A DNA stretch of 63,532 bases, counting the filler, from Folioceros fuciformis (lineage: Eukaryota): NCBI GenBank assembly GCA_049999805.1. It is 6 parts of 5 records of this genome, joined end to end, with 100 filler letters (N's around TTAATTAATTAA, not from the genome) between each part and the next. Parts side by side here need not be neighbours in the genome. Positions count along the whole stretch, not along the records: positions 57,794 to 63,532 come from JBNGIO010006453.1; 5 more parts are not named here. The stretch is one strand, 5' to 3'. The position numbers were made by a program, and so were the translations under genes. Below, one piece after another: positions 1 to 63,532 of the stretch. Every line of letters starts with the position of its first letter. Position 1 is the first letter of the stretch. The notes under the pieces are model-generated. The model saw only the letters and a program-made list of their open reading frames with translations, was not told the DNA's origin and did no database searches.

Positions 1-1764
1 GCCGGGAAGCGGAGTGTACAGTACAGTAGTGTGTTGTAACGAACTGGGTTGAGTTAATGCTGACCAGGGGTCAGAGGAGGAACAGGTTCCCGGTCCCGGT
101 CCCGGTCCGAGGATGAGGAGGCGGAGCCTCCCGCCACTTGGCGGCACCAAGTTCGAAAAAGCGCGAGGTTAATAAATGCAGGAAGCGAGAGGAATCATAT
201 CCCACTCCAACGCCGGTTAGGCAGGGCGCGCCACGTGGCCGGGAGTTGCGTTTCCCTTCTCTAATTTTTCCTTGTTTTTTTGTGCCCATTTCCCCCGACG
301 ACAGCAACATTTTGTCCTCCTGCCTCCGCTTCTGGCTCCTGCCTTTCCGCCTCATTCGTTGGTTGAGGCAGGCAGGCAGGCGCACTGCACTGCACCCACG
401 AAACAGGATTGAGGAGGAAGGGGCAGGCAGAGAGCTGAGGAATGCGAGAGCAATCGGATCACGGCGCCCACGCTCGCCCCTGATGTGAATGCGGCATGGC
501 CTCGTTGTGGCGCTTGGATCGGGGTCGGGGTGTAGGAAGAGGGAAAGGTCGGCGACGGGGACGGGATGTGCGGCGTCGCTGCTCCTGCTCCTGCTGGTGA
601 TGGAGATGGAGGAGAGCGTGGCACAGGCGCAGGCCCAAGCACACGCACACTCGCACGCTGCATTTGTACTGGCTGTGGCTATGGCGGCACAGGCAGGAGG
701 AGCAGTGGCTGCTGCAGGACGCAACTGCCTCTCCAGCGTGTGCGGGGTCCACGCTTCCCGCCTCCGCACGTCGGGAAGAGACTCCCGCACACGTCCTCTC
801 TCTCCCTCTTGATGCGGGGCTTGGAACAGGAAGGAACGGGAAGGAAGCGAGCGAGGAGGCCCGGCCAGGCCAGGCCAGGCGTTGTAGGAGCAGTAGCACT
901 ACCAGCACCAGCACCCGCACCAACAGCATAGGAGCAGGAGGAGGTGCATCTGGTTGCATGCCGTCTGAACCCACTTCATGTCCGCCTGCCGTGGGGACCC
1001 GAGTGCAGCACCTCGTTGCCGCTGCATCTGTCCTCTCTCTTGACGCCGCCTAGAGCCGGCGCGCAGGCGGGCTGGCCTTTGCCCCCTCCCTCGCCCGCTT
1101 GGCCCCTCGCGCGGAGCGGAAAGGAGCGGAGCGGGAAGGAGCGGAGCCGTGCGGATCTTATCGCTGCTTCCTCCTCCTCCTCCTTCTCCTCCCCCTCCCC
1201 CGGGTGTGCTGCTGTGCTGCTATGATCATGTGCCAAATCTGGAGTGGCGGGTGGTCGGGTGCGCGGATCTGCTGATTCATGCCGGAGAGCCTCCGCCTGC
1301 TAGCGACCTAATTCCCGCTCCATCGGATGCGTGCGCCTCTGAGCCTGCTCGCATTTGATGCACAGGAAGGACTCCGGGAATTGGAGTCCAGGCCGCGGAG
1401 ATTTGGAACGTGACGTTTCCTGGTTCGGCTGTCTCAGCAGATTGAAATTGCGGATGTGGAGGAGGTGGTGGCGGGGAATCTGCTGCTACGGAATTGCTGC
1501 AAGGGACGGTGTGCTGTTGTGGAGATCTAGGTGGGACTTGAGTGTGAGCAGATGGTGCATCCCTGAGCCTGAGCCTGAGGCGGCCAGGCGGTTAGAAAGT
1601 AGCTGCCAATTCTATTTTAAACAACGCCGCGCATTTTCTTCAGCTCCCTCTGGGTTGAAATGGATGTTCCTTTTGTTTACTTCCCATCCTAAATGCGCTG
1701 CTCATAGATCTTAGGTTGGAGCTGATTTCGAGGGATTAGGAAGCCTTGCCATCCCCAGCTGCGG

Positions 1765-4700
1765 ATGGCATTCGCATCTGCCGGGAAGAACGGTTCAAAC
1801 ATGGCACCTCGCACAGCTGTCAGAACGGAGAGGCCTATCACTGTTAGCTCCGCTGTGAAGCCGATCGCCACCACTCCACCACCTCCCTCGTCGGTTTCCC
1901 CTGTCCGCCCCAAGTCGGCATCTCCGTCTCCGTCTTCTGCTGGAAGACGTACATCGTCTGGAGGATTCAAGAGCAATGGCAACAATTCTTCCGGAGGTTG
2001 GTTTCTCGCTTTCCTAGCCCAACTTTGCACCCCTCCGTCTCGTGCACTTGTCATTAATCCGATGATTTGCAGCAACTGTGAGTGCCCTTGAATGCATTAG
2101 TTATCTGCTTTGTCCAACTGCGGGGGAATTGCCTGAATGTCGGTCTCTGCGATGCCCCTCATCGCTTCAAAGCTTTGGATTACTGGGGGGGTCCTTTACA
2201 AACCTGTGGGGACCACGGGGTAGTGCTCGATTATGAATGCGTTTGGGGGTAACGAGGCGGTGCATACGGATCTGGTGATTTTCGGAAACAGCTCGTCACC
2301 TTCTAACCAGGATGAGCATGCAATTTGTTTCGTAGTAGACCACACCAGTGCAATTATCTGGCGACATGTGATAGCCCATGTTGTTTGAGCGATCTGAGGG
2401 TCCAGTCTGATCAGACGGAAGAAGAAGCAGTCTCGGATTAACACTCACACACATCTTGTTTACCATTCCATGGCCTTGAATATGTTGCAGTACCGGGTAG
2501 AGTCAGGGTTGCTGTCCGACTTCGGCCCAGGAACCAGGAGGAAATGATGGCTGATGCGGATTTTGGGGACTGTGTCGAGCTGCAGCCTGAGGTACTGGGC
2601 TTTCGCTGGGAATTATGACCTCTGGAGCACTGGGAAGTCGTGGATTGTTCTCAAATCTGTATCCCTTGCTTGTTTCCTGCAGCTCAAAAGGTTGAAACTT
2701 AGAAAAAATAACTGGGACTGCGAGACATACCAGTTTGATGAAGTCCTTACTGAGACCGCTTCCCAGAAGCGTGTGTACGAAATTGTAGCAAAGCCAGTCG
2801 TTGAGGTGGGTAGATCCTGATCCTTTCACCTTCAAGTTTAATTGAGCACCTTCAGCGTGGTAGCTGAATTCTGGGGACCAAAGGGCTATCTGGGCAGCGG
2901 CTCTGACAACATGCTATGTGTTTTATGGTCGTGCAGAGTGTTTTAGAAGGATACAATGGTACTGTGATGGCATATGGACAAACGGGCACGGGTAAAACCT
3001 TCACTCTTGGGAAGCTTGGTGAAGAAGACACCTCAGATAGGGGAATCATGGTGCGAGCTATGGAGGACATACTGGCAAATGTCTCATTCGAGCATGACAG
3101 TGTTTCCGTATCCTATTTACAGGTATCTTCACAATGTTTTCCATTGAATCTTGGCTCCCGTGAGCTTGAGTGGTACGCCTTGATGTTTGGGGTGGCATTA
3201 GATGAAGCTGTCTGTGCATTTGTAGGGTAAGCATGTGGCTAACTGTTTTTCTCTTATGCCAGCTGTACATGGAATCAGTGCAAGACCTTCTTTCACCTGA
3301 GAAGGATAACATCAACATTGTTGAAGATCCAAAGACTGGGGATGTGTCCCTGCCTGGAGCGACTCTTATTGAGTTACAGGACCAAAGTTCATTTGTCCGA
3401 CTCCTACAGGCTGGTGAAAACAATCGTTTTGCAGCGAACACTAAACTCAACACTGAATCATCTCGCAGTCATGCGATTTTGCTTGTGAGTACCTATCTGG
3501 ATTGGTGGCCATGATTTCCTGATGAAAGCTCTATGAGACTTCAAGAATTACCACAATCTTACCTGTGCTATGTGTGAATTTGTGTGCTATGTAGGTGAAC
3601 GTTAAAAAGACCATAAAAAATAAACAGGATAGGGAACTTGTTGTGCTGAATGAGAATGGAGCGACAAATGTGACGTCAAATGGGACTGTCACTGCTAACG
3701 GGAATGCCAATGGAAATGGCACCATGACAACCAAAATATCGCGGACACCAAATATTCGCAGGAGTAAACTGCTTATAGTTGATCTTGCAGGGTCAGAAAG
3801 GGTTGACAAATCTGGTAGACTACTTCACCTTCAGTGAATTCGGGATGGACAACTGCTAGCATGAATGTCTGCAGTTTTGTTGGAATGGTATAACTGAAGC
3901 CCCTGGGAGCAATTTATAATGCAGGCAGCGAGGGACACACTTTAGAAGAAGCCAAGTCAATTAATCTTTCCCTGACCTCCCTTGGGAAGTGCATTAATGC
4001 GCTGGCTGAAAACAGTCCACATGTTCCAATTCGCGATTCAAAGCTGACACGGTTACTACGTGATTCATTTGGAGGTAATCTTCATGGGGATTTAGTGTGA
4101 GCTTCTTGGAACTCGTTGACTAGAGTTTCTTGTTCCAGCTACATTTTTCTGGGTAGAGGTGCAATGTTCGTTTTGCTCCCATAACCCCCAGTTTTGCATG
4201 TTCAAAATAAAAACTGTGGCTGTGGGGTTTCAGGAACTGCAAGGACCTCTCTGATTGTCACGATTGGCCCTTCGCCTCGGCACAGAGGGGAAACTGCAAG
4301 TACCATTATGTTTGGTCAGAGGGTGCGTATGTGATTTGCTCTTGTTTCAGGGGACCTTCTACTATTTGGACCAGCACCATTATAACTTCATGTTTAACTT
4401 GATGTTGGTGACAGGCAATGAAAGTCGAGAACATGGTCAAGCTCAAAGAGGAATTCGACTATAAAAGTCTCTGCAGAAAGTTAGAGACTGACCTAGATAA
4501 GTTGATCGCCGAGCATGAGAGACAAACTAAAGCTATGCTAGATGGCGAGGAAGACCTGGAGAGGAGACTTGAGGAAGCGTATGCTCTGAGGATGGAATGT
4601 GAAGGCCAGCTGAATGCTGCTCTTGATGTGAGTGCTGAGCCCTTCAACTGTACGACACATACCAGAAGTTTCCGTATCTTTCAGATTTTGACAGCATTAT

Positions 4701-7265
4701 AGCAAACTTCATTTCTGATAGTTCGATGCTTGTCACCCAACTTGGTAGGCCATGGCGGTGGAAAAGGCAAAACATGAGGAGGAGTTGCTAGAGATAAGTC
4801 AAAAGATGGAACAAGAGCTTGCTCAGAGAGAAAGGGGGCAAAAGGAGCTTAAGGAGATGGCTCAGGACGTCCATCACCAAAGCGAAAAGAAAGAGGTGAG
4901 GCTTCAAGCACGCAGCATCACAATGCATAGATGATTTGATGTGCTAGATGTTAAAGGGGCCACTCTGCTAGCTGACAACAAATGTTTACTTCGCTGTAAC
5001 AGCGGCAACTGGTTGCCGAGAAAGCAAGACTTCAGAAGGAACTTTCTGAATGTGTCCAAAACCATCAGCAGGAGCTGGCCGAAGTCACGCAGAAGGTAGA
5101 AGTGGAAAGATCCCTTCGAATCAAGGCAGAAAAAGAGCTCAAGGACTACATTTCTCGTCAAACACTTGAAAAGGAGGTGGGTTTGACGTGATTCTCGGTC
5201 AGGTCGATTATGAAGCTGGCACAAATCGGTAGACATCATGCCATTTTCACTGACAGTGGGGCCATTTTGGCTGCAGTCGAGTGATTCCGATCGCAAACAT
5301 GAAGCGGATGAGGTTTCGCATCTCAAGCGCATGCTGGAGAAGGAGTCCCAGGAACGGCAGTTGCATGAACAAGAACTATTGGCGCTGAAGTCCCAGGGGA
5401 GGAAACCCACCAATGGTTTCAAAGAGGTATGATGACCTTTCATCAGCAAGAATGTGATGGCTTCCCTGAGTAACAGATAACACGATGAACTTTTGGTGTC
5501 TCCGCACAGAGTGACGAAATTGAGCTCTTGAGGCAAAGACTGGAAGAAGAGTTGAAAGTCAGAGAGAAGCTGGAAGATGAGATCAGGGTCATGAAGGATC
5601 AACTATCAAATAGCGAGGAAAGCGATGAGGTGAGTGCTGCGCAGATGCCTTGTCAGCATCAAGGAGCAGTCAAACAACTAACTCAGATGAAAAGTGGCAA
5701 CAGGCACGGAAGGTCATTGACAAAGGAGGGTCTGGGCGAAGCTCATTCAATGGGTCAGAGTCCCCTTTGAACCTGAAGACCAATCATACAAGGGACACGA
5801 TCAATGGGCAGCGGGCCACTATTGCCAAGCTCTTCGAGCAAGGTATCCACACACTTTGCGTCTATATGATGCAGGCTGGCACGCTAGCCGCATTTGTTCA
5901 ATGCAGTTTCTAATTTCTGTGTTGCCTTCTTCTGCTTGCAGTGGGCTTGCAAAAGATTTTATCACTACTTGAATCTGAGGATGTTGATGTACGCGTGCAT
6001 GCAGTGAAGGTTGTGGCCAACCTTGCGGCAGAAGGTATGTGCAGGAGTAGTACTTTCTTTCTTGCATTGCACCTTCGTCTTGCAGTAAGTGATTTAATAG
6101 TAAGTGGGTCGCCATTCTGCGGTTGGAATGGTATGTTCACTCAAGTCTGTTGCACTTGATGAGAGTAGAAGCAAACCAAGAAAAGATCGTAGCAGCTGGA
6201 GGTCTGGGATCTTTGTTGACGCTTCTTCAGAGTTCTGAAGATGAAACCATCCGACGTGTTGCTGCTGGCGCTGTTGCAAATTTGGCAATGAACGGTGAGT
6301 CCCAGTGTTGATAACGAGCCAGATTCAGTTGTTGGAACACGAACTGGGCCTCACACAGATCTGAAGTCGGTGTCCTATTTCCTGCAGAAACAAATCAGGA
6401 GCTGATAATGGCTCAAGGTGGGATTGGTCTTCTGGCCAGGACAGCGGATGATGCGGAAGATCCGCAGACTCTTCGCATGGTTGCTGGTGCCATAGCAAAC
6501 TTGTGTGGAAATGGTGAGCACTATTTTCGAAGAACCAGACATCATGGTTCGAGCGAAGAGTCGAAAGTTGTCTGCGTTGAAGTGGATATCGCAGTCACAG
6601 TTTGATCAACACTTGGTGCCCTGTCATGTTTCTTTGTTGCAGATAAGTTGCAAGTGAAATTGAGGGAAGAAGGTGGAATACGATCTCTTCTTGGGATGGT
6701 GAGGTCCAGACATCCAGATGTCCTCGCGCAAGTAGCACGAGGGATTGCCAACTTTGCCAAATGCGAGTCTCGAGGCGCTGCTCAGGGTGTGTTTCCTACC
6801 ACAACATCGGTGAGTGCAGAGATAATGATTGAGGGCTCTGACTTTGTTTCTGGGTGTCCATGTCGCAGGGTTCAAAACTGGAAGGTCTCTACTGATTGAC
6901 GACGGAGCTTTGCCTTGGATTGTAGCCAACGCTAACAATGATGCTTCTCCCATCCGTCGCCATATTGAGCTTGCTTTATGCCACTTGGCACAACATGGTA
7001 AAATGATCTAGCCCTTTTTCATGCAATGCTTAAGGCTGCAGCAACCTATTCACTCATTCGCATCAGTTTTCCCCAACACCGTGTTGGCGTGCATTGTGCA
7101 GAAGTGAACGCCAAAGATCTGGTTGCAGGAGGGGCCCTGTGGGAGTTGGTTCGCATTTCTAGAGAGTGCTCCAGGGAGGACATCCGAAATCTTGCTCAGA
7201 GAACTCTGAACGCCAGCGGGACTTTCCAAATCGAATTGAGGAGACTCCATTTGGTGTACTCATGA
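1765..7265 (+). CDS. ARK: Armadillo-repeat kinesin (ARK / kinesin-U family), multi-exon
   Basis: Spliced exons give the kinesin motor ([31 protein letters not shown]-loop, [30 protein letters not shown]). A coiled coil and ARM repeats follow ([44 protein letters not shown]). GT-AG introns; stop TGA at 7263-7265. Confidence 0.96.
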
Positions 7266-8447
7266 TCCTCGTGGTCGTTGCAGTCGGCTAGCCTGGGAAC
7301 GTCAAAGGTGATGTATATCTAGATACGGGGGGTAGGGCCTTTGACTGGTTACATGTATCATTCTCTCTCCCGTGTTTCGTCTCTTCCTCCTGTAGTGCTC
7401 AGCTCTTCGACTGGTCTGCCGGTAAAACCCGACCGTCGTCGTCTTACCAATTTAGAGTTTTGCATAGAGAGGAAAGTCCAGTTGTACATCTGGATTGTGA
7501 TTTTCAACATAGCAACGGAGTTGAGGATATACCCTTCTCTTGTGCCGTTCATTCAGATAGAAACTTAGCGAAATGTAAGAAGTTGTCAGGAGGTGGTTTC
7601 TCACGTTGTTCTGATCAAATCCACTTCCAGGTGTGGAATCACAAATAAGATACTTGGGTGCATCTGCTGCTCCAGCGTCCGGTCTTACATATTTGCCCAC
7701 AGTGAGTACCCCTTCTTTGTATTGTTTAAGGTGAGTCGATATAGCATTACTGCCGTGGGAGGAGGATGAAGCGCCTTCTGGCTGCCCTTCGCCGCCAGTT
7801 GGTTCCGCACCCGCTTTCTCCAACGTCGGCCTGCCATGCTCCTCTCCGTCCCTTGAGGAGTTCCGGGAGGCTTCTGCAACTTTTCTTCCCAATATCCGGT
7901 GCGCCTGCTTGCCTTGGTCTCCCCGCAAGTTCCGAGTTCCGGAATGTCCAAATGCCTCCTCGTGAGACTCCGCCCGCGCCGGTAAACATATTCCGTGATA
8001 TGGTCCCATGACCATGTTGTATAGAGCCAATGGCTATCCCAACCGTGTGGGCGCAAGAGGTTACAACTTCACACCCTCCTCCGTCCCTTGCCCCTAAATT
8101 TATCCTCATCCTGAAGGAGACGAGCACTTACCATGCCTGTAGGCCCTTGGCAGTAACGAGTGTTCATGACGACGTCAATCAAATCAAACCATGACGACGT
8201 CCAGTACAGCAAACGAATTCGACCTTCGGGTAGGCCTCGGTGTGGAGGAAGACCGAGGAATGTTTCTCTGGCCACAAACGGTGTACTTACCCAGGAGGTA
8301 CATAACACCGTTCAATTCTTGGGGGGTTGCGTCGGGCCGAGCTGAAGTTCAGCTTAGGCCCGGGAATTTGCATTCGAAGGAATGCGATCTTGGGAGGTAT
8401 CGTGAACGAGGGAAGCAGTGACATGGTCCCCAGCAGGTGGAGGAGCG

Positions 8448-11280
8448 ATGGCGGTGACAGGGGGCGTTTTGGCCATGGAGGGCGTGGAGGTGCGATTGTT
8501 CCGCGTGAGTGTGGATGTTCGCAGCTTTCGCGCGAGCGCCCGGTTGCCAGGCAGGGCAGTGAATGCCTTCGTGCGGGTGGTCCTGCCGCAGTGTATCGTG
8601 AAGCTGGCCATGGCCGCGCCCCAGCCCACCAACGCGGCCAAGCTCACGGCCCCGCTGCGCACGCATCCGCCAGTGCAGGTGGCAAAGGGCACGGAGATCA
8701 TCATCCCCAACGGGTGCGCCAATGCCGTGCTGCAGCCAGGATTTGGTAGTTTCTGCGTGGGTGTATTCACGCGGCCAAGAAGGCAGGTTCTGAGACTGTG
8801 GATTCTGATGTCAGCTATGTCGCACTGGAGTTTCCCGCCTCCCCTTCAGCGCTATGTGCTGCACTCGCGGAGGAGCCTCACATTTTGGCCCAAGTTATCC
8901 ACTCTGACAGGTACTTTTGTTGGGCGGTTCATGCGGCCTGAGGGTGGCTGGAGCTCTGGCGTCTGACGTGGGTCACATGCTGCAGATTCATGGCGGACAG
9001 TGTGATAGGGGTGGCCTCCATACCTATGGCATCCCTTATGAACGAATCACGACTAGATGGATATGCCCCAGTGATGTCATCGTCGGATGCTGCTGGTGGG
9101 GCAAGGTCTCAAGGCCAGGTTGGTGGGCTTCGTTGCAGTCACGGCACGTTCTGTGAGTGATCACGGGCTAGCGATCGTGTTGGAGTTGTGGACTGAGTTT
9201 TGAGATATGGTGGCAGGTCAGTATAGGCGCTGTGAGAGTGGTCTTGGCCCTGGAAGAGGTGGGGCCTGTCACGTCTGCCCCGAAAGTGCAGAGAAAGCAT
9301 GTTGCGGAGCATGGCACAGTTCAGCAAGAACAGAAAGGGAAGGACGACGTTTTCACTTCTCACCGTGGCGGCGGGTTTGGCATAAACGCCTCTCAAGGAG
9401 GTGGTGAAAACAGGCCCCCCGTGGATCAGGAAGATGCTTCTACAGGCCTGGAAAGAAATCTGAGACAGACTCTGGAGTACGAGATGGCTTGGGAGTTTGA
9501 GATGTGGAGGAGGGCGGAAGAAGGAAAGTGGCGAGCCGATTTGAAGGATCGGGAGATGGCGAAGATGGCTGCTCTTCAAGCTGAGTGGAAGAGCCGAGAA
9601 CGTGCCCATTTCGCTGAGATGGGAAGGAGCAGGAAGGAACAGGATGCTCTGGAGGCTAAGTTGAAGTGAGACCTCTTAGCGATGTTTTCAAGCATGACTC
9701 TTTTGTTTTCCAACTCGGCTAAGGTAAAGGCTAATGAATGTTTGTATGTTGTCACCACACATTTCCTGCTTGTCCTTCGAGTAACAAGGGCACGCTGCGT
9801 TGGGCAGGACGAAGTTCTTTGAGATGGAGAAGTTGCAGCGGAAGCTTGTGCGAGCGCAAGAGGCAGCCATGCTCAGGAAGGATGCCCTCGAGCGAGAATA
9901 TTCCCAGCAAGTTACTGATGCAGAGGTCTGAGATGTCTGTGGTGGATAAAATTGTTCTTTGTTATTAGCTACGCGAGCCAGAACTGACCTGCAGCGGCTC
10001 GCAGGTTGCGGTGAAGAGGCTACAATATGAGTGTGAACATCGAGTGCAGCTTGAGCAGAGCAAGTACACCTCACTGCTGGAAGATCATGCAGTTCTGGAG
10101 AAGAGATTAGGTGTTGTTAACAAGGCTCTTACGGGACTGGAAAAGCAGTTTGCTGAATATAGGGCTGCACAGCAGGAGACATGTGAAGCGGACTTGTGTG
10201 CCCAGGCTATGGTCTTGAAGCAGCAGTCCAATGATTTGAGTGCGAGATTGGAGGCAGCAGTGCGGTCTAAGGAGGAGTACAAGTCTCAGGTTAGCAGCTG
10301 GTGTGCCTCCTACAATTTTGCATGTGCAGGTACGGCTGGAAAACCGGGCGTCAATTTTTTAGTTCTGTTGCCTTTTCTGTGTGAAGGTTCGGCGGATGGC
10401 GAAAGAAATGGCGAGCTTTTACCGTGAGCAGCTCAATCTGAACGAGAGGAAGTCCACGGCTTGCCCGTCGTATGGTCTCACTCAGAAGCAGAAGCATAAG
10501 CAGAGGCAAGAGCAGGATGTAGAGCATGTGAAGGACCAGGTGGAAAGGTTACATCTGTTTGAACAAACAGCCGTCACTGCAGCAACTGCGGCGGCTGCTG
10601 CTGCAATGGCTGCGGTTTCGGGGCAGATGTCTCCTCCATTTAGGCAGTGTGAAGCCAATGGTGCTGGGCCTCCCATTTCTAAGAGAGGCAAGCTGGGCAA
10701 AGGCGATGTTCCTGGAAAGTTAGAAAGTGTTGCCCAGCAATCTGAGGATGTGGCATTCCGAATCCCACTGCCCAACTGTAGTCATCTGGGCGAAGAGCCG
10801 ACATTTGCTAGGCCAGCTGTTGTGGCATCTGTATTCCCACTGCCCACCTCTAATCGTCTTGGTGAAGAGCCAACATTTGCAAGGCCAGCCAGACCAGCCT
10901 TGGCAAAGCAAGCTCTGGACAAGCCTCGGGTGGGCACACCCCAGGAAAACACATCAGAACACACGAAGCAGGCTGGGGTCGAAAACTCTGCAGAGGGACC
11001 CAGGAGTCCTGAGACTCGGCAGCCCTTAGTAGAGATGGGCCAAACCCGCAGGGAGCCAGAGCCTGATGAGATGCAAGTCCAGAAGGCTGCAATTCGCAGG
11101 TTCAGCGACGTGGAAGATGACCTGATTGACGAAGAAGGGTCTGAGGCACCTCTCAAGGAGAAGGAGATCCGCAGACTGAGAAGGCAGAGATCAGAGCTCC
11201 TTGATACTGGAGTCTACAGTGTATCCGACCCGATCGTCAGGGGACTGGACGTGGAAATCAGACGGTTGCAAGCTGGTTAG
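8448..11280 (+). CDS. CEP120: Centrosomal protein CEP120-like (C2 domain + coiled coil), multi-exon
   Basis: FRVSVDVRSF..PLRTHPPVQVAKGTEIIIPNG..YVALEF..LEEVGP matches the third C2 domain of CEP120. LEYEMAWEFEMWRRAEE..MAALQAEWKSRER and the C-terminal RSELLDTGVYSVSDPIVRGLDVEI match its conserved coiled-coil and C-terminal motifs. The start codon is uncertain (8448 or 8475). Confidence 0.85.
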
Positions 11281-13054
11281 CATGGAGAAACATCCTTGGC
11301 TAGAGGTGAGACTTGCTCAGAGGCCGTCGATTATCACGATTTATTCTTCCAATAATCACCAGTTTCTGTCGTGAACCAACAACCCAAGATTGTCATAACG
11401 CGAGTGTCAGACACTCGTCGTGAGTCCTCCCGGAACCCACATGGTCGGGAGCCGACAGAGCAGCCTCGTATCGGAGGTTGCTGCACCTGTAGGAAGGAAG
11501 GGACGAAGGAGAGTGGCTCCTGCACCCCTCAGATCCTGGTTCCACTCCAAGCCCAATTGTCCATACTCGATTCCTGCCGTATACCGTGTACGCTCTGCCG
11601 ACACCGACAGGGCCGGGCCCCGCATAGCACTCCCTGATGTCGTGGTCCAGGGACTAGTGACAGTTAAAGTGGTTGGCCCACCTCGTCTCTTCCGCATGCC
11701 AAATCTTCCGTACAGGACACGATTCGTTACTCTCTAGTAAGAGAAACGACAAAGGCGTCAAGCTCAGACCACGCCCTACGAATTTGGCCCATCCCTGTTC
11801 GTATTCACAAAGAGCCCATCCTCGCTTGTCCTAAGCTTGTCGAACAAACTCCATGGATCATGGAATCTGGGTAGAGTAGAGCGGACGATTTCTCCCCGGA
11901 TTGGACAGAATTGGAACCAAAAAAAAAGGATTAGTCGTCTTCAAGTTTGTAAATCAAGACATGGATTGCAGAGAGCCTTTCTCATCCCATGCTTGTTTCG
12001 AAAGTGGTACCCATTAGGCCCAGCCCTTGATTCCTAGCTCTTTAGTGCATTGTCCCTCGTCTCTGCTGGTTTTAGTGATCGTTTTCTTTCCTCCATGCTT
12101 TTGGTTCAGTTAAGTCTCCACATCACCAAGCAAGCAATCCTTTGTATGTTGGTTGCAGGGTGTGAGCAATGTGATACTAGTCCTATTGAATTGAGTGTAC
12201 GAGTTCTTTATTTTTCGTGGGTAGATAAGATTTTTAAAACAGTAGTACAAATGTGTCCATGCTACCTATCCCACCACCCCATTATGAATGAAAAGTTGAC
12301 AAGTCCATCCGCACTTGCAGGAAGGAACAACTGGAAGGCAACCTCGGCCAGCTTCACCTCAGTCCCAGTTCACCGAGACAGCGATGCCGACAGGTGGAAC
12401 GGGGGAGGAGAGAAGCGTAGACTGAGTGTTCTTGTGATCCTGAGTCATAACTCGGTTGTGTTAAACCGAGGGTAGTTTTTTGGTTTTAGCGGGAAAAGGT
12501 TTGCTTGGTTACTTCGGTGCTGCACCCGCACCTGCTGTTTCCTCCCGGTGTTCGCTCCGCCTGGCAGCTCACACGAGCACGCAATTGCTGGCTCACGACG
12601 CCTCTGGAGACTTCAGAACCTGACCAAGAATTTTCCTCCGAACCCTTGCTGTGCAGGTTATGTGCTTTGGATGCTTTCGGTGACCGACCGACTGACCGAC
12701 GGACCTACTTGAATCAGGTCGGCAGTGCGTGTCCTTCGAATGCTTGTTCTGCGCTTGCTCCAGTATGTGCCTCCACAGCTCTCTTTCGTGTCAAGCATAC
12801 TTGGTTGAGTGGCCAATCGGATGTTCCTCCAGCTTGCCGCTTGCATGCCCGATTGTCAGACTTGTCCTTTGATGTCCTGGAGGTTTGTGGTGTTGTGAAG
12901 ACATCATCAGGTTCGGGCTGCACGGCTGTCGCTCTTACCAGGTGGTGAATGACAAGAGGCCGGCCTGGCCGGCACGGAGACATTTAGCTGCAGCGGGGGC
13001 GGCGCTGGTGCGGGCCGGTTTAATTTAATGTTTGCTGGCATTCAAAAAGGCGGG

Positions 13055-14566
13055 ATGGCGGTCCGAACGATTGTGGAGTGGATTTTAGGAACCGGAAATG
13101 ACCGAATTCTGTTGGCCATTGCCCTGGCTGCCATTCTTGTTCTTGAGCAGGTGCGGTACGCAAGGAAAGGGAAGCATTTGCCTGGCCCTGCGTTTTTCTG
13201 GCCTTTCTTTGGAGGCGTCATTGCGATGGTGAACAATCCGACCGAGTTTTGGGAGGCGCAGGCCACCTCTGCCAGGAAGGTTGGACTGTCGTGGAACGTG
13301 CTGTTCGGGAGGTTCGTGTTGTTCATCAGGGATTCGGACTTGTCGCACAAGGTGTTTGCTAATGTCAAGCCGGAGTTCTTTCAGCTGGTTGGACATCCGT
13401 TTGGGAAGAAGATTTTCGGGGAGCGCAATCTGATTTTTATGTTTGGAGAGGAGCACAAGGACTTGAGACGGAGGCTGGCTCCCTTGTTCACTGTCAAGGC
13501 TCTGGGAGTTTACGTCTCCATACAGGAAGCCACGATCCGGCGGCACATTCACAAGTGGATACAGTCAGCCAAGGAAAGTGGGAGCGAGCCCGTGCAGCTG
13601 AGGTATCTATGTAGGGACTTGAATTTAGAAACGTCACAGAACGTTTTCGTGGGCCCTTACCTAACGCAGGAAGCCAGGGTGCAATTTTACAACGACTACT
13701 ACCTCTTCAACGTCGGCCTCATGAGTCTGCCTATCAATGTCCCCGGGTTCGCCTTCTACAAGGCGACTCATGCTGTGACTAGGCTGATCAACGCATTAGG
13801 GGATTGTGCCCGACAGAGCAAGCGGAGGATGAGCGAGGGCCAAGAACCAAGCTGTCTGATTGATTTTTGGATGGTGGAAACCGTTCGAGAAATCCGGGAA
13901 GCAGAGGCAGCAGGCCTGCCTCCACCTCCACATAGCTCCGATTCCGAGATAGGGCAGCACATATTCGACTTCCTATTCGCTGCGCAGGATGCATCCACCT
14001 CCTCGCTGGTGTGGGCCGCGACTCTGTTGGAATCTCACCCGGAGGTGCTGGCCAAGGTCAGGCAGGAGGTGAGCACTCAGGCATCAAGCCCTTGCTTCTC
14101 GCCTGAAAAGTTGCGCCAGCTCAAGTACACAGAGATGGTGGTGAAGGAGGTGCTGAGGTTTCGTCCCCCTGCCACCATGGTGCCTCATGTTGCCACTGCT
14201 CCCTTCCAGCTCACAGACACCTACACCGTCCCAAAGGGCACCATTGTCTTCCCTTCTCTCTTCGACTCCTCCTTCCAGGGCTTCACCAACCCTCACTCGT
14301 TCGACCCGGACAGGTTCTCTGCAGAAAGGCAGGAGGATGTTGTCTTCAAGAAGAACTGGCTCCTGTTTGGAGCAGGGCCTCACCAATGCATTGGACAGCG
14401 CTACGCCATCAACCACCTCATGCTCTTCACTGCTATCCTCTCGAGCAGTGTGGACTGGACCCGAGTGCGCACACCTGCCTGTGACGACCTCACCTACACA
14501 CCAACCATTGCTCCCAAGGACGGCGGTCTGATTTCTCTGGCTGAGCGTCGAGATGGGCATGAGTAG
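13055..14566 (+). CDS. CYP710A: Cytochrome P450 CYP710A, sterol C-22 desaturase (intronless CDS)
   Basis: Diagnostic FDFLFAAQDASTSS I-helix, EVLR (ExxR), FDPDRF and heme motif FGAGPHQCIG; N-terminal TM anchor. Alternative ATG at 13028. Confidence 0.96.
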   Translation: MAVRTIVEWILGTGNDRILLAIALAAILVLEQVRYARKGKHLPGPAFFWPFFGGVIAMVNNPTEFWEAQATSARKVGLSWNVLFGRFVLFIRDSDLSHKVFANVKPEFFQLVGHPFGKKIFGERNLIFMFGEEHKDLRRRLAPLFTVKALGVYVSIQEATIRRHIHKWIQSAKESGSEPVQLRYLCRDLNLETSQNVFVGPYLTQEARVQFYNDYYLFNVGLMSLPINVPGFAFYKATHAVTRLINALGDCARQSKRRMSEGQEPSCLIDFWMVETVREIREAEAAGLPPPPHSSDSEIGQHIFDFLFAAQDASTSSLVWAATLLESHPEVLAKVRQEVSTQASSPCFSPEKLRQLKYTEMVVKEVLRFRPPATMVPHVATAPFQLTDTYTVPKGTIVFPSLFDSSFQGFTNPHSFDPDRFSAERQEDVVFKKNWLLFGAGPHQCIGQRYAINHLMLFTAILSSSVDWTRVRTPACDDLTYTPTIAPKDGGLISLAERRDGHE

Positions 14567-15086
14567 ACGGGAAGAGGTCACATTGATCCTCTCGAGTCTG
14601 CACGTTGTAACTGTAGAGACCTAGGTTGTACTGGATTGAACCAGAGTGGGTCGATTTTTTGTATCCTACTTTTCCTCATAATCTGACTGTATTTTATGCC
14701 ATTGTCCACGGACTGCGGTTGGCCGGCCGTCCGTTGGTCGCTTGCACGTCGCGGAAGCGACATGGTACCCAACGTTTCCAGACCTAACGCTGCTCTGATA
14801 CAGGGCTGCAGCGAAAGCGAAGAAGATGGTTGCTCCAATTTTTCCACCCAACTCTACGAAAAGATGACATCTGGGAAAAATGAGCGATTCCGGAACCATA
14901 TTCGGGCCGCCTCTGACTGCCGCCGAATGTGCTATGATTCTCGCTAGGAGCAGGAATCTGGAGTGTTTTCAACATGTATCACTCACTTTGGCGGATGCCG
15001 GCTGCTGAGCTTTTCGCAAAAGCGGATGGCTAGGGGATTGATTGTGCCGTAGACGGTAGGGCTCGTCACGTGGAGTCCCTGCAGAG

Positions 15087-18000
15087 ATGGCGATGCGGGT
15101 GAGATGCAGCATCCCAGAAGCTCACACATTGCCCATTCTCTGTGTGGCTTTCAACAGTGACCGATGTGAGATATTCAGCGGCTCCGAGGACTGCCTCATT
15201 AAGGTGATGTAGTTACAAGTTTAACTACGTCCCTCAAAATGGAATTCCTTTGCCTCCAGAATGGAATCTCAGATACCGTTGGGCGTACTTTCTTGCGTAT
15301 CCAAGCATTGTTAGGGTTTAGCAGTCTGGTGGTCCCTTTTTGCTTTTGTACGGTACTGAGCTGGGTGAGGAGCTGGTGGCTCAGGTTTGGGATGTCGACA
15401 CTGGAAAGTACCAGAGGACCCTCCAAGGGCACCAGAACTGGGTGGTGGACATTGTGTATGCTGCCTCCGTGCAAATTCTCTTCTCCGGGTCTCTTGATGG
15501 CAACATTATCGTCTGGTCTGACAGGGGAAAAATACTCCAGGTACAAAGACAGAAGCTTCGGTGCAACCCAGTCAGTTTGAAAATGTGCTCTACAGATCCT
15601 TCAGCTGGCAATTCTGAAAACTTCGCAGTTGTCACTACTATCAGGTGCAAGAGTTTGGGGGCCCGGTGCACAGCTTGGCATTCGAAGCCAAGCGGAAAAT
15701 TCTCGTGGCGGGTGGTAGGGGAGTGGTGCAACTGCACCGGGTGTTGCGGTCATCTGCAAACTATGTTAAAAAGTCAGCAAGCTCGAAGGCAGCGACGAAT
15801 GGGCAGGTGATGGGAGATGCACCACAATGCTTGACATGCACGGCATCTTGGTTCTAGTTCTAATGCCCACCGTCTCTCTGCAGGCCAAGTTCCTGCAGCT
15901 GAGCTGCTATCTTTGCAATCATAAAGACGTTGTCCAGTCTATCAGCTGTGCAGAAAATGGACGCGTCTTCACCACAGGGTACCTATGCGTCACATTACGT
16001 ATTAGTTTGCATAGTTGATGCAGTGGTCCCACACTGAGCTATACTATGCAACGCTGTTGCAGTTACGACAAGAAAATCTGCTTCTTTGACAGTGAAAAGC
16101 CGCAAGAGACCTTGAAGGAGGTGAAGAGAAGCCACACTGTAAGCTTCAGCAGTGACCCCAGACTTGGACACTCATCTATGGTCCTGTGTAGGACTGCACA
16201 TCATAGGTGCAATTACCGCAGCAACTAGATGTAGTTGCATGTGCATGGGAACGTGACGTCAGCTTCTTCAGAATAAAGGCTCATCAATGTCTCGGCAGGT
16301 ATTATAAATGCATTTGCGGATCTCTGCAAGACGCATTTATGACAATATCTGTTTATGGTCATGAACAAACTCCTTGAATGCAGGGGGGAATTAGTGCCTC
16401 CGCCTATGATACAGACGGCAAGTGGTTGTTGACTGGCTGCTATGACGGAACTCTCAAAATCTGGAGTCATGAAGGCCACTGTCTGGACATCTTTCACAAA
16501 CTCAGTGACGGCATCACCTCGATTGCCTTTATCGCTGCAACACGTTGCTACTGGGTAACGTCCAAGTCGGGGTGAGTACCACGAATTTCCACTGAGTCAG
16601 TGCTAGACATTGCCTACCTTACTTCTTTCAGGTTTTGTTGCTTAAAACCTAAACATTATCGCCGTTGCCTTGCAGCAACGTTAACGTGATTGATCCCCTG
16701 GCACCTGCGAATGTAACAGAGTGGGTTATGGAAACAAGTTCCTTCCATCAGCTGGCTTTAAGCAAAGTGAGCAGCTAGCAAGCTTCATAGTCAGAACATC
16801 ATGCATATGATTATCCGTGATCACAGATATCTGATTATAGTGTCGTCTCGCAGGTGCACCCAGCTGTATCCAAGAATGTGGTGTTTGGCATCACCTATCA
16901 AAGGGAGATCATTGTGTGGAGATATAATCACTTTTCCACCCACAGACTAATGCGGGGCCATCATGACTGGGTGGAATCTATGGCCATTGCCACCAGACGA
17001 CCAGCCAAGGACCGTGTGCTAGGCGTAGCCGCCGCTCAGGGAGGCAGAGGTAGTCACATATCTCTCAAGGATCGCCTTGCTCAGCAGCGGCGTGAAGCTG
17101 ATTCCATTCGGAAAAAGAGCAGTTTAATGAGGCAGAAGCTATCAGCCGCGGCAGCTGACAATCCGGCTCTGGCTGCAATTCTTGGGCAAGCCAGCCAACG
17201 ACCCTCAACATCAGGTGGCTCGACAGCTCGACTGAGTAATTCAACAACTCCGAGGAGATCGGTTTCTGCGCAGGGCCCGAGGCAAAGTGGCGACCTGAAG
17301 CAGCAGAGTCCACGTCCACCAGCTGAGGGCACAACAAGGCAGATGGATGACAAAGGTATACCAGCATTTGCTAGATTCCTGCTTGCAATCCACCCGGCAC
17401 GGGATTGCTGCTAACCGTCCCCAGACAACCAGCCTGCATGATATGACTTGCTCCTCAAATGACTTTGTTTCAGCGGTCCTGACACCAACACCGGAGAAGA
17501 GGAGTCCCAGGTCCCGACTCAGTTTGCCCTCTCCGAGGTCCAGCATTGAAGCGCAGAAGCAAGCTGAAGCCCTCAAGAAATTGGCAACGAAGAGGGCCCC
17601 AAGCTTGGAGACGACAAGGCTGCTACCAGACGTTGAGATATACACTGGAGGCGCAGATGGGTCCATCTTGAAATGGATTCCCAACACTGACATCTGCAAG
17701 GACACGTGGACAATGCAAGAGTTTGCCCAGCACCGTAGCCGCAACACAGTCCTCTGCATGATTCATCATCCCACGTTGGATGTGATCATCACAGGTTAGC
17801 GTCTCCTCTTAAAGCTTGCAATGGTGCCGTGCATTTATCAGCCATTGCATCGCTGGATTTTATCGCTGGCATTCATAACTGCGTGCAAGGCTTCCACGTC
17901 TAGGAGCATACCAGTCTTTCAAGTAAGATACTCTCGGTTGGTGCAGGTGTGGCTTATTACCAGAGTCTGATGCTGTAGGATCCGAAGACGCTCTCCTCAG

Positions 18001-19300
18001 AATTTGGAATCTGGATGGTCATCCAGGTGGTGGCAGGTCAAGGGCAGAGGGTGGAACCAGCGGTCCTGATATTCTCCAGGGCCACAATGACAAAGTGACC
18101 GGCCTCGCTGCCTGCAGGAACATGGTAAGAATTTTCCTCTCCTCCTTTATCATTCGAGCCAGCAACTTCCCCTCACGTCTGGAATACGGGGGAGCAGGTC
18201 CTCATGTCAGTATCTTACGACCGGTGCCTGCGGTGGTGGGATCTGGTTACTCGGTTACCACTGGAAATCATCGACGAGGCAAACGACACTCCTGTTGAGG
18301 TTTGGCTTCAGCATCCGCACATCTTATGAGCTCCTTACCCACTCCGATTAGGATCTTCAACCTCGTTGACCCTTTGCAGCAACTAGAGTATAACCACGAT
18401 CGGGAAGAAGTGGCGCTGTGCGGGGGAGACGAGTATGTAAAAGTGTGGGAAGTGGTGCCACGCAAGCTGAGCTATGTATTGAAAGAATCTTCTGGGTGTG
18501 TCAAACACGTAAGTCACCACCTCCTATCTCTGCAGTGCTTTCTAATCAAACTATCTAGCCGCCTCAAAGCAGTCATACGATCTGTTCAGGTGCGATGGTG
18601 TTCCAGCTTCAGACGGTGGGTAACCGCGACGGACCACGGCACCATCTCCGTCTGGGATCCTAAAACCCAGGATCGGTTGTACACCAACTGCTACAAGAAT
18701 CAACCCCTCACCTCCTTGTTGGTGGACGAGATCAATCAGAGAATACTGGTGAGCTACACGTTTGATTTTGCTATCAGGGCCCACACCATGGACTTGAATG
18801 ACGAAGAAGTGTGCGCCTACACCGGCCACACAGACCAGGTTCACGCCATCTTACACCTCAGCACCAGAAATCAGTACGTGTCCGCATCCTGGGACAAGAC
18901 CGTCCGCGTCTGGTTAGCACCCGAGTCAGAGAGGAAACCAGATGTCCCTACAATACTGACAAAAGAGGCGCCCAAACCTAAACGTCCTGTCTGGGACGCA
19001 CCAGACAAAGAGGCCGAGGTCAAGTTCATGAGTGCCTACGAAAGGGCACACCCCCTTGGCATGCCAGCCATCCTGCAGAGGGCAATTCTGAAACGTAGGT
19101 CCGGAACAAAAGAGGCTCTGGGGCTGGGTGTAGTCAGCATGTTGGACACACTCACGCGGCCGAAGGGGATGATAACGCCCAGAGAAGAAGAACCTATCGG
19201 CGAGAAGACTGTTCTTCAATTGACCTTAATTGATCACCTGATTGAGTTGGAGAACGACCTTCAGCCGCCAGAACCTGCCTCGTACGGCATTACTTGGTGA
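15087..19300 (+). CDS. Large WD40-repeat protein of unknown function, multi-exon
   Basis: Many WD repeats across GT-AG exons ([77 protein letters not shown]). An S/R/P-rich insert lies at ~17000-17600. The start is inferred. Confidence 0.85.
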
Positions 19301-19469
19301 TTGTAAGGCAGGACCCGGAAATATGGACATGAATGAACTTTCCCAATCCTTCCCATTTGGTCATCTTCAATTCGCACAACCCATCGGTGACAAAATGACC
19401 CGAGGAGATAATTTAATTCATTGTGATCTGCCACATATCCGAGAGGACAAAACTGAAAGCAGAATATCA

Positions 19470-22286
19470 TTACGATTCCTCCTTCCTTCTCTTCACATTC
19501 AAGGTTTGCCCAGATTGTGCTAACCGTTTTCCAAGTTTACCTCTCACTGTTAACTTGTGAGGCAGTCCCTCATCAATTGGCCCCTCGTCATCAGGCTTGA
19601 CAACCGAGACGGCCGTCTTTCTGCGCTTGCGAATCCTGCCTGTTGCTCTGACATCACCCGTAGTTCCCTGCTCGACTCGAGCACGCTCTTCGTTTTCCCC
19701 TTCGTTTTCCTTCGTACCCAACCCCATTTCTACATGAACATTCTTGAGCAAGTCCTCCCAAGTGATGTTCTCATCATCTGCAATTCCACCACCTGCTGCA
19801 TCTGTAACACCCCTTTTCGTTTCACCGTCCGCCTCTCGTACCTCAGAGGTTTCTACTTNNNNNNNNNNNNNNNNNNNNNNNNNNNNNNNNNNNNNNNNNN
19901 NNTTAATTAATTAANNNNNNNNNNNNNNNNNNNNNNNNNNNNNNNNNNNNNNNNNNNNTTCCCCACGGGGAGGAGGGATGAAGAAAGGGATCCTGCCCCT
20001 TTGCCAGTCGAAAAGCACCATCTTGGCTGCTGTGTTGAGATCTGGTTCTCCCCCCTGCATGGACAAAATGTCTCTGGCTGAGAGTCTTCAAAGGGAACCT
20101 CCTCCCCCTCTCAGATGCAAGACCCGAGAACTATTGCAATATTCCACAGAAACATACCCTCAACAGCTTCCCACATTGGCGACACAGCTGAGTAAGAAAA
20201 TCTTCATCGTCCTCCCTGGCAAAGTGCAGACCAATTGAGATTGCCGCTCTACAGCAGCAGCATGGCAAGCAGTTGTGGCAAGAAGTGCAGAAAAATACCA
20301 CTCCTTTATCTTGTATGCGCGTATGAGATACTCTTTCTTCACTCGGCGTAAAACTTCACCAATATGTCCTGTTGCATCCTCCAGATTTCCCACTCGTACC
20401 TGCAACAAAAAATTTATGTTGATCTTCAAGTTGTATGCTCTACCAACGGACTGAGAAAGCAGTTCACAAAAAGTTGTGACCACATACCACCCCTTTGAGA
20501 ACAACATCAGTTTCACTGTCATGACTCCTATAAACCACACCAGGGCAGTCAATGAGGAATATGCGCTTCGTCAGGGTGATATACTGCCAAACTTTTGTCT
20601 CTCCCGGTATTGGTGCCACCTTACATACCTGCAAGAACCAACCATGCTGGAGCATGAGGCTACAAGTAATGCGTACGATGTAACAGAAATGCACCCTTGC
20701 ATATCCCAATTATTTAGTACACTCCAAGCCTCTCGTCCTCCCTTCACTTGATGCACCCACTTTTTTGGTTCGAAGCGTGTTGATAACGGATGACTTGCCA
20801 ACATTGGGGTAGCCAACAAAACCAACTGAGATAGCTTGCTTGTCACTCTTAAGGCGGGCATACTGTCTTAAAAGACCAAGAAGTGAACCCTGCATCAAAC
20901 AGCAAGCAGCCAGAATCAAGTACTGAATCTATCCTACACACCAATGAGCAAGGCAGAAAGCCGAAATCAAGAGAATATTACCTTCCCAAATGGATTGGTT
21001 ACACTGGCATGGAAAGCCAAGGTGGGAAACTCCCTGGATAGCGTATGTAGCCACCCTTTTGTGGCCCAAGATGGCACCAAATCACACTGCAAAACAAAAT
21101 TAATATATTGAGACGTAGCTTGCACACTGTGATAACCAGGGAGATCATGACCTACTGAGTGAGCAATGGCACAACATACCTTGTTCAGCAAGAAAATCAG
21201 GTGCTTTTGCTTGCAATTGTCTCGGATGTGCTTTTCCAGATGGGGGCAGCGAGTGCCCTGTGGATCCCGTGCATCAAGTACCTGTTCCAAAAGCAAAAAA
21301 GGTCAGTGCATACGATTCGGAATTTCTGCGACCATTCATACATCCAAATGACTGAGACCCAACAATATATAGCTCTCACCTGAACCACCACGTCCGAGGA
21401 ATCAATCACCTTGTACAGCTCCCCCCAGATACGCTTGCTCTGCCCCTTATCAAACATGCTGTGTCTGGCTGCAACACGTGCACCGTCTTCGAGCATCGGT
21501 CCTTCCCCAGAGCTTTTAACCTCAAAAGTGTCTGCCAATATCCCGCAGTCAACGAGAAAGCCGCGATCCAGGACCTCTCAGTCAGCTCATGCGGAACATC
21601 ACACCACACTGGAGCGACTAAACTCACTAACCTTGCACACCAGCAGCTCTTTCTACTAAACTAGAATAGTCTTCTGCAGGTAGCATTGGTCGTCTACGTT
21701 TCCTCTTTGGCCCAAAAGCAGCATCAAACGGTACAAGATCTAAAACACCCCCCTTCCTTCCAGGTGGCTGGAGCATACAACAAAGAATTCAGAACAATCC
21801 AGAAACCATTGTCTACCACGGAAACAAACTGACACGAAACATGATTCAACCTTTTTGTTGTCATTTAGCAGGGCAAGCGGTAGCCTCTTCTCTTTCAACA
21901 CCACAGCATAAGGATTTGCCACCGTAGTCCGCATCTCCTCTCTGAACCTGTCCAGCTCTTTCTGCCCCACAACCCTTGTGTTTCCTGCAGGCCATCCAGC
22001 CATCCTTGAGCAGGCTGCCAGGCAAAAAAATCCAATCCATCCAAATCGAAAGCCTACCAAACCAGCGTCTGTCAGGCTGAATCCTGGTGGACGGCAGAGA
22101 TTGCGACTGCAGTTCGTGGTGCTTAATGCGCCCTTTGCTGTCCCGCACAGGCCGCTTCTTGTACATGTTGAGCCGGCGCACAGTTGCCGAGCTCCTGGTC
22201 CCGCTCTTGCCATCTCTGCGCTGCTCATCGAGGGAGTGCTTCGGCTTCCCTTTCACCGCTGGAGACTTGGTTTTCTGCTTCCCCAT
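19470..22286 (-). CDS. NUG2: Nucleolar GTP-binding protein 2 (NOG2/GNL2/NUG2), multi-exon, interrupted by an assembly gap
   Basis: NGP1NT motifs ([23 protein letters not shown]), [19 protein letters not shown]1 [10 protein letters not shown]3 LIDCPG. An acidic C-terminal part ([11 protein letters not shown]) lies left of the gap at 19859-19958; that assignment is inferred. Confidence 0.93.
19859..19958. other. Assembly gap with artificial TTAATTAATTAA linker (also 41125-41224, 44250-44349, 47042-47141, 57694-57793; plain 100-N gap at 43326-43425)
   Basis: Identical N44-TTAATTAATTAA-N44 structure, which places stops in all six frames. Confidence 0.98.
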
Positions 22287-22349
22287 GTCGCCAGTCCAAC
22301 TTCCTTCCCAACTGCATGAAACACTCCTCAGACTACTTCAAACAGCTAT

Positions 22350-22358
22350 AAACCCTAA
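22350..22358 (+). promoter_or_regulatory. Telo-box (AAACCCTAA) in the short divergent NUG2 / F-box intergenic region
   Basis: Exact AAACCCTAA about 65 bp upstream of the NUG2 ATG. Telo-boxes are enriched at plant ribosome-biogenesis genes. Confidence 0.55.
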
Positions 22359-22469
22359 TCTACCCTAAATGTTAAATAGGTTCCGAACGTATCTTGTTTA
22401 CCCCGTTTGAGGAAACTTGCTCGCCGTTGCCTGAAGAGGACTAATCCTCCCGAGGAGAGAAGCGGTGGC

Positions 22470-23324
22470 ATGGAAATGATTCGGACGACGCACGCGGCTG
22501 GCCCGGAGCACCATGGATGCGATCACGACGGTGTTTTTGCGGCGCTCCCGTTCGATTTGTTGAAGATCATAGTGGGGACGTTCGCTTGGCCGGACCTGTG
22601 GTCGGCGAGCACAGTATGCAAGGCATGGTACCAGGGGCTGGCTCCCCTGCGGGAGGGGATGATGCTGGTGCAGTGGGGGAAGAAGTTCAAGCACGGAAAG
22701 GGCGGCGTGGCACAGAATTTGGATAAAGCGCTGGAGATCTTCCTCGAGGGAGCCCAGAGGGGATGCCCCGCGGCCATGGTGAACGCGGGGCTCATGCTGT
22801 GGGAACTCGAGAAGTACGATGAAGCACTTCGGTTGTACACGCAGGCGGCGAGGCTGGACGATCCGGAGGGCCTGTGCAATCTCGGCCTGGCTTACCTGGA
22901 CCGCGATAAGCAGTCGGAGGCGGTGGAATTGCTCGACCGGGCCGCGGTTGCCGGGAATGTGCGCGCGCAGTACAACCTCGCGGTGTGCTACCAGCAGGGA
23001 CGAGGCTGCGCTGCGAGCCAGGCAATGGCGGCCGATTTGTTTGGCCGGGCTGCCAAGCGAGGATGCTCCCGGGCCATGTACAACTTGGCGCTGTGTTTCC
23101 GGGACGGGCTAGGCGTGCCTTCCAACAATCAGGAGATGAGAAGGTGGATGGAAGCGGCCGCCAGAGCTGGCCATGCCCGGGCGCAGTGCGAGCACGGCCT
23201 CGCGTTGCTTGCAGACGGAATAAGAGTGCCGGCTCTTGCCTTCTTGGAGATGGCCACCCGCGCCGGAGAATCTTCTGCGACGCACTTTCGGAACATGCTT
23301 CTTCGTCGGCTCGGTCTCGAGTAG
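22470..23324 (+). CDS. F-box protein with Sel1-like repeats (At1g70590-like), intronless
   Basis: F-box FAALPFDLL..DLWSASTVCKAW, followed by WGKKFKHGKGGV and Sel1 repeats (AQYNLAVCYQQGRG, AMYNLALCFRDGLGV, AARAGHARAQCEHG). Confidence 0.9.
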   Translation: MEMIRTTHAAGPEHHGCDHDGVFAALPFDLLKIIVGTFAWPDLWSASTVCKAWYQGLAPLREGMMLVQWGKKFKHGKGGVAQNLDKALEIFLEGAQRGCPAAMVNAGLMLWELEKYDEALRLYTQAARLDDPEGLCNLGLAYLDRDKQSEAVELLDRAAVAGNVRAQYNLAVCYQQGRGCAASQAMAADLFGRAAKRGCSRAMYNLALCFRDGLGVPSNNQEMRRWMEAAARAGHARAQCEHGLALLADGIRVPALAFLEMATRAGESSATHFRNMLLRRLGLE

Positions 23325-23416
23325 TGCACCATAGCTTAAACGTGCCGCAGTATCGCGGGGTAGAATACTCATCAAGGTATAGACACGCCTTTCGTGAGGG
23401 AACAATTTCTCGCACC

Positions 23417-23556
23417 AACTGGTCTGGTCTTAGCATGTGAATACGTTTTCCTTCTAACTGGTCTGGTCTCCGCATCTGAATACATTTCCGACAAACTGGT
23501 CTGGTCTCAGCATGTTAATACATTTCCCACATACTGGTTTGGTTACAGTATGTTAA
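23417..23556. repeat. Minisatellite, ~38-39 bp unit x4 (core AACTGGTCTGGTCT..GCATGT.AATAC)
   Basis: Three good copies and one degenerate copy in direct tandem, downstream of the F-box gene. Confidence 0.8.
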
Positions 23557-24091
23557 AAAGAACCGGTCGCTAAAATAACCCCAAGTTAACGACGAAGCTT
23601 TCAGGGTTAGATTGTTAGGATAAAACAGAACTAAGGATATGTGCTCTGAAATCATTGGGCCCAAGTGTGGGTGGGGACTCGTCATAAGACACCGTCATTG
23701 TCAGGGACTGGACTTTACGGATGGATGAATGTGCTATTGGGAAGAAAGTTCTAACACATCTCGAATGCGGGTATCCGTGAGGGGTGAAGGCCGGCTGGCA
23801 TACACAGAGCTTTCCTTCACCGACAGAATGGCAATGTAGACATGCCTCATGGAGGCAGAGCGTAAATAAATATCCACGGCCTACCCACGGGCTCGCCGTG
23901 ATGACTGACTCCCGTACCACATGCGGGATTGACGGGACGAGAGGCGGAAAACAAAAACCCCACCTATAGTTGTCCATATTGGAACCCCGTCACGAATTGG
24001 AACCCTTCGAGCCAGTCGACGCAACCCGTTGCCCCGCATACAGAGACGTGATCCAGGATTGCAAGATGGGAAGGTTGCCTTAATAAATTGC

Positions 24092-27000
24092 TCAACGCAT
24101 AACTGATTCCTTCACGCGGAACAAACCTGCAGTACTGCTTTTGGAAGAGAACAGGGGTCAGAAAAAACCTGGCGCAAATACGCGCTTGGGAAAGGACAGA
24201 CATCGCGTCACGGCAAAAGCGACTGTTAAATCACAATACTAATTAATTGCAAGGTAGCGATGGGTGGTGATGGAGACGCCGATGGCGGAAGCACTTACGT
24301 GTATTCCAGGTGGATGTTCAGATAACGAGGATTTTCTCTGCTCTGTGATAGGCTAATGGTTCCATCAATGACTTGATCTTGTGCAACGTCAATCGGGTCA
24401 TAGATGTAAAGAATCGTCTGCAACATTCAGACCGGTCAGATTCGGAACAAAACCTTAATTGGGTACGAGGACGCCTCACAAGCCGCAGTTGAATAGCAAG
24501 TACACCAGACCTGTGCCCAGTGAGTGGGATTTTCTTCTGGAGCAGTAGAAAGAACAATTTGATCTTGAGGCGCTCTCTGTTGTCTGTCACTAAAACCTCG
24601 AGGGTACTCAGCAGAAACTGCGCTATCCAGGGAGGACTCGGACCGAATGTCGTTTCTTGCTGTGTCCTTACCAAAGGAGACATCGAACCAAATAGCAAAA
24701 CCATGCAGGGGAGCTGGTCAAAGGACCCACAGATTAGATCCCATACATAATCAACCAAATTATTCTGAAAGGTGATGAAAAAACCGTGGCTTGGTCTTGG
24801 TACATGCCTGCCATCATGGAGGTCGCACGAAAATTGGTGGAAACTACTTCAAGTTCCTGAACAGTCACAGTGCTGCAGTCGAAATGCTTCACCTGTAGAC
24901 CAGGACAAAGGGGGGGCTTGACGGTGCACACATGAGGCACAAGGCACGACATGGACCATATTTTGCCAGCATACAAATTTCCAGGATGATAAAACCACAA
25001 TTGCAAAACTTTTGGAAGACTGGTTTTGAAACTGTACCACGACAGGCCATGACAAGACATTCTCCGCCGCAATTGTTTCGATGCAGGGTTCCTCAAACGA
25101 ACATAGTTTTGCGAGTGGCAACATCGCAGACACTGCGATGCAAGTGAAAGAAATTGTAAGGAACCGAGAATGATTCAGAAAAAAATAGAAGAAAAAAAAT
25201 ATATCACAGCAAAGTGGGAATGTGCTACCAGTGTCACATTCTAGTGCAACAGGCGCCCAAAAAAAATGACATGAAGGACAAAAATCAGCCACAATCAAAT
25301 CTCACAAGCTTGCAGCTCACATTGAGATAATGTACTCACTGTCAATGCCGTAGACATTGCGCCAGAAATCTATACTGTCTCTATATCTCTCTCCGTTTGT
25401 TATGGGGGCCATGTATAGCTGCAGCACGACATGACAAAGTCAGATGCGCAAGTGCAATAAGGACTTGCTAGAACTGACCCAGATTTAACGTAATCTTGAC
25501 CAGAAAATTCAAGCCATGTCTGCACCGTTGCATATGATGGCAATATCAGTCCTCCTGGCTTAAGCCAGCGGTCGCGCGCCCAAATAACACTTGCCAACAT
25601 GCTCTGAGGAATCAGAACATCTCCGGGTTAGCAGCTGAAGGCAAATGTGTGAACTATTTCAGTTGCAGCGGTGCTCATGTAAGGCAGAGGCAGAATCCGG
25701 CCTTGGAAACAACTCAAAACCTACTTCGTAGAGAAGCATGTAGCCCATCCACTCTGAAACAATAACATCTACTTCCTCGTCTAGTTCTGCTTCCTGTCAA
25801 ATGCACCGCAGAGTTAGAGAAGTGTAAGGTGGCCAGAAAGACTATGCACAGGGCCAAGAAAGTGGACACGCTCATAGATACTGTACCTCAATCCTACCAT
25901 GTATCACAGTTATTATGTGTGCTAGTCCATTGGCCTTCACAACCTCTTTTGCCTGCAGATCCACACAATTTACTTGAGGCAACAAAAAAACAAGCAACTC
26001 GATCCGTGAACGTCTGTTCTCAAAAGTGTCCTGGAGCCTCAAACAGCCCAGAGGACAACTGGAATACTAAAAAAGTACCACAAATGCATAAATCGACTTT
26101 ACAGGCAAAAATAGTGCTATAATACCTGGACAGCAATGTCACTGGCATCTACCGCATAAACCTGTATACATGGTCAGAAAACAAAAGGATAGTTTCAGAA
26201 AATACTTGAATCCCTGTGCTTCAGGCCAAAGAGTTTAGCCGTGCTACTACACGACATGTTGGGAAATACCTTTCGAGCCCCAGCGTACGCACAGAAAATC
26301 GAGAGTATCCCAGTACCACATCCAACATCAATCACAACCTGTAACATCCAACGTAATTGCAATGACGAGGCGACCATCCAAAGGGACCTGCCTTTTCTCA
26401 TCCAGGACCCAAAAATGTCTAGTCCCGTGTGATAGCCACAATGTTTTAGTGAAAGAAGCATTGTAATCCATAACAGAAAATCAACAGGTGCAGCGCACAT
26501 GAGGGTGAGGGTGCTGCCGATGCAAACCTGACCTTATTTCGAATAGCATCCATGTGGAAAAAAATGGCTTCCCGATATGTTTCAGTCCGTATCCTGTCCT
26601 GCAGATGCAGAAGGCACGATGACCGCCTTAAGCAACTCCCCATACAGAGGAACAAAACCCAGAAAGTCTGAAAATGATTTGATTAATTACATAAATAAAA
26701 GACAAATTAATTTAACAAGAGCTTGCGAATCGCGGAAGCGGGAAAATGGGGTAACGAGCAACAAGAAAACACGAAAGCTGGGAGATAACAGCAGTCCAAT
26801 GGGAAGCATTCCGTGTGAGAAGAAATTAACAAGATCGAGTAAAGAACGGCAAAATGCCTCAAAATCCGATGGTCAAGGGGAACAAGGGAGGAGGACGGGT
26901 CAGTCTCGAGCTGAGCGTGTAAAACGCGATCAGCTCGCTGACAAGCCCGCAAGCCCGCAGCTCAACGACTCTAGGTTAGCAGACACAACACTGAGCGGCC

Positions 27001-27300
27001 CGACGGCGCGACAAGACGAAAGCACGAATCAGGAGAGGAGCCGGAAATCGTTGCCTTGATCATTTCCTCGTGGATGCCGACATGCGAGTAGGAATGGAAG
27101 TAGGCGGCGTCGTGCTCCAGATACGGGGCGGCTGCCATGCCCTCGCCTCCACCCGTCCTGCACTGCAATGAGGACTGCAATCCGTAGGCGTCCGCCTGGC
27201 CCTTGGCCTTCTCCTTCTCCTTGTCCAGTAAGCTGAACTTAGCGCCCCGGTTGACCTTGCCGAGCTTCCTGCTTCCCCGCCCTGCCTTCTCCGGCCCCAT
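24092..27300 (-). CDS. PRMT6: Protein arginine N-methyltransferase 6, multi-exon
   Basis: YFHSYSHVGIHEEMIKDR, VIDVGCGTGILS, VDVIVSEWMGY (double-E loop), RDRWLKPGG, THW loop (NPTHWAQ) and C-terminus VKESVMR*, typical of plant PRMT6. Confidence 0.94.
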
Positions 27301-28060
27301 GACCGGCGGACCAGCGCACGCAACAGGCTGGAGCCGTGACTCCTCAAAACCTACCTCCCATGGCAACGCCCCACGTTGCCGGCCGTGTCATAGTTGCCAG
27401 TGCTGTACTCAGCCGGAGCACCAGCCTCTCCCCGTCCCCGCCTGCTTCCACCAATCGGGGGTAGCTCGCCAGATCAATCCATGCTGCGGCTGCGCGCGCC
27501 TCGACTCGCCAATTCCAACTTCTGATGCAACCGGCTGCCGGACGCACCACCGCTCCGACCGGTCACCACACTGTTAAACAAATTTTCGCTACTTTCCGCA
27601 CAACTTGGGGGTACACGCCTCAACATCGACAGATAGAGATTTTCAATGGTTTGCTCTTCAAATTAGACATGCTGCCTTCCCTACAATTCACATTTGAATA
27701 AGGTAGCTTTTTTAAAAAAAAATATTTTATTCGTACCTAGCTAGAAGAAATAAGTGAATAAATCTGGACTTTTCATATAAAAGATGGAACTTTCGTATAA
27801 GTAGGTGAAAAGGTACATGGTGTTGGTTTTTACCAAGTTAGTAGTGCTACCTAGTAGCAACAAACAGTCAGCACGCTGAGGCAGGCTTTCGTCGACAGCT
27901 TATATTCCACGCGACACGGCTTCCTCATACAGTGAACAAAATTCAGGCATTCTTCAGCCATTTTTGCAAAGTCGTTTCCGAGGATGATGTAACGGCTGCG
28001 TCGAGTACGTCCTCGAAGGGATTGGGACCTGGCACGCCTTGGACGAGTGGCGGACACGCC

Positions 28061-29114
28061 ATGGCAGGCCTCCTCAAGCTGTTACGGGAGAAGGGTATTG
28101 TTGCTTTGCTCAGGGAGGCGAAGGAGAGCGGTCTTCTGTAAGTCTGGGATGATCTTAGCTGCGGGCCAGCTTGTTTCTAGCAATTGTTAAGGATCTGATG
28201 GAATGCTGATGATAAGCTCTGATTTGGTAGTGTGGCGTCTGTTTAGCTGTGGCAGCAAGCTTGGTAACAGATCTCTCGTATCCCGTGCAGGAAGGGCATC
28301 ATCGATGGCAACCTGTTGTAAGTATGCTGGAGTTCTTGCTCCTTCTTGTGTGTGCTGGAAGCTTCTTGCATTGTTCCGGTCTTGGATTGTGGTTGTGGCA
28401 GGTAGATGTTGTAAAAGGGGTCCGTGAAATTTTTTTAGGGTTCGGTTGCGCTTGAAAAGAGGAGGTGTCGAAATTTTTGGCCTGGTGGAAGTGGTAGGTT
28501 GGGTTGAGTGCGAATCGACGGTGAGGCTGTTGTGGCTTCTTGAAGGCATACCAAGTTGCGGGAATTCGATGGAGCCAAGCTGAAGGGAGTTGATGGGTTT
28601 GGCAACAAGTATTTTGAGAAAGTTGCCAACACGCAGTTTGGTGAGTTGGTGTGCTTATCTGCCCTGCAATTTTTCTCTGTGGTCGGACTGCTTTGCAGGT
28701 TGTTTCATCTGCTGCCGCGAAACCCCGCTGCGTGCAGGAAGACATCGATGGGTGGAGTACGGTGACAAGAAAGCCTACGATGCTTCCTCGGTGCCACCAG
28801 AGTGGCATGGCTGGCTGCATTACATCACCGACCACACCCCTGAAGAGGTGTGTACCTTCACATCCCCTGTCACCCAGCCCTCCGTTATGCCGTAGCCTCC
28901 CTTCCCTCTATCACAGCATCTGGCCCCCCTTGTTTGGTAACATCTTCCCTCCTCCTCAATGCAGCTTAAGGGCTTAAGGCCAACACGCTACGGGGTTGAG
29001 CACCGGCCAAATCAAACAGGCGAGGGAGAGGATGTGATCTATCACCCCAAGGGCAGTGTAACGAATCCCAATCAGCGTGACTGGAAGAAGTACGAGCCAT
29101 GGCAGTCTAGTTAG
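28061..29114 (+). CDS. NDUFA12: Mitochondrial complex I subunit NDUFA12 (B17.2), multi-exon
   Basis: [52 protein letters not shown]; head-to-head with PRMT6. Confidence 0.93.
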
Positions 29115-30289
29115 AGTGCTGTCTACTGAAACAACTGGTTTCCAGTTTGTTTCAGTCTTGTGTGCGTCTCCAGAGCTGTTCTGTGCAGTCCACCTCCACT
29201 AAGCCACATTGTAGTGGAGTCCTCATGGTGTCCTCCTACACCCATCGGTGGTTCTCCACGGACGGAACCTTCCCTCAGATGTGTCAATTTCCAGAAGTTC
29301 CACGCCAGACGAATCATGGAGAGGTCTCAGCCATGCTATGCGTCACCTGACGGAATTTAATTCCTTCCGCGTTTGTGCTGGGGTTAGCTACTACCCAAGT
29401 AAGTGTCTACGCGGAAGCCCTATGTAGGGCGCCCTAAGTGATGATCCCTAATTGGGGCCCGCACTTCTGTCAATAGAAGCTCATGTCCACGGGGCAAGAA
29501 CGCTAGGAAACATCATTTAAAAATCCTCACCCTCCGGGAGGGCTCTCAAATATTTGGAAAGGAGCTCACGGTAGAGACATCGCCGAGGACATGCTTTTCC
29601 TTCTTTGCTGCAAGAAGTGACGAGCTGTTGGTAAATGGCACGGGCCGGCCACGGAAGCGAACGATGAAGGCCCGGCATGACCGCGGTTCGGGAGAAGAGC
29701 TCCCTGGTGCCATCAATGTTCCAATTCACATGGCCCGAGACCGCGCGGAACCCAGCGCCTTCTCCTTAACCCGGCCACCTGCAGCTTCGTGGCGATGCGC
29801 GGGACCCTCCGTCGTCCATGTGATCCCTCTCCTTCATCTTCCACAGCTGCGTCTCACGGACCCGGACAGATTCTCCTGCACACATCCAATGGAGGACGAC
29901 TCCTAGCACTCGGATCGTTGTTGTCAAGGAGTTCCATTTGGAGAAAATTCATGAGGTTTTGATAGGTCAGCTCAAAGAAAGATACTAGTGGACCTCTTCA
30001 GAATCTACACGAGCCTTCTGTGTTAATATGCTGTGATACTCAGCTATATTCCTACGATGTAACCTCTAAGTAGCAGCAGAACCCTCAACAATTTCGTTAC
30101 TTGTCACAGACCTGAATGCCTCCTTCACTGGTCCAGATCCTCGAACCTCCTCCCTGCACTCGTCAGAGGCTTCAATACGTCCGCCTTCACTCCTTAGGGA
30201 ATGGAATGTAGAGAAGAGAAAGATCTAATTGAGGTCCCTTCCTCGAATCCACTTCGGATCCTCCACTCCATACCGCTTGAAGGCTTCCT

Positions 30290-31322
30290 TCACTCATCAC
30301 TTGTAAGATAAAACTGCACGGCTCGCAAAATTCTTCCTTGAGCTTCACTCGTCGGAGTGTCTTGAGCTTGGCCGTCAGTTTGTGGTTCACTTGGAGCAAC
30401 TCCTCCGGATTCTCTGTTGCGGTTATTCATGCGCTCCCTGGCCTCTGCAAACAAGCGCTTCTGTGTTGCCACGGCTTCTTCTTCTGTCATACCTTTGGGT
30501 TCTCCACGCTTGCCCTCGGCGCGCTCTTTCTGAATTTAATCAGCGTTGCAACCAATTACAGAAGTCCCGTTATATTTCATCGAAGAATCCATGACTATCC
30601 TCAAACAACATGGCATAAACTGGGAAGAAACACAAAGCTCACTGCGCGTCGAGTCTTAAGGTCCTCGTAGGTCTTCTCAAGAACATCTCTGTACTCCCCG
30701 AATTCTAGTTCCTACACGCCCCGAAAGTTGTCGCCAAATGAATTACACACGTCGGGATTTAATCACAATCTGCTTGCACGAAGCGCCAGCGATCCTACCT
30801 CCATAGCTTGCATCACATGCTTCGGGTGTAACAAAGCCGCGCGGTCTTTGATGCGTATCTCATTAGCCTGGAAAGTCACCATCCGGATAAATTCTGGCCC
30901 AGAGAAACAGCAAAATCAGCCAACAGCCTGCGGCGTAACTTGGGGAACAAGATCAAACACAAGAGACTGTCACATTGAAGCCCCTCCAATTTGACAGGAA
31001 GCAGCAACGGGGTTTCACAACAACGCCAAGGGAATGACGATTCAACCTGTGCTGGTCTCTAGCAAAATATCTTCCACATCGTTGTCGAGACTCAGGCCCG
31101 GTGGCAACATCTCCTTTACAACTTTTCTGATCGTTGCTGATACACACACACTAGCTCTAGATCAGAGTGCCATAGAGCTCTGCAATTCCCGACAGCGAAC
31201 GCACAGTGACGTTGAACTGCACCTTTGTGAAGGGACAGGATTTTCTGCTTCTTTTTGGAGTCGCTGGCTGCCATTGTCGCAGAGCTGCTGTCTGCAATTG
31301 TCTCAGAGTCGCTGTCTGCCAT
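30290..31322 (-). CDS. DR1: Divergent NC2beta / Dr1 histone-fold transcription cofactor, 5 exons
   Basis: Spliced product: LSLHKATIRKVVKEMLPPG..EFIRMVTFQANE..HPKHVMQAMEELEFGEY..MTEEEAVATQKRLFAEARERM. This matches the Dr1 histone fold and its C-terminal helix. The exact 3' end is uncertain. Confidence 0.85.
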
Positions 31323-31745
31323 TGTCGCGGCCTCTTTAACCAGTCGACACAGTCACAGCTCGTGAAACGAAATTTCGACGTAGGTAGACCTATCGATGGA
31401 TGAGATCGAAAGACAAGAAGGAGAAGAAGAACAGTCGCCTGAGGATGGATTCCCATCATCGCGCTGGGTACTTATCTTATACCATTATAACGGGGAAATG
31501 GAGAGAACCCGTTTAGGTACTCAAAATCTCGTTGTATTTTTTCAAAATAAAAATTCCCTCCCCATAAAAAAATCTATACAGTATGTGCATCCCGCGTTCC
31601 CGCCATTCGCCAATCCTGGCCTTCAGCACATTATAAATCAAGACATGGGTAGGCCGTTCTTTCGGATCTCTGTGTCGAAAGTCCACGGCTTGAACATGGT
31701 GAATTCCATCAGCACGGCTCTGGGACTGTGAGTCCGGTTACCGCC

Positions 31746-34700
31746 ATGGCTGATTCCTCCAGCTCCAGGTCCGAGCGAAGTCTCAAAAATGCTGCTGCAG
31801 ACAAGCCTTGGAAGCACAGGCAGAAGGGGGTAGCAGCCAAGGACAAGGACAGCCCCCTCGATGCCGCAGTGAAGGACATACAAATATTTGAGGGGAAGCC
31901 TGCATTTGTGTCTGCCGGGGTTTCCCCGACGTCGGCTGAGACTGGGTACCTTCGGATCGTAGCGGGAGATGATGCCGAGTTTGTGGTTCCATCTCAAGTG
32001 GTGCAGTCCTTCCAGTGCGTTGATGTGATTATCCATGGCGAGAGTAAGTAACGTGGCTAGCTTGATTTCGTAGTTGGATGGCGTTGCCGTCTCGTTGGAT
32101 GCGGTGCTTTTGTTGTTCTGGGACTGGAAGCTCTGGTGGATCGGGACACGAGATCGTGATGACTAAGTCACGGTGATGCTTCGTGTGTGGTCTTGGCAGC
32201 TACTTTTCTGGAGAGAGTGGAGAATGTCATTCGGTTTCCAGATATAAGAGCGGAGGTGCGCTGGCTCATCTCATCTCTGGATTGCGAAGGAGCTGGGGCT
32301 GTTCAACAAGTTTTGGACTCGTGCAGGTTATGGAGCTCGTTTTGCAGTTCGTTTTCTTGGAATATCTGAATCAAATGAAGGCGGAGAGGTACTGGGGAGG
32401 TGATACTCCGCGTCTTGTTTTTCAGTTCGAGGTATGCTATTTGTGTCTGCTGGAATTTCTGGTTGCAGTGGAATGTCACATGCTCTTCTCCTGTGTGATG
32501 TGATCACTCCGGCTTGGCTATAGGTGGACCCTGGGCTAGTGATGGAAGTAATCCATGCTGCACATTTTCTGGGGATCCAAGCTCTGTTGAAAGTGGCCGC
32601 AACTATGGTGGCTCACTGTTTCAAGGGTGGGTCTCCTTGAAATCATGCTTGATGCTCCTATTCTTGCTATTAGATGCGCTGGATTATTAACTTGATTCAA
32701 AATGTTTAGCCTTGCCCTTCTCTGAGTGCAGATGTGCCTGATGTGTCCTCCATGCCGACAGACCTGGCATGGTGTGTGGCGGAAGAGTTCTCAGCAGTTG
32801 ACCTTTTTGATGCCGAGGAGCGGACAGACTTTTTGAGCTTGAATCTTGGTACATGTAATCGTTACGGTACAAATTCGGCAGGTCAGGTAGGTTTGACTTC
32901 TTTGTTTGCGATCTTACATCCTGCGCCTGCTTTCTCTACAGATACTGAAAGCCTCTGGGAAAAGCATTGTCGGAGATACATTTTGGACAATTCTGTTCGA
33001 CCTATCCCTCGTGGTGAGGGTTATCCGTCCCATAGAGAGTGGGCTAAGGTTGAAGGGCCTCCACCGTTGTCATGGAAGAGTCTCTATGTTTCACATTTCC
33101 TTCAGCAGCTTGCTGACAAGCAGAACGGAGGTGAGTCATTACTGATGTGTGCATACCTTGTACAGCTTTTTGGTTGTTCAGTATTCACTATTTTTTGCCT
33201 GTTATATGGTGGTCATTGACGTACAGATGAGATTGAGGCTTTCTTCAGGGAGGTTTCGTACAAAGGAAAATTTTCCTACAGACACACGGTACCGTATGTC
33301 AACGCTAGCGATTGCTGTTATGGTCTTGTCTGCACAGTTTGTTTCCAGGTCTTTCATTAGATCAGGAAAAATGATTCTAGGTCGAACTGAACATGTATCT
33401 GACCCTTAGGTGCGGCCTATGTTCTGGGACTGGGTGATGAGTGCTCCAGGAGCTTGGCCATTATCATCATACATTGCTCAACTTCCTCGTCTGACATCTT
33501 TGAGTATGTCATTATCTTGTCCTTTGCAATCTGATGCCTGTAAATTACGGTGGGCCATATGGAGCAACTTTAGTATCTTTTCAGCGCCGATTGGAAATGT
33601 TTTTTTGCTGAAATGGCACCTGTTTATGGCTTAGGCCTTGCAAACATTCCGTTATTCAAACCTTCAGTAGATGGGGTCGTGCCATTTTTAAGTGTCGAAG
33701 GCATTGTCCTTAATCTCCCCCTTCTTCAGCATCTTGACATCAGGTAACAGGTTGCTTTACAGGACATCCTTCTCAATTGGCGTCATGCCGGGGTGGCTGG
33801 TAACATATTATGGATGTTTCTTTGTGCAGTGGTACTGGTTTCACAACCGAGGCAGCAATTGGTTTGAGCAGGAGTCTGTCTTCACATAAGAGGTACGCAA
33901 TTTTGAGTTTTAGGCGCATCTTTGAGTCCAGGTCGTTTTTGGGATCCTAGTTTTGGTTTTGAGCCCGCTGGGTTTCTGTAGCCTTCAGGTGCTTCAGCTC
34001 GGTTACAATCACATCAAGTCAAAAGGATTTGCAGCTATTGCGAAGACACTCCCGTTTGTGAGGTACTTCCCCTTGTAGACCAGACGCCTTCAAATGATGT
34101 CCCCTCGATTAACCGTGTTTCGTTTGTTTTAATTGCCTTTACGTTGTAACACTTTTCAAACCGCATCATGGTATAGGACGTTGAAGTTGTTGGATGTTTG
34201 CGGAAATGGAATCTCTTCTGCTGCAGACCAGTCTGTTGTCTCAGCATTAAAGCAGAGTGCAATCGAGGAGTTTTTGTTTGCAGGTATTGTTGCTTCACGT
34301 AATGTCATGGATGAACTAGACACTTGCGAGGATGATATCGTGACTAGGGGTCTAGCGTCTTTGGCTTGGGCTGATGACAGCGGGAGCCACCGTTAATGCT
34401 TGTCTGTCACAGAGAATTGCCGGGCAAATGGGGGAGGAAACCTTGAAACCGTTCCGGGCTCGACGCCTGGGCGTACGGCGTCCGCAGGACTTGGCCCTCT
34501 TGTTGGTGCTGATTCATGTTGTGCTTTAATGGTGTCCGTCTTTTCTGAGGTGCCCAGTTCGTTACTGGATCTCCAGCTGTCGCAGTGCGGTTTGGTAGAC
34601 TGTCAGGTTGGTGCACTTGCACGAGCTCTCAGCGGGCATACTATGATTCAGGTGCCATTCAAACACCACCTCACCTTGTAGGCTTAAGTGGGCATATATC

Positions 34701-35454
34701 CCGTCCAAGTAGCGCAAATTCTCGGTGGTGTTCAGCGACACACAGTATTGATTGCCGGAGGGGTCTGTAGCAACTGATATTGTCGTGCTTCTGACTTAAT
34801 GTGGGATGGCAGAAACTGGACCTGGGTGACAACAATTTTTCTTCACCTGGAGCTATTTCGATATTCTCGTGGCTGCAGGTTGAGTTCAATTAAGCTTCGG
34901 AAACAGACTTTGTGATAACGACTTTCCACCGGGAAACCGCAAGGGATGTGGCCAATATTGACCCCCAATTTATCACTCCCTTCCAGACCAACAGGACAAT
35001 GAGGGAGCTGTCTCTCGCCAACAACCAAGTTTGTGATTCCTCAGCTTCTTCCCTGTCAGCAATGTTGCATGAGCACCCATGCATACAAAAGGTGTGGACC
35101 TTCCTGTGAGTGATATGTTCGTTGGTTATCCTTGGCACAGCTGGCCCACTGGTATCATTTTTTGTGTTGCAGATCAATTTGAATGGAAATCATAGCTTCA
35201 GCGACGAAGTATTTCAGGAGGTGATCACTTTCCTCTCTGTTTGAAGAAAATGCTTGGCCTTTTCGCCGAGTAGTAGTTCAGTGAATCTTGTTTTCTGTCT
35301 TCAGGTTATCGCTGCTGCAATTGCGCATACTAACAATCTGAACGGGCCATTCCTGCTGGACATCCGGAACACGAGCATGAACTACGTGATTCGTGGAAGG
35401 GTTCAGCGACAATTTCCCCCTCATTTGGGTTCCAACTTGCATGTCTTGATATGA
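31746..35454 (+). CDS. Elongin-C/SKP1-like BTB domain + F-box/Elongin-A-like segment + RNI-like LRRs, multi-exon
   Basis: ELOC-like part: GYLRIVAGDDAEFVV..FLERVENVIRFPDIRAEVMELV..FEVDPGLVMEVIHAAHFLGI. Then DVSSMPTDL..DTESLWEKHC..SWKSLY. LRRs follow: LQVLQLGYNHIKSKG, LKLLDVCGNGI, LDLGDNNFSSPG, MRELSLANNQVCDSSA. The exons I checked join in frame at GT-AG sites. Confidence 0.8.
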
Positions 35455-35894
35455 CGAGCTGGCACGGGGCTTAAGGTAGTATCTGGCTGTTTGCCATCGT
35501 TTCGTTGGTGTTTACATAGTAGTAAGAATTGTTGCCACAGACTATTTCTGCCGGCAGCGCGCTCTCCATGTCCTTGGACTCTTGGTGGCTTAGGAGGTCG
35601 AAGCCAGTAACGCATCGAAAAGGCACCTGTCTGATAGGATCGCTGAAAACGATGTGATCCTTACGAGCTCACCAAGATGTTCATGAAGTTAAATGCTGTC
35701 CAGAGCTATTTCTACACTGTAGCATGCACTTTCCAGCAAATCAGGAGCCGATCGTCTTTCCATGGATGCCAGGCTTTACACGTGAGACTTCATACAGCGT
35801 TCCAGAGCTGAGAGCAGGACGACACCCCACAGAGCAACCCACATCCAGGTACCGGATTCTGAGTTCGGTGCATTGTGAAGATCCGTTCTATGGG

Positions 35895-36132
35895 AATTGA
35901 GCCTTCTGGGTTTCTCTAGCCTTCGCGTGCTGAGCGACTTGGAGATTCCTCTTCTGGGGTTATATCCTCCTGCGTTTCTATGGCCTTCAGGTGCTGAGCG
36001 AGTCGGAGATCCCTCCTTTGGGACTTGAGCCTTTTGGTTTTCTCTGTCCTTCAGGTGCCTGAGCTGGATTCCAATGACACTGAAGACAAAGGGGTTCTCA
36101 GCTATTGCAAGAGCACACCCGCTTGTGAGGCA
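35895..36132 (+). pseudogene. Degenerate partial duplicate of an LRR exon of the upstream gene, with ~64-bp tandem expansion of its acceptor region
   Basis: 36026-36132 resembles 33961-34064 (GAGCC..GGTTT..CCTTCAGGTGC..AAAGG..CAGCTATTGC..CCG.TTGTGAGG). The GAGCCTT..CCTTCAGGTGCTGAGC unit occurs about 3 times. Confidence 0.65.
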
Positions 36133-36898
36133 TCATGATGCCCATTGTAGAGGGTCGGTCTGTGGTCCCCGCATCATCAAAACAGAGTTCAATCCAAGAC
36201 TACACGGTGCTGGTGAGGGCGGGAGCCGTTGTTGATTCTCGTGTCACGTAGAAATGCTGGGAAAATAAAGGAAGAAACCTGAAAACCACTCAGGGCTGCA
36301 CGTCTGGCCATGCGCAATCTGCAGGCAGCGGCACTGGCGTTGTTGCTGTAACCTCCACGTTGTGCCTTGAAGGTATCCAGCATATCCTGAATCTGAACTA
36401 ATACCAGTTCACGCGGATTCGACGGAACAGCCAGGGATGATTGAAGCCGACGATGTGTGTTTCTTAATGGGCCAGACTCTGCGATGAATCTGCTGAGCAT
36501 CTAAATGTGGGACTAAAAGCAGGCTGCGGAGCGACTTGTCTGAGTTCGAGGAAACGGCCTCTCTCAGGATATTGCTCCAATCAAGTAGTATTCTTCTAGG
36601 TTGATAGCAACCACGTTTAATTTAAAGTAATGGGATACTTTACTAGAAAGAAGAGGGAGAAAAAACCTCGGGTTAAACTACACTTTATTTTCCTAAACTC
36701 TTGGTGAAGGAATCTTTCTTTTTAAAGTATCATATTCACCAAGCATACCATGGGAAAAACTACATTTGGTATTGGGCAAACAAAAAGGATAGCAGTGTTA
36801 AAAAACACTCAAACATCTTAAGAAAGTAAGGCAAGGACATCTTTTCCATGCAGTGCAAGGATACAACCCCACAACATTTTCCTTTAGTTGGTTGTGCA

Positions 36899-37610
36899 CA
36901 CTACTAAAGTAAGAGCATGTAAAACAAGACATAGTTTGATTCACTTCTTACCCAAAAAGACACTACTAAAAGAAGAGCATGTAAAACAAAAGATGGTCTG
37001 ATTCACTTCTTACCTAAGAGGTTGAATATCAGAATGTGCACCACTATGGAGTACTGATATAGATAGAGTTCTTTCACAGAAATTATAGGGTGGCGGTATA
37101 CGGTGCAAACAGTTTGGACATAACCTTTGTGCCCACTTCGGTCATAGGGCACATAACGTTTGTGCCCACTTCGGACATAGGGCACAAAGTAGGTGGCACA
37201 AAGTAGTGTCCCGATCGGGACAGCTACTTTGTTTTATCCCTTCACTTTCCTGTCTGTCTCCTCTACTCACACTCATTCCTTTTTTTAGTTAGTTAGGGTT
37301 AGGGCTACATCCATGGTTCAGAGCCTTCCTTCGGACCTCAAGATCATACTCTATTGCAGGCCAAGGGAGTAGGGGAGCCTTCCTTCGGACCTCAAGATCA
37401 TACTCTATTGCAGGCCAAGTGAGTAGGGGAGAGGGCACCCGAGGTCCATAAAAAGGGAGAAGGCGGTCGTGGCAGTGCGAAGGGGATTGTGAAACCCTGA
37501 AGTAGAGGATGGTAGAGACTGCAGCGGGAGGGAGGAAGCAGAGGATGGTAGAGATTGCAGTGGAAGGGGCAAGGTAGAGATTGCAGTGGGAGGGGCAAGG
37601 GGCAACGTGA
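36899..37610. repeat. Cluster of short direct and inverted repeats, possibly a DNA-transposon (CACTA-like) subterminal remnant
   Basis: ~62-bp x2 repeat starting CACTACTAAA (36899, 36961); 33-bp x2 with GTGCCC/GGGCAC hairpins (37119-37186); 35-bp palindrome (37198-37232); ~54-bp x2 (37321-37430); GGTAGAGA.TGCAG x3 (37511-37590). No matching TAGTG end was found. Confidence 0.5.
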
Positions 37611-38767
37611 AGCGCGTCAGCGTTGCTGCAGGTGGTAAACCTGAGGCTCTAGGTGATTCTGACCATGCCCACAGGCTGGCTGTACGAGGGGAATGGCGGT
37701 GCACCTGCACAGCAGCTGCATGTAGACCTGACTACGGGATGAAAGACATTTTGTATGAACCAAAATGAAGAAAAACGCTATGTCCCTTTCGGTCCACAAA
37801 GAGGTTAGAGGTAGAGAAAAAAAATTCGTGTGTATAGGTGTATAGGTGTACAGGTAGGGTTAGATGACGTGGCGAGGTCTGAGAAATATTCCCTAGATGC
37901 CATAGAATATTCGTGTGTAAAATATATATTCCAACTAAAAAATGAGTTTGCAGTCCCTATCCGCATCGGTATTCCATACTTACTTACAAGCATTAGGATA
38001 CATAATTGAAAGGTGCTGTTATATCCACATTGCATAAAAACATACCTTGAAAAAGAAAAAAATCTTTAAACATGAGATCATTTTAAGTTAGGGTATTTGA
38101 ATATATAACTATATAATACGTTTATATAAGAATCATATAATTTTTTGAACTATATTATTTAATATAAATCTAAAATTATTATTTTTTAAGCTAGGTATCA
38201 TACTAGCCCCCATCATTCCCTGTGCTGAGTACATTGTGCAATGGAGTTCTTATGTTTAAGCAACGTGCTGGGTAGTTTAATTCATGATTAAAAAACGTTA
38301 TATAAAAATATTTCTTTTTTATATAATTTATGTACCATGTATATAATTAAAAAGAGTTTTATTTTAAAAAGATAAATAAATCCTTTTTAATATAATAAGA
38401 TTATAAATAGTTAAAAATAAGTTTTATTTCATTTAATAGAGATTGAGGATGTTCCTCCAACATCGACCTCACCATCGAGTTGAAGTTTAACAGCGAGCTC
38501 ATGAGCTGTTCAACATCCAGTTCAAGTTGAAGTTCAACGTAGGGTTCATCAGCTTTTACTTCAACTTCGGATTAGGGTTCTAGAGCTCAAAAGCTAAACA
38601 ATCCTGAAACCCTACGCCGTTCGGCTTCTCGCAAAATCGTGGCTGATGACACAGCGTCTGCGCAAATCATGCTACAAAACTAGCCAACAAAACTGAGAGC
38701 CGGAGTACCTAGGCTCTTCTGTGTGAAACGCCTAGGATGAACATTCTGGGCAGCAAATCGCAAGATT

Positions 38768-41124
38768 CTAGCAGTAGAACATCTTGTGTCGAATTTTCGG
38801 GGCTGGATTAGGAACTTCAGTGTCTCCTGGTCCGATGTAACACCGGGCTCTGAAGGCCAGGTGATGGGCATAATATGCCGGTGGCACAATCGACACAGAT
38901 CGGGTGCATCTGGCATACGTCGAACACAGATAGTTAGTCAGGGTCTGCAGAGAGTCGGCAGAGAATCTGTTGTCATCGTAGAGCACATGGTAATGGGTGG
39001 GCCGGCTGGTTCCCTTCAATCCTGCATGACTGCACAGATAGAAATCGAACTCTGTAGGATGACACACGCCGGAGTCCACAACAGTCCCCGCCTTGATATT
39101 CCCCTTCCTGTCGCGATACATCTCGTCTCTGCTGAAAGGGAAGAAGCGCGTGTGGTGCCTCTTCTGGACAACGACGAAGGTGACCAACGGGTTGTAGTCT
39201 GCTTCAAGACTGTGGCAAGCCCTTTGAATGGCCGTCAGCTCATTGCTCAACACAATTTGAAACTGGCCTTCACTCACACCATCCCGGTAGAAAAGAATCC
39301 GTCCCGGCTTCATCTTGGATTGGCTGTAGAAGGACATTAAGAGCGTCCTGACCATACCCTCAAGCTTCAAAATCTGCTCCACGCGGCTCTTCTGGGAACT
39401 GATCAGGCCAGCATAGGTAGACACATACGGCCAATCCTGAGAGGCAACTACTGCAGCGATGGATATTCCATCATCTCCTGGGCTAGGATGAGTAACATCG
39501 GCACCGAAGATGATCGTTGGCGTTGCGCCTAAAGTTGGAAGCTTGCTTGACACGGCTTCGACCAGCACATTGTTTCTTCCTCCCATCTTCACATTGATCT
39601 TCATGGCAACGTTGGCCATATACTGGTCCTTCCCCATTCTTACATGCTTGGCACTGCAGCACTGCGACATCACGCCAATGTTTGTCTCGCAGATCCTCTT
39701 CAATTCGGCATACCAGTCATACCTGATGTCAGGCAGCGCCACAAGGAGCAAGTCCACATCCTTGTTTTTCATAAAATCTGTAAACTTATTCGCATTCGGA
39801 GGCAAATTAGCAATGGGGAACACGGGACTGGTGTTGAAGTGCATTCCCAGATCGGTGCACTTTCGGACGAGGGCTTGGAAAAACCGGAAGGTATCGTCGT
39901 TGGAGAGGTGCGAGAAGTTGACGGCAGCCCACCTGTCAACTCTACCCCCCGAATGGAACTGAACCTTGCCCATCATATTCCAAGCACCGTTTACAGGCTG
40001 AACAGAGTGACCTGTGCCGTACAACAACGTGGGAGGTGGCAAAAGCCTCGCATCCACAGTCACAATCTTGTCACTGACCTGCATCCCGAACTCTCTAGCG
40101 TAAGAATCTTTCATATACTGGTTGAGGTTAACAATGTTCAAAATATCCCGCTCTCTGTCAGCAGGACTTTGAGAGGTCATCTCAAGTAGACCACTCCTGG
40201 CTCTCTCCCCAAGCATTCTCCCCGGGTATCGCTGCCCAGGCAAAATCCTACACAGTTCCATAGGCAGATAATTTGGTCTCGACGCCGACCCCACATCCAA
40301 GCACGGCAGCCTAGTCCACCTCAGCTCCTTATCATACTTGTTCTTGAAATATTGCACCACGCTTATCTGCTGTCCACCTGAATCTGCAAAAGTAAGCTCA
40401 CCAGTCGTGACGTCGGTGAGCTTGAATACCCGGTGCTTCCTTCTCATCTCGCCCCGATGAGTCACCTCCACCTTCACTCCCCGGAGTGTTCTCCCAATTT
40501 CTCTGCATTGCGCTTCAGTGAGGGCTCTCTTCTCGTCCAAGGTCCTGTCGCGCTCCCTCAGGAAATCAATGACATGCATCTCTCCCAGCAGAGCAGTTGC
40601 TGAAACATTCACATTCAACGACAAGCCCATCTGCACAGGGCGGACACTTTGGAAAAAACCTCTCCACCCCACCAGCCCATCACCCAGATTAACGACCCCC
40701 CCAAGGTTTGGCGAGTAAAAGGACCTCCCAATGGGACTGTAATTTAGAGTAGGCCGCTCCCGCAAAACAATGTCCAGCTCCTGAATCAACTCTTGCGGCA
40801 AGTCGGAGGTCTTCCCCTCACGAAACAGACGCCATTGCGCCACATCCACGGTCCTCGCGAACTTGATGGTGATGTTATACTTTCTCTCCTTTCTCGGCTT
40901 CACATCATTTGCAGTCTCCTCCCTCTCCCTCCCCCTCTCCTCGTCGGGGGAGACAACAAACGTCTTGCAATCAAACGGCAATTTCCCAGCCGAGTACAGA
41001 CTACTCCTCCCATCATACACAGGCATCCTTCCCCCAAATTCCCCGCCATACAATCTGAGCATCAGGGCGATCAGCAGCCGGTTGAGAGACCGAGACACAA
41101 CCTCCGGCGTTATAAGCACATGGT
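38768..41124 (-). CDS. AGO: Argonaute (AGO1/5/10-like), intronless, 5'-truncated by an assembly gap
   Basis: Uninterrupted ~785-codon ORF with N (ITPEVVSR, VYDGRSSLYSAG), L1, PAZ (NYLPMELC), MID (ELKRICET..SQCC, KINVKMGGRN) and PIWI (GADVTHP, RDGVSEGQF, GTSRPTHYHVL, AYYAHHLAFRAR, MFYC*). Confidence 0.97.
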
Positions 41125-41859
41125 NNNNNNNNNNNNNNNNNNNNNNNNNNNNNNNNNNNNNNNNNNNNTTAATTAATTAANNNNNNNNNNNNNNNNNNNN
41201 NNNNNNNNNNNNNNNNNNNNNNNNCTCGTATTCTGTCATCCACAGGTCCTACCGCATGGGCTCAACAGATGTGAAGCCAAGACTGGCTAATTCAGCAGTC
41301 TCCCTCAGCAATCGGCTGGGATGCGTGTGCGAAGCCGACACCGGCTTCATCCGGACTCGGGTTGCGGATGGTCAGCCCGATGTCGTGTCCATTGTCCTCT
41401 TCCGCCAGCGAGCGTTCATCGCCGTGGAGAGAGCGCTCATTTGTGCGAACCTTCCAAACGGTCTTCCGTCATAGTCCAAGATCCGTGGAGGCGCTATCTA
41501 CTCATGCGGTCTGGATTCGGTACACGGGATTCTAGAGCGAGCTTCTGTGGATGCATCCACACTAGGCAAGCATACTTATGTTATCTTCCTGAGCGGCGGT
41601 GCACATTGCGGTCTGACGGATCCGGTGGCCATGGTAAAGACGATGAAAGACGGCGACAAATATCTCGTCTTCCACACGATACGCTTCCGTTCAGAAATCA
41701 GAAAAAAAGGATGAGGAGACATTGCAGAGGATGGCAGCCGCCGGTGCTGGGAAGTGTGAGGTCTGCATCAACGGAGAGCAGCTGGCAAGGAGCTTTGAAG
41801 GTTTAGCCAAGAGTCTGAGGTAGACTCGAGCAGTGAGCGGGCCTTCAAGAGCTAGGTGC

Positions 41860-42205
41860 AAGAGTCAAGTTCTTGAAAGCTGCAAGACATTTTCCACAGA
41901 GCACTCTGCAAATCATGTCTTGGGCAAAGGCGGCTGCAAAACGTGTTCCTTTGTTCCTCAAGCTTGAGATGCAAGTGTTTGGGGATGGACATCTCACAGT
42001 TGGGCAGAAGGTGGAGCTACTACACTAGGGGAAGGTATTGCATGCCGCAGCTCCTGTAAGGGCATTAAAGTCTCTTTGTTGGTATCCGTCTGGGTAGTCT
42101 GTATGCAAAGTGTGGGAGCTCAGAGGATGCAGACAGGTCTTTGATTGTTTGACACTGCCTGGTGCAGTGTTGTGGGCTGGCGTAGCTGGAGGGTATGCTT
42201 AGAAA
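41860..42205 (+). pseudogene. Decayed PLS-class pentatricopeptide-repeat gene fragment
   Basis: Broken frames read GKVLHA..LFVGIRLGSLYAKCGSSEDA(frameshift)RQVFDCL..AVLWAGVAGGYA*, the classic L/S/P motif signature. Confidence 0.7.
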
Positions 42206-43425
42206 TCGCAGGAGGGATGGCGTCGCAGCTGTAACAGCAGATGCAGAAAGCAGGCATCAGGCTGCAATAAACGACTTCGTGTCAGTGGTCTCGCGCTTGC
42301 TTGCAGAGAAGGGGATAGTTCCATCCACGAATGGGAACTACGCCAACATCCTAAGAGAGAGGAAGGAGATGTATGCTTTGGCCACTCAGGGGTCCATCGT
42401 GACTTGACGATGCCAATGCAGCGTACGACTTCCCAGCAACCAGACAGTAGTTAGGAAGGATTCAACAGGCAGCCATCAATCTCCACCTGCTCAGAACAAA
42501 TAGTTAATCCTCTCGAAACGTTAAGTCAGATCTTACTAGTCGAGGGGTTCGAAGCAGCAACCTACTCTTGAACCTGTGATTTTGGTAGTCCTACAAATTC
42601 CCTGCTGGTCACAACGGTCACAGCCTGCGAAACGATTAGTCCTGTGGCGAAGGGTCATACCCAGCATTGCAGCCCTCTGCTCGTGAAATTCTGAATACAA
42701 GTTTAGGCCCCCCTCGTACCTGGCCACGATAGCCCTCCATGGAACAGGGGCAGCCAACACCTGCAGGCTGCAGCCAGTCCTGAAAGAGTCCTGTTTTCAA
42801 CGATCCTTCTATACCCGAAAACATCTGGTCTATCAACTCTTCCCTGGAATTCTCCTAGCTGAAGAGAGGCTAGCAGAATATTCTGCACGCTCTCTTTATC
42901 GAATTTTTATGGGAACGTCATCCTTGAATGTTTATGGGAACGTCATCCTGCCCCGGTGCATTGACTGTTTATGGGAACGTCATCCTGCCCAAGTGTCACT
43001 AGGCGTAAACTGTGTGCATGTTCTTGTGCATATACCCCATATTGCATAGGAGTGTTGTGTGGTCCCTGAGCCTTTCCTAACCATTGGCTTTCATTCCACA
43101 AAGGTACCCAAATTTTCTTATCGTATCGTGTGTCCCCCCTACCCCGATTGCCTGGCAATGTTTCAGAATCTGCGGAGCATCCCGCGGGAGGAGAGCTGCA
43201 TTAGTTAGTAACTGTAGCAACTGGAGAGGTTGCACACGGTACGCAATGCCTAAAAGGCGGAGTACCTCATCTACCGCCGCCAACAATCAATGATCCGAGC
43301 GAATGTTATACATACTGTATATCCANNNNNNNNNNNNNNNNNNNNNNNNNNNNNNNNNNNNNNNNNNNNNNNNNNNNNNNNNNNNNNNNNNNNNNNNNNN
43401 NNNNNNNNNNNNNNNNNNNNNNNNN

Positions 43426-44249
43426 GCCTTTTTCTTCATAGCCAGGATGTTGTTGCATATAAATTTCAGTATCAAGTTTGCCATTCAAGAATGCTGTCTT
43501 GACATCAAACATCTGTAATTCATAATCCTTATATGCTGATATTGCACACATGTCTCGCAGGGTTGGGAGTTTCACCACAGGAGCATAAGTCTCCAGGTAG
43601 TCTACACCTGGCACTTGTGAAAAGCCTCGTACTACAAGACGAGCTTTGTATTTGTCAAATGTACCATATGCTTTAACTTTGAGTTTGAACACCCATTTGC
43701 ATGTAACCATTTTTCTGCGAGGGGGTAACTTTGCCAATTCCCATGTGCCATTTTCAATGAGTGAATCATATTCTGACTGTATGGCTTTCTCCCACTCCTT
43801 GTGATCAGGTCTGCGTAGAGCCTCAGGATATGATTGTGGCTCAATAGGATCAAGATCAATAGCAGCATAAGCCTGAACATAATCAGAAGAAGGACGAAAG
43901 TCAGGTGCACTGTAAAAATCAGGAGGTCGCCGTTCACGGGTAGGATAGTGGCGAACAGGTGCAGAGTCTTGCATAGGTATTGATTCAATATCATCTGCAG
44001 CAATGGGTTCAGAGTCTGGCAAATCAGGCTCATCAAATGGAGGATCGGGGGGATCAGGTAAGATGTCTCCATGAGGATGGAGGTCCTGCAAAACAGATTG
44101 ATCAGAGTCTAACAATGATGCATCTGCTTCTGACTCTGGAACAGTAACTGATGTGTCCCCCCTTGCAGGAGATACATCCGAATCATTAGTGCCATGATCT
44201 GTAAGGTCAAAATAAGAAATCTCAAGAGTGTCTTCAGCATCATCAGAGT
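43426..44249 (-). mobile_element. Ty1/copia pol fragment (integrase-RT linker and RT start) between two gaps
   Basis: EPQSYPEAL..WEKAIQSEYDSLIENGTWEL..CKWVFKLK..KARLVVRGFSQ..FDVKTAFLNG. Closely similar to the element at 58402-62431. Confidence 0.93.
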
Positions 44250-44349
44250 NNNNNNNNNNNNNNNNNNNNNNNNNNNNNNNNNNNNNNNNNNNNTTAATTA
44301 ATTAANNNNNNNNNNNNNNNNNNNNNNNNNNNNNNNNNNNNNNNNNNNN

Positions 44350-44545
44350 TGTGAAGGATGTGAAAGATGTGGAGGTTGTGCAAGCGGTTGTTGCCAAAAC
44401 TGAATGAATAATAATATACAAAAAGATTACAAGATGTGTTTAAATACTCATGACCTAGAGTCATGTTATTTCACTTCAACTAAACATATTTAATCTAAAT
44501 TAAATATATACAACCCTAAGTGTGACAGAGCTTGTTATCTTAACA
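44350..44545 (-). repeat. 3' LTR of copia element (may continue into the gap)
   Basis: Begins with TG at 44545 directly after the PPT; AT-rich with a TATA-like stretch. Confidence 0.75.
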
Positions 44546-47041
44546 CTCCCTCTCAAGCTTCACGCTTAGGTAACAGTTTGTCCAAAGCAGTCTCCACAAA
44601 ACAAAACAAAACAAAGCAAATAGTCCACCAGCGGCCAATGATTCTCCATGCATGGGGCGTCCCCCACTCTGTGGTAGAAAACACATGTGCCAGCGGCGTA
44701 GTTGCAGCAGCTCTGAATTTGAAGAAAAACTCATGAACAAACAACTTGAAGATAAATAACTCACGACTGGTTGTCTGCATGTAGCTTCATCCACTGAGTT
44801 ATCTGTTCTCCCATGTACTATGTGCCATTCACATATGCTAAGTAATCACCCAGCCCTAAGCCATCCATATGCTTATAGTGTTTTGGCTTTGAAAGTGCTT
44901 TGGTTAGAATGTCGGCCACATTATCATCTGTTCCAACAAAGCTAACCTTCGTTACCCCTCTATCCACAGCATCCCTGATGTAGTGATGGGATATCTCTAT
45001 ATGCTTGGTGCGCGCGTGGAAACGAGGGTTAGCAACCAAAGCAAGCGCTGACATGTTGTCACAAAGTATGGGGGTAGGGTCCTGTTGTGTCTGCCCCAAG
45101 TCTTGTAAAAACCTCCTCTCCCATTCAGCCTCCTTGGTGGCTTCAGTGAGAGATTTATACTCTGCCTCCGTTGACGACAAAGATATAGAGGGTTGTTTCT
45201 TGCAACTCCAATTAATGGCAGCTCCTGCAAGAAGAAAGCAATATGTGGAGAGGCTGCGACGGGAGTCAGCATCAGACGCCCAATCGGCATCTGTAAAACC
45301 TTGTAGAATGAGTTTAGCCTTGCCACTACGCTTATATATGAGCCCATGTGTCAAAGTGCCTTTTAAGTATCTGAAAATACGCTTGACGGCAACCCAATGA
45401 GCCCTGCCCGGATGTTCTAGAAACTGTGACACTGTGCTTACAGCATACTGAATATCAGGTCGGGTCCAATTCGCCACAAAAATGAGACTTCCGACTGCGT
45501 GTCTATATGGAACATCCTGCATATCCAACTGCTCCTCTGGGGTTTGCGCACATTGAAGACTAGTGAGCTTCACACCCATAGCAGCTGGAGTAGTGGCTGG
45601 TCGTGCCTCGTCCATATGAAACTTAGCCAAAATTTCCTTGATGTACTTGTTTTGATGTATGGCTATCACCCCATCAGCCCTCACCAACTGGATCCCTAAA
45701 CAAAACTTCAAGTCACCAATATCCTTCATTTCAAATTTGTTAGATAAAAGCTGCTTGACATGTTCTAAAAGGGTCTTGTCATTTGTGGCTAATATTACGT
45801 CATCAACATATAAAGCCAAAATGACGTATGAGGAGCCTTGGGTAAGCATATATATATTGGAATCAGCAGTACTTTGTACAAAGTTAATTTCCAATAAGTA
45901 AACATGCATGGTAAAGTACCATACTCTACCAGATTGCTTGAGGCCATAAATACATTTGAGAAGTAATAAAACTCTGTTGGGGTATTTAGAATCAACATAC
46001 CCCTCAGGTTGTTGCATATAAAGTTCCTCCTCAAGCTTGCCGTACAAATACGCTGTGCAAACATCCATTTGATGCAGATACAAATCATGTTCCGTTGCCA
46101 TAGCAAGTAACATCCTAATGGATTGAGATCTAACCACAGGACTGAATGTCTCTTGATAATCTAGGCCTTCAACCTGCGTGAATCCCCTAGCAACGAGTCG
46201 AGATTTATAACGTGCTATCTCTCCTTTCGAGTTGAGCTTGTGCTTGAAAACCCACTTGCACGGGATGGGTTTTCTGCCAGGTGGCAAATCCACTAACTTC
46301 CAAGTATTGTTCTTGATCAAGGATTGATACTCATCCTCTACTGATATACGCCACTTGTCACCATCAGAGCCAGACAGAGCTTGCTTCAAATTGATCGGCT
46401 CATCAGGGATGACAGCAGCAAGTGATGTGGAAGTGTTGTGAAAATCTAAAGACTCATAGGGGGGCTCAATCCACTCGGCTCTAGGTGGTCTTTGGCGGGT
46501 GGATCTGCGCAACTCGGGTTCTGGTGGGACTTCTACAACCTGTGGCAGCATGACGTCTGCCTCTAAAGCAGGTTCATGGTCATCCTGAATAAGGTCAGGA
46601 ACTACATCTTCCATGAGAGGTTCAGGGTCATGTGGAGGGTCATGCTGGATATCCTGTGCATCTAAAACAGGCGGAGGGTTAGCTGGCAACTCATCATCTT
46701 GTGGATACATAGCAGGTACCTCATCAGTGTCCTGCTCATCATCATAAACAACTAATGGATGTGCTCCCTCTGCCGCAGGGTGTGCTCCCTCTACTGAAGT
46801 TGCCGGTTCACCATGAGCATAGATAGGTTCAATGAAAGTGACGCTACGGGCTAAGGTTAGAGAGTGAGTAACTGGATCATAGAGCTTGTATGCCTTGGCA
46901 GTCTCGCTGTATCCTACGAAAACAAGGCCCTTGGCTCTCATGTCAAGCTTCCTCCTCTTTTCGGAAGGGATATAAGCGAAGGCCTTAGCTCCAAATACCC
47001 GAAGATGAAGTAGGCTAGGCTTGCGCTTCCAAAATACCTCA
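44350..47041 (-). mobile_element. Ty1/copia element, 3' half (integrase C-terminus, RT, RNase H, PPT, 3' LTR)
   Basis: ORF 44818-47041 with KSRLVARGF, QMDVCTAYL, LYVDDV, GFTDADWA, RTKHIEI. On the minus strand the PPT TTGAGAGGGAG (44546-44556) is immediately followed by TGTTAAG. Confidence 0.95.
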
Positions 47042-49165
47042 NNNNNNNNNNNNNNNNNNNNNNNNNNNNNNNNNNNNNNNNNNNNTTAATTAATTAANNN
47101 NNNNNNNNNNNNNNNNNNNNNNNNNNNNNNNNNNNNNNNNNCCACCCGACATCAGCAAGGAGGTTGCTGCAATGCTGGAGGAAGAGCTGACTAGGCTGAT
47201 GCACCGGTCTAAGAAGGTCACGTTTGCAGACCCTCTTGTGACAGGGGTGGTGGAGAGTGCAAGTCCCTTGGAGAAGGAACAGGAAGGAGAGAAGGTTGAT
47301 CGAAGCGAGGAGGATGGAGGGATCAATCCTCCTAAGACAACAACAGCAAGGGAGGCTTTGGCCATGAAGGTTGCTGGATTTGCTGACGCCTTGCTTGACC
47401 AGGAGTTTGTGGTGAGCTTGAGACAGCTCTTGTCTGTTAGTCCCAAGGCCAGGAAGATCGTCAAGGAAGCCATCCGAGGGATACCGGAGCCACTCGAAGG
47501 GAAGACAATCCCGACTTGGATGAGTTCAGTGGAGTTGGCTGATTGTGGAGCTCCTGAAATAGAGGTGGAGATTGCAGGTTGTCTAGTACCGGATGTACCG
47601 TTGGATACGGGGTCTGGTGTCAATCTCATGACGGAGGACACAGCCCATCGTTTGGGGTTCACGGAGTTTGACCCTATCCGCGTGTACCTTCGGATGGCAG
47701 ATCAGACCAAGAGGAAGCCTCTAGGAGTGTTGAAGGATGTGCCCACGGTGATAGGAGGGATCATGTTCAAGCTAACCTACATTGTCATGAGGCCAGTGTC
47801 TGACCTAGGGTACAAGGTGCTCCTTGGGAGACCATGGTTGTACGGGACAGCTTGTGTGTTTGATTTTGGCAGGAAAGGTGTGACCTTTAGGTCTAAACCT
47901 ACAGGACCTGCTGAAGTTTCGTTTGTCTCGTGGAGCAAAGCTCCCTATGGGGGAGAAACAGCAGGACCATCCCCCGGGTACACATCCGGTAGTGCTGGAG
48001 GTAGCACTTCCAGCAGTACAGGAGCCTACAAGGGAGTAGGGCATACTGTCAGGATGGTGGATTTGGGTCAAGAGGTGAATTGTTTCCATACTGAAGTGGT
48101 GGAGAATGAAGATCCACAGGAGGATGAAGAGCAAAGGGAAGGAGCTGCCTTTTGGAAGGGGAAAGCCTATGACTATGATTTCCCAGAAGAAGGATCAGGA
48201 ACAAGTGTAGGGAGTAGTCCCGAAGGAGTTTACGTGGATCCTGATGCTGTCGAGGACATGGAGTTGACCCCAGGGAAGAAGGTCAAGGTGTCCAAGTACC
48301 TCACACCCAAGGAGAAGGTAGGTTTGAAGGCACTGTTGATTGAATATCTGGATGTGTTTGCCTTCAAGGTGACGGACATGACAGGTGTTCCGGAGGAGCT
48401 GGGTGTTCATAGGATAGATCTCAAGGAGGGAAGCACACCGGTTCGAGTGAAGCAATACCGATTGAACCCAAAGTACTCCATGGTTGTGAAGGAGCAGTTG
48501 GATCAGTACTTGGAGGCTGGAGTCATCTATCCTGTCCTAACTAGTGAGTGGGTAGCTCCAATTGTGGTGGTGCCTAAGAAGCAAGCTGGCAAGGTGAGGG
48601 TTTGCCAGGACTTCAGGAAGCTCAATGAGGCGACCAAGAAAGACCATCATCCACTCCCTTTCATGGACAGTGTGCTGGACACAGTTGCTGGACATGAGAT
48701 GTACAGTTTCCTAGATGGGTATTCAGGTTACAATCAGATCACACTGCGGGAGGAGGATCGCGACAAGACGACTTTCACAACTAATTGGGGGACCTACCCC
48801 TACGCCAAGTTGCCTTTTGGGCTCTGCAATGCTCCGGCAACTTTTCAGCGGGTGGTGAATACCATTTTCAAGGAGTTCCTTCGGAAGTTCATGGAGGTGT
48901 TTTTGGATGACTTTTGTGTCTTTGGAAGGAGGTACCTACACTTGGAACAGCTGAGGAAGTGCTTGCAGAGGTGTAGGGAGACTAACCTCAAGTTGCATTC
49001 GGGGAAGTGTTTCTTTTGCATGACGGAGGGTATCTTGCTAGCCCATAGAGTTTCAGCCAGGGGGTTGCAAGTCGACATGGAAAAGGTGAAGATCATCTCG
49101 GAGATGGATGCACCTCAGAGCGTGAGACATGTTAGAGCCTTCATTGGGTTGGTGGGTTACTACAG

Positions 49166-49456
49166 TGTTGAGTTATCGAGCTCTATATGAGCTAAACTCA
49201 TGTGGTGTTAGTTATCCCAGTTGGGTTCATACTAGACTAGTTCTAGTTATTAGTGAACTTAGGATAGTGTAGATTATCCCATATTGAACCTGGAAGTTGT
49301 GTAGCCCTAAATGTACTACTTAAATGGAGACCTCGGACCTCCATAGTAAGACAGTGGTGATGTGTATTGTTTTTGGTTGTGACCACCAATACCACCCTCT
49401 CTTCTCTCCTCTCCTCTCCTACACTTGCACATAGACTGGAGTCGATCCTATTGACA
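49166..49456 (+). repeat. 5' LTR (291 bp, TG...CA) of the nested copia
   Basis: TGTTGAG...TTGACA directly followed by the PBS. Confidence 0.9.
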
Positions 49457-49468
49457 TGGTATCAGAGC
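49457..49468 (+). promoter_or_regulatory. Primer-binding site complementary to initiator tRNA-Met
   Basis: TGGTATCAGAGC immediately after the LTR's terminal CA. Confidence 0.93.
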
Positions 49469-52400
49469 CCGGTGCAGGCGGTGCAAGATCGGCGTAGGAG
49501 GTGCTGCAAGAGGCAGCAAGAGTGCACACCAGAAGCTAGAGCAGCTACGAGAAGTTGGAGCAGCTTGGAGGGAGATCGGCAGCACGCGTCCCGGCAGCTA
49601 ACTCTCATATCGGTGTGTGCAGGAAGTGAGGAGAAGGGCGACAAGGCCCTGTCAGCTTACTGGACTAGCTGTTGATCCCCAGAGCTCTGTGGAAGGGCTG
49701 ACAAGTGGAGGCAACAGCTGCAATAGCCTCAGCAGCTGCAAGAAAGTGTGCTAACCCTAGCTTGGCAGCAGGGAAGGAATTGACAGGAAATCTCACGGGA
49801 GCTTTGTGGGCAGACAGTCAAGAGTCTGTAAGGACACGGAGCATGAGACAATCTGGTTCACACAAGGCAGCGTGATTCCGCACCAGATTGCTCTTAGGAA
49901 GAAGAGACTTAAGGTCTTGTGAGTAAAACTCCAGTCAGAAGCAGTCTGGTTCTTTCAGACATTTATCAGGTGTGAGTACTCAAGAAAGGATTGAGTGTCA
50001 ACCTTGAGTGGTGGCAAGAATGGCCAGTGACAGTATTAACCAGATCGTACAGGAGAAGCTGGACAAAAACAACTTCCATGCCTGGAAGTTTCGTTTTACA
50101 AACTTTCTTATGGGAAAGGGTTATTGGGACTACATTGAGGGGGAGCATGAAAAACCCCCCGTAGTACTTGAACGGAATGCAACAGCGGAACAGATTAAGG
50201 CGCTGAAGGATTGGAGTCAAGGATCTTGGAAGGTCATGTATTGGCTGTCAATCAGCATTCATGACACCATGATTGGGCACATACAGGATGCAGAGTCGCC
50301 CAAAGAAGCATGGGATGAGTTGGTAAACTCTATGAGACTAACACAAAGGCGAGAAAACTGCAGTTGAAGAATGACTTCAACACAGTTATGAAGAAGAACT
50401 TATCAATCAATGAGTACGCGTTAAAGATCAAAGGGATAGTGGAATCCCTTGCGTCCATTGGTGTCAGTGTGGAAGATGATGACAAGGTCGAAGTTTGCTT
50501 GCGCGGGTTAACACCTGCCTACAAGCAGTTCAAGACTTCCATACAGACTCGGGAAAACATTCCCAATTTCTCAAACCTGATTTCTATGTTGATCATAGAG
50601 GAGAAAAACCTAGGCGAGGAATCATCCTCTAAGCCTAAGGAAAACTCTGAGCAGGCCTTCTACTCTGGCAGAGGCAGAGGTAGAGCCCAAGGTGGCAGAG
50701 GGCAAAGAGGTGGTAGAGGTCGGAATCCCTACCAAAATCAACAACAGAATCAGGAGTCCCAGTACAAGAGTACACGTGGAAGAGGAGAAAATTCTCGAGG
50801 CTGGGGGAGTCAAAGAGGACGTGGAAATCAACAACAAAATGATGCAAATGCAGACAATAGTGGTTGCTGGACTTGTGGTAGGTTAGACCACTTCGAAAGA
50901 GACTGTCCAAGGAGAAATCAAGGCAACAGGAGGCAGCAGAACAATTATGCCTCTAGCAGCAGTCAGAATGACTCAAAAAACTTGTTTGTCATGCAGCATA
51001 TGCTTAACTCTGTATCTGCTAATGGATCCAACAATGGTGAGATTGTGTGGTATGTGGACTCAGGAGCTTCGAACCACATGACATGCCATGGGGAGTGGTT
51101 CAAAGAAATGCAAGTGCTTGACAAACCTGGATATGTAGAAACTGGAGATGACACAACACATGCAATTGTGCATACAGGAACTGTACCTCTGAAGATGCAG
51201 GATGGCAAAATGAAGTGCCTGGTAGATGTTCTTCACGTACCCAACATCACAAAGAACTTGGTGTCAGTTGGGCAGATGGTTGAGCAAGGACTGCAGGTTA
51301 GATTTACACCTGCAGGACTCTTTGTTGAAGAGTGCAAGAAAGGCGGTCGCCTGATTGCTCAAGGACAGAAGGTTGGACGGATGTTCACCTTGAACGTGGA
51401 GGTTCCTAAGCTGAAGTCAGCCATGTTTGCAAAGGGTACAAGGGTAGTGACAGACCTAGAGATGTGGCACAAACGCATTGGACATGTAAATGTGCAGAAG
51501 TTGAAGTCCATGCAGCATCAGAAGGTTGTCACAGGCATACCCAAGCTTACAGAAAATGGACTGCAAGGTATATGTGAAGCATGTCAACTTGGGAAACAGC
51601 CTAGGAATGTGTTCCCCCATGACAAACATGTCAGCAGATATGTGTTGGATGTTGTGCATTCAGATGTATGGGGTCCTACACAGACTGCATCAATCGGAGG
51701 CTGCAAGTACTATGTGACCTTCATTGACGACCACACAAGGAAGGTGTGGGTCTATTTCATGAAAGAAAAAAGTGAAGTGATCACTCATTTTCATACTTTC
51801 AAGGCGATAGTTGAGAAGCAGACAGGTAGGCACATCAAATGCCTAAGATCTGATGGAGGGGGAGAGTACTTCTCCAGAGAGTTCAGCAAATTCTTATCAG
51901 AACAGGGCATTCAACGGCAGTACTCATGTCGTTATACGCCACAACAAAATGGAGTTGCAGAGCGCAAGAACAGGCACATAGCAGAAGTGGCGAGAGCATT
52001 GATGACAGAGAAGAAGATGCCTCACTACTATTGGGCTGAAGCTGTAAGCACAGCATTGTACATCATGAACAGAACTCCCACAGCAGCGGTGCACAGTGTA
52101 ACACCGGAGGAGAAGTTCACAGGGAAGAAACCTGACTTGTCACACTTAAAGGTATTTGGTTGCATTGCTTATGTCCATATTCCGGATGAGTTGCGGACTA
52201 AGCTTGATCCAAAAGCAGAAAAGTGTGTCTTCATTGGGTATTCTGTTACACAGAAAGGATACAGGTGCTACAATCCCAGTACACGGACTATGAGAGTAAG
52301 CAGAGACGTAGTCTTTGATTAAATGGGTAGCTGGTACTTTGAAGTACAAGGAAGTAGTGTAGCTGATGTGCTTGAAACTGAGGTAACAAGCAATGCAGGT

Positions 52401-55400
52401 CAACAATCACAAGTGTTGAGTGGACCGCAAGCGTCATCAAACTCGACAAATGTTCAGAATCCATGGAGTGGCAGGTTGCGAGGTAGTGTGAGTCCTACGA
52501 GCTCCACAGCTGTGTCTCGCAAAGGGAAGGAAAAAGTCCAGGATTCAAAGATACCAGACCTAAGTGCAGGTGCGGTTGATTCAAGCGACTCTGAGCAGAG
52601 CTTGGATGAGGAATTCGGTGTACCGAAAATCGAAACACCTGGTGCAAAAGAGGTTCAATCAGCCCCTGAAAGTGGTTCAATCCCACGGAGATCTGGAAGG
52701 CAGAAGGTTCCAATACAGCAGTTGACCTATGATAGCTATGTAGCTAGGCACCATGCCTATATGGCAAAGGTTGTACAGGATGTGGAACCAAGAAGCTTTG
52801 AAGAAGCTATTGGAGACACAAAGTGGGAACATGCTATGGATGAAGAAATGAATGCGTTAAATCAGAATGCAACATGGGACCTAGTACAACTACCTGAAGG
52901 CAAGAAACCAATAGGTTGCAAATGGGTGTACAAGGTCAAACACAACGCAGATGGTAGTATCAACAGGTACAAGGCAAGGCTTGTGGCCAAGGGATATGCC
53001 CAGACATATGGAATAGATTTTGAGGAGACGTTCAGTCCAGTTGCCAAAATGGCAACAATTCGAACCGTGATCGCACTAGCGGCATCGAAAGGTTGGGTCC
53101 TACATCATATGGATGTGAAGAATGCGTTTTTACATGGAGAATTGCTGGAAGAAGTATACATGGACCAGCCACCAGGTTATGAGGATTTGGATCATCCAAA
53201 TCATGTGTGCAAGCTGAAAAAAACGTTGTACGGACTGAAGCAAGCCCCGAGGGCTTGGCATGAGCGTCTTGCTCAACATCTGATTCACATCGGATTCAAC
53301 ATGGCAGATGCGGATCATTCGTTGTATGTGTGCAATAGTACAAAACGACTGGTCTTTGTGACCATTTATGTGGATGATCTAATCATTGGAGGTAATCAGT
53401 TGGATCAAGTGGAGCAGATCAAGGAACTTCTACAACAAGAGTTCAAGATGGCGGACCTAGGTGAACTGAGGTTCTTTTTGGGCATTGAAATTATACGAAC
53501 CAACACAGGCATTTGGCTGTCACAGCGGAAGTATGCATCGGATGTACTAACTAAGTATGGTATGGTTGAGTGCAAGCCAATCTCGATTCCTTTGGATCAA
53601 AATCTAAAGCTCAGTGCTCATGATGGTGAAGCACTTGAAGATCCAACAATGTACAGGAAGATTGTGGGTAGCTTGATATATCTCACTCTATCCCGACCAG
53701 ATTTGAACTATACAGTGGGATTGCAAAGTCAGTTTATGCAGGCGCCAAGAAAGCCACATTTGGATGCAGTAAGGCGAACGTTGCGCTATGTGAAGGCAAC
53801 TATGGATCATGCTCTCTTTTATGTTGCAGATTTAGAAATAAACCTGTGTGGATACACAGATGCAGATTGGGCAGGCAGTGTTACTGATCGTAGATCTACA
53901 AGTGGATTCATTTTTTTCACTTGGGAGTGCAGCAATTACATGGAGTAGCAAGAAGCAGCCTACAGTGGCTTTGTCTAGTACAGAAGCTGAATACAGAGGC
54001 GCAGCAATGGCAGCGCGTGAAGTGACTTGGATTTGTAAGTTACTTGGAGATTTTGGATTGCAGGTCAACGACAAGGTTGTTATCTACTGTGACAATCTTA
54101 GCAGCATACAGTTGGCGCGAAACCCAGTGTTTCATGCCAGGACAAAACACATTGAAATACATTATCATTTTCTTCGCGAAAGGATTTTATCTGGAGCTAT
54201 TGATCTTATGTATGTCCATACAGACGAGCAGATAGCCGATATATTTACTAAGCCAATGGGAGCAGAGAAGCTGAAGAAATTCCGAGCTATGTTAGGCGTA
54301 CAGATGCTATGTTGAGCTCGAGGGGATTCATCAAGGACTTCGCTAAGAAGGCGACAGCTTTGACCCAGCTAACGAAGAAGGATGTGCTGTATGAGTGGAC
54401 CCCGGAGAGGGAGGAAGCGTTTCAAGACTTGAAGAGGAGTTTGGTGGCAGCACCCACATTGAGCCCACCAAATTGGGAGAAGACCTTTCATGTGTATGTG
54501 GATGTGTCAGCCTATGCTATAGGGGCCATCCTCAGCCAACAAGACGACAAGAAGAGGGATCACCCTATCTTCTATGCCGGAAGGCAACTCACGGATGCGG
54601 AGAGGAATTACTCCACAACGGAGAGAGAAGCTTTGGGCATCATCTACGCTTGTAAGAAGTTCCGTCACTACCTTCTAGCTTGCAAGGTAGTATTTCATGT
54701 GGACCACTTTGCTTTGAAGTATCTTGTGAACAAGCCTGACCTATCGGGGAGGATCGCTAGGTGGATTCTCTTGCTGCAGGAGTTTGATTTTGAGGTGGAA
54801 ACAAGAGCGAGGAGGAGCCATGTTAATGCTGACTTTGTTTCTAGACTCAAAACCAAAGGGAAGGTTAGAGAAACGGATGACAGGTTTCCTGATGAGGAGT
54901 TGATTGCTGTAGTACATACAGTAGAAGAGGGAGAGTTCGATGAATAGGTTATCGGTGAGGGAGGAGGAACCTCTACAAGGGTTGAGAGTAGCCAGAAGGT
55001 CAGACAAGCTCGAAGGAAGAGGAACCGCCGTAGCGACAGGTTGGGAAGGCCTTGTGCTAGGCAGTTGCTACCAGTTGAGGTGAGGAGATTTTTGGAGTTT
55101 GGAATCATGCCAGCTGGATTGAGCCGCGAGGGTAGGGCAGTGTTCTTGCACAAGACAGGCCCATATTGTTTGAAGCAAGGGGTCTTGTACAAACTAGGCC
55201 CAGATGGTAAGGTGAGGCGTTGTTTGGAAGTGAATGAAGGTGTTGTGGTGACCGAAGCTTTGCATGCGGAAGAGGAAGGAGGCCACTATTCAGTCCCCAT
55301 TACCATCAAGAAGATCTTGGATACTGGGTTTTGGTGGGCTACCATGCAGAGGGATGTGTGGGAGTTTGTGAGAAGGTGTGATGCTTGTCAAAGGGTAGGG

Positions 55401-56370
55401 AGACCCACATTGACAACTAGGTGGCCATTGACCTACATTTTGCCGTTGGCTCCGTTCGAGAAGTGGGGGATTGACTTTGTAGGGCCGATTCGTCCACCTA
55501 CTCGCTGGACAAGGAAGCAATATATCTTAGTGGCGACGGACTACTGTACCAAGATGGTGGAGGCGGAGGCTACCCGACGGGATGATGCCCCAATAGTGGC
55601 CAAATTTCTATTTGAGAACATCATCACACGCTATGGGTGTCCGTTGGAGTTGGTCAGCGACAGAGGTACACATTTCCTCAATGAAGTCATCACCGCCTTG
55701 ACCACCTACTTCAACATTCATCATAGGAAGACCACTCCTTACAATCCGAAGGCGAATGGGTTAACGGAGAAGACCAATGGTCTTTTGGGGACCATCTTGA
55801 CCAAGGTGACTGTGACTCACATGTACGATTGGGATACCAAGTTGCATTCAGCACTTTGGGCTTACAGGACGGCAGAGAAGATCACCACGAAGAGGACTCC
55901 ATACTACTTGACCTATGGTATGTCGCCTGTTCTTCCCATTGAGTTTGAGATTCCCACTCATCGTGTCATGGAGGAGGCTAGGCTACCGGTGAGGGAGAGC
56001 CAAGAAGCTAGGTTGGAAGCTTTCATCACCTACGAGGAGGACTGAGAAGAAGCCTTGGAGGAGACACATAGGATACAAGAGCAAAGGAAAACCCGCCACG
56101 ATGGTAGGTTGAGGAAGAAGGAGACCATCGTATAGGGCGATCTGGTGCTACTGTATGACAGTAGATACATGGATTTCCCAGGTAAGCTGAGGTTGAGGTG
56201 GATGGGTCCTTACAAGGTGGAGGAAGTGTTTGAGAATGGGTCTGTCCAGTTGAGGGTATTGGATGATGATTTGTTGCCAACTAGGGTCAATGGTTGGCAA
56301 GTCAAGAAGTACTATCAGCCCTGAGAGGGTTAGTTGTTTGTGAGGACGCAAACAGCTGAGAAGGGAGGCA

Positions 56371-57693
56371 TGTGAACCTCCAAAGTTTGGGGTAGTAGTT
56401 TGTTTTGGTTGAAAAAGGGTTAATAGCGGTATGGTTTGGTTTTCTTTTTCTACTTATTTTCCCTAATTTTCCTTGATTTTCTGGTTATTTTTCCTATTTT
56501 TCTTTATGCTAATTAGGTTAATTGACCAGGAAATAGTTGGTTTGGTTATAAGAGTGGGTATAGGTTTGGTCCCAGACTTGGGAAAGTTTAGGTCCGGTAC
56601 CGGGCCATAGGGTTATTAAAGCCCAATGTGGTTAGGCTAATGTAATTAGTTTAATTAGTCTAATGTAATTAGTTTAATTAGGCTAATTTAATTAGTCTGA
56701 GATTAGTGTCTAATTAAGTATCATTAGTTTAGATTAGCTTAAGCTAATTTTTAGGAAGCTTCCTGCATAGCTTCCTGTGAGCTTCTTGTGAAGCTTCCTG
56801 TGATCTTCTTATGAAGCTTCCTTGGGAGCTTTTCTAGAGGGTATAAATACCCTCTTGAGCTCCCTTTTCAAGGGAGATGAGAGAGATGAGAGAGATGGGA
56901 GAGAGCTGTGAGAGACATTGTGACCTCTTTCTCCTCTTCTCCTCTCTTCCTCTCCTCTCCTCTCCTCTTCTCCTTCATCATGTGGCTCCCCTTCTGATCC
57001 TTCAAGGATCACAAGGTGTAATGACCAGGGTGAAGGGGTTTGCCTCTAGCTCTTGATTGTAAAGGATGTGTCTTTCTCTCGACCTGTCCACTCTTGTTCC
57101 CTGTTTGGACAAGTGCTGTAGGCCGGTCATGTTTCATGGCATCTGGTAAGGTTGTGGGGAGGAGATATCCGAGGGGGTGTGGGGGGAGAGTGTGATCCCT
57201 TCTTTCTTTCCTTTGGGGTTAGTCTAGTGACTCTTGCCGGTAGGAGGAGTCAGTAGGGAAGTGTAGAAGGTAGTGGTGTTATGGTTAGTTGCTGGTTGTG
57301 GAGGCAAAACCCCGGGCACTGATTGCCGACGGGTTCCACCTTTAGTGGCCACACTTATCCCACTGTCGTTGAGACATTGGGTTTCGTTCCCACGAAGGAG
57401 CGATGGGGTTCCTTGCTGCTGTGGATGGAGGGTCGGACTTGATCAACTCGATGATGGATTCGAGGGCTCCTCTCCAGCTCCGATCAGGCGTAGGACAGGC
57501 CTCGCTGTCCGGCGGTTAGCTGCACCTCTCTCGGTGCCCACAAACTCACTCCAGTCACTACAACGACTCTAACCTCTCAGATCTGCGACTTCCTTCACTC
57601 ACTCTCTCGCTCCAGCACCAACACCAACAACTACCAGCAACCAGCAACGACACCACTACCTTGTACACTTCCCTACGGACTCCTCCTACCCGG
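56371..57693 (+). repeat. Probable 3' LTR of the gypsy element (end undefined or in the gap)
   Basis: Purine tract GAGAAGGGAGGCA (56358-56370) followed by TGTGAA; AT-rich U3-like repeats; TATAAATA at ~56842; CT/GA-rich R-like region. Confidence 0.6.
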
Positions 57694-57794
57694 NNNNNNN
57701 NNNNNNNNNNNNNNNNNNNNNNNNNNNNNNNNNNNNNTTAATTAATTAANNNNNNNNNNNNNNNNNNNNNNNNNNNNNNNNNNNNNNNNNNNNT

Positions 57795-58392
57795 GAGTTC
57801 GAGTATGAAGGGTCTGACCAGCGTCCTCCTGTGCCTCCTAGGTTTCCTGTTCCCAGCGATGTGATGTCCGAGACCAAGGTGATCACCCCTGGAACATGGG
57901 AGGTGCCAGGCAGTCCGCTGTGGTACAAATGTCATTCTACGGGCCTGATCATGAAGCGTGTCGAGGTTCAGATGTGCCGTGAATTCAAAGGGCACATGGT
58001 CAGCCTGTACAGTGAGTGTTACGTCCATCTTGTTGAAGTTCCATAACTTCTCTATCCCTCTTGCTGCTTGTAGCTTGTGACATAACTGTTTCCTAACCCC
58101 CTGCTGATCAGCATCACTCGTCTTTAATTCATACTCCCACTGTCTCCTTTCAGGGTCTGAAGAGAGACTTGAGGAGGAGAACTGTTTGGAGGATAAGGAT
58201 AGAATTTCCTACAAGGAGAGGAAAAAGAGGAACTCCCCTCGTACAACAGATGAAATCTTCTCCTCTGAGTCTATTGGATATGCATCCTGGGAGAAGATTG
58301 GTGATTCTACCACCTCTGAAAGTAGGGGTTCCTTCAAATCTCCTCCTGAAGATTCAGACGATGATGACAGCAATGATTGGGGTCGCATCTAG
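57795..58392 (+). CDS. Two-exon ORF of unknown function, antisense to and abutting copia pol (5' end in gap)
   Basis: Open frame from the gap edge to 58011. Intron 58012-58153 has GTGAGT, a CCTAAC branch-like site and TCTCCTTTCAG. It splices in frame to exon 2, which ends TAG at 58390-58392. Product has a KERKKR basic patch and an acidic tail. Confidence 0.55.
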
Positions 58393-58401
58393 CTTGATAG
58401 G

Positions 58402-61400
58402 CTAGGCTTTAGATGTGGCAGTGGGATTGCCTTCATGGCTTCCCATGCCAAGTACTTTCATGTGCCTTTCGTGAAGTTCCCTGCCAAGGGACTTAGTTAA
58501 TATGTCTGCTGGATTTTCAGCTGTGGGCACGTACTCCAGGCTAATCTGTCCAGATTTGATGAGATCACGTATGAAGTGATACTCAACCTCCACGTGCTTT
58601 GTCCTGGAATGAAAGACTGGATTGTGAGCTAAACTCATCGATCCTTGATTATCTGTCTTTATTGTGGTGCAGGCTGGAAGTGGGATTCCAAGTTCCTTAA
58701 ACATCAACTTGCACCAAGCGATCTCTTTCGCAGCAGCTGTAAGTACACGATATTCAGCCTCTGTGCTTGATAAAGCCACAGTGGGCTGTTTCTTACTAGA
58801 CCAACAGATTGGTCCTCCAGCTAACATGACTACATAACCTGAGACTGACTTCCTCGTGTCTATGTCTCCGGCATAATCAGAATCTGTGAAGACATCAAGA
58901 TGTAAGGGTACTCCAGGTATGTTTCTGTAATTTATACCAATACTGTGAGTTCCCTTTAAGTATCTGAAAACTCTTTTAACACCTGTCCAGTGTGTTTGTC
59001 CTGGGTTTTCCAGATACTGTGATAAGACACTAGTAGCATAGGCTACTTCCGGCCTAGTTGTGTTTGCTGCATATATGAGTTTCCCAACTGCTTGTCTGTA
59101 AGGGACTAAACTCATTTTGCCCTTTTCTAATTGTATATCAGGACACATGGACTTACTCATTTTCAGTCTACAAGGTAAAGGGGTTGCAGAAGGTTTAGCA
59201 TCCTTCAATCCAAGTTGCTCAGCACTATTGAGAAGGTAACGTGGCTGCGTAAGTGAGATTGTTCTCTTCTTTCTGTCACGTTGAATAAGAATACCAAGGC
59301 AGCTCTGTAAGGCTCCTAGATGTGTCATCTCAAACTTGGTTGACAACATTTTATTAATGTCTTTGATGAAGGTGGGACTGTTACAAGCCAATATAAGGTC
59401 ATCAACATATACTGCCAGGTAACACACTACTTCATTTGCCCTGTACACATATAAGCTTCCATCTGAAACACATCTAACAAAACTCAAAGCTCGCAGCTCT
59501 TCGTCCAGGACAGCATTCCATTCAAGAGCTGATTGTTTCAGTCCATACAGGGTTTTAATTAAGCGTAAGACATGGTCTTCTTTCCCTTTAACCTCGTATC
59601 CTAGTGGCTGTTGCATATAAATCTCAGTATCCAGCTTTCCATGTAAGAAAGCTGTCTTTACATTAAACATATCCAGCTCATAGTCATTGTGTGCTGCCAA
59701 TGCACAGATGGTGCGAAAAGTGGCCAGCTTAACAACAGGAGCATATGTTTCAAGGTAATCGAGGCCTGGTACTTGAGAAAAGCCTCTGGCAACAAGCCTG
59801 GCTTTATAACGATCAAAGGTACCATCAGCCTTAACCTTTAATTTGAACACCCATTTGCAAGATACTGGCTTGCGTCCAGGAGGTAGTCTTGCTAATTCCC
59901 ATGTTCCATTTTTGATGAGGGAATCGTATTCAGATTGAATGGCCTTCTTCCATTCAGCAGCATCAGGACGTCTCAAAGCTTCTTCATAAGATTGAGGCTC
60001 CATAGGATCAAGGTCAACTGCATGTGCAGAAGGTTTCCTAAAGTCTTGTGATTCATAAAAGTCTGGTGCACGTCTGTCCCGTGTAGAATAACGGCGTACA
60101 GGGAGAGGAGGTGGCTCGTCAATAGGAGCGGGAACATCCTCAAGGTTACTATCAACAAGAACAGCAGGATCAGGATCAGCAACAACATGAGGAGGTTGGT
60201 CCTGAAGATCAGATTCAGCATCTGCAACTGGTTGCTGGTTGTCCTCATTATCACTTTGCTGGTGGTCTTCCCCCCCTGCAGGAGCAAACTCCTCATGAGG
60301 GTGATCAGGGAAAACCGTGATTTGAGGAAGAGCAGCTAGATCAAAATCGTCTGAAGAGGTGGGAGGAGCTCCCACCAGCTGCCAAACTTGTTGTTCATCA
60401 AAAGTAACACTGCGAGCATAAACTACAGTGTTCTCAGGTACATCATATAACTTGTATGCTTTAATACCTTCAGTGTAGCCTATCATAAGGTATTTCTTGG
60501 CTTTAGCAGCTAACTTAGCACGTTTCTTCTTAGGTATGAAGGCATAAGCTATGCATCCAAAGGTTCTAAGGTGTAAGATAGCTGGTTTTCTACCGAAGAA
60601 GGCTTCATAGGGAGTTTGTCCAGCAAGTGCATTAGTGGGCAGCCTGTTATGCAGGTACACTGCTGTCATAAGGGCTTCAGCCCAATAGGAAAGAGGCAGA
60701 GAAGCTTGATGAAGCATAGAAGAAGTCATTTCCTGCAAAACAACATTCAAATGCTCTGCCACACCATTTTGCTGTGGTGTATATACAACTGTAAGTTGCC
60801 TTCCTATTCCCTCGGCAGTACAAAAAGATTGAAATTCACCAGAAGTGAATTCACCTCCATTGTCTGATCTGAGGGTTTTTAACTGCTTGCCAGTCCAGCG
60901 CTCTGTGTACTTCATGTAATCTTTGAATAGAGAAAAGCATTCACTTTTAGCTTTGAGAATATAAGCCATGACAAACCTTGTCTTGTCATCTGTGAATGTC
61001 AGGAAGTACTTGCCGCCACCAATTGAAGGCTGTGTGTGAGAGAGGTCCACAGATATCTGTGTGAACCAGCTCAAGAACCTTTGAAGCCCTGTAGGGAGCC
61101 TTATTCTTGAAAACTGCCTGGTGACGTTTGGATAAGACGCAGGCTTCACATAGAGGTAGGGTCGGCAGTGTGCCAATTTTGGCATCAGCATACAAGTCAC
61201 TGGTTGCAAGTTTCTGTAACTTAGCACTATGTGGGTGACCTAGCCACAGCTTAGCTTTATCTTCTGACTTACTAGAAGACTCTGTAGACTTAGCAGCTAA
61301 GTGTGTTTTTGCCGTATGGCTGTCTGTTTGCAGACGAAAGAGGTCATGTGAAGATGACCCATAAGCTAGGATCTTACGATGGTCAAAGGCATCAATGATC

Positions 61401-62431
61401 CTACACTCTGTAGGAGTAAACAAGATGTGAGTATGATTATCCATGTTAAGTTTCCTAACAGAGATGAGATTCCTAGTCATTTCTGGAACATAGTACACAT
61501 CTTTCAGTATGAGTGTTATTCCTGAAGGGACTGGAATCTCTACAGTGCCTCGTCCTGGAGACACAAGTGATCTGTCATCACCTAAGTAGACAAACTGATT
61601 GTCTACGAGCTTGTAAGTGACAAAAGCATTTTTGTCAAAACATATGTGCGCTGTGGCACCTGTGTCAAGGTACCACTCACTTACTGGTTTACCTTGTGTG
61701 TTTGCAGATAAGCAGGTGGGGTTAACAAGAGGATATGCAAACTTCCTAATCCCTACTGTAAGGGCAGAAGTTGAGCCTTGCTTTTTCACCACTACGTTTG
61801 TCTCTGAAGTGGAGTTGCCCTCCTTGCGAGGTACTCCGGCCTGTTTCTTTCGACATTCGTTTTCCCAATGTCCTGGAATCTGGCACCAGTGGCATTTTCC
61901 AGATTTATTGGGTTTCTTCTGTGCTGTCCCTCGCCGTGAGGAACTAGCACCTTGAAAGGTATTTGGTTTACCTTTAAAGTTGGGTCTTGCACCCTTGTTT
62001 TTATTTGTGGTGTAAAGAGCCTGCTGCTTACCAGCACGCACTCATTCTACAATTTTGTATGTTGCGAAGGGCTGTCATTTGACTTGTGGTATTGACGCCT
62101 GCGTACAGTTCGTGCAATCTGGTCCAAATCTCAAGAGATGTATTACAGCCAGAAGTTTGTCGCAGCATATCAGAGGTTAGTCCACTCCTCAACAAGTGTT
62201 GTGCAGCTTCATCCTTCGCATACCAAGCTTCCTGTAATTTCTTTTCAGAAGCAGAGGGAGTGGCCTCATCAGAGGCATCAAGTACAGGACGTGTCTCGTC
62301 TCCTGTTACTATTCGCCACAACCTCTTGCTTTGTAAGGCTCCTTTCATACGCATGACCCAGATGTCATAATCAGTTCCCCCGAATCTTTCTCAGTAAAAA
62401 TAACACCACCAGCTCCAGTGGTGTCAGCCAT
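58402..62431 (-). mobile_element. Ty1/copia gag-pol, decayed
   Basis: gag ATG at 62431 (frameshift ~62390, then FGGTDYDIWVMRMKGAL); internal gag deletion ~62040; zinc knuckle CHWCQIPGHWENEC; WYLDTGAT; integrase with frameshift ~61040; RT (FNVKTAF, VYVDDL); RNase H TDSDYA..RTKHVEV. Confidence 0.96.
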
Positions 62432-62585
62432 TTGTTAGAATGTGGTAATTCTATCCTGACTGTTAGGAAGAATGGCTATGTAAAGACTTGTAACCTATCC
62501 AGACAAGGTACAAATTGAAGAGAAAGACAAGGGAAGGGTAAGATGCTACTGTTGCATCTTAGATAGACTGCAAGAGCAGTCCTGT

Positions 62586-63293
62586 CTACAAAGGATGAGC
62601 AAACCTACCAACTTGAGGTAAATTGGCTTGTTGATTTGCTAATCTATTTTCTATCCTTTGATGTCTAATCTCGAACCTGTTAAATGCATAAACAGAGCAT
62701 GAAGGACAGGAATTTGGGGCATCAAAAGTATGTTGCTTATATTTCTTGTCAGCACGTTTGCAGGCAACACCTCTGTGTGCTGGATTTGTTAGCAAAACGG
62801 GCTTGAGCAAGGTAAGCAACTTGAAGTCCAAATGTCCTATTCGTTCCTTCAATTATTGCAAGTCAACATTGACTTCAGCTATCTTGTGACGAATGCTCTG
62901 GAAACGCTCATCAACATGCTGTTGATGTGTTTCTATTCTTGCATTTAATTGTGATACACTAACATGTTGTGATGTGTGTGTTGTCAGGAAACCCCTAGGG
63001 TTACCGTTTACAGCAAGTGGAAGATTGTCTTGGTTTCTGGGTGGTGGAGCAAGCAGCAGATGACGCTGATGTGGGAAGATTGCTTCAATCAGATTATTGA
63101 AGGAATCCCTCACAATCTGTGAGTGTTCAGGCTGGTCTTGTGTTTGAAGAATCCAATCCAGGGTTTGATGGTAAAGTGATTCTGCGAACATCAGCCTGCC
63201 CTCTTGGATTTGTTGTCCTCTGTGAGCATTCCTCTGTTGGATGCGCTCAGCAGGGCGTTGTCGCCATCGCTGCCCGTCCACCAGGTTGGCCAT
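62586..63293 (-). CDS. Extra ~235-codon ORF upstream of copia gag, split by one in-frame TAA; coiled coil + Cys/His motif
   Basis: ORFs 62853-63293 and 62586-62852 are in the same frame (CAA TAA TTG). Heptads LNARIETHQQHVDERFQSIRHKIAEVNVDLQ*LKERIGHL; C-x9-H-x7-C-x2-C motif. Confidence 0.55.
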
Positions 63294-63532
63294 TCATGTG
63301 GCCAGCCTTTTTGTATTTTGTTATTTTTCAAGAAACATGTGTAGCTTTGTAAATAATTCTATAATAAAATATTTGCCAATTCTGGCAGTTGTTGTAGCGT
63401 GCCTAGTGCCAGATTGCAGAAGTGCAATCTGACAATGGATGCACTAGAACAGCCTCCTAGAAATGCAAATCTTTTGAAATATAAATCAAAAAAAGCTATA
63501 AACTCATTTCTTGAAATTTGTTTTAAAGGTTT

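Follow-up and report, generated by a model that had tools for sequence, protein, structure and literature searches.

A defective low-copy copia element with a possible accessory ORF upstream of gag and a probable antisense gene piece next to pol

Ogre elements, a gypsy lineage, carry a sense ORF (ORF1) upstream of gag. To our knowledge, the functions of the accessory genes of retrotransposons, be it in packaging, regulation or anti-silencing, are all still unknown. In the Ty3/gypsy elements Retand, Grande and RIRE2, the regions between POL and the 3′ LTR measure 2.9–6.6 kb and, according to the accessible text of the two reports, harbor an additional antisense ORF in most copies, often with a TRP28 domain (Vicient & Casacuberta 2020, PMC7264820; Vicient 2025, PMC11963269). 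For copia, Neumann et al. 2019 (REXdb; PMC6317226) searched elements for ORFs of at least 250 codons and sorted these into 5′ and 3′, forward and reverse categories. An earlier note on the DNA studied here named no copia family with both a 5′ ORF and an antisense intron-containing ORF. Extra ORFs as such are no novelty in copia: that survey detected them in 582 copia elements, and the 3′ forward ORF of SIRE (eORF-3′F) is the only feature named for a copia lineage in its accessible sections. Outside SIRE, copia elements are described as structurally uniform in the parts of the literature available to us.

Here we describe positions 57794–63532 of the window, by which we mean the whole 63,532-nucleotide stretch of Folioceros fuciformis DNA that was analyzed. 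These positions form a short unplaced contig of a plant-lineage genome, whose minus strand carries a defective member of a low-copy Ty1/copia family, with neither LTR in view. Our best joint explanation, to which we assign a probability of about 0.4, is that this defective low-copy copia is combined with a 5′ extra ORF of the same repeated unit and with an antisense gene piece that was captured by the element or lies adjacent to it. Since the copy is defective and its boundaries lie outside the 5.7 kb of the contig, we regard it at present as a starting point for a genome-wide survey rather than as a finding. If real, a copia family in which a 5′ ORF is conserved, perhaps together with an antisense spliced gene, would add to the few known accessory genes of retrotransposons.

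A copia polyprotein without LTRs in view

The contig is bordered on the left by a linker of N44, TTAATTAATTAA and N44 (57694–57793) and on the right by the end of the window; the listing of N runs confirmed the gap-free stretch that had been reported between these borders. Being a record of its own in the joined set, it has neighbors in the window that are not its genomic neighbors. The status of a separate contig had gone unmentioned in the earlier note, as had the stop in the 5′ ORF, the broken gag-pol frame, the first antisense exon being open at the contig edge and the nearly open sense strand.

The copia gag-pol was located by Pfam, by tblastn of P0004 and P0010 and by translation at 58402–62431 on the minus strand, with the ATG of gag at 62431–62429 and the stop of pol at 58404–58402. 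Pfam matches follow each other in the order Retrotran_gag_2, Pol_BBD, gag_pre-integrs, rve, SH3_retrovirus and RVT_2, which is the GAG–protease–integrase–RT–RNase H order of Ty1/copia (Pseudoviridae), albeit in a broken reading frame. Two copia polyproteins, 1363 and 1412 residues long, align to the contig in tblastn until 4 residues short of their C-termini, and homology of the region to other copia polyproteins stops near 58444. The minus-strand copia gag-pol described previously is thus present according to Pfam, but it is not one frame, being broken in at least three places. Translation showed that the frame of the gag ATG closes after 28 codons and is lost before ~62390. By tblastn, ~70 gag residues are absent where the frame changes near 62100–62032, and the frame changes once more near 61026. 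The best database identity of this polyprotein was only 43%, indicating that the lineage is poorly sampled.

No direct repeat was found within 57794–63532; the paired LTRs of a Ty1/copia element are thus not seen in the contig and may lie beyond its ends. On the sense strand of 63532–62432, neither an iMet-type PBS (up to 3 mismatches) nor a half-tRNA-Met motif (up to 2 mismatches) was detected. The full-tRNA motif was validated by an exact match at another copia of the window, where TGGTATCAGAGC adjoins the LTR end and shows the iMet PBS type of this genome. After pol, purine runs of 8–11 nt occur, none of which abuts a TG start. The motif and direct-repeat searches within the contig thus agree with two earlier statements, that no PBS or LTR separates the 5′ ORF from gag and that no canonical PPT followed by TG occurs in the ~600 bp after pol. 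One LTR candidate, in which a purine run at 58265–58255 and TGTTG at 58247 pair with an end in GCAACA at ~62549, was rejected because no PBS follows it and the TG is separated from the purine run. The possibility that both flanks are parts of a single long LTR was also rejected, as ~4 copies of each flank would be expected from two copies of the element and the left flank is present in 1.5–1.9.

The lack of a PBS, LTR or clean PPT in 1.1 kb upstream and 0.6 kb downstream speaks for a complex copia lineage with three genes, in which gag-pol would be accompanied by a sense ORF on its 5′ side and by an antisense gene with an intron on its 3′ side, all between LTRs situated beyond the contig ends. 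Consistent with this, gag-pol is kept from ATG to stop, and unrelated-looking coding sequence begins 154 nt before its ATG and 9 nt after its stop, an arrangement that two random truncations would rarely yield. However, an LTR is seen on neither side, and in another copia of the window the pol stop abuts foreign sequence with no 3′ LTR, which shows that truncated ends occur without an accessory gene. That second truncated copia, and the old and defective state of the present copy, speak for an LTR-less gag-pol fragment amid unrelated DNA, with a low-copy repeat upstream, a low-copy gene downstream and a second copy generated by segmental or whole-genome duplication. Such a fragment would nevertheless require breakpoints within ~40 nt of the end of pol and inside the leader that left gag-pol complete.

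The sense ORF upstream of gag

A sense ORF does precede gag, as had been proposed, but one in-frame stop splits it in two and its distance from the gag ATG is 154 nt rather than 155. The first part (62853–63293, minus strand) comprises 146 codons from an ATG at 63293 to the in-frame stop at 62855–62853; the second (62586–62852, minus strand) continues in the same frame for 88 codons and ends with a TAG at 62588–62586. The minus-strand spacer between this TAG and the gag ATG (62432–62585) contains no PBS-like site and has stops in all frames, and since these include the three sense frames, we rejected an extension of gag for the present copy.

Copy numbers were estimated from contig depth in the public runs X1 and X2, with the depth of one copy taken from near-identical contigs (39–44 in X1) rather than from a known single-copy gene. 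Summed depth over the 5′ region was 81–259 in X1 and 87–188 in X2, and the core of the 5′ ORF was represented by 4–8 contig variants, most of them without the stop, among the matches listed. At the position of the stop, 8 contigs of X1 (159 of a total depth of 176) and 4 contigs of X2 (137 of 137) have another letter among the matches listed, so that most copies appear to have an uninterrupted frame. Without the stop, the ORF measures 235 codons.

When the 5′ region was shuffled 1000 times, a stop-free run of at least 146 codons arose in 23 cases, and the longest run of the whole series was 200 codons, shorter than the open 5′ ORF; ORF length on its own is weak evidence, in the 5′ and 3′ regions alike. 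Composition was also examined. The two parts of the ORF have GC3 values of 0.41 and 0.34, as compared to 0.37–0.41 for the copia of the contig and 0.62–0.75 for four host ORFs in the window, and in codon usage they score positively only with the TE model and only in the frame of the ORF. That the ORF shares both its strand and this unusual composition with the copia argues against a gag-pol fragment that merely landed in unrelated DNA. In favor of such a fragment, the copy number of the ORF core in the public-run contigs differs from that of the adjoining spacer and gag start; the greater number could mean that the core is part of another repeat. A link between gag and the leader is provided, among the matches listed, by a diverged contig (depth 39.3 in X1 and 56.9 in X2) that has a joint at 62391–62488 and indels at 62530 and 62536, and thus runs from gag into the spacer.

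Searches for relatives of the 5′ ORF gave no match to a Pfam family. Homology searches yielded 8 candidates for the 146-residue product and 124 for the 235-residue read-through with X at the stop, none of which was scored. A metagenome scan returned 103 pattern matches with none confirmed. An Atlas search gave no usable match for either orphan ORF, the upstream or the antisense one, the Pfam search produced only coiled-coil-like matches far below the cut-off, and paralogues were absent from the window and from 120 fetched copia proteins. The N-terminus of the 5′ product is basic, and its structure model, although poor overall (pLDDT 58.1, pTM 0.30), includes a long helix predicted with confidence.

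The 5′ ORF plausibly belongs to the element, with the odds about even. In our preferred reading, it would be a real coding part of the repeated unit of this copia, located between an unseen 5′ LTR and PBS and gag; it may be translated as the first cistron of the element's own transcript, and its product might be a helper that binds nucleic acid or oligomerises. The position inside the LTRs is inferred, as are any expression and function.

The antisense ORF and the sense frame beyond pol

The plus strand beyond pol contains an ORF in two exons. Exon 1 (57795–58011) comprises 72 codons and 1 nt and has no boundary before the contig edge, which leaves the gene incomplete; the intron (58012–58153) measures 142 nt, from GTGAGT at 58012 to a TTTCAG that ends at 58153; exon 2 (58154–58392, GC 0.45) adds 78 codons and a stop and encodes an acidic serine-rich tail. 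The ORF has at least 151 codons. Its stop (58390–58392) lies 9 nt from the pol stop, as the earlier note had stated, across a spacer at 58393–58401. The two-exon reading made there also holds, with a GTGAGT donor, a pyrimidine tract and CAG acceptor, and compatible phases. All three plus frames have stops inside the intron, and an alternative in-phase acceptor ends at 58111. When 57794–58401 was shuffled 2000 times with its dinucleotides preserved, a comparable splice arrangement was obtained twice, by criteria chosen post hoc. Codon-usage scores are positive for both exons and negative for the intron.

With a GC of 0.55 and a GC3 of 0.64, exon 1 is host-like and differs from the copia of the contig. 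Neither exon matched a Pfam family at E values up to 10, hence no TRP28 domain (PF04195) was found. A search of exon 1 against 1.84 billion representatives gave no believable relative; one match to a bacterial-looking repeat protein (E 6e-4) was judged spurious.

The junction with pol was followed in the public-run contigs. One contig of 1357 nt spans 57794–58445 with a single differing letter and extends, unbroken, 705 nt beyond the left edge of our contig. A sister contig of 1057 nt, ~84–85% alike, is colinear over 57794–57928, 58057–58242 and 58390–58445. Both cross the boundary between pol and the antisense ORF, which demonstrates that the junction is real and common to two copies. In the sister copy, 88 letters replace the 128 letters of 57929–58056 and likeness falls below 80% over 58243–58389, indicating that the antisense frame is not clearly conserved there; two small deletions in the sense-frame region after pol total 3 nt. 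According to the depth data, ~2 copies exist of the entire contig together with its flanks, both at similar depth. Summed depth in X1 drops from 206 (58370–58561) to 63–82 (57794–58369), and at a likeness of at least 80%, the antisense region has ~2 copies among the matches listed, as compared to ~13 for conserved parts of pol. In run X4 (presumed RNA), the matches listed were confined to pieces less than 90% alike, on conserved pol parts. A segmental or whole-genome duplication that included the flanking DNA would account equally well for the two colinear copies.

The sense strand of the same region is also nearly open, with a single stop in 198 codons. From an ATG at 58388, a minus-strand frame (57795–58388) runs for 59 codons to a stop at 58211–58209 and then for 138 codons to the contig edge. 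We considered that this frame is coding, in an env-like position as in SIRE, and that the two-exon antisense ORF is only its shadow. The 138 codons are the longest stop-free run of the 3′ region, although runs of at least 138 codons arose in 32 of 1000 shuffles of that region. The frame continues through the putative intron, where its codon score is positive, and the deletions in the sister copy add up to 3 nt; as the remaining lesions are private to the present copy, the single sense stop could be private too. However, the intron region is the only part in which the sense score is positive: over both exon regions, two thirds of the length, it is negative and the antisense score positive. Moreover, a consensus donor and acceptor in compatible phases would be a rare coincidence given the shuffles described above, the 128-to-88-letter replacement breaks the sense frame too, and this frame has no Pfam family. 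We therefore regard a coding sense frame as highly improbable.

The evidence from the junction bears in different ways on the other explanations. The unbroken 705-nt extension, the boundary shared with a sister copy ~85% alike and the antisense orientation of the intron agree with the complex copia lineage. An antisense intron would outlast retrotransposition because the sense RNA does not splice it. In detail, the 5′ product of such a lineage would be a basic, coiled-coil-type protein, and the antisense intron would be invisible to the splicing of sense RNA. Against this stand the ~2 copies of the antisense region at 80% likeness or more among the matches listed, the host-like GC3 of exon 1 and the sister copy without a clear antisense frame, and we consider the complex lineage unlikely, in outline and in this detailed form. 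A gag-pol fragment amid unrelated DNA accounts for the similar low copy number of contig and flanks and for the composition of exon 1, but the want of any relative of exon 1 among so many representatives would be odd for a conserved host gene. This explanation is doubtful, if somewhat less so than the complex lineage.

In the explanation that we prefer, the plus-strand two-exon ORF would be a real, or once real, spliced gene piece that abuts pol in two diverged copies. Most probably, it is a fragment of a gene that this copia sub-lineage captured or that adjoins it, and given the fall in X1 depth beyond pol and the GC3 of exon 1, it is unlikely to be a third gene shared by the whole family. 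A captured or adjacent piece is more likely than a gene of the element. The three-gene copia put forward in the earlier note is thus sustained in part: the 5′ ORF is repeated and copia-like in GC3, and the junction is colinear in a sister copy, but the antisense region is rare, its first exon looks like host sequence and the copy itself is defective.

Comparison with described elements

Like the aORF-3R of Retand, Grande and RIRE2, as presented in the accessible text of PMC7264820 and PMC11963269, the antisense ORF described here follows pol and has no cellular homologue. It differs from these in that the polyprotein next to it is copia rather than Ty3/gypsy, that it lacks a Pfam domain, TRP28 included, and that it occurs in ~2 copies among the matches listed. 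On the 5′ side, the ORF can be compared with the 5′ aORFs of Tekay chromoviruses (PMC11728184, as far as its text is accessible), which are likewise sense orphan ORFs upstream of gag with few helices and long low-confidence regions. Tekay is a gypsy lineage in which conservation extends across hundreds of copies, whereas here we observed 4–8 contig variants among the matches listed and no LTR context.

Gene transduction by maize Bs1, as cited in the available part of PMC7264820, offers a parallel for a host-like gene fragment in one or few copies. According to the same source, transduced fragments are usually sense-oriented, whereas the fragment described here is antisense and has kept its intron. 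Coding potential right after pol is also seen in SIRE and the sireviruses, copia elements that carry a sense env-like ORF in this place. In contrast to SIRE, the better-supported frame is here antisense and spliced, the sense frame has a stop and poor codon usage, and no sequence relation was found. Compared with the survey of Neumann et al. 2019 (PMC6317226), in its accessible text, the ORFs of 235 and at least 151 codons fall below the 250-codon cut-off, and their positions would correspond exactly to two of its categories, eORF-5′F and eORF-3′R.

Composition of the window and its host lineage

The listing of N runs resolved the window into contigs chained by five linkers of N44 + TTAATTAATTAA + N44 (19859-19958, 41125-41224, 44250-44349, 47042-47141 and 57694-57793), with one further 100-N gap. 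The pieces are thus unrelated contigs, and adjacency across the linkers is meaningless. Because the studied contig, 57794-63532, coincides exactly with the last piece, none of the window to the left of 57794 adjoins it in the genome. Long intron-less ORFs on other pieces encode a cytochrome P450 (13028-14566, plus strand, 512 codons, GC3 0.67), which served as a host codon-usage reference, an Argonaute, a WD40 protein and a Sel1/TPR protein. The Argonaute ORF (38768-41119, minus strand, 783 codons, ArgoN to Piwi) reaches the extreme end of its contig. Among solved structures Arabidopsis AGO10 matches it best, at 788 bits versus 592 for human AGO2, and this intron-less, plant-type AGO1/10 ORF could be a retrocopy. 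Together with the exact TGGTATCAGAGC primer-binding site (PBS) found directly after the LTR end of a second copia element, the AGO10-like Argonaute places the host in the plant lineage.

Copia gag-pol and the ORF upstream of it

The copia gag-pol of the studied contig, located by its Pfam families, lies on the minus strand and is not a single open frame. In translation, the frame from the gag ATG at 62431 shuts after 28 codons. Alignment to two distant copia polyproteins showed that gag homology picks up at ~62390 in a different frame, that ~70 gag residues are absent, the frame also shifting somewhere in 62100-62032, and that the frame changes again at ~61026. Contigs from the public sequencing runs carry small indels relative to the window near two of these breaks, so part of the damage is private to the window copy or its assembly. 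Copia polyprotein homology stops at ~58444, 13 codons ahead of the pol stop (58404-58402). The closest of 2343 database matches reaches merely 43% identity, and the protein collections searched contained no close relative of this family, which limits all later inferences. A related copia fragment at 43426-43959 (minus strand), adjoining the 100-N gap, shows 75% protein identity to pol residues 376-548 of the studied copia and 73% DNA identity over 409 nt; no further part of that element was detected across the gap.

The earlier note had proposed a three-gene copia, with a 5' ORF and an antisense spliced 3' gene flanking gag-pol and no boundary signal lying between these ORFs and gag-pol. This last point holds: the studied contig contains no direct repeat, neither an iMet PBS (at most 3 mismatches) nor a half-tRNA-Met motif occurs anywhere upstream of gag, and the purine runs beyond pol do not adjoin TG. 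Equally, no LTR was seen outside the two ORFs within the contig.

The upstream ORF lies on the same minus strand, runs from an ATG at 63293 through 146 codons to an in-frame stop, and then continues in frame for another 88 codons to 62586, 154 nt ahead of the gag ATG. An open run of 146 codons was reached in 23 of 1000 shuffles, which is weak evidence when taken alone; the 235-codon frame exceeds the longest run in 1000 shuffles (200). Its GC3 of 0.34-0.41 is close to that of gag-pol (0.37-0.41), the four host ORFs standing at 0.62-0.75, and its codon usage scores positively in that frame alone and only under the model trained on the copia ORFs of the window. At the in-frame stop, eight contigs from run X1 (depth 159 of 176) and four from run X2 (137 of 137) carry a different letter, so that the frame is open in most copies, and perhaps also at the studied locus in the sequenced sample. 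Depth summed across the ORF exceeds that of the near-identical contigs by a factor of 2-6. Homology, metagenome, atlas and Pfam searches returned no relative or family for the protein; a single-sequence model was all-helical and poor overall (pLDDT 58), although a long helix spanning roughly residues 113-145 was predicted with confidence.

Intron-like signals were also observed on the copia sense strand at 62608-62460 (minus), with a G|GTAGGT donor 7 codons ahead of the upstream ORF stop and, ~149 nt away, a pyrimidine tract and CAG acceptor 28 nt ahead of the gag ATG. The joined frame did not match gag in the window's damaged copy.

The antisense ORF and its copies

On the plus strand beyond pol, antisense exon 1 (57795-58011) runs without a stop from the contig edge up to a GTGAGT donor. 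The intron closes with a pyrimidine tract and a CAG acceptor, to 58153, and is followed by the phase-compatible exon 2 (58154-58392), whose stop lies 9 nt from the pol stop. Such a layout arose in 2 of 2000 shuffles, under criteria chosen post hoc. Codon scores are positive for both exons and negative for the intron. The sense strand could instead be the coding one here, as it stays open for 59 + 138 codons with a single stop, but that frame has a negative codon score across both antisense exon regions. Composition is host-like in exon 1 (GC 0.55, GC3 0.64) and not in exon 2 (GC3 0.46). Exon 1 had no relatives among 1.84 billion representatives, and neither exon matched a Pfam family.

A 1357-nt run contig with one differing letter covers 57794-58445 and runs 705 nt further left, indicating that the pol/antisense junction is real in the reads and that no high-copy boundary lies within those 705 nt. 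A 1057-nt sister contig of similar depth, ~84% alike, aligns colinearly across 57794-57928, 58057-58242 and 58390-58445; it has 88 letters in place of 57929-58056, and its likeness falls below 80% across 58243-58389. The two left contigs stop at 58445 and a pair of right contigs, one of them identical and the other 85% alike, starts at 58427, the word 58427-58445 being identical in all four. The pattern is that of two copies with a common short identical word, at which the ~85%-alike copy is indistinguishable from the window copy and copia polyprotein homology ends. Depth in X1 is 206 at 58370-58561, drops to 63-82 over the antisense region, stands at 98-116 in the least conserved internal bins and reaches 571 in RT. 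By this profile and the sister contigs, there are about two copies of the entire contig, and more of the conserved pol domains and the upstream ORF core. A 206-nt piece with zero differences in X5, a run from a different study, shows that the window copy is also present in an independent sample. Two colinear copies would be expected equally from a composite element that transposed and from a chromosomal segment that was duplicated.

The second copia (49162-54320, within 47172-56045) offers a cautionary parallel. It has an LTR end with the PBS at 49457, and interrupts a gypsy pol, the break falling at 'GYY|RGFIKDF'; its own gag-pol, ending at ~54315, passes straight into the resumed gypsy, where only ~7-13 nt are similar to the start of its LTR (TGTTGAG). 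No 3' LTR or clean target-site duplication is visible at this locus, and deletion, recombination or an assembly join could account for this arrangement. Hence this assembly includes a case in which, with no part played by an accessory gene, a copia pol abuts foreign coding sequence and lacks a 3' LTR.

The three-gene reading and known elements

In favor of an extended element are a gag-pol kept from ATG to stop, an upstream ORF that shares copia strand and composition and is repeated and mostly open, and junctions common to one sister copy. Against a family-wide third gene stand the presence of the antisense region in two copies only, the host-like composition of exon 1 and an antisense frame not clearly conserved in the sister copy. 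We consider the chances about even that the upstream ORF is integral to the copia element, and rather doubtful that the antisense gene lies within the LTRs of these copies; for both together, we estimate a probability of roughly 0.2.

Extra ORFs upstream or downstream of gag-pol, sense or antisense, are well known from plant LTR retrotransposons, chiefly those of the gypsy type (PMC7264820, PMC11963269, PMC11728184). Neumann et al. 2019 counted 582 copia elements with extra ORFs of at least 250 codons; the only one they name as a lineage trait is the SIRE sense 3' ORF, and the supplements may list others (PMC6317226). Among the papers listed by full-text literature searches, none has a title or abstract describing a copia that carries an antisense spliced ORF or both kinds of ORF, which does not prove absence. 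If real, a copia with these ORFs would add to the known extra-ORF retrotransposons rather than found a separate class.
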